Origin: Lama guanicoe
Taxonomy: Eukaryota
Length of the DNA: 64,000 nucleotides
NCBI GenBank assembly: GCA_013239625.1
Contig: MU053629.1
Span: 2,941,567-3,005,566 of the forward strand
Reading direction: 5' to 3'
Shown here: positions 1 through 64,000 of the stretch, in pieces
Position numbering within the stretch: the stretch's first letter is position 1
Layout of the letters: each line of letters starts with the position of its first letter
Program-made: the position numbers and the translations under genes
Notes under the pieces: model-generated
What the model saw: only the letters and a program-made list of their open reading frames with translations
Told to the model about the DNA's origin: nothing
Databases searched by the model: none

Positions 1-37
1 AAAGACCCTCAACATATTTTACTAAAAATGCTAGAAG

Positions 38-194
38 CGGGTAGGGTATAGCCCAGGGGTAGAGCACATGCTTAGCATGCACAAGGTCCTGAGTTCAATC
101 CCCAGTACTTCCACCCAAAAAATAAAAATAAATAATTAAAAAGTAAATAAATAAACTTAATTATCACCTAAAAAACCAAACACACAAAAAATTT
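38..194 (+). mobile_element. tRNA-derived SINE, camelid Vic-1-like
   Basis: tRNA-like head (tatagcccaggggtagagc...gagttcaatcccc) with A/B boxes, A-rich tail, and approximate TSD aaaa(t)gctagaag at ~24-37 and ~195-206. Homologous to three other copies in the window. Family name from recall. Confidence 0.8.
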
Positions 195-1122
195 AAAAGC
201 TAGAAGAGTAGACATACTTTAATGTGCACTAACCTTAGTGGCTTTTTCTTGTGTTACGCTGTTGCACGTTCTAATTAACAAGGTTCTGTACCCATATTTA
301 GTTTGCCTGCAATGAATATGTAGTTGTTCTTATTCTTCAGAATGAAATAAACTGTAAGTCGACATAATTTAGAAGCAGCATAACAACAGTCCCATTTGTG
401 TTTTTCTGAAGACACGTTCTCTCACAATAAATGTAAAATAAGTATTTTTAATTGTATTGTATGATGAGGAAGCTAGGGTGAGGCTAAGCCACAGAACTAC
501 TCAGCAATCACATAGGACTGACATTTTTTTCTGGCTCTGAAATCCTGTTTTCTAGTTCACTGAATTGTGCTTTCTAGGAAAGTGTCTCATACCTTTTAAG
601 CTGTTGCTTAATACATGTTATTGCATAGCCTTGAATTAAAAATTGTCTTGTCTCCATTTCAGATTTGTGTATTTCATTTTATATAAATCGTACCTTAAAG
701 AAAAAAAAGAATATCAAACTCTAATGAAATTTTTAGGAGTGGAGTATACTGATGTCTGCAATTTACATTGAAATACACAAAAAATTAGAAAGGAATGGGT
801 AATATCATGAAATAAATATAATAAAAAAGTTAAAATTTAAATCTAGGTAGTGTTCACTGTACAATGATTTAATCTTTTGTATGTTTGAAATTTTTTGTAA
901 TAAAATATGAGAGAAAATTAAAATTTAAAATCCACTGGGAAAAAATCGAGTTGTCTCTAGAAGCATTGTTAATATAGTTTGTTCTGAGTTGTACTTCTGA
1001 GCAACTCAGTAAGCCAGGGCTGGGATATGAAAAACAGACATCTTTCAGCCCTGCCCCAAGAGCTTCTGCTTATGAACAAGAACACAGATTCTTATTTCTA
1101 ATTGGCCTCTCTTCTTTTGCAG

Positions 1123-1199
1123 GGTTATACGTAAATTTCCGTCATCTCTATAAACAGCGCAGGCGGCGCTTTGGACAAAAAAAGAAAAAGATCCATTAA
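1123..1199 (+). CDS. HACD3: Last coding exon of very-long-chain 3-hydroxyacyl-CoA dehydratase 3 (PTPLAD1)
   Basis: Polypyrimidine tract and AG at 1121-1122, then (G)LYVNFRHLYKQRRRRFGQKKKKIH-stop (TAA 1197-1199). Matches the recalled HACD3 C-terminus with a KKxx ER-retrieval motif. Fits the known HACD3-INTS14-SLC24A1 gene order. Confidence 0.92.
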
Positions 1200-2850
1200 A
1201 AAGAGATTTAGATGACTTCTTGCCAGTTTGAGCCTAATCTATAATTATTACAGTTTTACTTTCTTGTACTGATTTAAAAGGTTTTTTAAAGTTAAATGAT
1301 TAAATTCTCAGTGAGGCTGCCTTCCCTTTCCCACAGTAACATTCCTGAATTTACCATATAATCTTAGTGTAGTACTTGCATGACATGGACTCCTGATACC
1401 TGATGACAGGTTCATTCTTGTGTATTCTGTTAGTAACAGCAGAAGACAGCCCTCCCCTCCCCACTCCACGTCCAGTCAGTCTGTTTCACACAGGCCAGAG
1501 ACACTCCTTCAGTGCCCTGACCCTACCAGCTGCTGGCCATTCTTAAAGCTGGAATTTGTTTTTTCCAGCTACTGCTTGTGGGAAAAAACCAGCAAGACTA
1601 TGTTGCTGTATAGGTGGCTGTGAAGGTGACTCGGGCAGGACTTACTTTTTCTGTACCCAAGGGGCTACTTGTTAAGTGGGGTGGCATTGATTTTTTTGAA
1701 AATCAAGTTTGACTCAGTCATTGATAAAGCATTTCTGAGTCTGAGTGGGGCTGGAGGACACATGTTACCTCTGAATCTTTTGGCCTCTCTAACAACATCT
1801 TACCTGCGTGGGCACAGAGAGGCACAGAGTGATTTGAGAGAAACCAGTCAGAGCCCTGGAACACCATGATCACTTACTTCATTCCTAGCTAAATCAGAAC
1901 TATTTTCAATAGTAAAGAAAGATGAAAGAGTTTGAAAACAATGAGATTCTAAGAGTTTCAAAGCCAAATGGCATTACAGGGATCAGAAGGGTCAAACTAG
2001 CAGTAAGACAGCTGCTGGCCGTGCAGCCTGTGGCAGACTGGAAACACCAGAGTAAAGCCAGACCAAAGCCCTACAACACTGTTGTGGGCTGTGCACGAAA
2101 CGTAAAGAAAATTCGGTCTCCCTTCCCCTGCACTGACTGAGTTCATTTGCTTGTGTACCTGGCAGAGTGAGTTGGTGGGACTGTTGTTTTTGAACAGGCC
2201 TCAGAAACACCTGCTTTTATTCTGCTGTTTCGCCTGTCTGCAGTAGGACAGTGCCAACAGTGGGAACTTTGGCTGGAGAACCACCAGCGGGGCCTTTAGG
2301 AAGATTCTTGGCAGGAAACCCACCAACAGAGGAACTGAAAAAAAGCTAGACATTATGATTTGACCATTGTCAAAAATGTCAGTTTCCCCTAATACATTCC
2401 AAGTAAACCACGTACATAAGTGTTAGAAGTAATGTCTGTATGCAAGAATTTAAGTTCTTTCTGTTCTGCCATTCCCATTGCTCCTGGGGGAAAGGGGCAC
2501 TCAGTGGGTTATGCTGTTACTCTGAGCCCAGGACGGAAACTTGGTTTGACCTAAAAACATCTGATTAGTATAGGCTGGTTGGTTTTTTTTTTTTTTTACA
2601 AGTTCACTGCGCTGCAGGTTATTTTGCATGTCTGCAACTTCTGTCAACATTTGTTTGTGTTTATTAATTTCTGATGTTCTTTCAACTGACTTTGTATGTG
2701 TAACTGGGCAGATCAGCTTTACAGCAGATGATGCTGTATCTGTGTGGCAGAATCTTGTATTCTTAGTGATTGTTGTAAACCCCTTTATTGCTGTCTGAGA
2801 AAGCAAAAGATGTGTATTTCTATTAAACATTTACAATCAAAATCCTAGTA
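1200..2850 (+). other. HACD3: HACD3 3' UTR with probable ATTAAA poly(A) signal at 2822-2827
   Basis: No recognisable repeat after the stop codon. ATTAAA is followed by a GT-rich element (cttgtgttt). The end point is inferred. Confidence 0.6.
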
Positions 2851-2928
2851 ACTTGTGTTTAAAGATCATTTAGTCTATGGTTTTCAAATTGTTAGTGATA
2901 AATTCCTTTGTTTAGACAAAATACTATA

Positions 2929-3229
2929 TAGGCATATCTTGTTTCACTGCATTTCACAAATACTTCATTTTTTACAAATTGAAGATTTGTGGCAACTTTG
3001 TGTTGTCAGATGGTGGTTAGCATTTTTTAGCAGTAAACTATTTGTTAATCAAGGTAGGCACTTTTTTTAGACATGATGCTGCTGCACACTTAATAGACAC
3101 AGTATAGTATAAACGTAACTTTTTTATGTGCTGGGAAACTAAGAAATTCATGCGACTAGCTTTATTGCCATATTTGCTTTATTGTGGTGGTCTTGGAAGT
3201 GAACCTGCAGTATCTCCCAGGTATGCCTA
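2929..3229 (+). mobile_element. Tigger1-like internally deleted DNA transposon (TcMar)
   Basis: Degenerate TIRs (taggcatatc ... caggtatgcct) and the body acaaattgaagatttgtggcaac...gcacacttaatagac. Homologous to 22455-22839. Confidence 0.8.
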
Positions 3230-3608
3230 CTCTGCATGTTAAAGCATGGTTGCTTGGGTTCAAACCTCAGGGAGTAATACCTTCTGAGGTTTACAGAGCA
3301 ATTTGAAAAGCACTGATGATGTAAATTAAGTTAGATGACTTGCCCAAGGTCATGAAGCTAGCTATTGAACTGGAATCATAACCATCTACAGTGATCGGTC
3401 AGGCTCTACCTGGATGGAACCTGACTCATTAGGCAGTGAGGCCTGACCGGTATCAGAAACAAAGAGGTCAACATGAACCCAAGGAACCCTCAAGATTTAT
3501 GAATCTATGCCACTTAGGAAGCTGAAATTACATTAAGGTTATAGGATACATCAAAAGGCAAAGAACCATTAGTTTCCCAGTGAAACCATTTTATAGAAAA
3601 TCAAGTAT

Positions 3609-3614
3609 TTTATT
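3609..3614 (-). terminator. INTS14: Probable INTS14 poly(A) signal (AATAAA)
   Basis: tttatt on the + strand, about 580 nt downstream of the INTS14 stop codon. Confidence 0.65.
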
Positions 3615-4190
3615 TTCATAAAAAAAAGTTTTGAAGACAGGTGAATCACTTTATACATTTATGGTTGCTGTTTAAAAGTTCGTATCTCAAGATACACCAA
3701 AAGCACCTAAGGGTTACCACCAAGTTTTTGCCCAAGTTCTACAGAAATTCTGAAACTTAGTGACGTTGGGCTTGTATTTGACAAGTCCCAGACAGCCTGG
3801 GTTGCTCATCCCAAGCAGAGAAGCTTGGAAATGGTTGGGAGAAGAGTGAAGAGGTCTTTGAGGAAGCCAGAGAAGCCAGGCGGTTAGGTTTTCCTGAGGA
3901 AGGTGGGGAGATGCTCGTCAGTCCTTCAAGCTTCTCAGGAGATGTGCCCATTGTGGGAGCAGCAGCTGTCTTTTGAGCTTAAAGACTGAGCTCCAGAAAG
4001 CTGAAGTCAAAGCCCGAGCAGCCGCCCACCCCGCAGACCCCTTCTCAGACCAACCTGAGTCTGCAAGTGTGTTTCTGAGGCAGCTTCAGGAAGGTCTTCG
4101 CGTAGCTACTGCAGAGGTGAACAGACTGGAAAAGTTTTTACCCTAAATTGTTTTCATTTGAAAAAAGAAGAAAGGCTCCCAAAGTCAGCC

Positions 4191-4442
4191 TCACATTCTC
4201 TCAGTGCTGCTCCCGGAGAAGTCTGTCTGCAAAGGTGTGATGTTGTGGTCATACCCGGCGTACTCGGAGGTGCCGGTACTGGCCAGCTTGAGCTGCTGGG
4301 CGGCGTGGGTCAGCTGGAACGCGGCGTCGGGATGGGCTGTGTCCGGCAGCAGGGTGCACTCCCTTTCCAGCATGTCAGCCACCCCTTTGAGCAGGTCTAG
4401 GAAACCAAAGGCCAGGGCGGCCTTTCGTAAACGGTTCAGCTC
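4191..4442 (-). CDS. INTS14: INTS14 coding exon 11 (last): ELNRLRKAALAFGF...DFSGSSTERM*
   Basis: CAG acceptor at 4443-4445, 252 nt, TGA at 4191-4193. Confidence 0.95.
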   Translation of the reverse strand, partial: ELNRLRKAALAFGFLDLLKGVADMLERECTLLPDTAHPDAAFQLTHAAQQLKLASTGTSEYAGYDHNITPLQTDFSGSSTERM

Positions 4443-6124
4443 CTGACCAAAGGAAAAAAAAACAACACCCATGTTCCTGAAGTGCATTTTCCTCGTGGCA
4501 CACTTTCTAAGTGCTCTGCTTAGCATTCAGTTCTCCTTGATCCCTGAACTTAAGTGAGCATTTTTATATAAGAACTAATGCTTGTGCAGAGATGACGGTA
4601 ACACTGCGATGACATGACTGGGAAGTGGTTCCTCTAAAGGTGATCAGAAGGCTAAGGAAGACAGATGAATGAAACACAGGTCATCTCACCACAGTTCATG
4701 AGCACTTAGGCCAAACGTGGTGAGGCACTTTGCATACATCATTTCATGTATGCAAAGGAGGATTACTTTTCTGCTGTTAGTCAGGTATGGCAAAGGCTTG
4801 GCCCAAACCTCAGAGGGCTCTTGACCTTCCGGTGCTTCTCTGGCTGGCGCCTTAAGACTGAATGACAATGAACATCTTGGGAGGAGACTAGGAGTCAGGA
4901 AGTCTGACCACACAGGTAGCCTCAAAAAGAAAGGTCGGGTAGTGGCTGGAAGCAGAGAAGTATGAAGTGCTGCATCCACCACTTACTAGTGTGATCTGGG
5001 CAAAGTGTGTAGCTTTTCTGACCGTCAGGAGCCTCCTTTACAAAAGGAGGACTGCATCAGCCCCTGCAGTGGGCAGGGAAGAGGCTGTCACCTGGTGGAG
5101 GCCTTTGCCAGCTCTGAGATGTAGTTACATAAAATCAGTAAAGACAAATGGACTTTCTGACCACCTCTCTGCTATCATTTGTTTATAAGTGAAATTTCAG
5201 AAGGAGGCCAAAGTACAAGTGTGCCACCTTGAATGGACAGGTCGGCAGGGAGACGGGCACTACGGCCAAGGGGTGGTCACCAAGGGCCTGTGTGAACTCT
5301 GGGCTTCAGGTGGGGAGCACGGCGGGCTGAGCAGCTCTCTGGCTGAACTCTGATTAAGGTCGCTCCTGCTTGATGTCACCAGCTCACAACATAATTAGGT
5401 TTGAAGACAACAGTGACATAAAGGTAATGAGGTAACGCCCAGACGAAGCATGTATGTCCTCCGGAAGAGAAGCTAGCCTGGGGCTGGCTGTAAGTTCCAC
5501 ATTTTAAGACGAGCAAGCTAGTACACAACTGACAACACAGCGTACCTCACACTGCTGCTTAATTTGATTTCAGCCAAACACCAAAGGGCAGGGGAGAAAC
5601 AAGGCGTGAGCGTAAATGCTCCCCCAACTCCACCCCACCCCTTGTAACTTTATTCCACCAATGGTTCTGAATTAGGTATGATTAGCTAGGTATGATTCTG
5701 GAGGGCCATCCTTTTGCAATTCATGAATGTGCAATTTTAGACGTCATTTCTGGACGCAGCTCCTCTGGCACAGTAAGGATGTTCTGAGCAAAGTCACACG
5801 CACTGGTTGCCTGGAGTTAGACTGGCTATCCCTATGGGAGTGGTGAGGAGGCTTAAGGGCCATGACCCACAGGTCCGTTCAGCTCCTTCCCTCAGCCAAC
5901 ACGGAGAAGCGCCACACAGAACCAGGCCATTTAGACACTTTTGATTCTTGGATTCTATGGCAGCAACGGACCTATCATTTCTTCTGACTCCTGATGAAAA
6001 ACTTGAGGCACAAACCATACACTTCTAATCCGTGTCCATCTGTTACCCCACACTCCTGTAAACTCTTTATTTTTGGCACCCATCCCAGGCCCACCCTCTC
6101 CCACTATAATTCTTACAGTCTCAC

Positions 6125-6190
6125 CTTATAGAATGTCTGTGTTTTTTCAGGTAGTTTCCTTGCATTTCTTAAAATCTTCTGTACATCTGT
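6125..6190 (-). CDS. INTS14: INTS14 coding exon 10: TDVQKILRNARKLPEKTQTFYK
   Basis: AG acceptor, GTGAGA donor, 66 nt, phase 0/0. Confidence 0.93.
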
Positions 6191-6319
6191 CTATTAAGGT
6201 AAAACGAATTCAACATTAGAATTCTGTGGGAAAAGTGGAAAGAATACAAAAGGATGGCTTTAAATGTTTAAAGAAATGAAAACAAGAAAAGAGTTACAGT
6301 GTCGGGATGAGGGTCTCTC

Positions 6320-7057
6320 CATCCATGGCCAGCAGCTTTTTGACAAAGGTGCCAAGACCATTCAATAGTTTTCAACAAATGGTGCTGGGACAACTGGATA
6401 GCCGCATGCAAAATAATGAAGTTGGACCCTTACTTCATACCAGACAAAAAACTGACTCAAAATGAAGCAGAAACCTAAATGCAAGAGCTAAAACTATAAA
6501 ACTCTTATGACAACAGCACAGCAAAAAAGGAAAATAAACAAATACATAAATCTGGTAAATGTTCATCATAGCAGCATTCTTCATAATGGCCAAAAGGTGG
6601 AAACAATCCAAATGTTCATCAACTGAAAATGAATGGATAAACAAAATGTGACGTTTATATAATGGACTGTTATTCAACCATCAAAAGGAATGAAGTACTG
6701 ATACACGCTACAACATGAATGAATGCTGAAAACATAACACAAAAGACCAAACACAAAGCAAGCCAAACACAAAAGACCACATATAATATGATTCCATTTA
6801 TATGAAATATCCAGAATAGACAAATCCTTAGAGACAGAAAGCAGATTAGTGGTTGCCAAGAGCTGGGAGAAGACATGAATGCAGAGTGACTTGTTTAGTG
6901 GGTAAAGGATTTCCTTTTGGGGTGATGAAAATGTTCTGGAACCAGAGAGTGGTGATGGTCGTGTAACACTGTACTAAATGCCACTGAACTGTATACTTTA
7001 AAATGGCTGAAGTGGTGAATTTTGTTATGTGCATCCCATCATAAAAAAAAAAAAAAA
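6320..7057 (+). mobile_element. L1 (L1MB-like): ORF2 3' fragment plus 3' UTR and poly(A)
   Basis: ttttgacaaaggtgccaag...ttcaacaaatggtgctgggacaactggata is typical of the L1 ORF2 end. L1M 3' UTR motifs follow (tgattccatttatatgaaatatccagaatag), ending in an A-tract at 7043-7057. Confidence 0.85.
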
Positions 7058-8034
7058 CCACTCAGACCAAAACACCAAAATTACAAAAATAGCTTTAGAA
7101 AAATTCAGCTATCTTTCTGACAAGGAAGTGCTGGGGTCAGGAAAGAGGAAGAACTTGATTTTCCACCAAAGAGAAGAGGCCCCTGCTCCCTTAGCCATGG
7201 CTGGATGGGTTCAGTCTCCCTGAAAAGGGGGCTAGAAGAGACCATGCTAATTCTGTGACCAAGTGGCCTGACTACCTCTTCTCATTTGGCTTACGTTGGA
7301 CTCACTGGAGAAACAAAGAAAAAAAATGGCATTCAAATGAGGAAAAAAAGGCTCAAAAAGTGATTTTTAAAAATAGGAATACATCCCTTTACCAATGGGA
7401 GGAGAAATGTCACTGAGTACCTTGACCGGAAGCAGCACACCTCAATAATACGCTGATCTTAGCTTCTCACGTGTTTTTGTGGGGTGACAGGGAAATGCTC
7501 TGGCTTGGGTTCTACCACGGGGATGAAAGAAATAACCACATGATGATTTTTACATCTTTCTCAAAATTGTTATTAAAGAGAACACCTATTACGTTATTCA
7601 ATGTCTCACCATGTCAAAAATTTTACATTAAAGTTTAATGCCGGTACAATGTGTCTCTCTAGAAGAACTGAGACGCTTCCTTTTATGAGACAAGAAAAAT
7701 CATAAAACCAACATGTTTCTTTTTTGACCTTAGTAGCAGGAAGCTCAGAGCCAAATTGCTCAAATACAATTATCATTTTGCCTTGGGTTCCAGGAACAAT
7801 TGTCTCTCCTCTTCCTCTAGGTTTTATATTGCTCTAAATTTTGTAAAAAATGATTCTGCTATATATGTGTTTTACTGTAGGCCACCTGAAAACCTTTTTG
7901 GAAATAATGACAAACATTAGAAGTAAGTGAATTACTAAGTATCAAAGGAAAGGAAAATCAAATCAAATATCCACCTGCCTGCCAGAACCCCTCTTCCTGT
8001 CCCCAGTGGAGAGCAATGTAAATGGTAATGTTAC

Positions 8035-8153
8035 CTGCAGGCCACTGGGTTTGATCCAGACAGTCACATTCTGGGCATAACTGCGTTTGTTTTTGGGCTG
8101 CAGGGGGAATGGGCTCTTATTATCATCCTCACCATAAGGGTTTTCTTTCGCAT
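8035..8153 (-). CDS. INTS14: INTS14 coding exon 9: (D)AKENPYGEDDNKSPFPLQ...WIKPSGLQ
   Basis: AG acceptor, GTAAC donor, 119 nt, phases fit the neighbouring exons. Confidence 0.94.
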
Positions 8154-8624
8154 CTTAAAAGAAAAAGACATTCTTGAAATGACATCTGGCAAAACACAAT
8201 CAACTACATTTTCAATTAGGCTAGAAGCTCTTTGAATCATTCAATCTCCCATATCCTGTTACCTCCCTAATTAAGAAAATCCATTAACTTCAGTCAGGTT
8301 GGGGAACCTGTTCTCAATACTGACGTAGGAGTTGAAACAACCATCTGAGGCCTATGCAAGTGAAAAAACAGCTTAATGCTTTTAAAGAGATAAGCTTCAC
8401 TTATCTACTTTATAAATTAAGATCAGAGAGATACATCTATCAAAATTCATCAAATTGTACATCTGAAATATGTGTAGTTTACTGTACAGGAACCATACCA
8501 CAATAAAGGTGTTAAAAAAATAAAATAAAATCAGACAGGAAAAAACTAATACATACAACAATACTAAAGTACATTTTAAAAAATATACGAATACACGCAT
8601 ACTGCAATTCTACACAGACCAGAC

Positions 8625-8770
8625 CAGCACTCTCCAACAGAATTTTCTGTGATGGGGAATGGTAGTCACTGAACCCCTGATGTGTGACTAGTGTAACAGG
8701 AATTGAATTTCACTTCATGAAATTTAAACAGCCTCATGTGGCTAGTGGCTACTGGATTAGACAGCATAGG
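8625..8770. mobile_element. MER3-like hAT-Charlie MITE remnant
   Basis: cagcactctccaacagaattttctgtgatg...catgtggctagtggctact...gacagca. Confidence 0.6.
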
Positions 8771-11130
8771 TCCAGGCATTGAGAAAATTAAAAATAAAAT
8801 TGTAGAGAGCCAAATTAAGGAAAAGAGCGAGGGAAGAAATACTTTTTTGGTGAAACATACCCCATCTTCTGAGTTAACAGTTTATTACTTCCGAAGGTTT
8901 AAAGCCATGCTGGCTTTATAGCCGTGAGGATAAACAACGGTTTGTTTTTCTACCTGCTTCTTGAACCAATTCAAGCCTGAAACTTTGCCACAAGCTTACA
9001 AAGCACGCTTACGTCTACCGGCTCATTAGCACTATTATTATTATGTCCTGGGGTGGACAGAGCAGGATTCATTTTCCCAACAAGTCTGGGAGCTCCAATC
9101 CCTTGCCCAAATGTTCGTATTGAAAACTGGAGTTAGCCGAGTTCCTCTAACTGAGCCAGCAACTCTCCACCCCCACGCAATCCGGTCATTAATTTAGATG
9201 CCTTACGCCGGCCCCACGGTACCTCTGTTGGTCCCCTCTCCTCCCGCCCCCTCCAAAAAGTATTGGCCCAGCTTTTCACACATATTTCCATGAATACTTG
9301 TCAATATATAAACCTGCTTAGTCAGGCCAAGATCCCAACAGTTCTTTCCCATACAACACGCTTACATGCAACTTCCCTGCCCCTGTTTGTTATTTCTCCT
9401 GCTTGGAATGCTCTCCTTTCCTCATTTATTCCCTCCCTCACTTATTCATTATCTATAATAAGCCTTCGCTATGTAGCACGCACTTTGCTGAGAAGTGTAG
9501 TTAGAGAAGTATTTTTCTGGCCTCAAGGAACTTAAAAAATAAAGAATACTGATTAAATTTCAACTGTGTGCCAAATACTTTACATATACAATTTCTCTCC
9601 TTATAGCAACCCTAGATGGTAGATATTATTAGCCTCATTAAGATGAGGAAACTGAGGCTCAGATTTTGCACTGACTCAGCTGGGCCTGGTTTCAAAGCCA
9701 ACACATCTTCTGCCACCCAACACTGCCGTTCCTCACCTACCCAAACTTACATTTTAGGTCCAGATCCTATCCTACCTCCTCCATGGAGTTGTCCCAAGTT
9801 TTTCTCGCAGACAGTGATTTCTCTAGACCCTTTCATCCTGTAGCACTCAGTGTCAGTACCAAACACTGCAACATCTAATCATAGCCTATCTTGAACTGTC
9901 TCTGCCTGGAGCCTATGTGTGGTAACTGGCTTAGCAGACATTAATGAAAAAAGAAGAGGAGATTCTTAGAAACACGAAATATGATAACACATTAAAAAAA
10001 AAACAGTTGCAAGGTAAGCTGAAGACATCTTGGAGAAGGTAAGATATCTTACACACGTAAATCATCACGTACGTTCCAGAAAGGGAGAACAGAGAACACA
10101 GGCAGGGGGGAAGTCAAAGCCAAGCTCATGTTCCCAGGACTGCAGGGCATGAACTGCCGGGTGAAGGGCCCACTGAGTGTCCAGCACAGTGAGTGAAGAG
10201 GCCAGCAACCAGGTACATGATCCTGAAAATCCAGAACACTGGAAATTCTAGAAGAGCCTCAAGGAGCGCAGAGGAAGTGCAGATCTGGGGCAAAGCCCTG
10301 GCAGTCAGCACAGCACTGGGCTCTCAGCAGCAACACCGGAAGCCAGAAGAGGCATCTGAGCGATGCTTCAAAACGCTAAGGGAAAATGATGCCAGCCTAG
10401 AACTCAGTAACCAACCACGCTGTCAATGGAAGGTAAGCGATGAGATACAGACATTTTTCAAATGTGCAAGATTTCAAATGTTTACTTCTCATGTGCCCTT
10501 TTCTCAGGAGGATTCAAAAAATGATACTTAAAATGAAAAATAAAAAGGTCAAGAAATAGCTATATACTTGTATTACTTAGAAATGTAAGTAAACCCCAAA
10601 AGAAGCAATTATATGTTGAAAACAGTTGTGTCTATGAAGAGAATTAGGAATAGGAGGAACAGGTATAAATGAAGGTACTATTTTTGCATGTTTTCCTTTG
10701 ATTAAAAAACATAATAAATACAGCAGGATCTACCACTAAAATGTGTCAGGTGCTCAATATACCCTCTCTCAACAACTTTTCTCAACAACTCTGTAAGATA
10801 GGTTTTACTATCACTTACCAATCGTTACCATAATGACAATTCCAATCTGCTAGGACTGTTGTAAGAATAAAATGAAATGATACAGTTCACCTTCTCTAGC
10901 ACAGTGCCTGGCACAAAGTACAATAAATGCTGGCTCCTATTAAATAATCCTCACTGAAAAGAAGAGCAGACAGAAGGAGGGAAAACAACACAAATACATA
11001 GGGCACAGTAAACAGCAGTTCCCTCTGAATTAAGGATGGGTGTAACCAGCCAAGACCAGAAGGAATGTAAATGCTACTATCTTAGGTTACGGACAGGCAT
11101 GTGTGGTAAAAGCTGTCACAATAGTCTCGT

Positions 11131-11362
11131 TAGGGGTCAGGAAACTTTTTTTGTAAAGGGTCAGACAGTAAATATTTTAGGCTTTGTGGGTCATGTGTTC
11201 TCTGCTGTAATTCCTCAGCTCTGCCACTGAAGCAGGAAAGCAGCCACAGGTCACATGTAAATGAGTGAGTGTGACTGTGTAATAAACCTTTACAATAAAA
11301 CTGCATTTACAAAACAAACCGTGGGCTCATTTGGCCTGTCGGCCATAGTTAGCTGACTTCCG
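11131..11362 (+). mobile_element. MER58A-like hAT-Charlie element
   Basis: ggggtcaggaaact...tgtaaagggtcagacagtaaatattttaggctttgtggg...ccatagttagctgac. Related copies near 12565-12750 and 53444-53590. Confidence 0.75.
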
Positions 11363-11394
11363 ATCTAAGTGCAAGGTTAAAGAAAGCCAGAACT

Positions 11395-11675
11395 CTACAT
11401 GTCATTATGCATTTGTCAAAACCCACAGAATGTACTATATCAAGAGTGAACCCTAATGTAAATTGTGGACTTTGGTTAATAATAATGTGCCCATGTTGGT
11501 TCATCGATTGAGCCAAATATGCCACACTGATGAGGGATTCTGAGGGTAGAGGAATGTATATCTGTGGGTAGGGAGAGCTATGTGCGAAATGCTCTATTTT
11601 CTGCTCAATTCTGCTGTGAACCTGAAACTGCTCTAAAAAAATGAAGTCTATTAATAATACTAATAATAAAAAAAG
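11395..11675 (+). mobile_element. L1MC-like 3' UTR end
   Basis: catttgtcaaaacccacagaatgtac...gtgaaccctaatgtaaa...tgtgaacctgaaactgctctaaaaaa. Confidence 0.75.
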
Positions 11676-11767
11676 AAAGCCAGAACAAGGCAAGAGCAGA
11701 GAGTGAAAAGGCAGAATGAATGCAGGAATGCCAGAGAATAAAGGAAGTGAGGAATCACTCTCTAAAG

Positions 11768-11792
11768 ACACACACACACACACACACACACA
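11768..11792. repeat. (CA)n microsatellite
   Basis: About 12 uninterrupted CA units. Confidence 0.9.
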
Positions 11793-13079
11793 CCCTCTGC
11801 CCCAAGTTCGACTTCAACTGCTGTCCTGTTTCTCTCCTCTTGGGGTCAAACTTGCCATTTTCATTTCCTCATCTCTAATTCATTCCTCAATCTGTCTCCT
11901 GGCCAATCAATCATCTGCTGAAGCTACTCTCAAAAGCCACAAAGAACCTCCTAACTGTCAAGATCAAATGACCCTTGATTTGTAGTGTCCCCTTCTTTCC
12001 TCTTAGTATCTATTCCTTCTGAAAACTCTTTAATCATTTCAGACACTCATTATACAGTCTCCTTCAGGTCAGGTCCTCAAGGTGCTACTATTCCTCTTGG
12101 TCTTCCTTCAAAGGAGGTAAAATCCTCACAGGATTTGAAAACTTTTTTTCTAATCATAAACTCATCTCCAGTGGGGACTTGTGTTCTCTGTAGAAGTTCT
12201 TTTGCCCTGGGTTGGAGAGGTTTTCCTACAGAGCCATTATACTAGCTTCTGGAGGAGGCACCACGGGCTCCTTGCTTCAGCACCAGTTTTTGCACTGTCT
12301 GGGTGTGGAACGGCTAGTGCTGATCAGCACGGTGCAGGGCCTGGGCTTCAATCTCTCCACAGGAGATGTTTATATATCTTTATATCTAGAAAAGTGGGTA
12401 GAAACAACGGGTAGAAATTTTCTTGTCATTCTCTCACTGAGGCAGTAGACCTTCCGCATTCCCAGCTTCCCTCAGAGACTTCAGTTCTTTGTCTTGTGTG
12501 GAACCAAAGTCATGTCTTCTGTTCCTGCGTGAGCTTTAAAACCCCAGCCCCTGGACCTTAGCTCAAGAGTTGGCAAACTACACCCGGCTGCCTGTTTTTG
12601 AGTTAAGAATGGTTTTTATATGTTTAAATGGTTTATATATTGTGCTACAATGGCAGAATTTAGTGGTTATGACAGAGATCATAGCGGCTTGTGAAATCTA
12701 AAATATTTACTATCTGGCCCTTTACTGAAAAAGTCTGTTGACCCTTGGCCTAGCTTCTAGGGCTTATAGTCCATCAGACTCTTCTCTAGGCTTTGATGGC
12801 AAAAGGCATCCTTCAGATCTTAACTGGCATGCACGTATAAGCATTTAAGACAATGTAGCCATGTATCATATATGCATATGAGACACTGTACTTCCTTCTT
12901 CAATCTCTATTCTCTTGGCTTCTATGACATCTCTTTCTTCCACCTTTCTTCTTTTATCGCTCTCTTCCTTCTCATTTTCCTTTACTAGCACCCTTTCTAC
13001 TGTCCCCAGTAGTTAGTCCTTTCTAGGGGTTTGGTCCTTGGCTCTCTTTTTCCCTTAGTGTTTATACCTTCCTGAGGCT

Positions 13080-13275
13080 AGGGCTTCTTAAGGTGTGGTT
13101 ATTCATTACCTGGATTGTAATCACTTGGATAATATTAAAACTGCAAGTTCCTAAGCTTGAGCCCAGACTTACTGAATCAGAATCTCTGTAGGTGGGGCCC
13201 AGGAAACAGAATTTTTAAACAAGTTCTCCTGGTTTACCTTTGCACACAAAAACTCAAATTTGTGAACCACTACCC
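13080..13275. mobile_element. MER5A-like hAT element
   Basis: cccagacttactgaatcagaatctctg...ggggcccaggaa...ttttaaacaagttctcctgg. Confidence 0.65.
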
Positions 13276-15093
13276 TAAGCAATTCCCCTCATTCTCACCC
13301 TTTCAACTGTCGGTGATATGCTCATAACTAAAAATAATATTTTCAGCTCTGCCCTCTCTCCTGAACTCCAGGCTCTTACAGGAATTGTCTACAGGCACCT
13401 CCACCTAAATCTCATAGGCACAAACTCAACATGCACAAAAGATGTTCTTCCCAAATCTACTCTTTTTCCTCCCGTCTGTTTCAATTACTCATACTACCTT
13501 TCACCCTGTAGCCCAGGTCAGAAACCTGGGCTCATTCTCAACCCTTCCCTTTTCTTTATTCTCGTATCTACATACTGTGGACTCCACTGCCTGTATATGC
13601 TTTGCATAGATCCCGTCCTCTCTTCCCCCAGCCACTGCCCCTGTTCTGCCTCTCATGATCACATCTCCAGGACTGTCACAGTAGACTTCTAACTGCCTGC
13701 AGGATGCCCTCCCCTCTTCAGATCCACACTCCACAGAGTTCTTTTTCTAAATGCAAAAATTATTATTTCTCACTTGGATTTCGGACATACTGTACAACTC
13801 CAGGGGGCACCAGTGCCTAGACTACAAAGTCACCTAACTGGTACCTCCACTGTTCTCATTAGAGCCAGAAGGATGCGATGCTATTACTCAGTGGCTTCCC
13901 AGTCTCTGCAGAATAAAGTCCCAGCTTTTCGCATTTCAGGTGAGGCCTGCCCTGTTCTAGCCACTGCCAGCCTCTAACCTCCCACCTGGTCCTCCCATGC
14001 CACCCTCACATTTTGGGCTCCAGCTCCTTTCTTTACTATGGGTGCCCCATTTGTGCAGGGTGCCCTTCCTTCCTTCACTGGCTCAGCAAATTCCTCTTTT
14101 TCTTATAAAATTCAGCTAGGGTGTCTCTCCACTGTGAAGATTTTCTTGGGTCCTCTAGGCAAAGCTGATCACCCCCTGCTTCAGGCCAACTCTCATCCTG
14201 TGTCAGTCTGTGTTTATTAGTCTGCTCTCTACTAGACTGTGTGTTAACTCCTGCTAGCTTTTTAGCCCCCAGACCTGGCACAGGATAGGTTGCTTGGTAG
14301 GTGTTCCTGAAATTAAAATGGGTCCAAGAGTCAAGGATGACACAACAGTTGGAGCCTGAGTACCTAGGAGTACAAAGGCCTCACTCAGGAGGAGTATGAA
14401 AATCAGTAGGAACTGTTTATGGGGCAAGGGGTGAGGGACAATGATTTCTACAGCAAACATGCCGAGTTTGGGACTATGACAGAATATCCAGGTGGAGAGG
14501 TCCAACTGGGAACTGGAAATATGACACCTAACTTTCAGGGAGAGATCAAGCAGGACCAGAGTCAGACATTTGAGGGAGTCTGAAACTATAGCAGCTGATG
14601 AAACAACCAAGAGAGAATAATAACCCAAGAGAAGAAGGCAAAGAACAACACCTTGGGAAGCATGAGGCAAGAGGAAGACAAGACAAGATAACAAGGAGGA
14701 AAAAAAGTTGCCAAGGAAAAAAATAAGTACCAGGAGAAAGCAATTTTGGGAAAACAGTTTCACGAAGGAACGGGATTAAATTACCTAAAAATGACTAGGG
14801 GTACTTGGGTTGAAAACAGTGCACAATGGGAAAAAAAGTTTATGGAGAGCAGCTTTTTACTCTAAGTAGTTAGAGCACCTATACTTCCTTACAGCATCCT
14901 AAATGTTGGTTTCCCTGAGCTGTAAAGTTAACACCAAACTCTCTTGGGGTTTCTCCATGTATATATCCAGCATCAGAAACCACAGCACACCCATAAGGGA
15001 AATCATGCAGCTCTCTGACTGCACAGACAAAGCTATTCAGAACAGCAGAGAGAAAACAAAGTCAAGATAAATAAAATCTGATCTGGGTTATAC

Positions 15094-15227
15094 CTGAAAT
15101 GGGACCCAACTGTGCCATTTTCCCTAGCCATGGGAGAGGTTCTGGGCCAGGCTCAAAGAGAGACATCATGAGGTTTGACTTCTTCTTGCTGTCAGCCTGG
15201 GAGTAGAGCATTCCATGCCATTCGGGA
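15094..15227 (-). CDS. INTS14: INTS14 coding exon 8: (G)PEWHGMLYSQADSKKKSNLMM...LGPIS(D)
   Basis: TAG acceptor, GTATA donor, 134 nt. Confidence 0.94.
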
Positions 15228-16228
15228 CTAGATGGAGAAAAGATGGAAGATCAGAAGAACGTCAAGCCTGGTACTGTCAAGTTAAATTAGTCTAGCCTGT
15301 GTTTTTCTGTCGAGAGACACGGTTTTCAGCTTTGAAATTAGGTGTGTTAATTTTACTAAAGACAAATCCTAAACCTGAAAATGCATACTGCTGCCCTCTA
15401 ATATTACCATTCCTTGGAGACATGTATTATCATTCAATTATGTAGATATGGAAATCAAAGGCAGTCTTAAAACAGAAAAAAAAAAATCACAAGGGCAGCA
15501 AGTGGCTGCAGGGATGGCGAGAAGGAAGGGCCTCGACCTAGGTCTTTTTAGCAAATCATTCACAGCAGCAGCACTCAGAGAAAGCCTCCTAACAAAGAGC
15601 ACAGAGCCATCACCCAGCTCTGTCCCCACTTCCCAAAGGGCTCCAGTGGGTTCTCACATTCAGAGCCGGTACAAGTAGCTTCAGTACCAAGAAATACAAT
15701 GAACTAGTACCTAATGAGAACTGCATTCTTCTTTTTGGATCAGCTAATTTCAAGTCAAGCAGAAATGGAGCCGTGCTTCCTCTGAGAACTCCTGACCTCT
15801 TGATCTTTCCTACCAATCTCAGGTGCTGACCAGAAGAAGATCAGTCACCTCTTCTTCTGTAACAATAGGTATTACAGAAAGGGAAGCAGATAGTTTAAGA
15901 AATTCGAGATTCTAGCAAATGTGAAAGCTAGAAGGGCTCTCCTCATAGGGAAGGAACACAGCAGAGAGGTTACGGGTGTGGGCTATGGAGTCAGGACGCA
16001 TGGGTAAGAATCCCGGCTCTTTCATTTACTAGCTCTGTGACCTTGAGCAAGCACCTCGACTTGCTCTCTAAGCCTCACTTCCTCATTTAAGGAATGGGAT
16101 AATACGATAATTCCAGTATAGTGTTGTTATGAGGGATTAAAGGAGTTAATATATGTGAAGTGCCTACAGGAGTGCTTGGCATGTGGTAAAATGTTCAATG
16201 TCATCAGAATCTTTTTTCATTTAGCTCT

Positions 16229-16771
16229 ACCCCTACCTCCTCGTAAAGTTAACTGAGTCAGTGAATACTGCATAAAATCCCACAGCAAGTCAGTAACGCT
16301 GCTTTAACTGACCCCAGGTTTCCCAGATAAGATGGGGAAAGAGGAAAACTGAGAAAAGATATAATATAAAATCAACATAATTATTCTAGCAAATGATTTA
16401 AAGAGCCATTTACAAGGTGATAGTAGGTGGGAAGGATATGGCAGGGAGGGGAGAAAGGTGACGAGGGACTTTCTATTCTTTCAGGGAAGTCTGCGAAAAC
16501 CCCTACCTCCTCGTAAAGAGTTAACTGAGTCGGTGAATACTGCATAAAATCCCACAGCAAGTCAGTAACGCTGCTTTAACTGACCCCAGGTTTCCCAGAT
16601 AAGATGGGGAAAGAGGAATACTGAGAAAAGATATAATATAAAATCAACATACTTATTCTAGCAAATGATTTAAAGAGCCGTTTACAAGGTGATAGTAGGT
16701 GGGAAGGATATGGCAGGGAGAGGAAAAAGGTGACGAGGGACTTTCTATTCTTTCAGGGAAGTCTGGGAAAA
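16229..16771. repeat. Two-copy ~270-bp tandem duplication in an INTS14 intron
   Basis: 16229-16498 and 16499-~16771 are nearly identical, with a few substitutions and a 2-nt indel. Confidence 0.95.
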
Positions 16772-16830
16772 ACTTCACCTTGTAAATTGAATCTCTCTTT
16801 TACTCAACCAAAGGTAAAACAGTTCCTTAC

Positions 16831-16975
16831 CCTAACTGGACTATTGCCACCATTCCTTCCACTTTCAGGCTGCCGTGGAGCAGGACACAAAAGTTGGGTA
16901 TTTTGCCTGCGATCTGATTGGCTGAATTTTCATCTTCGTTGTCGTCAGTTATACCAGTACCCACCTCATCACCTT
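16831..16975 (-). CDS. INTS14: INTS14 coding exon 7: (E)GDEVGTGITDDNEDENSANQIAGKIPNFCVLLHGSLKVEGMVAIVQL(G)
   Basis: CAG acceptor (within CAGAAG), GTAAGG donor, 145 nt. Confidence 0.94.
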
Positions 16976-17154
16976 CTGTGGAAAGAAGAGAAAATCGGTC
17001 AGGCTGAGATTAGCTACAACAACCCAGACCCCAATTATATTCTGGGCTGTTTCTAGCCAAGAAAGGAAAGTGAACAAAAAGTTATAAAGAAGATTATAAC
17101 AAGTAAGAAAGACTCATATTCTGGTTTTCCTATGTCCATATAAAAATCAGTTTT

Positions 17155-17430
17155 CACATGTTATATAAATTCCATTTATATGAAACATCCAGAATAGGCA
17201 AATCTATAGAGATAGAAAGGACATTAGTGGTTACCTGAGGCTGAGAGACATCAGGGTTTGGGGTTCAAAGCTAAAGGGTTTATTTTAGAGGTAGTGAAAA
17301 TTCTAAAATTCTGATTCTAAAATTGTGGTTATGGCTGCACAACTCTGTAAACACATTAAAAACTACTGAATTGTACACTTTAAATGGGTGAAGTATATGG
17401 TATGTGAATGACATTTCAGTGAAGCTGCTA
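17155..17430 (+). mobile_element. L1MB-like 3' UTR fragment
   Basis: ttccatttatatgaaacatccagaataggcaaatctatagaga...actgaattgtacactttaaatgggtgaa. Confidence 0.75.
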
Positions 17431-19039
17431 CACGAAAAATCAGCTTTCCATGGTTTCTACTAGGACACTAAGCTAGATGCTCTCTGGGGGTTTAAAGTAC
17501 CAGCTAAACAGAAATACAGACTCAGAGATGTCAAGAATTTTCTCAGATGACAGCCTTTAGGATACTGCACAGAACACAGATTACTCTATAAGCTTCTTTT
17601 TAAAAAAATTATTACTATTATTTTTAATCACAAAGCTTGTGTTTATTTTTCCATGTTGCCAATCACCCTGGACCTGGGTATACATATTTGAACACTAATA
17701 TAATTGTGAACACACATCACATCATGTTTTACATTTTCATTTAACACTCACAGTTAGTTCTTGGTTGATCCTAGTCTTTGTAATTATGTTTACAACTGCA
17801 TAAAGATAGAAAGTCACTAAATGATCAACAGACATTGCATTAAAGGAAAAGTGGTCCATTGATACTCAGCGCATTTCATGGCTGTGAAGCGTATAAGCTT
17901 CTGGACTCGCTTCTCCAACTCCAGGTTCTCTCGTACACTCTGCTGAGAGATGAGCAAATCTCTCTATAATTACCTCCCCTCTGGAACTATCTGTGTGCTC
18001 AACTTCATTCAAAGACATTCTTATGCAGTAAGAAGAATTTGCCCAGTTTAGCTTGACATTCAATAGCCCTTACAGCACGGCTCCATTCTGCCTTCCCATA
18101 CTTTTCTTTCCACTGTTCTCCTACACAAACTCTTCATTTTGCCAGTTTTCTTTCTTGGCAACTTATACGGGCATGAAGAATTCCCCCAGGAACTTAGAAA
18201 TAAGGGAAACCTGGTTGTTATCTGTATCAATATCAAGAAATAAGGTAAAGTATAAACACAATGATCACAATGAACCACTTGTGGGAACATATCAAAGACT
18301 CTGTCTGTGACTGTGTGATAGAGGATTATGGGATACCTATCACTCCAACGGAGATAACTGTGCTTAAATTGAATGTGATCGTAACTCAGTGAGTGGAAAC
18401 CTGGTTGACTATATACATTTCTTTGAGAAAGCTGGTAAATATAGAGTGGACAGTCAGCCTAGAACAGAGGAAAGAGAATTCGAAAGTGCTAGAGCCTAAC
18501 ATTCTCCAGAGAGATGCTGAATTTGGGAGCTATGACTCTGTAATTCCTGGAGAAGTATATATTCTGCAGTAGTGAGGTCTCCCAAGGGCCTGGATTCATC
18601 CATTCATTCAAGAATATTTACTGAGTATCTGCTATCTGCCAGGCACAGTTAGAAAACAGATGTGGTTCCTCCTCTTACGAAGCTATACTCCACATTTATT
18701 AGGCAACCTTCTGAGAACTACTGTGGTTTCCCCAGCATGCTCCTACAGGGAAAGGAAGAGCCCAGGATGAGGGACTCAGCATCCTCATCTCTACAGAGAG
18801 ATGCCTAAACAAAGCAGCACACGATAAATAAGTGTCACAATGCTTTTCACAGTTATAAAGCAGCAGAATTAGTTTAACATATTAGGCAATATTCCATTAA
18901 AAAAAAATCCAATCTAGCCCCATAACTATTTCTTTCCCCCATATTCTGCAAAATGAGATATTCTACTATCTAACATTGAAGAATAATTTTAGATAATAAG
19001 ATGCTTCATATGTATCACCAGAACAGGAAGAGCCCTCAC

Positions 19040-19132
19040 CTTTGTTAAGTGCTATAGGTAGGACCAGATGTCTGGACAGAACTGGGGGACTTGAAATATC
19101 AGCAATGTCGATAAATCCCACTATTTCCAAAT
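19040..19132 (-). CDS. INTS14: INTS14 coding exon 6: (D)LEIVGFIDIADISSPPVLSRHLVLPIALNK
   Basis: CAG acceptor, GTGAG donor, 93 nt. Confidence 0.94.
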
Positions 19133-21092
19133 CTGAAAAGAAAGAATTAAAAGAGAATTAATCTGTGCTATTGGAAAGTACATTACTTTCCATGTACTAG
19201 ATTTCATATACATAATGTTTAGGTGGAAAATTCAAATATGAGGTTATTAAAAGTTTCTCTGAATGACTCTAATACTTTACATTTTAAGTAACTTCGAAAA
19301 TAAGGATAACTGTCTTTTATTTAATGGATTTAAGTTATATGACAATTAGACTTTATTTTTATGAGGCTAGGTCCTCAGCCAAGGCAAAACTTAAAGGTCA
19401 AGCCCTTCTGCATAGTCAGGGATGTTCAGGTCACCAGAGGGCGTCACAGTCAAACACTCTCACAACAACTGCAAGCAGCTATCCTTGGAGGGTAAGGCTA
19501 TTGCATTAAACACATTTATTGCATTAAACACATTTCCCTAAGAAATACATTCTTTACAAAACTAAGGTAGCAGTCTATATACAACAATGGTTTCTTTGCT
19601 TTACAGAAGCTGTAATAAAGACCAAAAATATTTGTTGAAAATATAAAATAAGTTAAAAAAAAAAAAAAGTTGTAACCCAAAGTACTTCCTAAAAGTTTTT
19701 TTCTGATTATACAAGCAGTTTAAAAACTTTTAAACACTAAAAGCTATAAAGTAGAAAAATAAAGTCATTCATTATTCATCATCAAAGGAAACCTCTATTA
19801 ATATTTTATGGAACTGCTTTTTAGTCTTTCTTCTAGGCATATACTCATATTCTCAAAACAATTTTTTAAAAAATCATGATCATGGTGAGTACAAGGTACT
19901 TCTAATACATCAGAAAATCTTTTCTGGAGCTCTGCTGTCATAACCTTCCTTAGCTGAGTAACAAAGGAATCAGCATAAGCAGTTATATATTTTTCATTTG
20001 AGTAGGAAAAAAGCCTACATTTTAAAGAGGTTTAAATGTAAGGTATAACAAGGATCTTGGACTAAAAGTTTATATGGGAAAGAAAGGATCAAAGTTACTC
20101 ATCAAAAAAGGATGGGAGGGAAGTGGGATCTGATTGGTTTGAAGGCAACATTACATTTGGTACCACTTAATACACTGCTGTCAAGTCGCAGTGAAAAGGA
20201 TGGATGCCCTACTTCCAGAGAGCTAGGAGCTAAAGGCAGAGGAAATAAACAGCCTGCACACAGCCCTTCACTCAGAAAGTCCTTAAAATCTATACACCTA
20301 GGATGAAACAAATTTTAATTTTAAAAATTTAATTTTAATCATTTAACTTTAATTTTAATCATCTGTTGATTGAACAATTATCTAGTGAACACCTACTAAG
20401 CACCAGGCACTATGCTAGGCACACCAGTGCTAGGCACTGGTGACTGAAACTGATGGTTCAGCGTGTACCCACCACTCAAGGAGTCCACCCACCAACATGA
20501 GACAACTCTCCTCTCTACTACCCTTTGTTACTTTTAACTTCTGGCTTTGCCAGCTTACCTAAGCATAGCACCGGCAACATGAGCCAGGTAAAAGCCATAG
20601 TGCATTACTTTCTTTCAGTCTTAATACAAGAAGCAGGATTAGAAAGGACAGTGTATCAGAGCTGAGACCTGAGAGACTACCATTCACCTAGAGACTCCAC
20701 GCTGCTAGCCAATAAGAACCAGAGTGTCTTGTCCAGGGTCACAAAGGAAGACCCACACAGCCAAGTCCAGAAGCTAGCTAGCCCTTCATACATGATCTTA
20801 ATTATGATGCTATTCAGTCTTACTAACTCTATTAAGAACAACCTCAAGGACTGCAATGCCAGTACACCTGGCCTCGATTTCCAACTCTCATAATTTGTGG
20901 TTACAATGATCTAAGATTGGAATTTAACTCATGACCTCACTATGAAAGACCACTAATCTGCCACCCCTTTGGCAATGCACCCTCCCATGCAAAGTGTACT
21001 GACATTTCTTTTCAACCCTCCCGGACAGAGAAAAGTAAAAGTCAGGAGTTAGAAGAACTAAGAAGGAAGTTTAAAAAAAAAAAAAAAGTTAC

Positions 21093-21235
21093 CTGTATTA
21101 ATGACTTTAGGGATAGGATCAATTTCTTCATCTACAACAAAAGGTTCTGGCCTGGGGAAAACTTGCACATCAGCAGTTAGGTGGCCACACTTGAGGACAG
21201 CGTGGAAAGGTGTGTATGCCAGATCTATCAGTTTT
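21093..21235 (-). CDS. INTS14: INTS14 coding exon 5: (G)KLIDLAYTPFHAVLKCGH...IPKVINT
   Basis: TAG acceptor, GTAAC donor, 143 nt. Confidence 0.94.
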
Positions 21236-21676
21236 CTAGAATATGATGATTATTTGTTAAAGAAAGAAAAAAAATACAACTTCTTCAAGTATTTTTTTCA
21301 AAATGCTAAGCTTCTTTTCCTTTCAGGCTGACTCCAAAACTATGATCTGACCATTTGTGAGACAGAACAAAATCTAACATTTTTGGTAAGGGGTTTCAAT
21401 TCTGAAAAACCCAAAAGCAAGTTAATTTTTGAAATTACTGAGTTGTTATAAGGAAATCAATGCCTATAGGCACTAGAGTTAGTCATGCCTAACTTAAAAG
21501 GGAATGAATTTTTAAAAATTACTACCACCAATCATTTTCTCTGAAAAATGTGCAACTTGGAGAACACGAAATGACACAATTAGAAGTAGTAAAATAGGTA
21601 TTACTGCTTGATACCAAATTATAATGCTGGATTGTAAGAAGGCAAATAAAAAAAAAAGCTCAAAGTATATACTCAC

Positions 21677-21795
21677 CCAAACATAGACTGTACATTCTTC
21701 AAGCACAGGGGACCATCGATAGTAAAAATCTGCCCTTCACCATTGTTTAAATCTATGAGACGTTCAAGGCAATCCAAGGAATCAGTGCTCTGAAG
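21677..21795 (-). CDS. INTS14: INTS14 coding exon 4: LQSTDSLDCLERLIDLNNGEGQIF...VQSMF(G)
   Basis: TAG acceptor, GTGAGT donor, 119 nt. Confidence 0.94.
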
Positions 21796-22454
21796 CTACA
21801 AAGCAAACAGATGATCCTTTCAAAGTGGTATAAAAATGCTAGATTATCATCAGCTCATCAAGGTCACTCCCATCACAATAACACAGGCAATAAATAACGA
21901 AAATGATTTTTTTTAACAACCTGAGAAGGAAAATAACTGTAGCAAATTTGACTCAAGGTTAGCAAAGAGGAATGTTATATAAAATGATACCAGCAGAGCT
22001 ATTCGTTCGAAGTAGTTTTGCAAAGATTCAGAGGTGACCACAGTTGGTATTCACACAGTTTATCTTCCTTTCCAAGTGTTTCTAACATCTTTTGGTAAGA
22101 ACCAACATTATCTATATTTTACAGACAGAAATACTGAGGTGAAGAAAGGTTAACTTTCCCAAATAAGTGGGAAAACCAAGAAGAGTTTAATAAAACACAC
22201 ATCAGAGTAATGCTACTTGACAAAAAAAAAAAAAAGAAGAAGAAGAAGAAAAAGAAAAATCAAAGCACACTTCTGTCAACATTTCTGGTGCAAAGGACAT
22301 TAGAATTGCTAAGTGAAGTATCTAACACTAAAAGAACATTGTGACTCCAGCATCTGAAGAAACTGTGTGGGAAGTGGGATGGATTACAACTCGAGCTATG
22401 CATCCTGAGATGGAGCAACACTCTGTACTTTAGGAGAGCATTTGAGACCTAGAG

Positions 22455-22839
22455 TTTTTTCAAATTGAAGGTTTGTGGCAACCCTGCATATAGCAAGTCT
22501 ACTGGCATCATTTTTCAAACAGCATTTACCCAATTTGTCTCTGTGTCATATTTTAGAAATTCTTGCAATATTTCAAACCCTCCACCAGCAAAAAGATTAC
22601 AGTTTGTTCAAGGCTCAGATGATGGCTAGCATTTTTTAGCAATAAAATATTTTTTAATTAAGGTAAGTACATTGTTGTTTTAGACAATGCTATTGCACAC
22701 TTAATAGACTACATGAGAGTGTAAATGTAACTTTTATATGCATTGGGGAAGCAAGAAATTCATGTGACTCCTTTACTGCTATACTTAATTTATTGCGGTG
22801 CTCTGGAAGGGAACCTGCAATAGCTCTAAGGCATGCCTG
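22455..22839 (+). mobile_element. Tigger1-like fragment
   Basis: Same family as 2929-3229. Ends in TIR ...ggcatgcctg followed by TA. Confidence 0.8.
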
Positions 22840-22930
22840 TATATGTAACACTAATGGAATACACTAAAACATAAACTGACTCCTAAAATGTATCTAATCA
22901 AACTACAAAGAACTTAGTAAAAAGCATTAC

Positions 22931-23086
22931 CTCCTCCAGATTTGCCATGCACATGATATACAACTTGGACGGGAAAGGAAAAGGCAGTGGGAACCTGTTG
23001 CTCTCACTGCGCTGGCTGTGAGTAGCTAGGGAGTGCCGCAGTGACCCTCTGCCAATGCCAAGACAGCCGTCCGTCACCAGAACCAC
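22931..23086 (-). CDS. INTS14: INTS14 coding exon 3: VVLVTDGCLGIGRGSLRH...CMANLEE
   Basis: CAG acceptor, GTAAT donor, 156 nt. Contains the vWA VLVTDG motif. Confidence 0.95.
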
Positions 23087-25643
23087 CTGTGTGCAAAAAG
23101 TGAGAGGAGCTTCATTCACGAGATAACATACTGATTGAAAGCAGTCTCGTTCGGCAATGTTTTCATTTCTCCCTGACTGCATTTACACTGAAAACTACCT
23201 CTGCAGGGACACGTGTGGACAAATCTCAACATTTTTGTCAAGTGAAAGATGACAGACACATTGTGTGATTCTATATATATAGGAAGTTCCAGAATAGGTA
23301 AAACAAAACTAAGTCAAATAAGGGTTGGGGGGCGTGGTGGGATACTGAGTAGAAAGGGGCACAAGGAAACTGAAGGGTAATGAAAACATTCTGTATCTTA
23401 CTTGGAGGAGTGGCCACACAGGTGTATACATTTTTCAAGACTCAGTTAATTGTGCACTTCAGATCTATTCACTTTACTGTGTTTTATCTAATTAAATCTA
23501 AACAGAAAAGCACCTATCTATGAACATTTAAAAAAAGGACAAAACCATTCATTACCTATTCTTAGTCAGTTGTCTTAAAACTAGAACCCTATCTCTTCGA
23601 CAGGGAGCTGGCATCTAAGACACTGGTGTCAAAAATGGCATAAGGATCTATTTTATGTGTGTCCCTAGGAAGTACCTGCGCAGGAGTCTGAAGTCTGAAC
23701 TTTGACACTTTATTTTCAAAGATGACAAACTTTACCCTGGTCAACTAAAATAACAACTGCTTTACACATGTATTTATAAAAGCCATTTACCTAGACATGG
23801 ACAAGACCTTAAAAATACATTCTTAATCAACCTATAATTTTTAAAGGCTTTCACAGTATGCCAACAACAGATGTTAGTAAGAAGTCATTTCCCTTTTCCT
23901 CATTGCTTCAGAGCAATCCTGTGTAGGGGGGACATTCCAAGCAACTCAGGGGAGGATTATTTTTGCTCTCCCTAGCCTAGCCTAGTAACTTGAAAATAGC
24001 AGGCCAGTAAGGCAGTATTACGTGGTTGCACTGTGTGATGTGCCAAGATCGGCACTCAATTCTAAAGCCCAAAAATGCTTCACAGAGGTCCTCTGGAGAG
24101 ATGTCATTTTGGGGGAGGACAGTCAAGGCAATTTCCTCTTCTAGGTACCAACAACTGCTATATGACGATTTACTTTTGCCATTAGCTTTTTCAGATTTTG
24201 TGTGACAATGAAATATTTCACATAATGTCAAAATGAGACAGACTGTACTCAGATAATGAAGACATAGTCCAGGTCTCTAAAAACTTAGTTAAAAATATTC
24301 CACATTAAAACAAATCCATCTGATGGTAATTGATTATAAAAACAATCATCAATAACTTCCACTGTGTTTTGGATCTGGTTCACCCCAGAACTCATCAAGC
24401 AAGTCTAAGTGGATTCAGGCCCAGCCCCTTGCCCTCAGGGTATAGTACATCTCAAATTCAGATTCCCCCTTTTTGCAAAGGAAGAAAAAAACATTAAAAG
24501 GCAGAAGTCTGCATGGTGCACAAGGTCTGGCTCTTACATATTTTCTGAGTTTTTTCTCTAAAACCACTGAAGTAGCAAGTGAAACTATGACCTGCTAGCT
24601 TCCAGCTGAGAAGATACTGACAACAAAATTTCATTCATTCAGTATATTGTCAGGAAACTGACAGTCTGTGTGCATGGATTTACCAAATAATGTTTATGAA
24701 GTAGGTGTCAAAGATTTCAATTTCTGAAAAGAAACTGATCAAAAGGTATTTACAGGCTTTTTCAGCAAGGGTCCACTAAAGTGATTTGATTTAACCTTTT
24801 TAGTAGTAGCTCAAGGTCTTCACTAACCCATGAGTTCACACTCTATAGAACAGGGTGGTTTTACAGTAAGAAAAAACAACTTGAAAAAAAAGCTAGGTTT
24901 ATTGAGGTATAAATTTACACGCATTAAAACTCACCCTTTTGAGTATATAGTTCTATGAGTGCCAATAAGTGCATTCAGTGATGTCAGCTGAGGAGGTGCC
25001 ACAGACACCTGCAAAGCCTAAACTACAGAAAAAGCTTGCTGACTCCTGTTGTAGATTATCATGATTTTCCTTTTTAGCAATTTTTGTTTTCTCCTTTAAA
25101 ATATGTTACGACGTCTCAAAGTACCTGTTTACAGCAAACTTCCAACTGCTACTACTCTGCTTTGATTTGATGCTAATAGGGACCTATTGTGGACTCTAAG
25201 GGCAACAGATTTTATGACATTTATGTGCCTCAGTTTTCAGACAACTCAGATAGTTGAGGTTAAAAGTTCACTGAATAAATGCTACGCTGAAATAATGATG
25301 ATAACTATATTGTACTGATGTTCACAATTCTATCACTCAAAATTATAATCATCTCTTCCAGGGAGTATTCTAAAATTCCACAGTGAGCCCTTTGGGTTTT
25401 ATACAAACAATACTAGTTTGCAATAAGTCAATTTACTAGGAGGATGCCTTCCTTAAGGCAAAATTGTGTTGCTTTCTGAGTATATTAGTGTTGATTTAGT
25501 GCCTTCTTTCAAAAAGATACCAATAGTGTATAACACAGTTTGTGGAAATTAAAATGCACGCTGTGTCAGAGCCCGCAGAAAACTGAAGTACCTCAGTGAT
25601 TAATGTTTTTAACTTAGGGCAAAGAAAAAGAATTGATCATTAC

Positions 25644-25751
25644 CTGACAAGGAATTGCACCACCCCATTCTTGCTGAACGATATTGCAAACACCAACTAA
25701 TGCAGACTCCAAGCAGGTTTTATCATAATCATCCATGTTACTTAGTGCTTC
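25644..25751 (-). CDS. INTS14: INTS14 coding exon 2: EALSNMDDYDKTCLESALVGVCNIVQQEWGGAIPCQ
   Basis: CAG acceptor, GTAAT donor, 108 nt. Confidence 0.94.
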
Positions 25752-27107
25752 CTGATTGAATGAAAGATAAAATTGCTCATTATTCTTTATTGTTTCAATT
25801 TGTTATTAAAAAAAAACATAAACTGTTGAAAGCATAAATGTCATACAGGGGACACTGTGTTTTAGAGAGCCCAAAAGTTCTAAGTTCTTAAAGAAAAATG
25901 GTAAAACAGACTTCCTCAGCTACAAAAGATAATTAAAAGAGCTTCCCTTTATTCTGTCTTCTTATCAAGTGAGAGTGAACAGTCCATCAAGTTTACATCT
26001 TTAGAAGTGGGGATACTGAAGGAAATACTTAAAATGAAAAACTTTTAAACACCACAAAAATGACAAAATGTACTGAGCACTATGTCCTAAACACCATTAT
26101 AGGCATTTTATAAGCATTTAATCATGACAACATCCTATAAGGTATAGATTACTAACCTATTTTTAAAATGAGGAAACTAAGGTACAGAATGATTAGGATC
26201 TTATGCCTAGAAGTGGCAGAGTCGAGATGTGAACCCAGTCAGTCTGACCCCAGGACATCTGATCTTAACCATTACTCTGCACTACTATATAGTAATTCTC
26301 CAAATTTCAGAACTGCTGAAGAGCCAAGATCCTTTGTTGACCCACTTATAAGAAATCTCGTGCAACTAAAAAAAAAAGCTTTGAGTCACTTTAAAAAAAG
26401 TGATAATAAAAGGAATGATTTAACAAAATTTTATTACTTGTATTTAAAAAAGCAAACTACACTGTTCCTGAATTTCTAAACTGCCTAGCAATGATTAAAC
26501 TGTTCATTTTAATTCCACAAACACTTACTGACTGCTCATTACGGGCAAGGCACTGTGCTAGGCATTGCTGGAAATATTAATTTAGAGATGTCAAAAAGCA
26601 AATTCTCTGGCATATCGCAGGTAACACCTTTGAAAGATAACACCTATCACTCGAAGTTTTAAAATGATGGCTTCTTGACATCTGAAAATCAAAAGCTATT
26701 TGTTGGGGAGGAAACATACTCTTGAATTACTCTAGAATTAGGGTTTTTGTCAGGAAGGGCTATTTTTCATCTCAAGTTTTACAGAAAGTAAAAAAGAGCA
26801 AAGTGTTGAATCTAAAGATTTTGAACTTTAGGGTATTGGGCACTACATCCTGAGATGCTCCCTTTCCACAGAGAATTCCTGAAAATCAAGAACAGAGACT
26901 GGCAACAACTCACAGCTCTAACTCATAAGTTCTACCAAAGGAATAAGGCCTGCTGGTTGTGATCCTTGCTTTACAGTTACACTCAGATAGTATACACATA
27001 GACTTATTAAATAGTTCCAAGTTCTAACTATTCAGTGCAATATGATAACACTGTTTTCCTTCCTACAGATTTAGGTCTTGTACATATAAACTCATTCCTT
27101 TTTGTAC

Positions 27108-27329
27108 CTGTAAAGTATTATAATCTCTTGTGAAGGGAACCATCAGCTCCCAGAGGGATGAAAAAACCACAAGCGCTGTGAACTCAAGCTTGTAATTTGT
27201 GGCCATGTGTTCAAACAGCATTGTCAAACCATGGGCTGCCAGGTGCTTGCGCTGATATTCCTCGGACCCCTCGATCGACACAGGTCGGGTCATGGAAAGG
27301 GACACGTCCATTACCACCACTGTTGGCAT
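27108..27329 (-). CDS. INTS14: INTS14 coding exon 1: MPTVVVMDVSLSM...DYNTLQ
   Basis: ATG at 27329-27327 in context ATCATGC, donor CAG|GTAC, 222 nt. The 5' UTR part extends to an acceptor at 27374 or 27391. Confidence 0.95.
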
Positions 27330-30300
27330 GATGAATGTGATCCCAATGTTCCCAATCAGAATGCAAACAGACAGCTAAAGAGAGACAAATGCTGTAGAAA
27401 ATAAATATGATTAGGTCTTACATGTCATGGAGGGAAAAAAAGCATTCTTTTTTTCACCAAAATCATAACCAAACTTTCCAGAAATAAGTGAAGGCAAACT
27501 CCATTTAAGTTGAGGTGAGGGCAAAACTGCAGAGAATTCAGTGAGGGGGAAGGAAGCAGCTTAGCTCTCTGTGAGGGCCACTCCTAGAATCGCCCACTCA
27601 ATGGCCATAAATCAAGGACCACCTGAATTATTTTTAGTAAAAAAAACATTAAATCGGATAGCCCTTGACTTGAATACTTTCCAATCTTATACAACTTAAT
27701 ATAACACTCCTGCATCACCTCTCCAACACATAATTTACTAAGGAACATTTCTAGTTCCCTTATGGTGGTGCTTTCTGATAATCAACCATTCTTTTTGGGA
27801 ACCATCACTATCTTACTCAATACAGCAGTGTTTATGCAAGTGTTTGCTGAATTATCCAGTTGCTTGATGCCCTTTTAAAAAAATTAAAATAAATGCAAAA
27901 TATAAAAATGAAAGGGCTAGAAAAGTCATAATCCAAAGTAGAAAAGCTGGAAATCATTAAGCAGGACAAAAAGCAACAAACTTCTAGCCTCAGTGCTACT
28001 CACTGTAAATAAATGAGGCAATAGTGCTTTAACTGTGAAAGAAAAGAACAAAATAAAGAATATGACAGCTGATATTATCTTATGAAATTGTGTATAAAAG
28101 TCAAAATGGAGAAGAAATGGAGAAAACAAAGAGTTCTCTAAAATTATAGATTGAGAATGACCATGAAGAAAACATTTCTGTGCTCAAAAATAAAGGAAAA
28201 AAGTTCACGGATACAGACTTGCTCTTGGGGACACAGCTTGCTGCTACTCTACTATTAAGCAAACTACAGTCTATTGACACAATGAAATATCAGATAGCTA
28301 TAAATAAATGACACATATGCAGAGATCAGAAATATTTATAAAAGCATTAGTAACTGAGAAAAGAAGGTCACAGGATTGTCTGTATACACTGATTACAACT
28401 TCATAAAAATCACACTGCATATATACAATTAGGGAAGACTGAGGATGGACATAAACATATTAGAAACTTAATGTCCACTAATTTCCTTTTTGGAATTTAC
28501 TTCGAAACACTTAACAGTGGCCAGAATGCTTGTTTTAGCACAGTGTTTAGGAAGGTATTCCACTTATAAGTAGACTGCTGGTATCTCAGAACATATTGAT
28601 TCATGGAAACAATGTTATAAATGAGGATCAGGGACTCAAGGCAAGTAGAAAAAGCCCTTTTACCACATAACGGCCTGAGATACATTTCAAATACAATAAT
28701 GTCTCATGTATCCAACATCAATAAAGATTAAACCCAAGATATAAATTACTCTTCTAGATTCTTTAGAATTCCAAAATGTTTAACTATTTTGATAGAAACA
28801 ATTAAAATGTGCACCCATCCGCCTCATTGAACTCGGAGTGCTATACATAATTCAAGTCCCTCATGATGACTTGGCATCACCACTCTAAACACCAGTACTG
28901 CTCAGCACACTGCCACCCTGCTGTTTTATGTTACACCAGCATTCTTCCCAAATGTGTGCTGCAGAACACTGTCCTGGAGGGATGCTCCAAGGAAAATGAG
29001 TTCAGGTCTTATTAGAGACACTGAGAAACTCCACAGCAAAGAATACAGTTTAATTTGCTAACTTGGTGTTTACCATTTAACCCTTCTCTAATAATTACTG
29101 ATAAGGTCCCATGTAACAAGTACCATATAGAACATCCCCAGAAACACTGACTTGTACTCAAGGGATCCAGGCTGTCGTGCTGTTTTGGTGCCTCCTCCTT
29201 AAAATTAATTTTGGACCATCAGTTTGCATTCCCTTTTTCTCAGTAATCTCCTGTAATCATCCTCCCTGTTTCTAATTTGCTGCCTCTTGGCTACCATGAG
29301 CTGGAAAGCCAGGTAATCCAGCTTGTTAAAACTGTGTTCAAAGTCAGAGTTAATAGGCTCTGAGAGCCTGTGAGTTTCTTCTGGTGTTAAATGCATGAGC
29401 TTAGGTGTATAACCTTGTACCATTTTATCTACTCAGTCTTTCTCAGATCCTTTCTGAGTCTCAGCTGTGTTGTTCAAGAAGTAAGGTCCTGTGTAATATT
29501 GGTTCAACTACAATACATTAGACCATCTCACTAAAGGTGGTGACTATGTCAGATTTTGCCCACCAATGTCTCCTCAGAACCTATCAAGGCAACTAGCACA
29601 TAGTAACATGCTTGACAAATACGTATAATGACTAATGAACTACCCATTAGCAGAACTACCAGTTATAACGCCAATTCTTTGGCAAAATATATTATAAATT
29701 TTAACTCTGGACACCAGAAATACACTTCCTCCTTGCCTCATTCAAGAAGAAGTATCAGAGATCCCTGTACCTCTGCTCATATCCAGCTCACGTGGTATTT
29801 CCACTCATGCACAGAGGCCCTAAGTTACTGAAAGTTGGGGTCATGGGGATTACCAGCTTTACCTTTTAGGATAATGGCAAATGGGATACACAGATACAGA
29901 CCAGATATAAGAAAGCACTTCCACCCCATGAAATCAACTGTAACACTGGAATGGATGATCATAGCTGGCAGGCTTGCCTTCTGGGAAGACATCTCTGGAG
30001 GTGGCTCCTTCTTCTGACTGATGCCTTTGTCTCCACCCCCAAACACATCTCCTTAACAATGGCGAAGTCATGGGAAATCAATTTAGAACTCAGGTTGTAA
30101 GAACAGAAGTAAAAGACAGAACTTAATGTTCTTGAAGAATGGTTCACTCAAGTAGACTAGGCCTGATTAAAAAAATAAAATCCCTGCTCAGACAGTCCAG
30201 CAATTTTGTGAGAACAGTATGTTATTGGTTACTTGAGTTGATTCTTACTCTCGAATCCTCCACACACATACCTTTCCCGTAAGTACTGTCTACCTACAAT

Positions 30301-30479
30301 GCTTAAGACAACTAGTGGTCTTCTTTCTTAAGAATAGTCTACTCCTGAGAATAGCTCTTAGCCCCTTGATTTGGCCTTAAATCCCAAGTCTCTATCAGCT
30401 ACACACTTATAATTCTTTCCTGAAGGTGACAATTAGCTCACTCATAAAGAACTGAGTCTCAGCAGTTTCGCTCTCAAAG

Positions 30480-31340
30480 CGTGATTCCGCTCAAATTTCT
30501 CGGGAAGCACTACCTACTCAGGTTTCCCCATCAGCGGGACTTCCCGTGGCCGGACGAATGCTTCCCGCATTCTCAGGCTTCATCTTTCAACTGCCAGCCT
30601 AGAAACACAGAACTCCTGCATTTGGATCGCGTCTCCCGGGGGATGTATTTTTACCTTAAAATCAGTCAAAAATTTTTGAGATCTGGAAATCTCTTATGGG
30701 ACGAGAGGGCGAAGGGGGCCTTGGCAAGGGGCCGAAATCGTGGTTTATACGGGGCGGAGATCCGGCGCCGCAGAACACGGGGAGGCCGGGGGCAATGCCC
30801 CGGAACTGGCGCCGCACAGACGGCGCGGAGCGGCCGCCGGGAAGGCCAGGCGTTGGCCGCGCGTTGGGCCCCCTCCTCTGACCCCTTCCTTGCAGCTGCA
30901 ACAAACATTCAAAGACAGCCCAGGGTCTCCGGCCTCCCCAACTCACCCCGCGCCCATCACCGGCCCAGTCCGTCCGCATAAACTTTCCGGCCGCGCGCCG
31001 AGGCCGGAACTATGGGGCCGCGTGACCAAGGGGAACTCGGCGCCGGGGCTGCGCGAGGCGCTTGGGGCGGGGCTCAAGGAGTCTGTGGGCGGGGCGCTGG
31101 CTCCGCTGAGACGCGACTCAGCGGAGACGCAGCTCCGCGCGTTTTGCTCCGCGCGTCTCTCCACAGGGGTTTACCCGCGACGACCGACTCCCTTCGACTC
31201 CGCAGCTTCGCTGGGCCGGGGCTGTCCCCGCCTCTTCCCTCCCCTCCTCCCCATTCTCGGGCTCTTCCTCCATTTACTTCTGGCCCTCAGCCCACCTCCC
31301 TTTCTTTGACCCGTGGGCCTCACCTGGCCGGGTAACCCAG
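30480..31340. promoter_or_regulatory. CpG-island promoter of INTS14, possibly bidirectional
   Basis: The only strongly CpG-rich stretch near the INTS14 5' end. GC boxes at 31064-31073 and 31086-31095, ETS-like CCGGAA cores near 30985-31010. Confidence 0.88.
30947..31000 (-). other. INTS14: Probable INTS14 first (5' UTR) exon, TSS approximate
   Basis: Consensus donor GGG|GTGAGT at 30946-30941 inside the CpG island. Confidence 0.65.
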
Positions 31341-33609
31341 TGACCTCTCCACAACTCTGCCTCCTCGCTCACCTCGGCCTGTTGGTGCACTAGCCAGACC
31401 CTCACCGATACTTGCTCCTCTTCCCCGTCTCTCGTCAGACCCCTTACTCATATCCTCTGAACCAGTTGACAGAATCTTCTTCCTGCTCTTTTAACACTAG
31501 AATTCCCGCCTGAGGCGTGCTCATACTAAGCGCGCTGTATATTTTTTGGAGCTGACCTGAGCCATTTTCCACGTCAAGACTTTTCCTCTTGGATGCTCAG
31601 TCTGGATGCTCACTTTATCCCCCCACCCCTTTGAGGGAAGCAGAGGGAGGGTTCAGTCAGTTCCCCTGCCCTGAAAGGTGCGCTGGTGAGGGATTTGCAC
31701 TCAGGCTTTGCGGTGAGGCACCGTTCGCCCAGCTTACCTCACCTTTGACCACCTGGTGTCCCCACATCAGCCTATGCCTCAGCAAGGTCCTTGAGGAGAC
31801 AATAAGTAACTTTCTCTTTACCTTTCTTTGTAACCACGTAAGGAGCCAGGAAATGCCAGTGAGAGGGGAGCCTGAATGGCTGCCAGCAGGCCTCTGGGTA
31901 GTAAGGGTTCCACGAACAATGTTGTACCACATAGGGTACAAGGGCCTCTAGAAGGCCTTAGGACTTTGCCTCTTCTTTTGGTTGGTGGGATGGGCTGAGG
32001 TAGGGGGTGGGTCAAGCCGGGAGGATGCTTTGAAACCAGCAACTGAATCTGTCTGACTTTTCACAGCTTGTTCTGTGGGAGAGTGTGGGCTCCAGTTGCT
32101 TGTAGTTTTTCTTGTCTCCTCCTTGTAGCAGAGGTGGCAGAAGAAGGTGCGTCAGTCCCTGGGAAAGTCCCTGACAGCATCAGGATGCAGGGGCCGGCAG
32201 ACTGCCCTGGTTGCTTCAGAGCGTGTCTCCTCAACTTGGCAGGTCTCACCATCTCAAGACCTTGCTATGCTTGAGCAGACAGGGATCTAGGTAAGTGAGG
32301 CAGCATCCTAATTACTTAGATATAATTTCTAATTCTTTCCCTAGAATATGTGGGCAGAGGAGTTGTCGAGCTACCCCTAATGTGATGACAGCCCCTATGG
32401 TCACTGTTCTCGTGGTAGTTCCAGCTCAGTTCCATGAATTGATTTGTTACCTTTCCCAGTCCTAAAGATTAAGTTTATTAGTTTGCAGAAGGGTGACCAG
32501 AGCTCAGTTGACCTAGTTCTTCTAAATACAGGCTTTCAGGAGACCAGGGAAGCGAAAGGGCAATTTATTAAAATAAAAGGTAGAAGCACCAAGAAGACCA
32601 CGTCACTTAGGGAAACTGGTAAGTGCTTTTTTTTTTTTTAATTCTTATTAGAACCCCATTCAAAACCAAAAGGTTGTTCAGTAAATATAAAATTGGAATA
32701 TTAGCATAAAGAGCTAGAAGGTCTTAAGGGAGATTTCCTTCAAGCCAAAGCTGGCTAATGAATTTCTTTTTCCCACTCAATTGACCCTTAGCATTTGCAT
32801 GTTTCCACACATACATTAAAGGAAATCAATACACAACTTCCTTTGCATAAGCTATCATCCTCTCTATTTTTTGCTGCTTTGAAACACTGGATCACTGTCA
32901 CAGAGGCTTTGGAAGGCAGAGAGATTTCATCTCCAGTCTGGCAGAGTAAAGGTTAGTGACAGAAATAGCACGCTGCTCACAGAAGCCAGGTACTGGGGCT
33001 CAAGAGAGGTTCATACACCCAATCAGTTCTCCTGCAGCATGTGTTCAAAATGTAAGTTCCCAGGCCATACTGACTGAATTGGAATTTTTTGGGTTAGTGT
33101 CTGGAACCTTCATTGTTAAGCTGCTGAGATGATTTTTCATCTACAGAGATGAAGCGGGAGAGAGGGTAGGGGAAAGCAATGAGCCCATGTACCGTTTCTG
33201 TTCTTCCTTTCCCTCTCCTATGCTGTCCCTTGCCCTGTATCTTCCTGCCTCCTCTGGGCTGGACCTTGTCCCTTTCCAAATCATACTTCCAAGCTCCAGG
33301 CTACCCACTTTCCCTCATCATCCCACCCCATTTCACTCTTCACCAAAGTGGAAGTCTAAAGAAATTGTAGATGTGACCCTTCTGTTTTCTTTAAAAATTT
33401 TATTATTGAAAAATTTCAGACAAAGATAGAGGAAATAGCGTAATAAATCCCCAAGTACCCTTCACTGAGTTTCTACTATCAGCTCAGTTCTCAGTCATTT
33501 TCATTTGTACCCTACCCACTTCTCCCCAATATACATTTTGATGCAGATTACAGATAGAATAACATCTTGTCCATAAATATTTCAGTAAGTATCTCTAGAG
33601 AAGGACTTT

Positions 33610-34735
33610 TTAAAATTAGTAAACTTGATTTTTAGAGCACTTTTTTACATTCACAGCAAAATGGAGTGAAAAATACAGTGCGTTCCAATATACTCTGTCC
33701 ACAGGCACAGAGTCTCCCTCACTATCAACATCCCAGCAACAGAGTGATACATTTGTTGTCACCTATGAACCTTCACTGACACGCTATTATCATTCAAAGA
33801 CCATATTTTATCTTAGTGTTCACTTTTGGTGGTGTACATTTGGTGATCATTCATTTAGTGACATGGATCTACCATTGTAGTACAATGCAGAATAGTTTCA
33901 CTGCTCTAAAAATACTCTGTGCTCTGCCTTTTTATCCCTCCCTCTCCTGTGACTCCCAAGAACCACTGATCCTTTTACTGTCTCCATAGTTTTACGTTCT
34001 TCAGAATGTCATATAGTTAGAATCATGCAGTAAGCAGTCTTTTCAGATTGGCTTCTTTTACTTAGTAATATGCATTTAAGTTTCCTTCATATCTGTTCAT
34101 GGCTTACTAGCTCATTTCTTTTTAGTGCTATGCGATATTCCTCTGTCTGGATGTACCACAGTTTACTGAAGAACACCTTGATTGCTTCTACGTTTTGGCA
34201 TTTATCAATAAGGCTGCTATAAACATTCTTGTGTAGGTTTTTGTGTGGGCATAAGTTTTCAGTTAAATTGAATAAATACCATGGAGAGAGAGAGACTGCC
34301 GGCTTGTATAGTAAGAATTAGCTTTAGTTTTGTAAGAAACTGCCAAACTGTCTTTCAAAGTGGGTGTACTGTTACGTATTCCCAGGAGCAATGAATGAGA
34401 GTCCCTGATGCTCCACAGCCTCATCAGCATCTGATGTTGTCAGTGTTCTGGATTTTGGCTATTATAATGGGTATATGGTTGTATCTCACTGTTGTTTTAA
34501 TTTGCATTTCCCTAGTGACTGTGTTGAACATCTTTTCTGCCAACTTACCATCTGTATATCTTCTTTGGTTGAGGTGTCTCTTTAGGTCTTTTGCCCATTC
34601 TTTTAATTGAGTGGTTCATTTTCTTATTGTTGAGTTTTAGGTGTTTATATATTTTAGACAACAGTCCTATATCAGATAAGTCTTTTGCAAATATTTCCCC
34701 CCAGTCCATGGCTTGTCTTCTCATTCTCTTGATGG
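33610..34735 (-). mobile_element. L1MC-like 3' UTR and ORF2 end
   Basis: Antisense L1 motifs: gctgctataaacatt...aaactgccaaactgtctttcaaagtgg...ttttaatttgcatttccct...tttgcaaatatttc. Confidence 0.85.
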
Positions 34736-37700
34736 AGAGGGACTTAAAAAATCCACAACAATTACAATATTATCGTCACATTTAAAATAATAAATAATAA
34801 TCCCTAATATCATCAGATACCCAGTCAGCTTTCAGATATCTAGTTGTCTCATAAATATCATAGAATTTTACTTTTTTACACTTGGTTTGAGTCAGGATCC
34901 AAGTAAGACCCAGTCATTGCAGTCTCTTGATATATCTGATTCTTTCTTAATCTATACATTTCTTCCGCCATGTCTTTTTTTTGCTTTGCAGTGTATTTGA
35001 TGAAGAAACTGTGACTTCTCTTTTTTAATTGCTCTCAATCTTCCTTCAGTCTTTTCCACATTTGAGAAACCCACAAAGCCTCTCTCTTCTAAAATAATGG
35101 AAAGACTCATTGAACAAAGAAATAATTTTGTACAGTTCCAGTTCCAACTAACTTCATCTCTGCTCTGTAAATAGCCTTATCCAGCACTGGATCCTCAGGG
35201 TCTGGCATGTGACACTTGATATACATTTGTGGAAGGAAGAGGAAGGAAGGTTAAAAAGTCAGAGGAAAGCAGAGAAAATTTGGTAAGTACTACATTTGTA
35301 TAAGAAGGTAGAACTGAACATTTTTATTGAGAACACCCTCTGCTTTGAAGTGTTACAAATTCTAAATTTTTAAAGGTCCCTTATGATCTGGTCTTGTATC
35401 AGTCTTGCCAGGCTCACCCCTTACCCTCTTAAAACTTTGGTAGTATCTTTTAATGAAAAGGCAGATAAAACAAAACTAGTTTTTAAAAAATTATAAAAGT
35501 AATTCATTTCTGTGGGAGAAATGCAAACAGTTTCAAAATACATGAAGTGAAAAATTAGTGTTTCCCATTCCTAGAAATAACTATCTACATCTCCCTCCCT
35601 CAAGTATGGTTCCAGCCACTGGCTTGAGAGATGAAGTACCAGGGGTTTTTTTTGTTTGTTTGATTGGTTTTGTTCATTCTTCCTGGCCTTTGCAAAATTG
35701 TTGCTACATAGTGTGTGTGTATTCATTCCTTTTAACTGCTATATAATTGTTGCAAAGATGTGACATCTTTTATGTAACCAGCTTTCCATCCACACTTATC
35801 TAGAGTTCAGTTTTGCTCTTACAAGCAGTGCTGGCAGACCATCATAGAGGCTTTTCCTCTGACTGAGGTGGGAATCCACTGGAAAGTTTGGAGTATAGGA
35901 GAGACATCTGATTTACAGTTTAACAGGATCACTTGTGCTGCTGTACCAGGTTTACAGAAGCACAAGTTAAATTTTTAGTTTTGTTAGATTTTTTAGTTTT
36001 TATCAACTGATAAGCAACCCCCCGCAAAAAAACAAATAAAAAAAACCCCACTTCACTGTTGCTTCAATTGACATTCCTTTGCAACATCACATTTGAAAGG
36101 GTGAGTTTTACTCAGTGGCTGTTTCTTGCTTACTCAGAGAGGAGCTGGTGGTTGTGCCAGTGTTATTCAGATTCCTATGTGGCCACACTGAAGCCCTTTG
36201 AAGTGCCTGTCCGACCTCTTCTCTGGACCACAGGCCCCTTGGGATAGGTACCTGACTGTCATGCCAAAACTCTGTCTCTGAACTGCGACTAACCTGAAGT
36301 GTCACACCTCCCCCCCCACCCCCCGCAGTCCCTGGCTTGGAGAGATGAAGTGTCATGGGATGTTTTGGGGCTCATTTTGCTTGTTTCCACCGGTGACAAC
36401 TGCATTGCCACTTAAAAAATCCTGTAAACAATATAATATAAACAATCAAAACAATATTAACAAAAGGTCTTGGACTTCGACACAGTTCAGTATCCAACAG
36501 ATCCGAATGTTTCCCTGCAAGTTCTCACTGTACCCCTTATAGCAATCCCATAAGGAATTTCGTCTTTCCTGGTTTTATAAATGAGGAACCTGAGGATGAG
36601 AGACTTCGGGAGACTTGCTCCTGGTCAGGCTTGTTACTTTACTAGTACCTGAAGGTCAAATTCAGCCCCCAGACCTGTTTTGTTTGCCCTTTATTATTTT
36701 TAATCATTTTACATCGGAGTGCCCATTGATCGGTCATTCATTCTTTCTCCAGACAGAGCTCTTATTACTCTCCACTGACTTTGAGTAGAGCTGATTTAAC
36801 TTAATTTTATCCACCCAGGCCTTGAAGGCACTTGATTTTGCAACTCCTTCCAAATCTTGTCTGCTTTATACTGTGCAATTATAGGGTTGATAGCAACTCC
36901 TGAAATAAGCCAGCCTCAACCACAAACCTTCTCCTTCCTGTTCTGATAGAACTGTGGGAAAGACCTTGAGCTGCAGAGGGAGGGACAGGAAAGGCTCCCC
37001 TGCTGTCCTGCCCAGCCCCAAAGCCCTGTCTTCCACAGCCCGTGATACTGTTGTGAGGGTCGGAGCCAGATCTACCTCACTCGTCCTGCCAACCTGTTCC
37101 AGGCAGAGGATAAAATGAGGCACCTTTGTAGAAAAAGACTAGCTTTCCCTCCTTGGTAGTGCTTGTCTTCCTCTGGCAGCTTGATTTCTGAAGGCCTTGA
37201 GCCTCTGTGAGTGGGTATCTCCCCACCTGAAACGTGTGTAGCTCAGGGCCCCGTCTCTGAGCATCTCCTCACTGGGATGTACTTTTTCAGTCCGTCAACA
37301 AATATATTTATTCAGTGCCAGACACTGTTCTGGGTTCTGAGGATTCAGCTGTGAATAAGACGGAGAAGATCTCTGTCCTCTTGGAACTCACCTGCTAGTA
37401 AGAGATTAATGCAGACATTAATCAGGTGATCATACTAATAAACACACAGTAGAGCATTGTCGCGGTGGAATGCGTGAGGACCTGCTGCCCCCCAGCACGG
37501 TGTGGCCGTGATCTCCAAAAGCAGAACAACAACAGCAGCAGCAGTACCAGGCACTGTTAGCGTGTTTTACGTATTAATTTACTTAATTCTCACAACAAGC
37601 CTACCAAGCCGGTAGTGATATTATCACCCTGATTTTACAGGATGAGAAGTTAAATACTTCCCCGGGCTCACGCCGCTAATACAGACAGTGCTTCTATTCT

Positions 37701-38509
37701 TGGTTGAGCAGCAGACTTTTCTACAGCTTCCTGAATTTCAGAATGTGCCACAGCCCCGTGAGAATAAGACAGAGGGAACCAGGTTCAGCCCCCACAGGTG
37801 AGAGTTAGATTAGACACTAGGAGGAACAATTATGAGTGTGTGAGAGAAAGGAATCCTTTTCTGAGTTTTTGCTTCTCTCCTGAATTTTCTGTATTGCACA
37901 AATAACATTGTAAAAACAGAGGAATTATTCTAGGGGAAAAAAAAAAGATTGCTGACAATTCCACCTCAAGAATTGGGTTCCTTTTGCCATCTTTCTGGAC
38001 CAAACTGAGGCTGTCTTAAACAGTTGGTGTGAGAAGGGAAGTAATTAGATCTGGTTCTGCCTGCAGCCTTAAAGGCAACAGTGTGGTAACTGACAGATGT
38101 CAGCCCCTCTACCCAGGCTTCCAACATCCAGAGTGACCTCTGGACGCCTAGAGATAAAGACACCTCTTCCTCAGGGAGTGAGCACTGCTGTGTGTTTCAG
38201 CAGAGGGTGATGCATACCGTTTTACTGCTACTGGACACTCAGGGAGAAGTGGAGCAGGAGTGCCGCTGTGAGGGATTACCTGCTATTTCAGGTGAAAGTA
38301 ATCCAAGCAGTGTGCTATCCCTGTACGTTGGGGGAAATAGGGAGGGGAGAGGGGACCAATCAGTAAGTGTCAGGCAGAGTTAGCTGAATGATTGAAATGG
38401 CTTCCAGGTGAGTGGGTAGGTGCATGAGCCCCTCATCACCTCACTCCATTCCCACTTCAGTCAGCTCCAGCCATGAGCTGGATACACAGCTCCTCAGGTA
38501 TCTTGGGAT

Positions 38510-38994
38510 TGTGAACAAAGAATGTCACCTACCGTATTAGCAAATAATGGATGTTGTGGCCATCATGCCATCAGCCACTACAGCTCCCCACTTCCCAATT
38601 TTGTACCCTGATGGGAATTCAGGATGGAGATAAACAGGTTACTGGCCCTAGGTACTTAAGGTGCGTATCAAAGGAATAATTTCATTAAACCCAGATACTT
38701 GTACCTTCCTATACGTAGAAAAGTGCCAAACTCATTAACTTGAGATGTCTTTTTTTTTTTTTAAACAAGCTGTAATCTTTTGATGCTGGATTACCCGGTG
38801 TTTTGTTTTGTTTTGTTTTGTTTTGTTTTTGTAAAAACTCCTATATATTTTGGCTCCTACCTTACCTCTTTGTAACAGCAGCCCCTTAGAACTATCTTAG
38901 AGCCTGTATCCCAGGCTTACATCCTCAGTAATACCCCCAATACAACTTAATTCTCAACTTTGAGGTTGTGCTTTTTAAAATTTTTCATTTGGCA
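38510..38994 (+). repeat. 5' LTR
   Basis: Aligns with 44616-45108 (shared tggagataaacagg.tactggcccta, aaactcattaacttgagatgtct). Followed by the PBS. Confidence 0.88.
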
Positions 38995-38998
38995 GTTT

Positions 38999-39016
38999 TG
39001 GCGACCATGAAGTGAC
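38999..39016 (+). promoter_or_regulatory. Retroviral primer-binding site, tRNA-Arg type
   Basis: tggcgaccatgaagtgac matches the recalled Arg PBS TGGCGACCACGAAGGGAC at 16/18 positions. Confidence 0.7.
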
Positions 39017-42000
39017 CCAGAGCAGACTTTTCTCCTTCACCTGAACTCTATGAGAAACCAGAGCCTTGGTACCAGCAGAGGCCTCTTGTGCCCATCCTCC
39101 TCCTTTGGAGAGTCCAGATGAATTTGGGTGAGTCTCCCCTGTTTTTGAAGCTCCCGATTACTGGTTGATGATCCTGAGTTGTATTTGGCCGTATGTAACA
39201 GGTATCTGGCTCCCTAGTTGAAAGACACTGGGGGAGCCCAGTTGAAAGACACTGAACGTTGTTCGGTTGAGAGACACCGAGCTGTCTGGCCTGGATGACT
39301 GGGTGAGAGGCTGGCCTAACATCTTTCCTAAATGAGGGGTGTCAGAAAGTTAGTTGGAGGCCTCCAACTAACACCCAAGCCAGATTTATGTATGTACAAA
39401 CTTGATTACAAGTACTTACTTACTGGGAATTAAAGGAAATTTCTCCTTGAAAATGGGCAGTATGGGGCTCGTTTATTGTGTACACAGTTAAGTTAGAGAA
39501 AGACAGCTTGATAAACATTTTTTCATAATTCTGACCTTAAAGAAACAGAAGCCCTTCTAAGGGAGAAGTTGGATTTCTCTCCCTGTGTCTTTGAGGTGAC
39601 AGTGTTCTGCCTGGTCTTCTTAGGTGTTTATGTGTGTGTGATTTGAGGGTTTGGTCTCTGTCATCCAGAAGGTACACACATGGGTATATTTGACAGCAAG
39701 TGAAATAGGCTGAGATTCTGAGCAGTTGTTTTTTATTTGTCTGTTTGTTTTTGTTTTTGTTTTTGATCTGGTTGTGCCAGCTCTCAGGGAAATTTGTCAT
39801 ACAGCGTTCCAGCCTAGAAGGGGCCTTTGTCGTCTTAACCTTCATTGCACCCACCTGTAAATGAAGGCTCTTTTTTTTTTTTTTCTCCCCCTTAGACTGT
39901 TTTTAGGAGTAAACTTTCTAGATCTAGTGAAGGCTACATCTTTTGCATTTTTTATGGGGACACCTCTTGTTTCTTACTGGTCTGAGTTGCTATTAAAATA
40001 CTACTCATCAGTGGTCAGACACTGGATCCTTTAAATTGGAAAAACTTCTGAACCGGTAAATTTTTAGAGAGCTATCATTAGAAACAGCTGTTTTATTGGT
40101 ACCTATGAAAAAAACAAATTAGATGGTGGGAAAAAATATATATGTAAAACTCTCTTAGTTTAAAAACAAACAAAAAACAAATTTGAGAAGCGTTATTTGT
40201 GGTCTCTGCTTCCCCTCAGTGGGTCTTACAGATGCTAATAAAAACATTAGGATAATTAATGTTAATTAGGTTTATTAACAGGGAAGTAAGAAAACACTGA
40301 AGAGATAGTCTAGAGACTTCTTCCTAACAAGGTGGAAGTTTAAAGGGACTTGTCCCAAAAGGATAAAGAAATCTTTAAATGGTTATTAAGAAATGGGATA
40401 AATAAAATGGACATTAATGGGATTAAAACAAAAGGTTTTGATACAACACAACTTAAGATTGGATGGGCCAAAGGGACCCCGTATTGGTCCCCAGCATTAA
40501 AGGGCACCAAACACATCTCCTAAAAAATAGTATTTATCTATTAAAAAATAAATAGATATTTAAAAGGCTGGAAGAAAATTACGCTGAGATACCTGACCGA
40601 CAATTACTTGGGACAACAGTGAGGCCAATTAATCAAATTGAAAGATTGACAAAAGGGCCTGAATCCCTTCACCTGGGGACCCCAGAGCCTTTTAAATAAC
40701 GATAGATAAAATGATGGAGGGATGAAAAGAAAGGAAAGCTTCTAGGACTCCCTGTAAGACCAAGGCCCGTCGATGGGATCCTAATGGAAACTAAAGTTAA
40801 AGGTATGAAAGTTGATAAAATTGAGATGAGTGCTTATAAAAACTGGTATGTTTAAATGGGCTTTATGTAAGATGGTTTCGTCTCTTTTGCCTAATTATAT
40901 TGTGGGATAGACATTATGTCTCCCCGGGGAATGCTTCCCCTGACTGGTATTATAAGACAGAGCATATTTCCCTGCTCCTGAGACAATTCATTAAACATAG
41001 TAGAGGAAACCAGTTGGGGTGACCTGAATCTGTACAATGTAAAGTAAAAAAGGGGAGCTAATAATCTGAGTTTAACCTGTACACTCGGAAAGAGGACGTT
41101 TTTGAATGCCTTGTGCAAACTTTTGAAACCATAAGTTGAACCCTAAAGTTCCAGAACATAGGTTCTTGATTTTCAGTTTAGTTGGAAATCTTCTCATTGA
41201 TATATAAAAAAAAAAACAAGTTAAAATATACTTGGGCAAATCAATCTTTTAATACCATTTAGGCAGCAGACCGGGTCTTTGGGGACTGAGAAGCAGCTGT
41301 CTTTGTCCTGCACATTTCTACAAATCAGAAATGCAAATACAGCCCACAAAGACCTGAGCTTGAGCCTAATTAGCTCAATCAGATAGAACCTGAAACCAAA
41401 GGAAGAAAAGGCCTTTTTAAACTCAAAACTGGAAAGGCTCCCTCACCCAAAATGTAATTCATAGCTTTCTTAAGAGTTTATCAAGGACAAATACAAGTCT
41501 TAAAAATCTATTCTACAAATGGCGAAGCCTTAGTCATCTCAGCAAGCCAATTTAACTTACTCTGTTATTTATAAACTACTGTGTTTATACTGTAATACTT
41601 GATTCATAATTAAATCTTAAAGCTGTGAAATCTCTAGTTTTGTCTGTTTATAGGGCTGTGTGTATATTATACATGCGAAATGTCTCTCCCTCTGGAAAAC
41701 ATTATCAAAATTAAATTTATAAAGGCTCTTTAATTGACTTAACAATAAGTACTTGCAAATTAAATATTTCTAAATATAAAAGAAGCTGGCAAGAATGAAT
41801 TTCAGGTCCACATGATCTAGGAAATATTCAATATTAAATTAATATCTGGTATTAAACTAGCTTTAGCTTGTTGGTTTGATCAATACAGACATGTCTTTAC
41901 TTTCATTGTATCTGGGTTTGCTAGAAGTCAGTAAGTTTCTGTTATTTCTGTTGCAGTTGTCAGCAAGAAAAAAGCACTTGGCATGATATTTTCACAAGTT

Positions 42001-43254
42001 ATAAAATAAAGGTAAATGAGGTAAGCATTTTCAGGTGAACTTTTTAGGAATAGTTTTGCCTTGGGTATATCTATCTAAAATAGTTTCTCCAGGTTTTTGG
42101 TAACTTGAAACTTTAGAGTTTTGCTAAATTCAGTTAAATAATGGGAATTCATTGAATATCCAGGTCATTTCAAATAAGACAAAATACTGGAACATTAGTT
42201 ACTAAACAGGTCTACGTTTACCTATTTATTCTTCCTTTGAGAGGAAAACTAAAGGTGTTTGGGGTTTATTAGACATATGCTTTGTACTACATTGAGAAAA
42301 GAAATTATGCTATGAGAAGATGTATGTTTCTAGAGGTATGGAATATTACTAAATTTGCCAAGCAGGAAATGCTGGTATGACAAACAGGTCACAATTACTT
42401 GCTGCTTGTCGGCTTTCCCTAGAGATTAACGGTTTTAAGGGTTAAAATTGTAATATGTAAATAAACCTACCTGAAATAATAAAGGAAACATTTCAGTAAG
42501 CAAGGAAGGTAAGATTTGTGTTTTCAGCAAAAGAAGGTATGGGGGACTGGAAATGTATTTTGTTAAGGGGAATGAATGATTTTGTCCTAAAGCTGGTTAT
42601 TTCAAATGGAAAAGAAAAATAAGAGATAAACTAATATAAATATAGAAAGTTTGGAAGGTTTGTGGAAGGGGAGCCCTTTGTACGAAAAGGCTGGGATTGG
42701 ATTAAATCTAATTAAGTACATGAATTTTGTTACTGAGTGTGGATAATGCAGGACTAGAGTTCCATTCTCTCTGTTCAGAGAACAAAGCTTTCTTGGAATG
42801 TTGAGTTACTTTTGATAACTGCGTTGTGAGTTTCTTTGCCTTCTAAACGGTCTGTGTTTGACTTAAAAATCTTTTATTGTCACTTTGGTTGAATAAATAA
42901 GTATTGTTTCACTAGTGACCTATGGTCCTCTTTGATCAAGTGTTTTAAAAATCTTTTGATATCTTTGACAAATTTCCCCTAGACAGATTCTAAATTAAGT
43001 TCCTTTGACCTCTAGCTAACTTTGGGATTCTTCAAAGGGCCTCTGAATGCCAAAGAGAGAAATACTAAACTAATTAGGCTTACTGGGTATGCTAAATTAC
43101 TTGAGAAGTATTGTCAAGTGATTGGAAATAAACCTTCTCAGGTTATATTGTATCTATAAATGTCATTAATATAGATATTCCAGAATTTATGTGGAATTCC
43201 TAAAAGTCTGACATGTCCTGGTATGTTACCATACATAATTCTAGTGATTATCTT

Positions 43255-43431
43255 TTTTTTTTTTTTTGAGTAAAAGATTTATTCAGAGAGATACATACTC
43301 CACAGACAGAGTGCAAGATGTCTCAGAAGGCAAGAGAAAGGCCATGAGGTGCCTGGTTGGGTGTTTAGTTTAAAGTAAAAGTAGATACACAGTTACACGC
43401 TCCATAGAGTGCAGGCCATCTTGGAAGGCAC
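43255..43431 (-). mobile_element. Polyadenylated retrocopy of an LTR 3' end (MER41-like), nested in the ERV
   Basis: 14-bp TSD ctagtgattatctt (43241-43254 and 43432-43445), poly(T) on +, and AATAAA 10 nt before the tail on the - strand. Confidence 0.8.
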
Positions 43432-43986
43432 CTAGTGATTATCTTAAAATGTTGTATGTCACAGAAACATCCGAATTTCTTGTCCCTTTCATTTTAATCA
43501 GATCCTTAACCATGCCAGTTTAAGTCTTTAGTCTTTTATAGACAGTCATTGTTTCATTGTGATGCTTTTATAAAATGACGATCTTTAAGAAGATTCATAT
43601 AAAGGACATTTTGACAAATAGAAGTTTCTGATAACTTTTAGAACCAGTTAAGAAATACGAAACTCTAATGGAAAACCTGATGATATCATCCAGATCAATA
43701 GGAATTAATTACTTGGGACTGAATGAACTGATAAATATGATTTATTTTATAACTTTCTTTCTGAAATAATCTGGCTTTTAATCTTTGTTTCCCAGAAAAC
43801 CTTTCCTTTTAAGCGAACTATGACCTATAGCAAGTTGATAAAGTATGCCTTTGTAAGTGAGGATGAAACATTTATCTTTTTCTCTCTGCCTGATCCCTCC
43901 AGCATTTGGCTTCTCTAGCTGACCCCCCTGTGGCCCTGAGGGCTTATTGTGACCTGATTACAACTAGTTATTCTGGTCATTGTTTT

Positions 43987-44140
43987 TTTGTTTGTTTTTA
44001 ATTTTTTTTGTTGTTGTTGTTTTTTGGGGAAGTAGTTAGATTTACGTATTTATTTTTAGAGGAGGTACTGGAGATTGAACCCAGGACCTTGTGTATGCTA
44101 AGCATGCGCTCTACCGCTTGAGCTATATCCTACCCCCCAA
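43987..44140 (-). mobile_element. tRNA-derived SINE (Vic-1-like) nested in the ERV
   Basis: Reverse tRNA-like head (gattgaacccaggacc...ctctaccgcttgagctata). TSD tcattgtttt at 43977-43986 and 44141-44150. Confidence 0.85.
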
Positions 44141-44615
44141 TCATTGTTTTAACTTGTTGCTTACGAATTATTTATGCATCATGCCTCTCTCTGCTGAACC
44201 ATGGCTTCATTAAGATTACCAGCTGTATTACTTATATCCTGTCTATTTTTTGAGATTGTTGTCTCTTCATTACCCAGTGTGTAACTAGGTCTCCATCAAA
44301 ATTAATTTTGGCTAAACATCTTGAGGCAGCCAATCAGATATATAACTCTACATGGAATCATTTTAATCGTTGAACTCTAGGTATGGAAAGAAGCAAAAAG
44401 GGAAAACATTTCCTGGATCATAATAGACTAGTAAGACAGGGGATCTGGGGAATTTTAGATTATCAACAAGGCCTGATCCAAAAATTAGCACATTGACTGG
44501 CTTATCAACAGAATCTTCGTCTGATCTAGGAACAAGCCTCCTTAGTGCCATTAGACAAAATTGGTCATGAAATGTCTCCCAAATGTTGGTTGAATTTATG
44601 ACTGAGAGGAGGTAC

Positions 44616-45108
44616 TATGGACTAAGTGTCACCTGCCATATCAGTAAATAAAGGACGTTGAGACCATCAAGCCATCAGCTGCTGTAGCTGCCCGGCCCCA
44701 GTGGTGTACCCAGGGAACTCTGGTTGGAGATAAACAGGCTACTGGCCCTAGATAGTTAAGGTGTATATCAAAGGAATAATCTCATTAAGCCCAGACATCT
44801 TCCCATATGTAGAAAAGTGCTAAACTCATTAACTTGAGATGTCTGTGTTTTAACTAGCAGTAATCTTTTGATGTTTGACTACCTGGGTTTGTTTTTGTTG
44901 TTTTTGTTGTTGCAAAAACTCATATTCTGGCTCCCCCTGTACTTCTTTTGGACAAAAACTCTTATATATCCTGGCTCCTCCCTTTCCTCTTTTGGAACAG
45001 TCCCTCAGAACTATCTCAGAGGCTACCCCAGGCTCAAGCCCTCAGTAATGCCCTAAATAAAACATAATTCTCAACTTACAGATTGTGCACTTTTTTTTTC
45101 AGTCGACA
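44616..45108 (+). repeat. 3' LTR
   Basis: Follows the purine tract, has AATAAA at 45056-45061, and ends ...gtcgaca before the TSD. Confidence 0.88.
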
Positions 45109-45230
45109 GGATATCCCAGCCTGTGCTGGGGAGATGTGTCAGTGCCCTTTCCCTCAAGGATTTCCCTTAAGCCTAATAAAATATTTTTCTTGTGTGGAAT
45201 TCTTTAAACTTCCCTCACTTTCCCTCTTTT

Positions 45231-45411
45231 TATTTTATTTTATTAGTATTTAAAAAGCTTTTGTTGATTTTTTTTTGCCTTTTTGAATTTTTTTTTTGAG
45301 GGGGAGAAGGTAATTAGGTTTATTTAGTTATTTTGGTGGAGGTACTGGGGATTGAACCCAGGACCTTGTACATGCTAAGCATGTGCTCTGCCACTGAGCT
45401 ATACCCTTCCC
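45231..45411 (-). mobile_element. tRNA-derived SINE (Vic-1-like)
   Basis: ggaggtactggggattgaacccaggacc...ccactgagctataccc with a T-rich tail and imperfect tccctc TSD. Confidence 0.85.
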
Positions 45412-45899
45412 ACTCCCTCATTTTAAAAAATAGACTTTATGTCTTAGAGCAGTTTTAGGTTCACAGCAAAACTGAGCAGGTAACCCCTCATTTTTGACTT
45501 TGATTTTCACATCCACCCCACAAATAGGTAAGAGAGGTGTCATTATCTCCACATTCACATTTAGATTACATTTAGAGTGACACAGTAGCAGACAGATCCC
45601 AGTGCTAACTGAAGTTTTCTGATCTTTTAAGCCCCAGGCACTTTCTCTTGATTCCGACAGTGTGCCTTCAGAATCGTTCTAAATCTTTCCTCCCTAAGCA
45701 TGGGAACTACACCACCTCTCATTCTTAGAGCTTAGAAACAAGTCTGAGAAGTTCCCCCATTTTCTCCCTTGGATGCAGGGGCCCATGGTGAGCCCATCTG
45801 TGTCCCTGGTGAAGGGTCTACCCTCTCAGGCTCTGGCGGAGGCAGTGGGACCCAGAACTTGTACAATGCCCAGATAAGCTTCTTAGAGGCGAGCATTAG

Positions 45900-46088
45900 T
45901 GGGATTGGATATCCTTCCCCTGAGATGCCCTTCACACCTGACCCTGCCTTGAACTAGGATTCCATAGGGGAGCTGGGGGCAGGAGAATGGGGTGTTCCCT
46001 GCTGTCCTGCTTCAGACCCACTCTTTGAGACCCTGGATTCTGACAAGTTTCCAGAACTGAGAAGACACCCCGATGTCCAGGTTTGAAG
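45900..46088 (+). other. SLC24A1: Probable non-coding exon 1 of SLC24A1 (5' end uncertain)
   Basis: Unique sequence ending at donor GAAG|GTAAAT (46089), about 1.9 kb upstream of the exon 2 acceptor. CRX-type motifs nearby. Confidence 0.5.
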
Positions 46089-47021
46089 GTAAATGATGTG
46101 ATTAGGTAGGAGGGATCAGCTAGGGTGCCAGCTCAGCTCTGTTATATAACTCAGGCACACCATAAAGAGAAAGTCTCCCAAGTTTCCTTAGGAGATTCAG
46201 TGTTGAGTTTTTGGCAAGGGACAGGGTAGACAGGGAGATGACGAAGACAATTACAGGAATCGAGGACAACCAAGGAAGTTCACTTATTCCATACTTCTCC
46301 CTTTGCTTGCCCCTCTTTTGCTTTGTAAGACAATTGTATTTGGATTGCTCACTGGTGTGGTATGCTGGAAAGACTGGGGCATTAGACAGCTTACCTGCAC
46401 TGCCGCTCACTCGCTGTGTAATGTTGAGCAAGTCACATCTCCTCTCTGGACCTCAGTTTCTTTGTGTCTCTCAAATAAGGAGTTGCGCTAAACAGTGTCA
46501 GTAATTCCTTGCACCTTTAATGACCTAAGATTCTATGGGTTATTTATCTCATTTCTTATATATGACTTAGAAGCAAAACCAGTCATTTCAGTTATTGTTT
46601 TGTAATCATCTGTGGACATTTATTAGAGATTTAATATTTACTTGGGCTGGGTTTCTGTCCCCTCTATTATAAATGGAGCTTTCTTTGAGAGCCTTAAATG
46701 TTCTTCCCTCCTGCGTCCTTATGTAAAATTAACCCCTAATGGGGCATTGATTCTGTACAACGCTTTTCACAGACCTTATATGTTTGCACTCTCCCAACGT
46801 TGCTGTGACATAGGTATTGTTATTACTGTTGTTATCTCTATAAAATTCAAGTTTAAAATATTACAATATGCATGTGATGAAAAGTTTAAATGGTTAAACT
46901 GAACAATAGCGTATACTGAAAACTGAAGGCCCCCTCTGATCCCCGACCTTAGTTTCCCTTTTCTAGATGTCCTTTGAGAGATAATCTTTGCCTAATCAAC
47001 GCATATGTTGTCATGCTCACT

Positions 47022-47490
47022 TCACGGATAAGGCACTGAGGTTCAGCCTTTCCAGGGTGACACAGCTAGTAAGCCTCAAAGCTGGGAACCCAGTCTTTGA
47101 GAACTTGTTTGGGGGTTATAGCAGGGGAGTGCAGCTGCTCGTGTACCCTTGACCAAGAACGGTCCTCCTCTATCGGGGAAGGCTGTGCTCTTTGACCGAG
47201 TGCGCAGCTTCGGGAGGGATGTGCATGGAGTGGTGAGGGAGGAAGGGGACACCCGCCTGGCCAGCCAGATCAGCCGAATCAACTGTGATGATCAACGGGG
47301 TGTCAGCTGTTGCAGCCAGATTGTCCTCACATCCGGGAACCCAGTCTTTGACTCTGGGTTTGTTTTTGTTGTTGTTGCAAAAACTCATATTCTGGCTCCT
47401 CCTGTATCTCTTTTGGACAAAAACTCTTATATATCCTGACTCCTCCCTTCCACAACACCACACTGTTCCTTCCACAACACCACACTGTCT
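47022..47490. mobile_element. MIR SINE interrupted by later insertions
   Basis: MIR core ataaggcactgagg...ggtgacacagctagtaag...gaacccag on the left and cttccacaacaccacactg on the right. Confidence 0.65.
47097..47334 (-). pseudogene. RN7SKP: 7SK snRNA retropseudogene, 3'-truncated and tailless
   Basis: Reverse complement begins GGATGTGAGG..ATCTGGCTGC and includes GTTGATTCGGCTGATCTGGCTGGC.AGGCGGGTGTCCCCTTCCTCCCTCACC and CCCCGATAGAGGAGGACCG, matching recalled 7SK nt 1 to ~240. Direct repeat gggaacccagtctttga at 47084-47100 and 47335-47351. Confidence 0.95.
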
Positions 47491-48153
47491 GGGAAACTTC
47501 TTTACATTAAGCTTTGTCCTTTCTGGATGTTGGTGGAACCATTTAAGTCAGTCCAGTAAAAACACGTAGAGACTTGATGTCTCTGGAACTGCCTTCTACT
47601 GCTGCCTCTTTTTGTCTAAGGTTTAAAATCATGTCTTGTTACTTCCCTTCTGCCTTTGATAAGATGAGCTTTGTGATCTGGAGCACCAGCTACAGATGAC
47701 TAAGCTTCTAGCAACTCGGGCTTGACCTGAGGAGTGTGGGCAGAGAGATCTCTTGCAGGGAGCCCAGAGTGGGCTGGGTGGACCCAGCTCATGAACCGGG
47801 GCTGCTGGCATGCCTACATGGCAGAGAGGACCCCGAGATGCCCTTTTCCCATGAGTAGGCATTGCCCCCTGGAGTAGAGGGCAGGGGTTGTTTTGCTCCA
47901 GCAGGAACAACTGCCTTCCACCACAAAGGTCTCTGTGTGGATTGTCGCTCTTCCAGATGAGGGTTTGGTGGATCCCAGCTCTCCTTTTAGAGGCAAGTAA
48001 CCTCTTCTTTTTTTTTTAATTTCTAGGTTTGTGGATACCCCCTGGCCTGGTTTCATGGAGAAATCTCTGATTACTAATCTGAATCCCAGAGCAGCCCCCA
48101 TCTTTCAGTGGACAGAACGAGAGGCCTTCTGTAACCAGACGTAACTGGCCATC

Positions 48154-50052
48154 ATGGGGAAATTGATAAGGATGGGGGTGCAGGAGAGGCGGCTGCTCTG
48201 GCCGAAGCGGCTTCACTGGAGTCGCCTCCTCTTCTTATTAGGAACGTTGATCATCGTTTCCACCTACCAGCACTTCAGGAGCCCCCGGGGCCTCCCCTCA
48301 CTGTGGGCAGCAGTCTCTTCCAAACACCCTATAAAACTAGCCAGCCGGGACCTCCCCAGCAATGAGATGATGATGGTGAGCAGTGACCCTCCAAAATCTA
48401 GCTTTGAAATAGAGGGTGAGACACAGACACCCCAAGCCACAGTGGGCAGAGATGGAACTACACCTGGCATGACAATGGAGCACACCCCCAGGACACCCAG
48501 AAGGACAACCAGCATCACTCCAACAATACCCAGGAACAACTACAGCCCAGCAACAACAAACGCAGGAGTGAAGGAAAACACCCCAGCCACGCCCGGTAGA
48601 GTACTGAGTCACTACAGCCCAACTGCAAGCAGACCAGTAGTAAAGAGTCACAGCCCAGCGACACCCAGGGGAGAAGTGAAGCGCTACCGCCCAACTCGAG
48701 CGAGGAGAAAGGTGAAGAAACACACCCCATCCCCACCCGGTAGAGTGGTCAGCAGTTATGCCCCACCCACACTCGTGACAATGACAAGGAGCCATGGGAC
48801 CACCCCCAGAACAACAGTGAAAGACAAAGAAATTATGGCAACCCATAAAATACTGGAGACCAACCCCTCCAAGAGAACAGTGGAGGAAACCACCCCAACT
48901 CCTCTTAAGGGAATAACTGATAACACTCCAACTTTCCTGATAAATGACATCGAAACAGACACCTTGACTTCTCCAAGGAGTGTGGTGGAGAAGAACACCC
49001 AAACTACTTCCAGAAGAGTGGATGACAATAACCCAACAAGCCACCAGGGATCAGTGGGAAAGAACAACCTGACATCTCCCCAGGGAGGGGTCCTGGAGCA
49101 CACCGCAGCCCTCTCTGAGGGGCAAGTGACAATAAGCTCCATGACAGGCAGCAGCCCAGCCAAAACCAAAGCCTCTACTGCTGCCTGGAAGGTTAGGAAT
49201 CCCTCGTCCAGAACCAGCACACCAACCATGGGAGTATCCTCAGCCACCTTCTGGGGGCTGGTGAAAGATCCTTCCACAGCACCCAGCACCCCAGCAACTC
49301 CTAGGATCAGGGCATCTCCGACCACTCAGGTCCGTCACTGTGTGGTTGTGGGGCCAGCCCCAGCTGCGCCTACTGCCCCCTCCCCCCGTCTGACAATGGC
49401 TGTGATTCCAGAGGTGGATCCCAACCCCAGTCCCTCAGTGCTGCCTCCTAGCCAGCCAGACCTCCACCCCAAGGCAGAGTACCCCCAAGACCTGTTCAGC
49501 GTGGAGGAGCGGAGGCAGGGCTGGGTGGTCCTGCACATCTTTGGTATGATGTATGTGTTTATAGCCTTGGCCATCGTGTGTGATGAGTACTTTGTTCCAG
49601 CCCTGGGCGTCATCACGGACAAGCTGCAGATCTCTGAGGATGTGGCAGGTGCCACATTCATGGCTGCTGGAGGCTCTGCCCCTGAGCTCTTCACCTCCCT
49701 CATTGGCGTCTTCATCTCTCATAGCAACGTGGGCATCGGCACCATAGTAGGCTCTGCTGTGTTCAACATCCTCTTTGTTATTGGCACTTGTGCCCTCTTC
49801 TCACGGGAGATCCTCAATCTTACCTGGTGGCCCTTGTTCCGTGACATCTCCTTCTACATCTGTGACCTAATGATGCTCATCCTCTTCTTCCTGGATAGCC
49901 TCATTGCCTGGTGGGAGAGCCTGCTGCTGCTGCTGGCCTATGCCCTCTATGTGCTCACCATGAAGTGGAACAAACAGCTTGAGCTCTGGGTGAAGGAGCA
50001 ACTCAACAAGAGGCCAGTGGCCAAGGTCATGGCCCTAGGGGACCTCAGCAAG
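48154..50052 (+). CDS. SLC24A1: Retinal rod Na+/Ca2+-K+ exchanger NCKX1, coding part of exon 2 (exon 48027-50052), 633 codons
   Basis: MGKLIRMG N-terminus, hydrophobic signal segment, Ser/Thr/Pro-rich ectodomain, then the first TM cluster with the alpha-1 repeat [15 protein letters not shown]. Acceptor ttctag at 48021-48026, donor AAG|GTAAGA at 50053. Confidence 0.97.
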
Positions 50053-53000
50053 GTAAGAACAGGCTGGCTCAGGCTTCTCTAGCCCCTTGTGGGCAAAAAG
50101 ATAGGGGAAAGCCAGGGACTAAAGAATGGAAAGCTCTGGGTTAGACTTCAAGAGATGAGAGTCCTGATTCCTTTGCTATTCATTCAATATTTATAGAGTC
50201 CTGTTCTCTGCCAGGCACTATGCTGGGGCTTTTGCGGGAGTGACCTTGGCTTAATTCCCGATCATTCTATGAAATGGTTATTATTATGTTCCCCCCATGG
50301 CAAGCGAAGAAACTGAGGCCCAATGAAGTTAAACCACTTGTTCAAGGTTACACAACAAATAGGCAGCGGAGCTAGGGTGAACCCAGGTTGGTCTGATTGG
50401 GTCTTTGGGAATGACATTTGAGCTGGGCTTTGGAGACTGTCCAAGGAGATATCAAGCAGGGAAAAATGATAATCTCTTCCATGTGCATGGTGCTTAGGGT
50501 TTATCTAGCACCCTTACTTTCATTTGATCCTGTTTGTTCACATTCCAGAGGGGCTGGTGGCTTGGATGGGGTCTGAGAAAGGGGAGGCTTTCTGAGTTTC
50601 ATTTTGTTTTTAAAATATTGGAGATATGGCAGCTCCACTCATCCACTAACAAGCCAGCCCTGGGTGCAGAGCCCTGTCTACAGGGCTGACTACAGACCAG
50701 AGACTGGGAACTACAACCCTAGGGGTTTCTTCCGTCTCCAATGTTCCTTTCCAAGAATTTCTCTGCCCCTGTGAGGGAACTTCCTGCTAAATTCATTGCA
50801 TGATTTAATAATCTGGACAATAAAATTAAATTGGGGAAGTGATCTCTAAAAATTCATCCCCAAGTTTTTTGTTCCTTGAGACTCCAAAGTGAGGGTACCC
50901 TAGAGGAAGACAGTCCCCATTCCTCTCCTGCTCCTAAAAGGTAAGTTTGAGCAAAGATTGGCCCATAGCCTGCCTGTTTCAGATCTCAGGGAAGCCACTA
51001 GTGTGAGCAGAGTTTTGCGTGCAAGGAGTGGAAGGACTTAGCTGCTTAATCCGGAGCAGTTTTGCTGAGTGGGCAGGATGGAGACCAAACTCAGCAACAT
51101 GTCTTGGAGATACACGATGTGAAGGAAATGAAATGTGCTTCCTTTAGGACTTTTGAGATATGTGTGGTGTTCAGAGCGTGGAATTGAGAGTCAGGAAACC
51201 TGGGTTCTAATCCTGTTCTGCTTCTATGTGTCCTTGGATATGTCCTTTATTGTCTCTGGGGGAAATGATGGAGTCCAGCTAATCACCAGAGATTCCGTTT
51301 AGCTCTGACTCTCATTGATAATGTCCTGTGTCTAAGTGAGTTCAGTTCTGGCAGGCCCAGCACAGCAGTTATTTGTCTGATCTGGTCAGTTGACCTTCAG
51401 TTAGGGCATATTTGCAGATGACCCAAAAAGGAGAAGTATTCTGCCCAAGTTAGACAGCCAGAAGGTCTCCAAATTGGAATGGGAACCCAATATCCTAATT
51501 CCCCACTCAGCACTATTTCCCTCCTGATGACTGCTCTAAGAAGCCAAAGGCTTAAAAAAGAAAGGGAGGTTCAGCGCATTACATCATTTAATATGAGGAA
51601 ACGGGGGCCTCCCCACTAATGAAGTTCTCAGGGCAGGCTTTGCTGAGGCCGGTCACGAAGCCTGGTACTCTTCTCTGAGAAGGCATCTAATGCCTTGGAA
51701 TGCATTAGGCCAGCAGTCTTCAGAATGCCTCTGACACTTGCCTCCTAGTCCTTCGTAGTAATCCTGTTCTTATTAAACTCTACAAATCCTGAATTTTCCA
51801 TTTTGCCAGATTCACCATCGAAGCAAAGCTTGCCAAGCAAGCAGAGCATGATCACGATTTCAAAAGAGCATTTATAACCCGCTGCAAAAACTCTTTCTGG
51901 CCTTTAGTGGCAGCTCTTTGCCAACCAATGAGAATGGTGCCGGTTACTATTCTGTTCTTATCTATGCGTTGAAACGGATCCAGTATGGATTTTAATTAAC
52001 AGCATTATTATTTTTTTTTAAAATTTGAAATACTGGCTATCCTTAAAAGTAAATCTATTTTTTTTTAAAAATTAAAAACAATAGTTTGAACTTTCTGGCA
52101 CTAACAACTGCCTTCTAAAAATTAGTCCAAATAATTCAAGAACTATAGCTATTTTGAAATGGTTTTTAAAAACATCTGGATTTGGAATTTCACCCAGAAA
52201 TGATAGCCAGAGGGAGAGGTAACTGCCTTTGCCTGTATCATTATGTCTGTAGTTGGCTGCCCAAGAGCTAGAGGAAGATAAATTATTCTGTATGTCACTG
52301 ACAGGCTGACGCAAGCCATTCTGTTTTGAATTCGTGAAGTTATTCTCTGAAAATCCAGTATTTGATCTAGTAAGTGATCATTTTTGTGGTTTATGCAAAA
52401 GTTTATACTCACCCCTGTAAATTCTCTTACTTTAACTATGAAAATGAACATACCTTGCTCACTTGCTCACACTGACTTGTCAGTTCACATCTCTCCCTGA
52501 CTAATGGGTCTCCCTTCTTTGAGCATCACCTCAAGAAGACAGGGGGCCAGGGACACTGGGCATTTTCAGTCAGCCACGTTCTGAAGGTGAGGACACCACA
52601 GAGAAGTGGGGTGAGGCCAGACAGAGTGGCAGGGAGCCAAGGAGGAGGCTGGGGAGGAGAGGTCAGAGCCACAACTGCTCGAGCAGTCTAAGCAGGAGGA
52701 AGAAGAGTAGAGGGCAGTGGGAGCCAGCTCCTTCTTGGAGAGAAACAGGAGCAGGAGAAACACCTGGGCCTCCCCTTTCCTCTCTTGGCAGCCTGGGGCG
52801 AGGTGTGGAGCAGGTGGCCACAGTGTCAGGTTCATCACTGTCACTAAACAGGGAAAATAATCTTTATATCTCCCGAAGGGCTGAGCCCAGGGTCTCATCC
52901 CTGACAGAAGCTCCATGAGCATTTGGTTCAGTTTCCTCAGGGAACCCTGTCAGGGACTCCAGTTTGGAGAGAAAAAGGAGTAGGGGAGGGAATCCATACT

Positions 53001-55557
53001 TATGGAGAGCCTGTCACATTATTGACATACATTATCCCAATAATTTCTCACAAAAACCCTGCAAGGTTAGATCGTTACCACCATTTTGCAGATGAGGAAA
53101 CTTGGAGACTCAGAGAGGATAGTCAGCTCAGCCAAAGTCACACCGCTGGTCTGTGGTCCTTAGCAACGGTACGTGAACCACCTATCTGGGTTTTGACCCA
53201 GGCTGCACTGACAATTCTCCTCGTTACCCTGGGCAAGTAAGTGCACTCCACAAACCTTTATTATTAATCACTTAACAGAAAAGCAGTGTGGGAAATAAAA
53301 TTGTGTCCCTCCCAGTAGAAGGGACAGGGATAGACAAAAGGAACTGTGATAAAGGGAACACTGCACAAAGGGCTGCAGAGTCACTTTGCTTTTCATCCAG
53401 GTCTCAGATTGCTTATCTGTAAAGCGAATGGGATGAACTAGTGCAGGGGTTGGCAGACTTTTACTGTAAAGGGCCAGGCAGTAAGTATTTTAGGTTTTGC
53501 AGGCCATATAGTTTCTATCACAACTACTTAGCTGTTGTAGCGTGACAGCAGCCACAGACAAGAAGTAAAAGAACAGGAATGCCCATGTGGTGTTTTACTA
53601 AGAGCGACATGTTCACAGGTGTTCTGCCTGAGCTTAAGACCAGCAGAGAATGATTCATTTTCTTATGGAATATTCACCCAACTGCTATCAGTGGAGTTTC
53701 TTGGCTGGAGGACCTTTCACTTTACTTTTTATTTTGCTCTGATAGGCTAGAACCAGGATAAAGATTTTTGGGGAATAATTCTAATCAGAATTCACTGAAG
53801 AGCATTTCCAGGAAAAAAAAAGATGTAGCATTGAACATAGACACAGGGTAACTATTTCAGTCTTTTGACACTGTCTGTAAAAAGAAAATCAGAGCTAAAA
53901 ATATTTCAGACAACACTGTCAAACTGACAGGTGTTAGTCTGAGGATGCCTTTTATGAACACAATAAAGAAATGGTGAATGTTTGTACAGTTATCAATACA
54001 GTCTGACTTAACTCACTCTGAAACTTTATACCCAGTTTTGAAGCTGTCAGTGTATTTGTTCTGACCCCAAGTGATAGATGTCTGACCTGCCATGACCTTG
54101 CATAGTTGCAGGAAGACAAAGTTGAGGCTCTAGCCCGGCTGAAAAGCCTTGTTTGTATTTGAATGACGATGGGCCTTTCTTTATAGAGAGAGCTACAAGC
54201 TTAGCTAGAAAGGACCAGCCATCTGCGTGAGTTGCTGATTAGCAAGGGAGCCCTGCAGGGCACCAGCGGTGAAAGGGGATGCAAGGCGGGGAATGAGCCT
54301 GGTCCAGGCTCCTCTGGAAACCCCACACCCACATTCTGCCCATAGGAATACTTCAGAATATACAACTCCAGGAAGAAGTCTGCTACTCTTTCTTAGATGC
54401 ATTGCAGACTGCTTTCTTCCTGGCAGGGTTTTTTGTTTTTGTTTTTGAATTAAACCAGCCAACAGGAACTCCCACCAGATACACCTGGTACCTGCTCAGG
54501 AGCCAGTTCTCCTTTCTTGTCAGGGTTAACATTTACCCCAAGGGTTCCCATCAGTGGCCTGTACTGCCGGCCGGCTGCTGTGGAGACAGGCGGCGCTGTG
54601 GATAGGATGCAGCCACTGCGGCCCTTCCTGCCTCCATGGGTCTGCCTGTGCTCGCTCGCAGGGACCCCACTGTGCTCCCAAAGAACCCATCCTAGCTAGG
54701 CTGAGGATTTCCTCCTTTAACTCCTTAAGCAGTAGCTTCCCCACAGTCGTCAGGAAAATGTGGCAAGAATCAAGTTCTCAATTTTAAGGCTTCTTTGCCT
54801 CATAAAATTTTCTTAAGCTTTCAGCAGTCATCTGCTGGTGGGTGCTAGCAGATGACAAAATGCATAAGAAACAAATATTAACAGAAAAACTCAGAACATC
54901 TGACCATGTCTGGTAGAACAGCTTGCTGTTTCCATGGATGTGTGTATGACTGTAGGAGATTTTTCATGTATTTGTACAACAGAGTAAACTTCTCCTAGGG
55001 TATGTGATGGGATTAAATAGGAAATTAGATCCTCACGGTGTTCTACAGAGAACAGCATGATTTCTAGACGCTCTACCACCTGGATACATTGGAAGTATGA
55101 ACCTATCACAAAATGTTTCAGTGAGAAGGAGTGGGCATATGGATGATAAACAAGTGAAATAAATTAAGAAGATATTCCCGAGTATAAAAAGTGCTGTGAA
55201 GGAAACAGTGCGTGTGCTGGAGAGTGACTGTAGGAAGTGGGCCCTTTTCAGCGAGGGAGAGCAGGAGAGGCCTCTTGGAGGAGGAGGAGCCCAAGTAGAC
55301 ATCGGAGAATGAGAAGGGAAACCACCTCATGCTTCGTGGGGAAGAATTCCAGAAGGGGAAATAGCATTTGCAAAGGCTCAGAGCTTGGAAAGAGCTTGGT
55401 GCATTAGAGAAAAGAGTTGGAGTCCGGTTTAGGAGGCTGTTGCAGGCATCCAGCGCATGTGTGTATGTATCTTTGAGAGATGTTTTGAAGACAGAATCAT
55501 CTGGGCTTGGGGATGATGTGAATGTGGAGGGTGAGTGAGCAGAAGTCAAGGTTTTTC

Positions 55558-55656
55558 GGGGTGGGTGGGTGTAGCTTAGTGGTAGAGTGTGCTCAGCATG
55601 CGCGAGGTCCTGGGTTCAATCCTCAGTTCCTAAAAAAAATCAAAAAATGAAAAAAA
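55558..55656 (+). mobile_element. Short tRNA-derived SINE (head plus A tail) inserted in an L2 remnant
   Basis: gtgtagcttagtggtagag...gtcctgggttcaatcc followed by an A-rich tail. Imperfect TSD agaagtcaaggtttt / agaaggcaaagtttt. Confidence 0.8.
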
Positions 55657-56513
55657 AGAAGGCAAAGTTTTTGGCTTAAGCAGCAGGGTGGATGGTGATG
55701 CCATGTAGTGAGAAAGGGAAGACTATAGGAAGAACAGGTTTAGGGAGACTCAAAAGTTCCCACTTTGAAACAGTGAGTTTATGTCACCTCTAAGTGGATA
55801 TGTTTAAGAGGCAGTTGCACAAATGGGCTTAAAGCTCATAAAAAAAGGTCAGGGCTGAAAATATAAATTTGTGAATCATCAACAAATATATGGTCATTAA
55901 AATCAAGGACCAACTGATGCTACTCTGAAAGAGAGAGAGAGATAGTTTAGGATTAAGTTCTAAAGAACTCCGATGCTCATTCATTTGGGAAACATTTATG
56001 GAATCTCTTTGTATGAGGCCTGTGTAGGGTCTGGGAACGTAGTGGGAAATAAGGCACAGGCTGAGCCCCTCAGGAGCTCAACCTAGTGGAGGAGCAGGAA
56101 CTGATCCAGGTTTTGTGGGGCCTGATACTCTTTAAGAAAAGGAATATAAAAAACATTCCTACAAAATTAAACCCAAGGCCGTGGGAAGGGTTTGCGTAGG
56201 GGAGAGATGGGCCCTGAAGTTTAAGCTTCATCAGCCCTGCAGTAAATCCTCCTTAGTAGTGAAGACAGACGAGTACAACTAATAGTTACCATTCCATGTG
56301 TGATGATATAAGTAAGTGGCGAGGGATTTAGTACTGCGGAGAGTGGACATCTCAACAGACCAGGAAGTCAGGGAAGGCTTCCCTGGGGAGGTGATGCTCA
56401 GCTGAATCTTGAAGGACAAGCAGGGGTTAGCTAACTGAAGAAGGGGTGGGAGAACCCTAGGCATGCATGTGTAATGGCCAAGGGAGTGAGAAAGTGTGAG
56501 GAGAGACAGTGCA

Positions 56514-56829
56514 GCTGCACTGTCCAGTGTGGTAGCCACTAGTGACAGACAGCTCCCGAGCTCATGAAATGGGGCTAGTCTGAATTGAGAGGTGCTGGAA
56601 GTATGAAATATACTTTGGGTTTCAAAATCTTAGTATTAAAAAAAGGTAAAAGAGCTTACAAATATTATCATGTTAGTTACATGTTGAATTATAACTTTGA
56701 TATATTGGGTTAAATATAGTACATTATTAAAATTAATTTCACCTGTCTCTTACTTTTTTAAAAACTGTGGCTACTAAAAAATTAAAATTATGTACGTGGC
56801 TTGCATTCTATTGCTGTTGGACAGCATTG
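56514..56829. mobile_element. MER33-like hAT-Charlie element
   Basis: ctgtccagtgtggtagccactag...gctagtctgaattgaga...aaaattaatttcacctg...ttggacagca. Confidence 0.75.
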
Positions 56830-59800
56830 GACTGGAGGTAGGCAGGAGGCTGGTGTGTGCTCGGCTGACGAGTCTGGACTCCCTCCTGGGGACACTGAGC
56901 CCCCAGTGCTGGGAGGGACATGATGTGCTTTGCTCAGAAAGTCACTCTGGCTGACGGGTGAAGAATGAACCAGAAGAGGAACAGATCAGGAGTCAGGAGG
57001 CTGTTGCGGGATTGTAGGCAGGAGACTGGAGAGATGAGGCCAGGTGTGAGGACTTACAGGAACTAGGTCTGACAGCTAATTGAACGTGAGCTGTGAGGGA
57101 GTGGGGAGGAATTTGGGTAGACTTTTGGGTCTAGCCTACACAAATGAGCTGATTGGGGTGCAAGACTGTACTCAGGTGGGTAAAGGTAGGACTCAGACCA
57201 GGGATTCGGTAAATCTTTGTTGAATGGATTTTTTTTTTAAATCACAAGTTAAAATGTGTCATCAGGAAATGTGGGATAGTCTAGAAAGGGAGAGGTCAGT
57301 GATTAACTGCTACATCAGTGGGAGATAGGAATTGGGGGTCAGGAGGACAAGCCCCTTGAGGAGCTGCCCTGTGTGCCCTCCCCGCCCAGCTTCCGAGGAA
57401 TGGCTGCAGGGATCCCGTTGCTCGCCCTCACCTTGGCTGGCATGAAGACATCTTCTTTGGTTTCCTCAGCCCCTTGGTTAATCTTCATGAGGAGAAGGAA
57501 GAGGCAGGGGTGGTGGGGCTGAGAAAGCGGAGAACAAATGGTGTGGTGTGAGAGGTGGGTATGGGGATGTGTTTGTGATAAGGCCGTATTCTGAAAGCAC
57601 CTACTTATGGGACTGCTGCCCATCAGTGGATCCATCAGTCACGTTCACACGCAGACAAACAATTACATCCTTTTACCTGAAGTGTCAATAATTTGAAACA
57701 GAGCCACCAGGGGGTATAAATTTGACTCATTTTCTTTATTTTTGCTTGGGAAAAGAAGTGTGAGTTAGTAAAAACAGACCTCTGAATGGAGGTTAGGAAA
57801 TCGGGGTTCTGTGAGTGTGGGCAAGTTACAGGATCTTTCTGCCTCTCAGTTTTGTGATCTCCCAAAATAGCAGTAATAATATTAGCTTTGTCTATTTCAC
57901 GGAGTTGGTAGTATTGAATGAGAAAATGGACGTGAAGGGCTTCAGAAGGTTAGAAGTGCACACTGATGTTAGAAGACATTTGTATGTGCAGTGAACAGTG
58001 AGCCCATGGAGAAGTATTTTGAATTAAGTAAGTCTGAATTGCAGATAAATCACTAAGTGTGTGCTTCATGGGGCAAAAGTCAGTCTCTCCTGCCCCTTTG
58101 TGGACAGAACCAGCCACCCCAAAGAGCAGCCTGGCCTCTCGTAGCTCTTTGCCTCCAAGAAGAACACATTGGGTGAGAGTTGGACATGGTAAGTAGTGAG
58201 ACGGCTGGGCCAGCGGGGTTTAGGGCTGTAGCATGCAGTATCTCAGTAAACTTACAGGTGCGTCGTGAAAGAGTCAGGGGACTTGTGAGGAAAATCCACA
58301 GTGCCCCTTTCATATTCAGACTGGTTATTTCTGCTTTGTTTCATTTGTTTGTGTGCTCATTCATTCATTCATTCAACATGGTGTGTCCAAGCACTCAGAT
58401 CTCTCCCGGCTTTCAGAGATTACCCAAATGCCACCTACTTTCAGAAGGCTTCCGTGTCTATTCCAGCACAGCACCTTTGTCTATGCCTCCCATTTCTTCA
58501 GGCACGTTCTGCCTTGTCATGTGTTGGTGTTATTGCTGGTCTCTATTCCTTTCTGTAAATAGGATCCATGTCCTAAACATCTCTGCGTCCCTGTAGCACT
58601 GGCACCATGCCAGGTAAACAGCAGGTTCTCAGGAAATGAGAACTGAGTGAATGAACAAATTGGGTGGATGGATGGGTAGATGGCCCAGGATCAGGCAGTA
58701 TTTTCTGTATTTTCTGATCAGACAGAGAAGGGAGTGTGTCAAGTCCAGTTCTAGTTCTGGCCATGGAGGTTGGTGGGGCAGGGGGAGTGGGAAGGTAAAG
58801 ACAATTACTGGAGGCATCCATTAGGGACCCCGCTGTCTGAAGATGGCCCTAGAGGTCGCTTGGGTGAATCTGTTCCTTCACCTCTCTTTTGCTGAGCATC
58901 TATGGTGTACAAGACACCATGCCACAGGTTATGGGAACAGAGATGACTATATAATAGTTCCAAAAAATATGGAGTCTAGCCAGGTAGACAACTAATATAT
59001 GTGAACAACAATGATTTTTTTTAAAGTTCGTGTGGTATTACAAGACAGTAAATGCAAAGCAGCAAGCTAGTGGTCCAGACAGTAAGTACTGAGGGCTTAA
59101 TGATTCTTCATCTTGGCTTTTCTAGGACTGTCCCCTTCCCCAGCTGGCCGCCCCACAGCCTCCCCAGAACACTAGCACTTACTTGATTACAGGGCCAGAT
59201 ACTAGTGTCACAAACCATGTCCACTGTTACACAGCTTTCGAGGAGAGAGGTATCAGAGAGAGTGGGAGTTAGGGCCAGGGTGGGGGCGAAAGGGGCCATT
59301 TAGAAAGCTTTATATAAGAATTCACCCTGGATTTTCTGAAAAATTGGTAGGCATAGAGGAATGGAGAAGGAATTTTAGGCAGAGGGGAAAGGTGTGAGCA
59401 AGGGACCAGGGGTTGGAATAGATTAGGGATACGTAGGAGACTGTTCACCCATTCATTCGTTCATTCATTAACCAGTATTTTTTGAACCTTTGCTAAGTGC
59501 CAGGCAGAGTTCTCATGCTTGACACACAGTCGTGAGTGAAACAGACAGTCCACCTTCATGGTGCTAGCGGGCAGTCATTTTATGTGTTTGCCAACGTACA
59601 AATGACATACAAATAAATTGGGGAGAGTGCTATGAAGGAAAGAACAGGAGTCCGGAAAAGAGAGTTAGATGGACACCTTAGCTTCCCAGAGGAGGCTGAC
59701 ATGTAAGTGGAGACCTGAGATGTGGGGAGTGGAAGAAAGAAGATTTCAAACAGAGGAGGTGGGACCCTGTGGGGAGGGTTTTGAGGTGGGTAAAGAGGAT

Positions 59801-60062
59801 GATACATTTGAGGGACTGAAAGGCATCTGTAGCTGGTGTTACTGGACCTTGATGAGTGGGCATATTTGACTGGAAATACTGTGTGCCTGTTGAAGCCAGA
59901 CTATGGAAGGCCAGGCTGGGGATTTGGACATGTTTCTGAAACCAGGTTATCTCTGGGTGTGTTTCTGTGTTCCAGCATGAGGGCTCCCTGGAGAGAGAGG
60001 GAAGTAGGGAGAAAGGGTGAGGGTCTCTCTAAGCACTTCGTGATTCCTGTCCTTGCTTGCAG

Positions 60063-60116
60063 CCGGGCGATGAGGCAGTTGTGGTGGATGAGCAGAAGGA
60101 TAACAAGAAGCTGAAG
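60063..60116 (+). CDS. SLC24A1: SLC24A1 exon 3: PGDEAVVVDEQKDNKKLK
   Basis: CAG acceptor, AAG|GTGGGT donor, 54 nt, phase 0/0. Similar to recalled human PGDGAIAVDELQDNKKLK. Confidence 0.9.
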
Positions 60117-60676
60117 GTGGGTACCATGTGGAGTCTCCCCAGCGGGGACACTGCAGGGTCTCAGAGGACGGCCACAGACCCGGGGCACTGTGGCCCTGAT
60201 GTTGGGGATCCTAGACTGGGCTCTGGCCTGGGAAGCTCCTGGGAGTGCTGCCAGAGTGACCATCACCTCCAGGTGGCCTTGGAGGAGGCACCAGTTTGGG
60301 AGCTAAGTCCAGAATGCCACTTCTCACTCTGCCACTAGCTTGCTGTATGAGCTTGGGCCTCAGATTCTGCATCAGTAAAATGACTGGACTAGATGAACTC
60401 AAGTCCCACTTCGTGGCGCCAGCCTTCTGTGATTGATCTAAAAGCCCAGTTACTTGTGGCTTTGGAATGCCGCAGAACTAAGAGAAACATCCGAAGGGCA
60501 TGGTGGGGTGAGAGGTGGGAATCTGAGGTTTCTGAAAACCTGTGTCTTAGCTGCCTTTGGCTCATGGGGCCCCTGGGAATAAGTATGGGGACTTCAGAGA
60601 GGAAAGTCTGGGACCTGAATGAAACCTCGCCCATCGAACGAAAATCCCTAGGCCTGTTGTGAAGTAGTTGCTATCA

Positions 60677-60695
60677 TGGCCACTAGATGGCAGAA
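60677..60695 (+). promoter_or_regulatory. Candidate CTCF site
   Basis: tggCCACTAGATGGCAGaa matches the CCASYAGRKGGCRS core with no mismatch. Confidence 0.65.
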
Positions 60696-60803
60696 GAGTT
60701 CAGATCAGAGGGTTTGTGGGGTAGGAAGGGGAGACAGAGCAAGCGGCTTGTCTGTTTGGATGTCCCCTCGTAAATCAGATGGTGTTTCTATGCGTGTCAC
60801 TAC

Positions 60804-61084
60804 TGTTAAAAAACAAAATTCAACTGAGTAAATTTAAAGATCAAATTGGCTTTATTCAACGATTCATTCAGGTTGTTTAGACGAGGTCCCCTTCCTTTCG
60901 GGGACAGCAGGGGTCTTCCCGGTGCGTTGCCTCACTAGTGTCGACCAGGTGACTTCAGACTGATGGGTTAAGGTGACATTCCCAGGAGAGGCTGAAACTG
61001 CAGTTAGGTATTGTACGTCTTGGTCTGGTGATAGGGGCTGAGCACAGGTGACTCTATTTTGGGCCTATTGTCTCCTTTTTAAAA
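60804..61084 (-). mobile_element. Solo LTR (ERV1-like)
   Basis: tgttaaaaa...tttttaaaa inverted ends, 4-bp imperfect TSD ctac/ctat, and AATAAA on the - strand at 60851-60856. Confidence 0.65.
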
Positions 61085-61735
61085 CTATGAATGAGTATGT
61101 GTCACATCTGTGTCTGTACACACAGATGTGTGCACGTGTGTTCCCGTGAAGGCTTTCTTGAGCACATGGATAGAAAAGAAAGGACGATCAGAAGACCGGG
61201 GTGCTGGTCTTGACTCTTTCATTCATGCCCGACATGACCTTGGCTAAGACACAGCCTCGCTGAGTCCTCTTTATCTGTAGGTGGAGGTCAAAGCCTTGCT
61301 TATCTCTGGGGACAGCACAGTGATAAAGCTGATGTTCTTTGTGGACTGTAGGGGGCTGTGCCCACGCACAGTGGGTCTGTGAGGTGTGTGGCTGAGTGTG
61401 TGTTTCTTTGAGGGTGTACTTGCAGGGATGGATGAACCCTTGGTAATATGATATCCTTAGTACACACTGCGCCCTGTCAGGAGCTTGGGGAACTACTTAG
61501 TGCACAGAGTTAGCCAATCATGGAAGAGTTGAGGGGAGGCTGAGAAAGAAAGCAGTGTAAGTTTCCTGGTTGAGGTGAAGGAAGAGGGGAGGCAAGGAAG
61601 AGGGGAGGCCAGGAAAAGGGTCCCGTGCTTCTGGCCTGATCTCGGCGGGAGGGAGGCAGGGTTAGGCCCCCGTGTGGCCCCTCCCCTGGCTTGGTCAGGG
61701 GCCCACTGAGGCCTGTGCGGCTCTCTCCTGCTCAG

Positions 61736-61844
61736 CTCCCATCAGTGCTGACCCGAGGGAGCAGCTCGGCCTCTCTGCATAACAGCACCATCCGCAGCAC
61801 CATCTACCAGCTCATGCTCCACAGCCTGGACCCTCTGGGGGAAG
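61736..61844 (+). CDS. SLC24A1: SLC24A1 exon 4: LPSVLTRGSSSASLHNSTIRSTIYQLMLHSLDPLGE
   Basis: CAG acceptor, AAG|GTAAGC donor, 109 nt. Contains the NCKX cytoplasmic-loop RGSSSASLHNS motif. The gene continues beyond the window. Confidence 0.94.
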
Positions 61845-63611
61845 GTAAGCAAGGCCCCCCCAGACCAGCGTGGTCTCCCCGTCCACTCCTTCCCTCCTGC
61901 AGCTGGATGAGAACTGGGACCTGCAAAACTGAGAGGCAACAGATGGAGTGAGGGTTGGAATGGGAAGAGAGTTAGCAGAATAGAGTGGGTGAGAAAGACA
62001 GACAGTGTGGGGAGGCTCACCGGGAGAGGGCCCCTGAGGAGCCACGGTCGTTAAGTATCTCCATCCCACTGCCTCCCTGGCTCCCTGTCCCTCCTGTAAA
62101 ACAAGAGATCACCTGTAGTGAGGCCATGAGTGCCATGCGTCTGGCACTGTTCTGTGTTAGGGCTGCCCTCAGTGACTTCCCTGCAAAGCCGCCCTCTCCC
62201 CTCCCATAAGTCAGCCCCACTGTCCCACAGGGTCTCCAGCCAGACAGCGTGGCTCAGGCCAGGGCCACTTCTGGGGGCACCTCCTGTAGGGCCCCACAGC
62301 TGGAAGCTCTGAGTGGCACCTCCCTTTGCTCTGTATTCAGCTCCGGCAACTTGACAGATGATGGAGGCAGCTGAGATTCACCACCCACCTGACCGAGTCC
62401 TGCTTTCTGTCCCGCTTCCCCAGAGAGCTGCTCCCAACACGCTTCACAGGCCCCTCAAGGGCATCCTCAGGTGCACTCCTGTTCTCCTTGGCACTTTGTC
62501 TCTGGGACACTGGTGCAGAAGTGGGAGGCCCGGCAGGAGGGCCGTCAAGGAAAGGCTGGCCTTTGGGCAGAAGCAGGGATTTGGAGTGCAGTGGGGCAGG
62601 AGTCTGAGGGCGAGCTGAATGTGACACCAGAGACTGGCCCCTGAGCCCCAGGGAGCTCCCTGACTGACTATTCTGGTTCAGGGACAAATTCTGAGGGCCT
62701 CAGAATTTCTCAGACCCTGAAGTGTCTTTTTCACATGCAACGTGGACTTTTGGTTGCTTAAAACAAGCACATTGTACTGTGAAAAGCAGATTCAGTGATC
62801 AGACTTCCCCCAGAAGATCCTCACAGGGATCCTGAGTAGACAGTGGGAGAGGCCACCCCCAAGCACCAGCTCTAGAAAAACAGCACCCCCGGGGTCTCAA
62901 GAGTGGAGCCTGCAGCACGGGGCAGCCGTGGGCGATCAGTGCGGGCCTGTGCCGGCCTGCGTGCCGTGGAAGAAGCCGTGTCCCTGGCTTATGCTTGGCC
63001 GTCCTCCTGGAGTCACCGACTCTAGCAAAGTCCTGAAGAAAAGGACCTTGTCCTGAGAAGGACTGCAGGGCCCCCTGCCTGGGCCACTTTCACAACCAGC
63101 AGCTGCCCTCTGGCCTACTTGTCCTGACAGGATTATGTGGTGTCCAGGCCAGGCCGAGGTCAGAGGAGATTGACACTAAGGAGATGATCTGGCCACGTGA
63201 GGAGACAAGCGCGGGGGAGCCAGTGACAGGCGTCCCGGGAAGACGGCATGCCTGGTACACGGTGTGGGTGTGCGAGGGGCATGGAATGGCCCTCTCGGGG
63301 AACGACTGCCAACATGCCTGGGACGCGTCCTGCTCAGAGAAGCCGGCCCTGATTCTGCACCCCGAGAATCCAGGAGGGGCTGCGACCGCGCAGGGCTGGG
63401 ATGAAGACCTTGGCTCCCAACACTTTCCAGATACGCACTTCTGTTTCCATCTGCTGTTTCCAAATGGCTGTCCAGGTGTTCCCACCCTTTCCAGGGGTTC
63501 CAACTGTTTCCACAGAGCTGATCCGTGGTCTGAACTCTTGCCCTGGGAAGTGGCTTTACCTCCCCAGAATCCCATTAGAATCCCATGCCTCTTCTGGTGA
63601 TTTCACTTGGA

Positions 63612-63656
63612 CGTGTGTGTGTGTGAGAGAGAGAGAGACGGAGACAGAAAGAGAGA
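63612..63656. repeat. Compound (GT)n(GA)n microsatellite
   Basis: A (GT) run followed by a degenerate (GA) run. Confidence 0.8.
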
Positions 63657-64000
63657 ACCTGCTGCTGACCTGGCTTCCTCAGTGGCATGGGAGATGAGAG
63701 GTTAAGGTGTGTGATGAGTGATGAGAAGGAAAGAGGGGAGCTTGGATTTCTCGCCAGCCCCTCCTGCCTACGGTCAGCAGATATTCTCAGCACCAGGCCT
63801 GGAACCAGGAGAGCCCTCCATTGATCAGAGCTACGTGTTGCTCAGCAGCAAACTGCAGTGCTTATCAGTACCAGGGGGGCGCTGGAGCGGTCTGGGTGGT
63901 GGAGGCAGCGGAGTGCGTGCCTCCTGACCCCTCAGCCCTGGCGAGGACCCTCTGAGCAGGCCCTTCAGGACACTGCGAGGGACCACACATGCCAGCGTGA

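Follow-up and report, generated by a model that had tools for sequence, protein, structure and literature searches.

Repair-mediated duplications have been catalogued in mammalian genomes by Pace, Sen, Batzer and Feschotte (2009), whose class comprises inserts of at least 50 bp lying inside an old repeat (PMC2671141). They report 824 human cases with a donor within 5 kb, and 202 in cow. Donors lay at under 3 kb in 753 of 1,136 cases, the median for proximal cases was 147 bp, junctions carried 2–9 nt of microhomology with deletion or filler, and poly(A) was absent from all 39 proximal cases inspected (PMC2671141). Among human polymorphisms, Sudmant et al. (2015) describe 871 complex sites (53%) with a template within 10 kb, and 191 with at least two duplications (PMC4617611). 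Insertions made by polymerase theta are reported to measure 1–20 bp, with templates peaking within 20 bp and a search limited to 500 bp (PMC11541566). A separate body of work concerns tailless 7SK copies, of which Noll et al. (2015) list 139 in human (PMC5322556); Kojima (2010) likewise reports them (PMC2912911). A search for literature joining tailless copies with repair duplications returned nothing relevant, which is no proof of absence.

Here, a window of 64,000 nucleotides from Lama guanicoe was analysed (contig MU053629.1, forward strand; all coordinates are those of the window). It contains a tailless 7SK retrocopy and, just beyond the TSD at its 5' end, a 96-nt copy of part of an LTR located 2.4 kb upstream, followed by a 22-bp tandem duplication. 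This LTR-derived patch is, with considerable confidence, a repair-mediated duplication that formed long after the neighbouring provirus and the 7SK copy were inserted.

The donor lies in the 3' LTR (44616..45108, forward strand) of an old provirus-like element, delimited by alignment with the 5' LTR (38510..38994, forward strand, ends uncertain by ~3 nt) and by inspection of the ends. The two LTRs differ at 84 of 463 aligned letters (379 matches) and both have TG...CA-type ends, with an identical 4 nt flanking the two outer ends. The 3' LTR contains a 44-bp duplication at 44913-44996 where the 5' LTR holds a single 44-bp unit, in agreement with an earlier note on this DNA that had confined the duplication to the 3' LTR. 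The donor segment itself (44883..44984, forward strand, 102 nt) takes in most of this duplication. Five of the ten stop-to-stop frames of the LTR interior were scanned against Pfam; no match above the cut-off was obtained and gag, pol and env were not found in them, so the label 'provirus' rests on the LTR pair and its ends. The longest stop-free frame of this 5.6-kb interior (38995-44615) spans 121 codons, and the interior opens with a stretch that we take to be primer-site-like. Other repeats were noted in the window. Three tRNA-like SINE copies (45311-45414, 44049-44135 and 36-138) are mutually related, being 85-88% alike; one of them sits between the LTRs and one just past the 3' LTR. A head-to-tail duplication of 272 bp, 96-97% identical, occupies 16229-16771, a related dispersed repeat pair (3006-3157 and 22615-22769) is 75-84% alike over three blocks, and a perfect 18-bp tandem duplication lies at 19499-19535.

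The site that received the patch is an old SINE, presumably a MIR, whose left part (47020..47083, forward strand) was recognised by a profile drawn from six further SINE-like stretches elsewhere in the window, without the locus itself (E 1.4e-4 for 47020-47096). This SINE was already split by the 7SK copy, which occupies 47097..47334 on the reverse strand and matches RF00100 with 197.7 bits (E 7e-54) from model position 1 to ~239. Position 1, at 47334, abuts the TSD, and similarity stops near model position 239, as read off the alignment. The TSD copies at the truncated 3' end (47084..47100, forward strand) and at the 5' end (47335..47351, forward strand) are identical at 17 of 17 positions, and the last 4 nt of the former also match 7SK. 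The copy is thus 5'-complete and 3'-truncated, has a TSD and lacks an oligo(A) tail, as is expected of a tailless retropseudogene. When the target was compared with TT/WAAAAWW, RNA and target were found to share 4 nt, and with only three A in the run the fit to the motif is loose. The rule of Pace et al. (PMC2671141) speaks of an interrupted repeat with collinear halves; at this locus the left half gives E 1.4e-4 and the right side is mixed (8/2000; 122/200). The first of these values is the number of random stretches that equalled the likeness of the 22-mer to the SINE 3' end, totalled over four copies chosen by eye, of which two were signal-free; the second, a negative outcome, is the number of random tails that scored as well as the right flank when the profile was asked for a SINE running on beyond the insert. 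The 22-bp duplication may be the 3' end of the host SINE, to which its likeness is mixed.

Aligned with 44874-44984, 47347-47449 has 99 matching letters and 4 mismatches, plus one gap run of 2 nt and one of 6 nt, with a blastn E of 7.6e-37 within the window; the runner-up was the 5' LTR, at 78% over 60 columns. The near-exact, same-strand copying from the 3' LTR proposed earlier is thereby confirmed. The earlier note had the copy extend over 47347-47449 with a 2-nt deletion; the copy itself holds, and the deletion is better read as a junction offset. Letters 47350-47354 look like host SINE sequence: against a further SINE copy in the window, 10 of 2000 random 5-mers did as well. The home strand would then probably extend to 47354, and the first templated letter would be 47354, corresponding to 44883. 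Read in this way, 47354..47449 (forward strand, 96 nt) copies 44883-44984 with the donor strand kept, 4 substitutions and a tract 6 nt shorter, at 2,370 bp from donor end to patch start. Among the LTR copies compared, patch and donor alone carry the 44-bp duplication and a first unit shorter by 4 nt.

Both junctions share letters with the donor, 7 nt on the left and 4 nt on the right, as had been stated. The left junction (47347..47354, forward strand) consists of a 7-nt microhomology, the 2-nt offset and then one shared nucleotide; the donor half of the microhomology is the exact 7-nt run 44874..44880 (forward strand), matching 47347-47353. With four registers allowed, p for a 7-nt match is ~3e-4; a second microhomology register, tested upstream, gave 0 nt. 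Five of the seven letters fall inside the 17-nt TSD. The patch starts beyond the TSD, with the junction 3 nt away, and the join between the TSD and the 7SK 5' end is clean. On the right, the tandem duplication (47446..47488, forward strand) is exact over 21 nt with a period of 22 and begins exactly at the 4-nt microhomology, which forms its first 4 nt. Sequence inspection and alignment found no poly(A), no LTR ends and no TSD around the patch, the first two of these also having been remarked on before; the T-rich tract at its left end is donor sequence and no poly(A/T) tail.

Contigs from other sequencing runs were used to examine the locus in other genomes. Twenty of 24 runs (four organism labels, 8 studies) held 0.81-0.98 of the words of 45450-48020; the remaining rows, X21-X24, had a share of 0.00 and were left out. 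Four runs (X2, X4, X5 and X18) were aligned to the locus, the possible source being left out. X2, X4 and X5, which represent three labels and three studies, each yielded one contig running from 47369 to 47857, 48020 and 48017, respectively, with 0 differences. These contigs span the right junction and extend 80 nt into the insert, where they carry the letters of the copy and not those of the donor. They cover 47369-47449 of the patch and bridge the 22-bp duplication (three of the four runs in each case), so that patch and duplication occur together in 3/3 informative runs. The right junction and the 22-bp duplication, another element of the original description, are therefore real. No piece of this locus covered the left junction in any of the four runs, and cover of 47305-47328 was likewise absent from all four. 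The patch contigs start at 47369 and the 73-nt donor contigs end at 47398, the site of the only exact 31-mer shared by donor and copy; the unaligned letters of the X2 and X4 donor contigs are 44861-44882. Donor contigs were found in 4/4 runs. In X18, 47473-48020 was uncovered and the donor contig was unbroken, with 6 other letters. Two readings would give this pattern, an allele lacking the patch and a variant within the common 31-mer combined with filtering, and it was counted neither way. An empty site was observed in none of the species, and the 24 runs include no outgroup.

The LTR family has 15-18 records per run, most of them from other loci. Among the longest 32 of 65 pieces, other family members matched over 32-39 nt, had the single-unit form and carried extra letters at 47385-47387. 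No LTR copy other than the locus and the donor matched over more than 39 nt among these 32 pieces, in contigs that break in repeats, and at 47407 they included a single further record, with 6 differences in 39 nt. The run contigs support, without proving, a unique donor, the comparison covering the longest 32 of the 65 pieces. Long contigs from other loci in X4 (3,635 nt) and X5 (2,354 nt) matched 47340-47377 with 7 differences in 38 nt, which is probably low-complexity or family likeness. A 24-nt donor pattern matched nothing in metagenome_contigs or viral_contigs.

The relative ages of the layers were estimated from divergence. Over five existing LTR units, the substitutions at 47400 and 47408 are private to the donor and those at 47407 and 47439 private to the copy. 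This even split points to ageing of both copies, since errors of copying should be confined to the copy; all four would lie on the copy side by chance with p 0.06. Divergence per lineage is 2.1% for the patch (4/192, 95% interval 0.6-5.3%), 9.1% for the LTR pair and 6.3% for the 44-bp duplication. Counted by hand, the 7SK copy departs from the Rfam consensus, which is not this species' gene, at 31 of 239 columns, ~10 of them CpG-type; without the CpG-type sites, 19-21 differences remain in ~195-200 sites. Its divergence per lineage is put at 8-13%. The rate ratio of 7SK copy to patch is 4.1-6.2, with a one-sided p of 0.005 to 3e-5, of which the weakest value also counts the identical TSD pair, and LTR pair and patch differ in divergence with p 3e-4. 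Identity of the TSD at 17/17 positions has p 0.03-0.06 at the divergence of the 7SK copy, which counts against the age gap. Judged by these letter differences, the patch looks much younger than the adjoining 7SK copy, 4-6-fold by per-lineage divergence. At the rate of 2.2e-9 quoted by Pace et al. (PMC2671141), which may not suit this lineage, rough ages are 41 My for the provirus, 38-49 My for the 7SK copy, 28 My for the LTR duplication and 9.5 My (2.6-24) for the patch.

The following series of events could have produced this arrangement. A break or stalled fork would have exposed a 3' end within the old SINE, immediately beyond the 7SK TSD. This free end may have annealed to the 3' LTR 2.4 kb upstream through 5-8 nt of imperfect microhomology and been extended by 96 nt on the LTR template. 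It would then have returned to the home site at the 4-nt microhomology, and ~18 further bases of the right flank would have been copied before it rejoined one unit back, creating the 22-bp duplication in the same event; a few host bases were probably lost. A length of 96 nt and a reach of 2.4 kb suit SDSA/MMBIR-type switching better than polymerase theta; SDSA and MMBIR/FoSTeS are not told apart by one scar. Of the mechanism put forward in the earlier note, the local donor and the microhomology-primed capture are retained. Polymerase theta is not supported as the source of a 96-nt insert, since its templates peaked within 20 bp of the break in a search limited to 500 bp (PMC11541566).

The closeness of the patch to the retrocopy suggests other histories. 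The earlier note had considered repair coupled to retrotransposition, in which the LTR patch would have been templated as an L1-made break end was joined during 7SK retroposition. Indeed, 3 nt separate the junction from the TSD copy at the retrocopy 5' end, the identical TSD pair would suit a young age, and three L1-driven insertions with extra nearby-templated sequence are reported from experiments (PMC11702581). An equal age, however, predicts 15-23 mismatches between donor and copy, and 4 were seen. A retrocopy made from an already diverged pseudogene is unlikely, because the 7SK promoter is external. Under the TPRT model a coupled patch is expected between the retrocopy 5' end and the TSD; the patch here lies outside the TSD, whereas the 7SK 5' end joins it cleanly. 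With neither the same age nor that position found, and a 4-6-fold age gap, the coupling is not supported and such a single event is regarded as very improbable. A related reading, in keeping with the recurrently broken site suggested in the earlier note, has two events with a shared cause: an L1-type nick site was kept at the TSD end, cut again later and repaired by a local copy. It is a variant of the repair-duplication explanation. The letters 47345-47351 fit the loose motif YTTT/RA, with 6.8% of window positions lying at most 6 nt from such a motif, and the duplication rate tracks L1 activity in Pace et al. (PMC2671141). The site does not fit the strict motif TTTT/RA, the case is a single one picked after the fact, and a T-rich site in itself offers microhomology, all of which makes re-cutting doubtful.

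The fragment might also be the remnant of an independent LTR insertion or a copy of a distant family member, and a family with so many members, most at other loci, would provide sources for it. The patch nevertheless lacks LTR ends and a TSD and shares the donor's private duplication, and the sole other record at 47407 has 6 differences in 39 nt (among the longest 32 of 65 pieces); this origin is regarded as very improbable. More weight, at a level still best called unlikely, is given to the LTR patch and the 22-bp duplication being separate events, the latter by ordinary slippage. The 21/21 identical pair has p 0.41 at the age of the patch, so that the same age or a younger one is possible, and the window has other short perfect tandem pairs, such as that at 19499-19535. 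Against this, the duplication begins exactly at the right microhomology and accompanies the patch in every informative run. An assembly artefact would be compatible with the lack of independent cover at the left junction and with the gap at 47473-48020 in X18. It is hardly credible in view of the contigs of X2, X4 and X5, which cross the right junction without differences, with 80 nt on the insert side in the copy's own letters. A repair-mediated duplication, younger than the retrocopy that it adjoins, remains the preferred explanation.

A neighbouring coding sequence is a long exon at 48154..50052 (forward strand; 633 open codons) with a Na/Ca exchanger domain (Pfam Na_Ca_ex, E 5.1e-31), which we take to be SLC24A1/NCKX1-like. 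It has a long low-complexity N-terminal part, the Na_Ca_ex domain at residues 462-603 and an acceptor-like tract that ends at 48026. A metagenome scan with its first 100 codons gave 206 pattern matches, 0 of them confirmed. The exchanger ATG is 705 bp from the insert, and the patch includes a TATA-like hexamer of the LTR at 47428. No AG occurs in 47354-47488, so that no splice acceptor is gained through the patch, which is most likely neutral; nothing points to its use. A weak further possibility is that it brought the TATA-like box of the LTR to 705 bp before the exchanger ATG.

The locus exemplifies a known mutational process in clean form and might serve as a lineage marker; its four layers are, in order, the SINE, the provirus and 7SK copy, the LTR duplication and the patch. 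It also illustrates that adjacency to a retrocopy need not mean a common origin. To have called it the most unusual structure in the window was an overstatement, as the class has hundreds of cases per mammalian genome (PMC2671141). One broader idea, held here as improbable, is that the old TSD end kept an L1-type nick site and was re-cut tens of millions of years later, which would make retrocopy edges lasting hot spots of repair duplication. If this were true, the locus would be a datable example, in which the provirus and the 7SK copy came first and the patch followed about four times later. A genome-wide accumulation of such patches at TSD ends, if real, would link the L1 endonuclease directly to repair duplications, a link for which Pace et al. 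had no more than correlated rates (PMC2671141).

The 7SK neighbour, though not the patch, resembles the tailless copies of Noll et al. in being 5'-complete and 3'-truncated, with a TSD, no tail and short complementarity at the cut; unlike their consensus, its target fits TT/WAAAAWW loosely (PMC5322556). As in L1-coupled templated insertions, nearby genomic DNA lies next to a retrocopy, but in those the patch formed together with the insertion and here it is 4-6 times younger by divergence (PMC11702581). Polymerase theta insertions share the priming and resolving microhomologies, and the 22-bp duplication would fit a cross-junction template; the LTR patch differs from these short inserts in its length of 96 nt and its origin at 2.4 kb (PMC11541566). 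The arrangement is also like the 'Ins with Dup and Del' and 'Ins with MultiDup and Del' sites of Sudmant et al., in which the insert consists of one or more local duplications with microhomology, although those are human polymorphisms with kb-scale deletions and the presumed deletion here is of a few bases (PMC4617611). Unlike the cases of Pace et al., the present host repeat had been divided beforehand by a tailless 7SK copy, the filled site alone was compared, and the tandem duplication flanks the patch on one side and is not a TSD around it (PMC2671141). In several further respects the patch agrees with that class: it measures 96 nt (at least 50 bp), has microhomologies of 7 and 4 nt, lacks a poly(A/T) tail, would have involved a small deletion, and was copied, probably into an old repeat, from a donor 2,370 bp away, inside the limits of >50 bp and <5 kb (PMC2671141).
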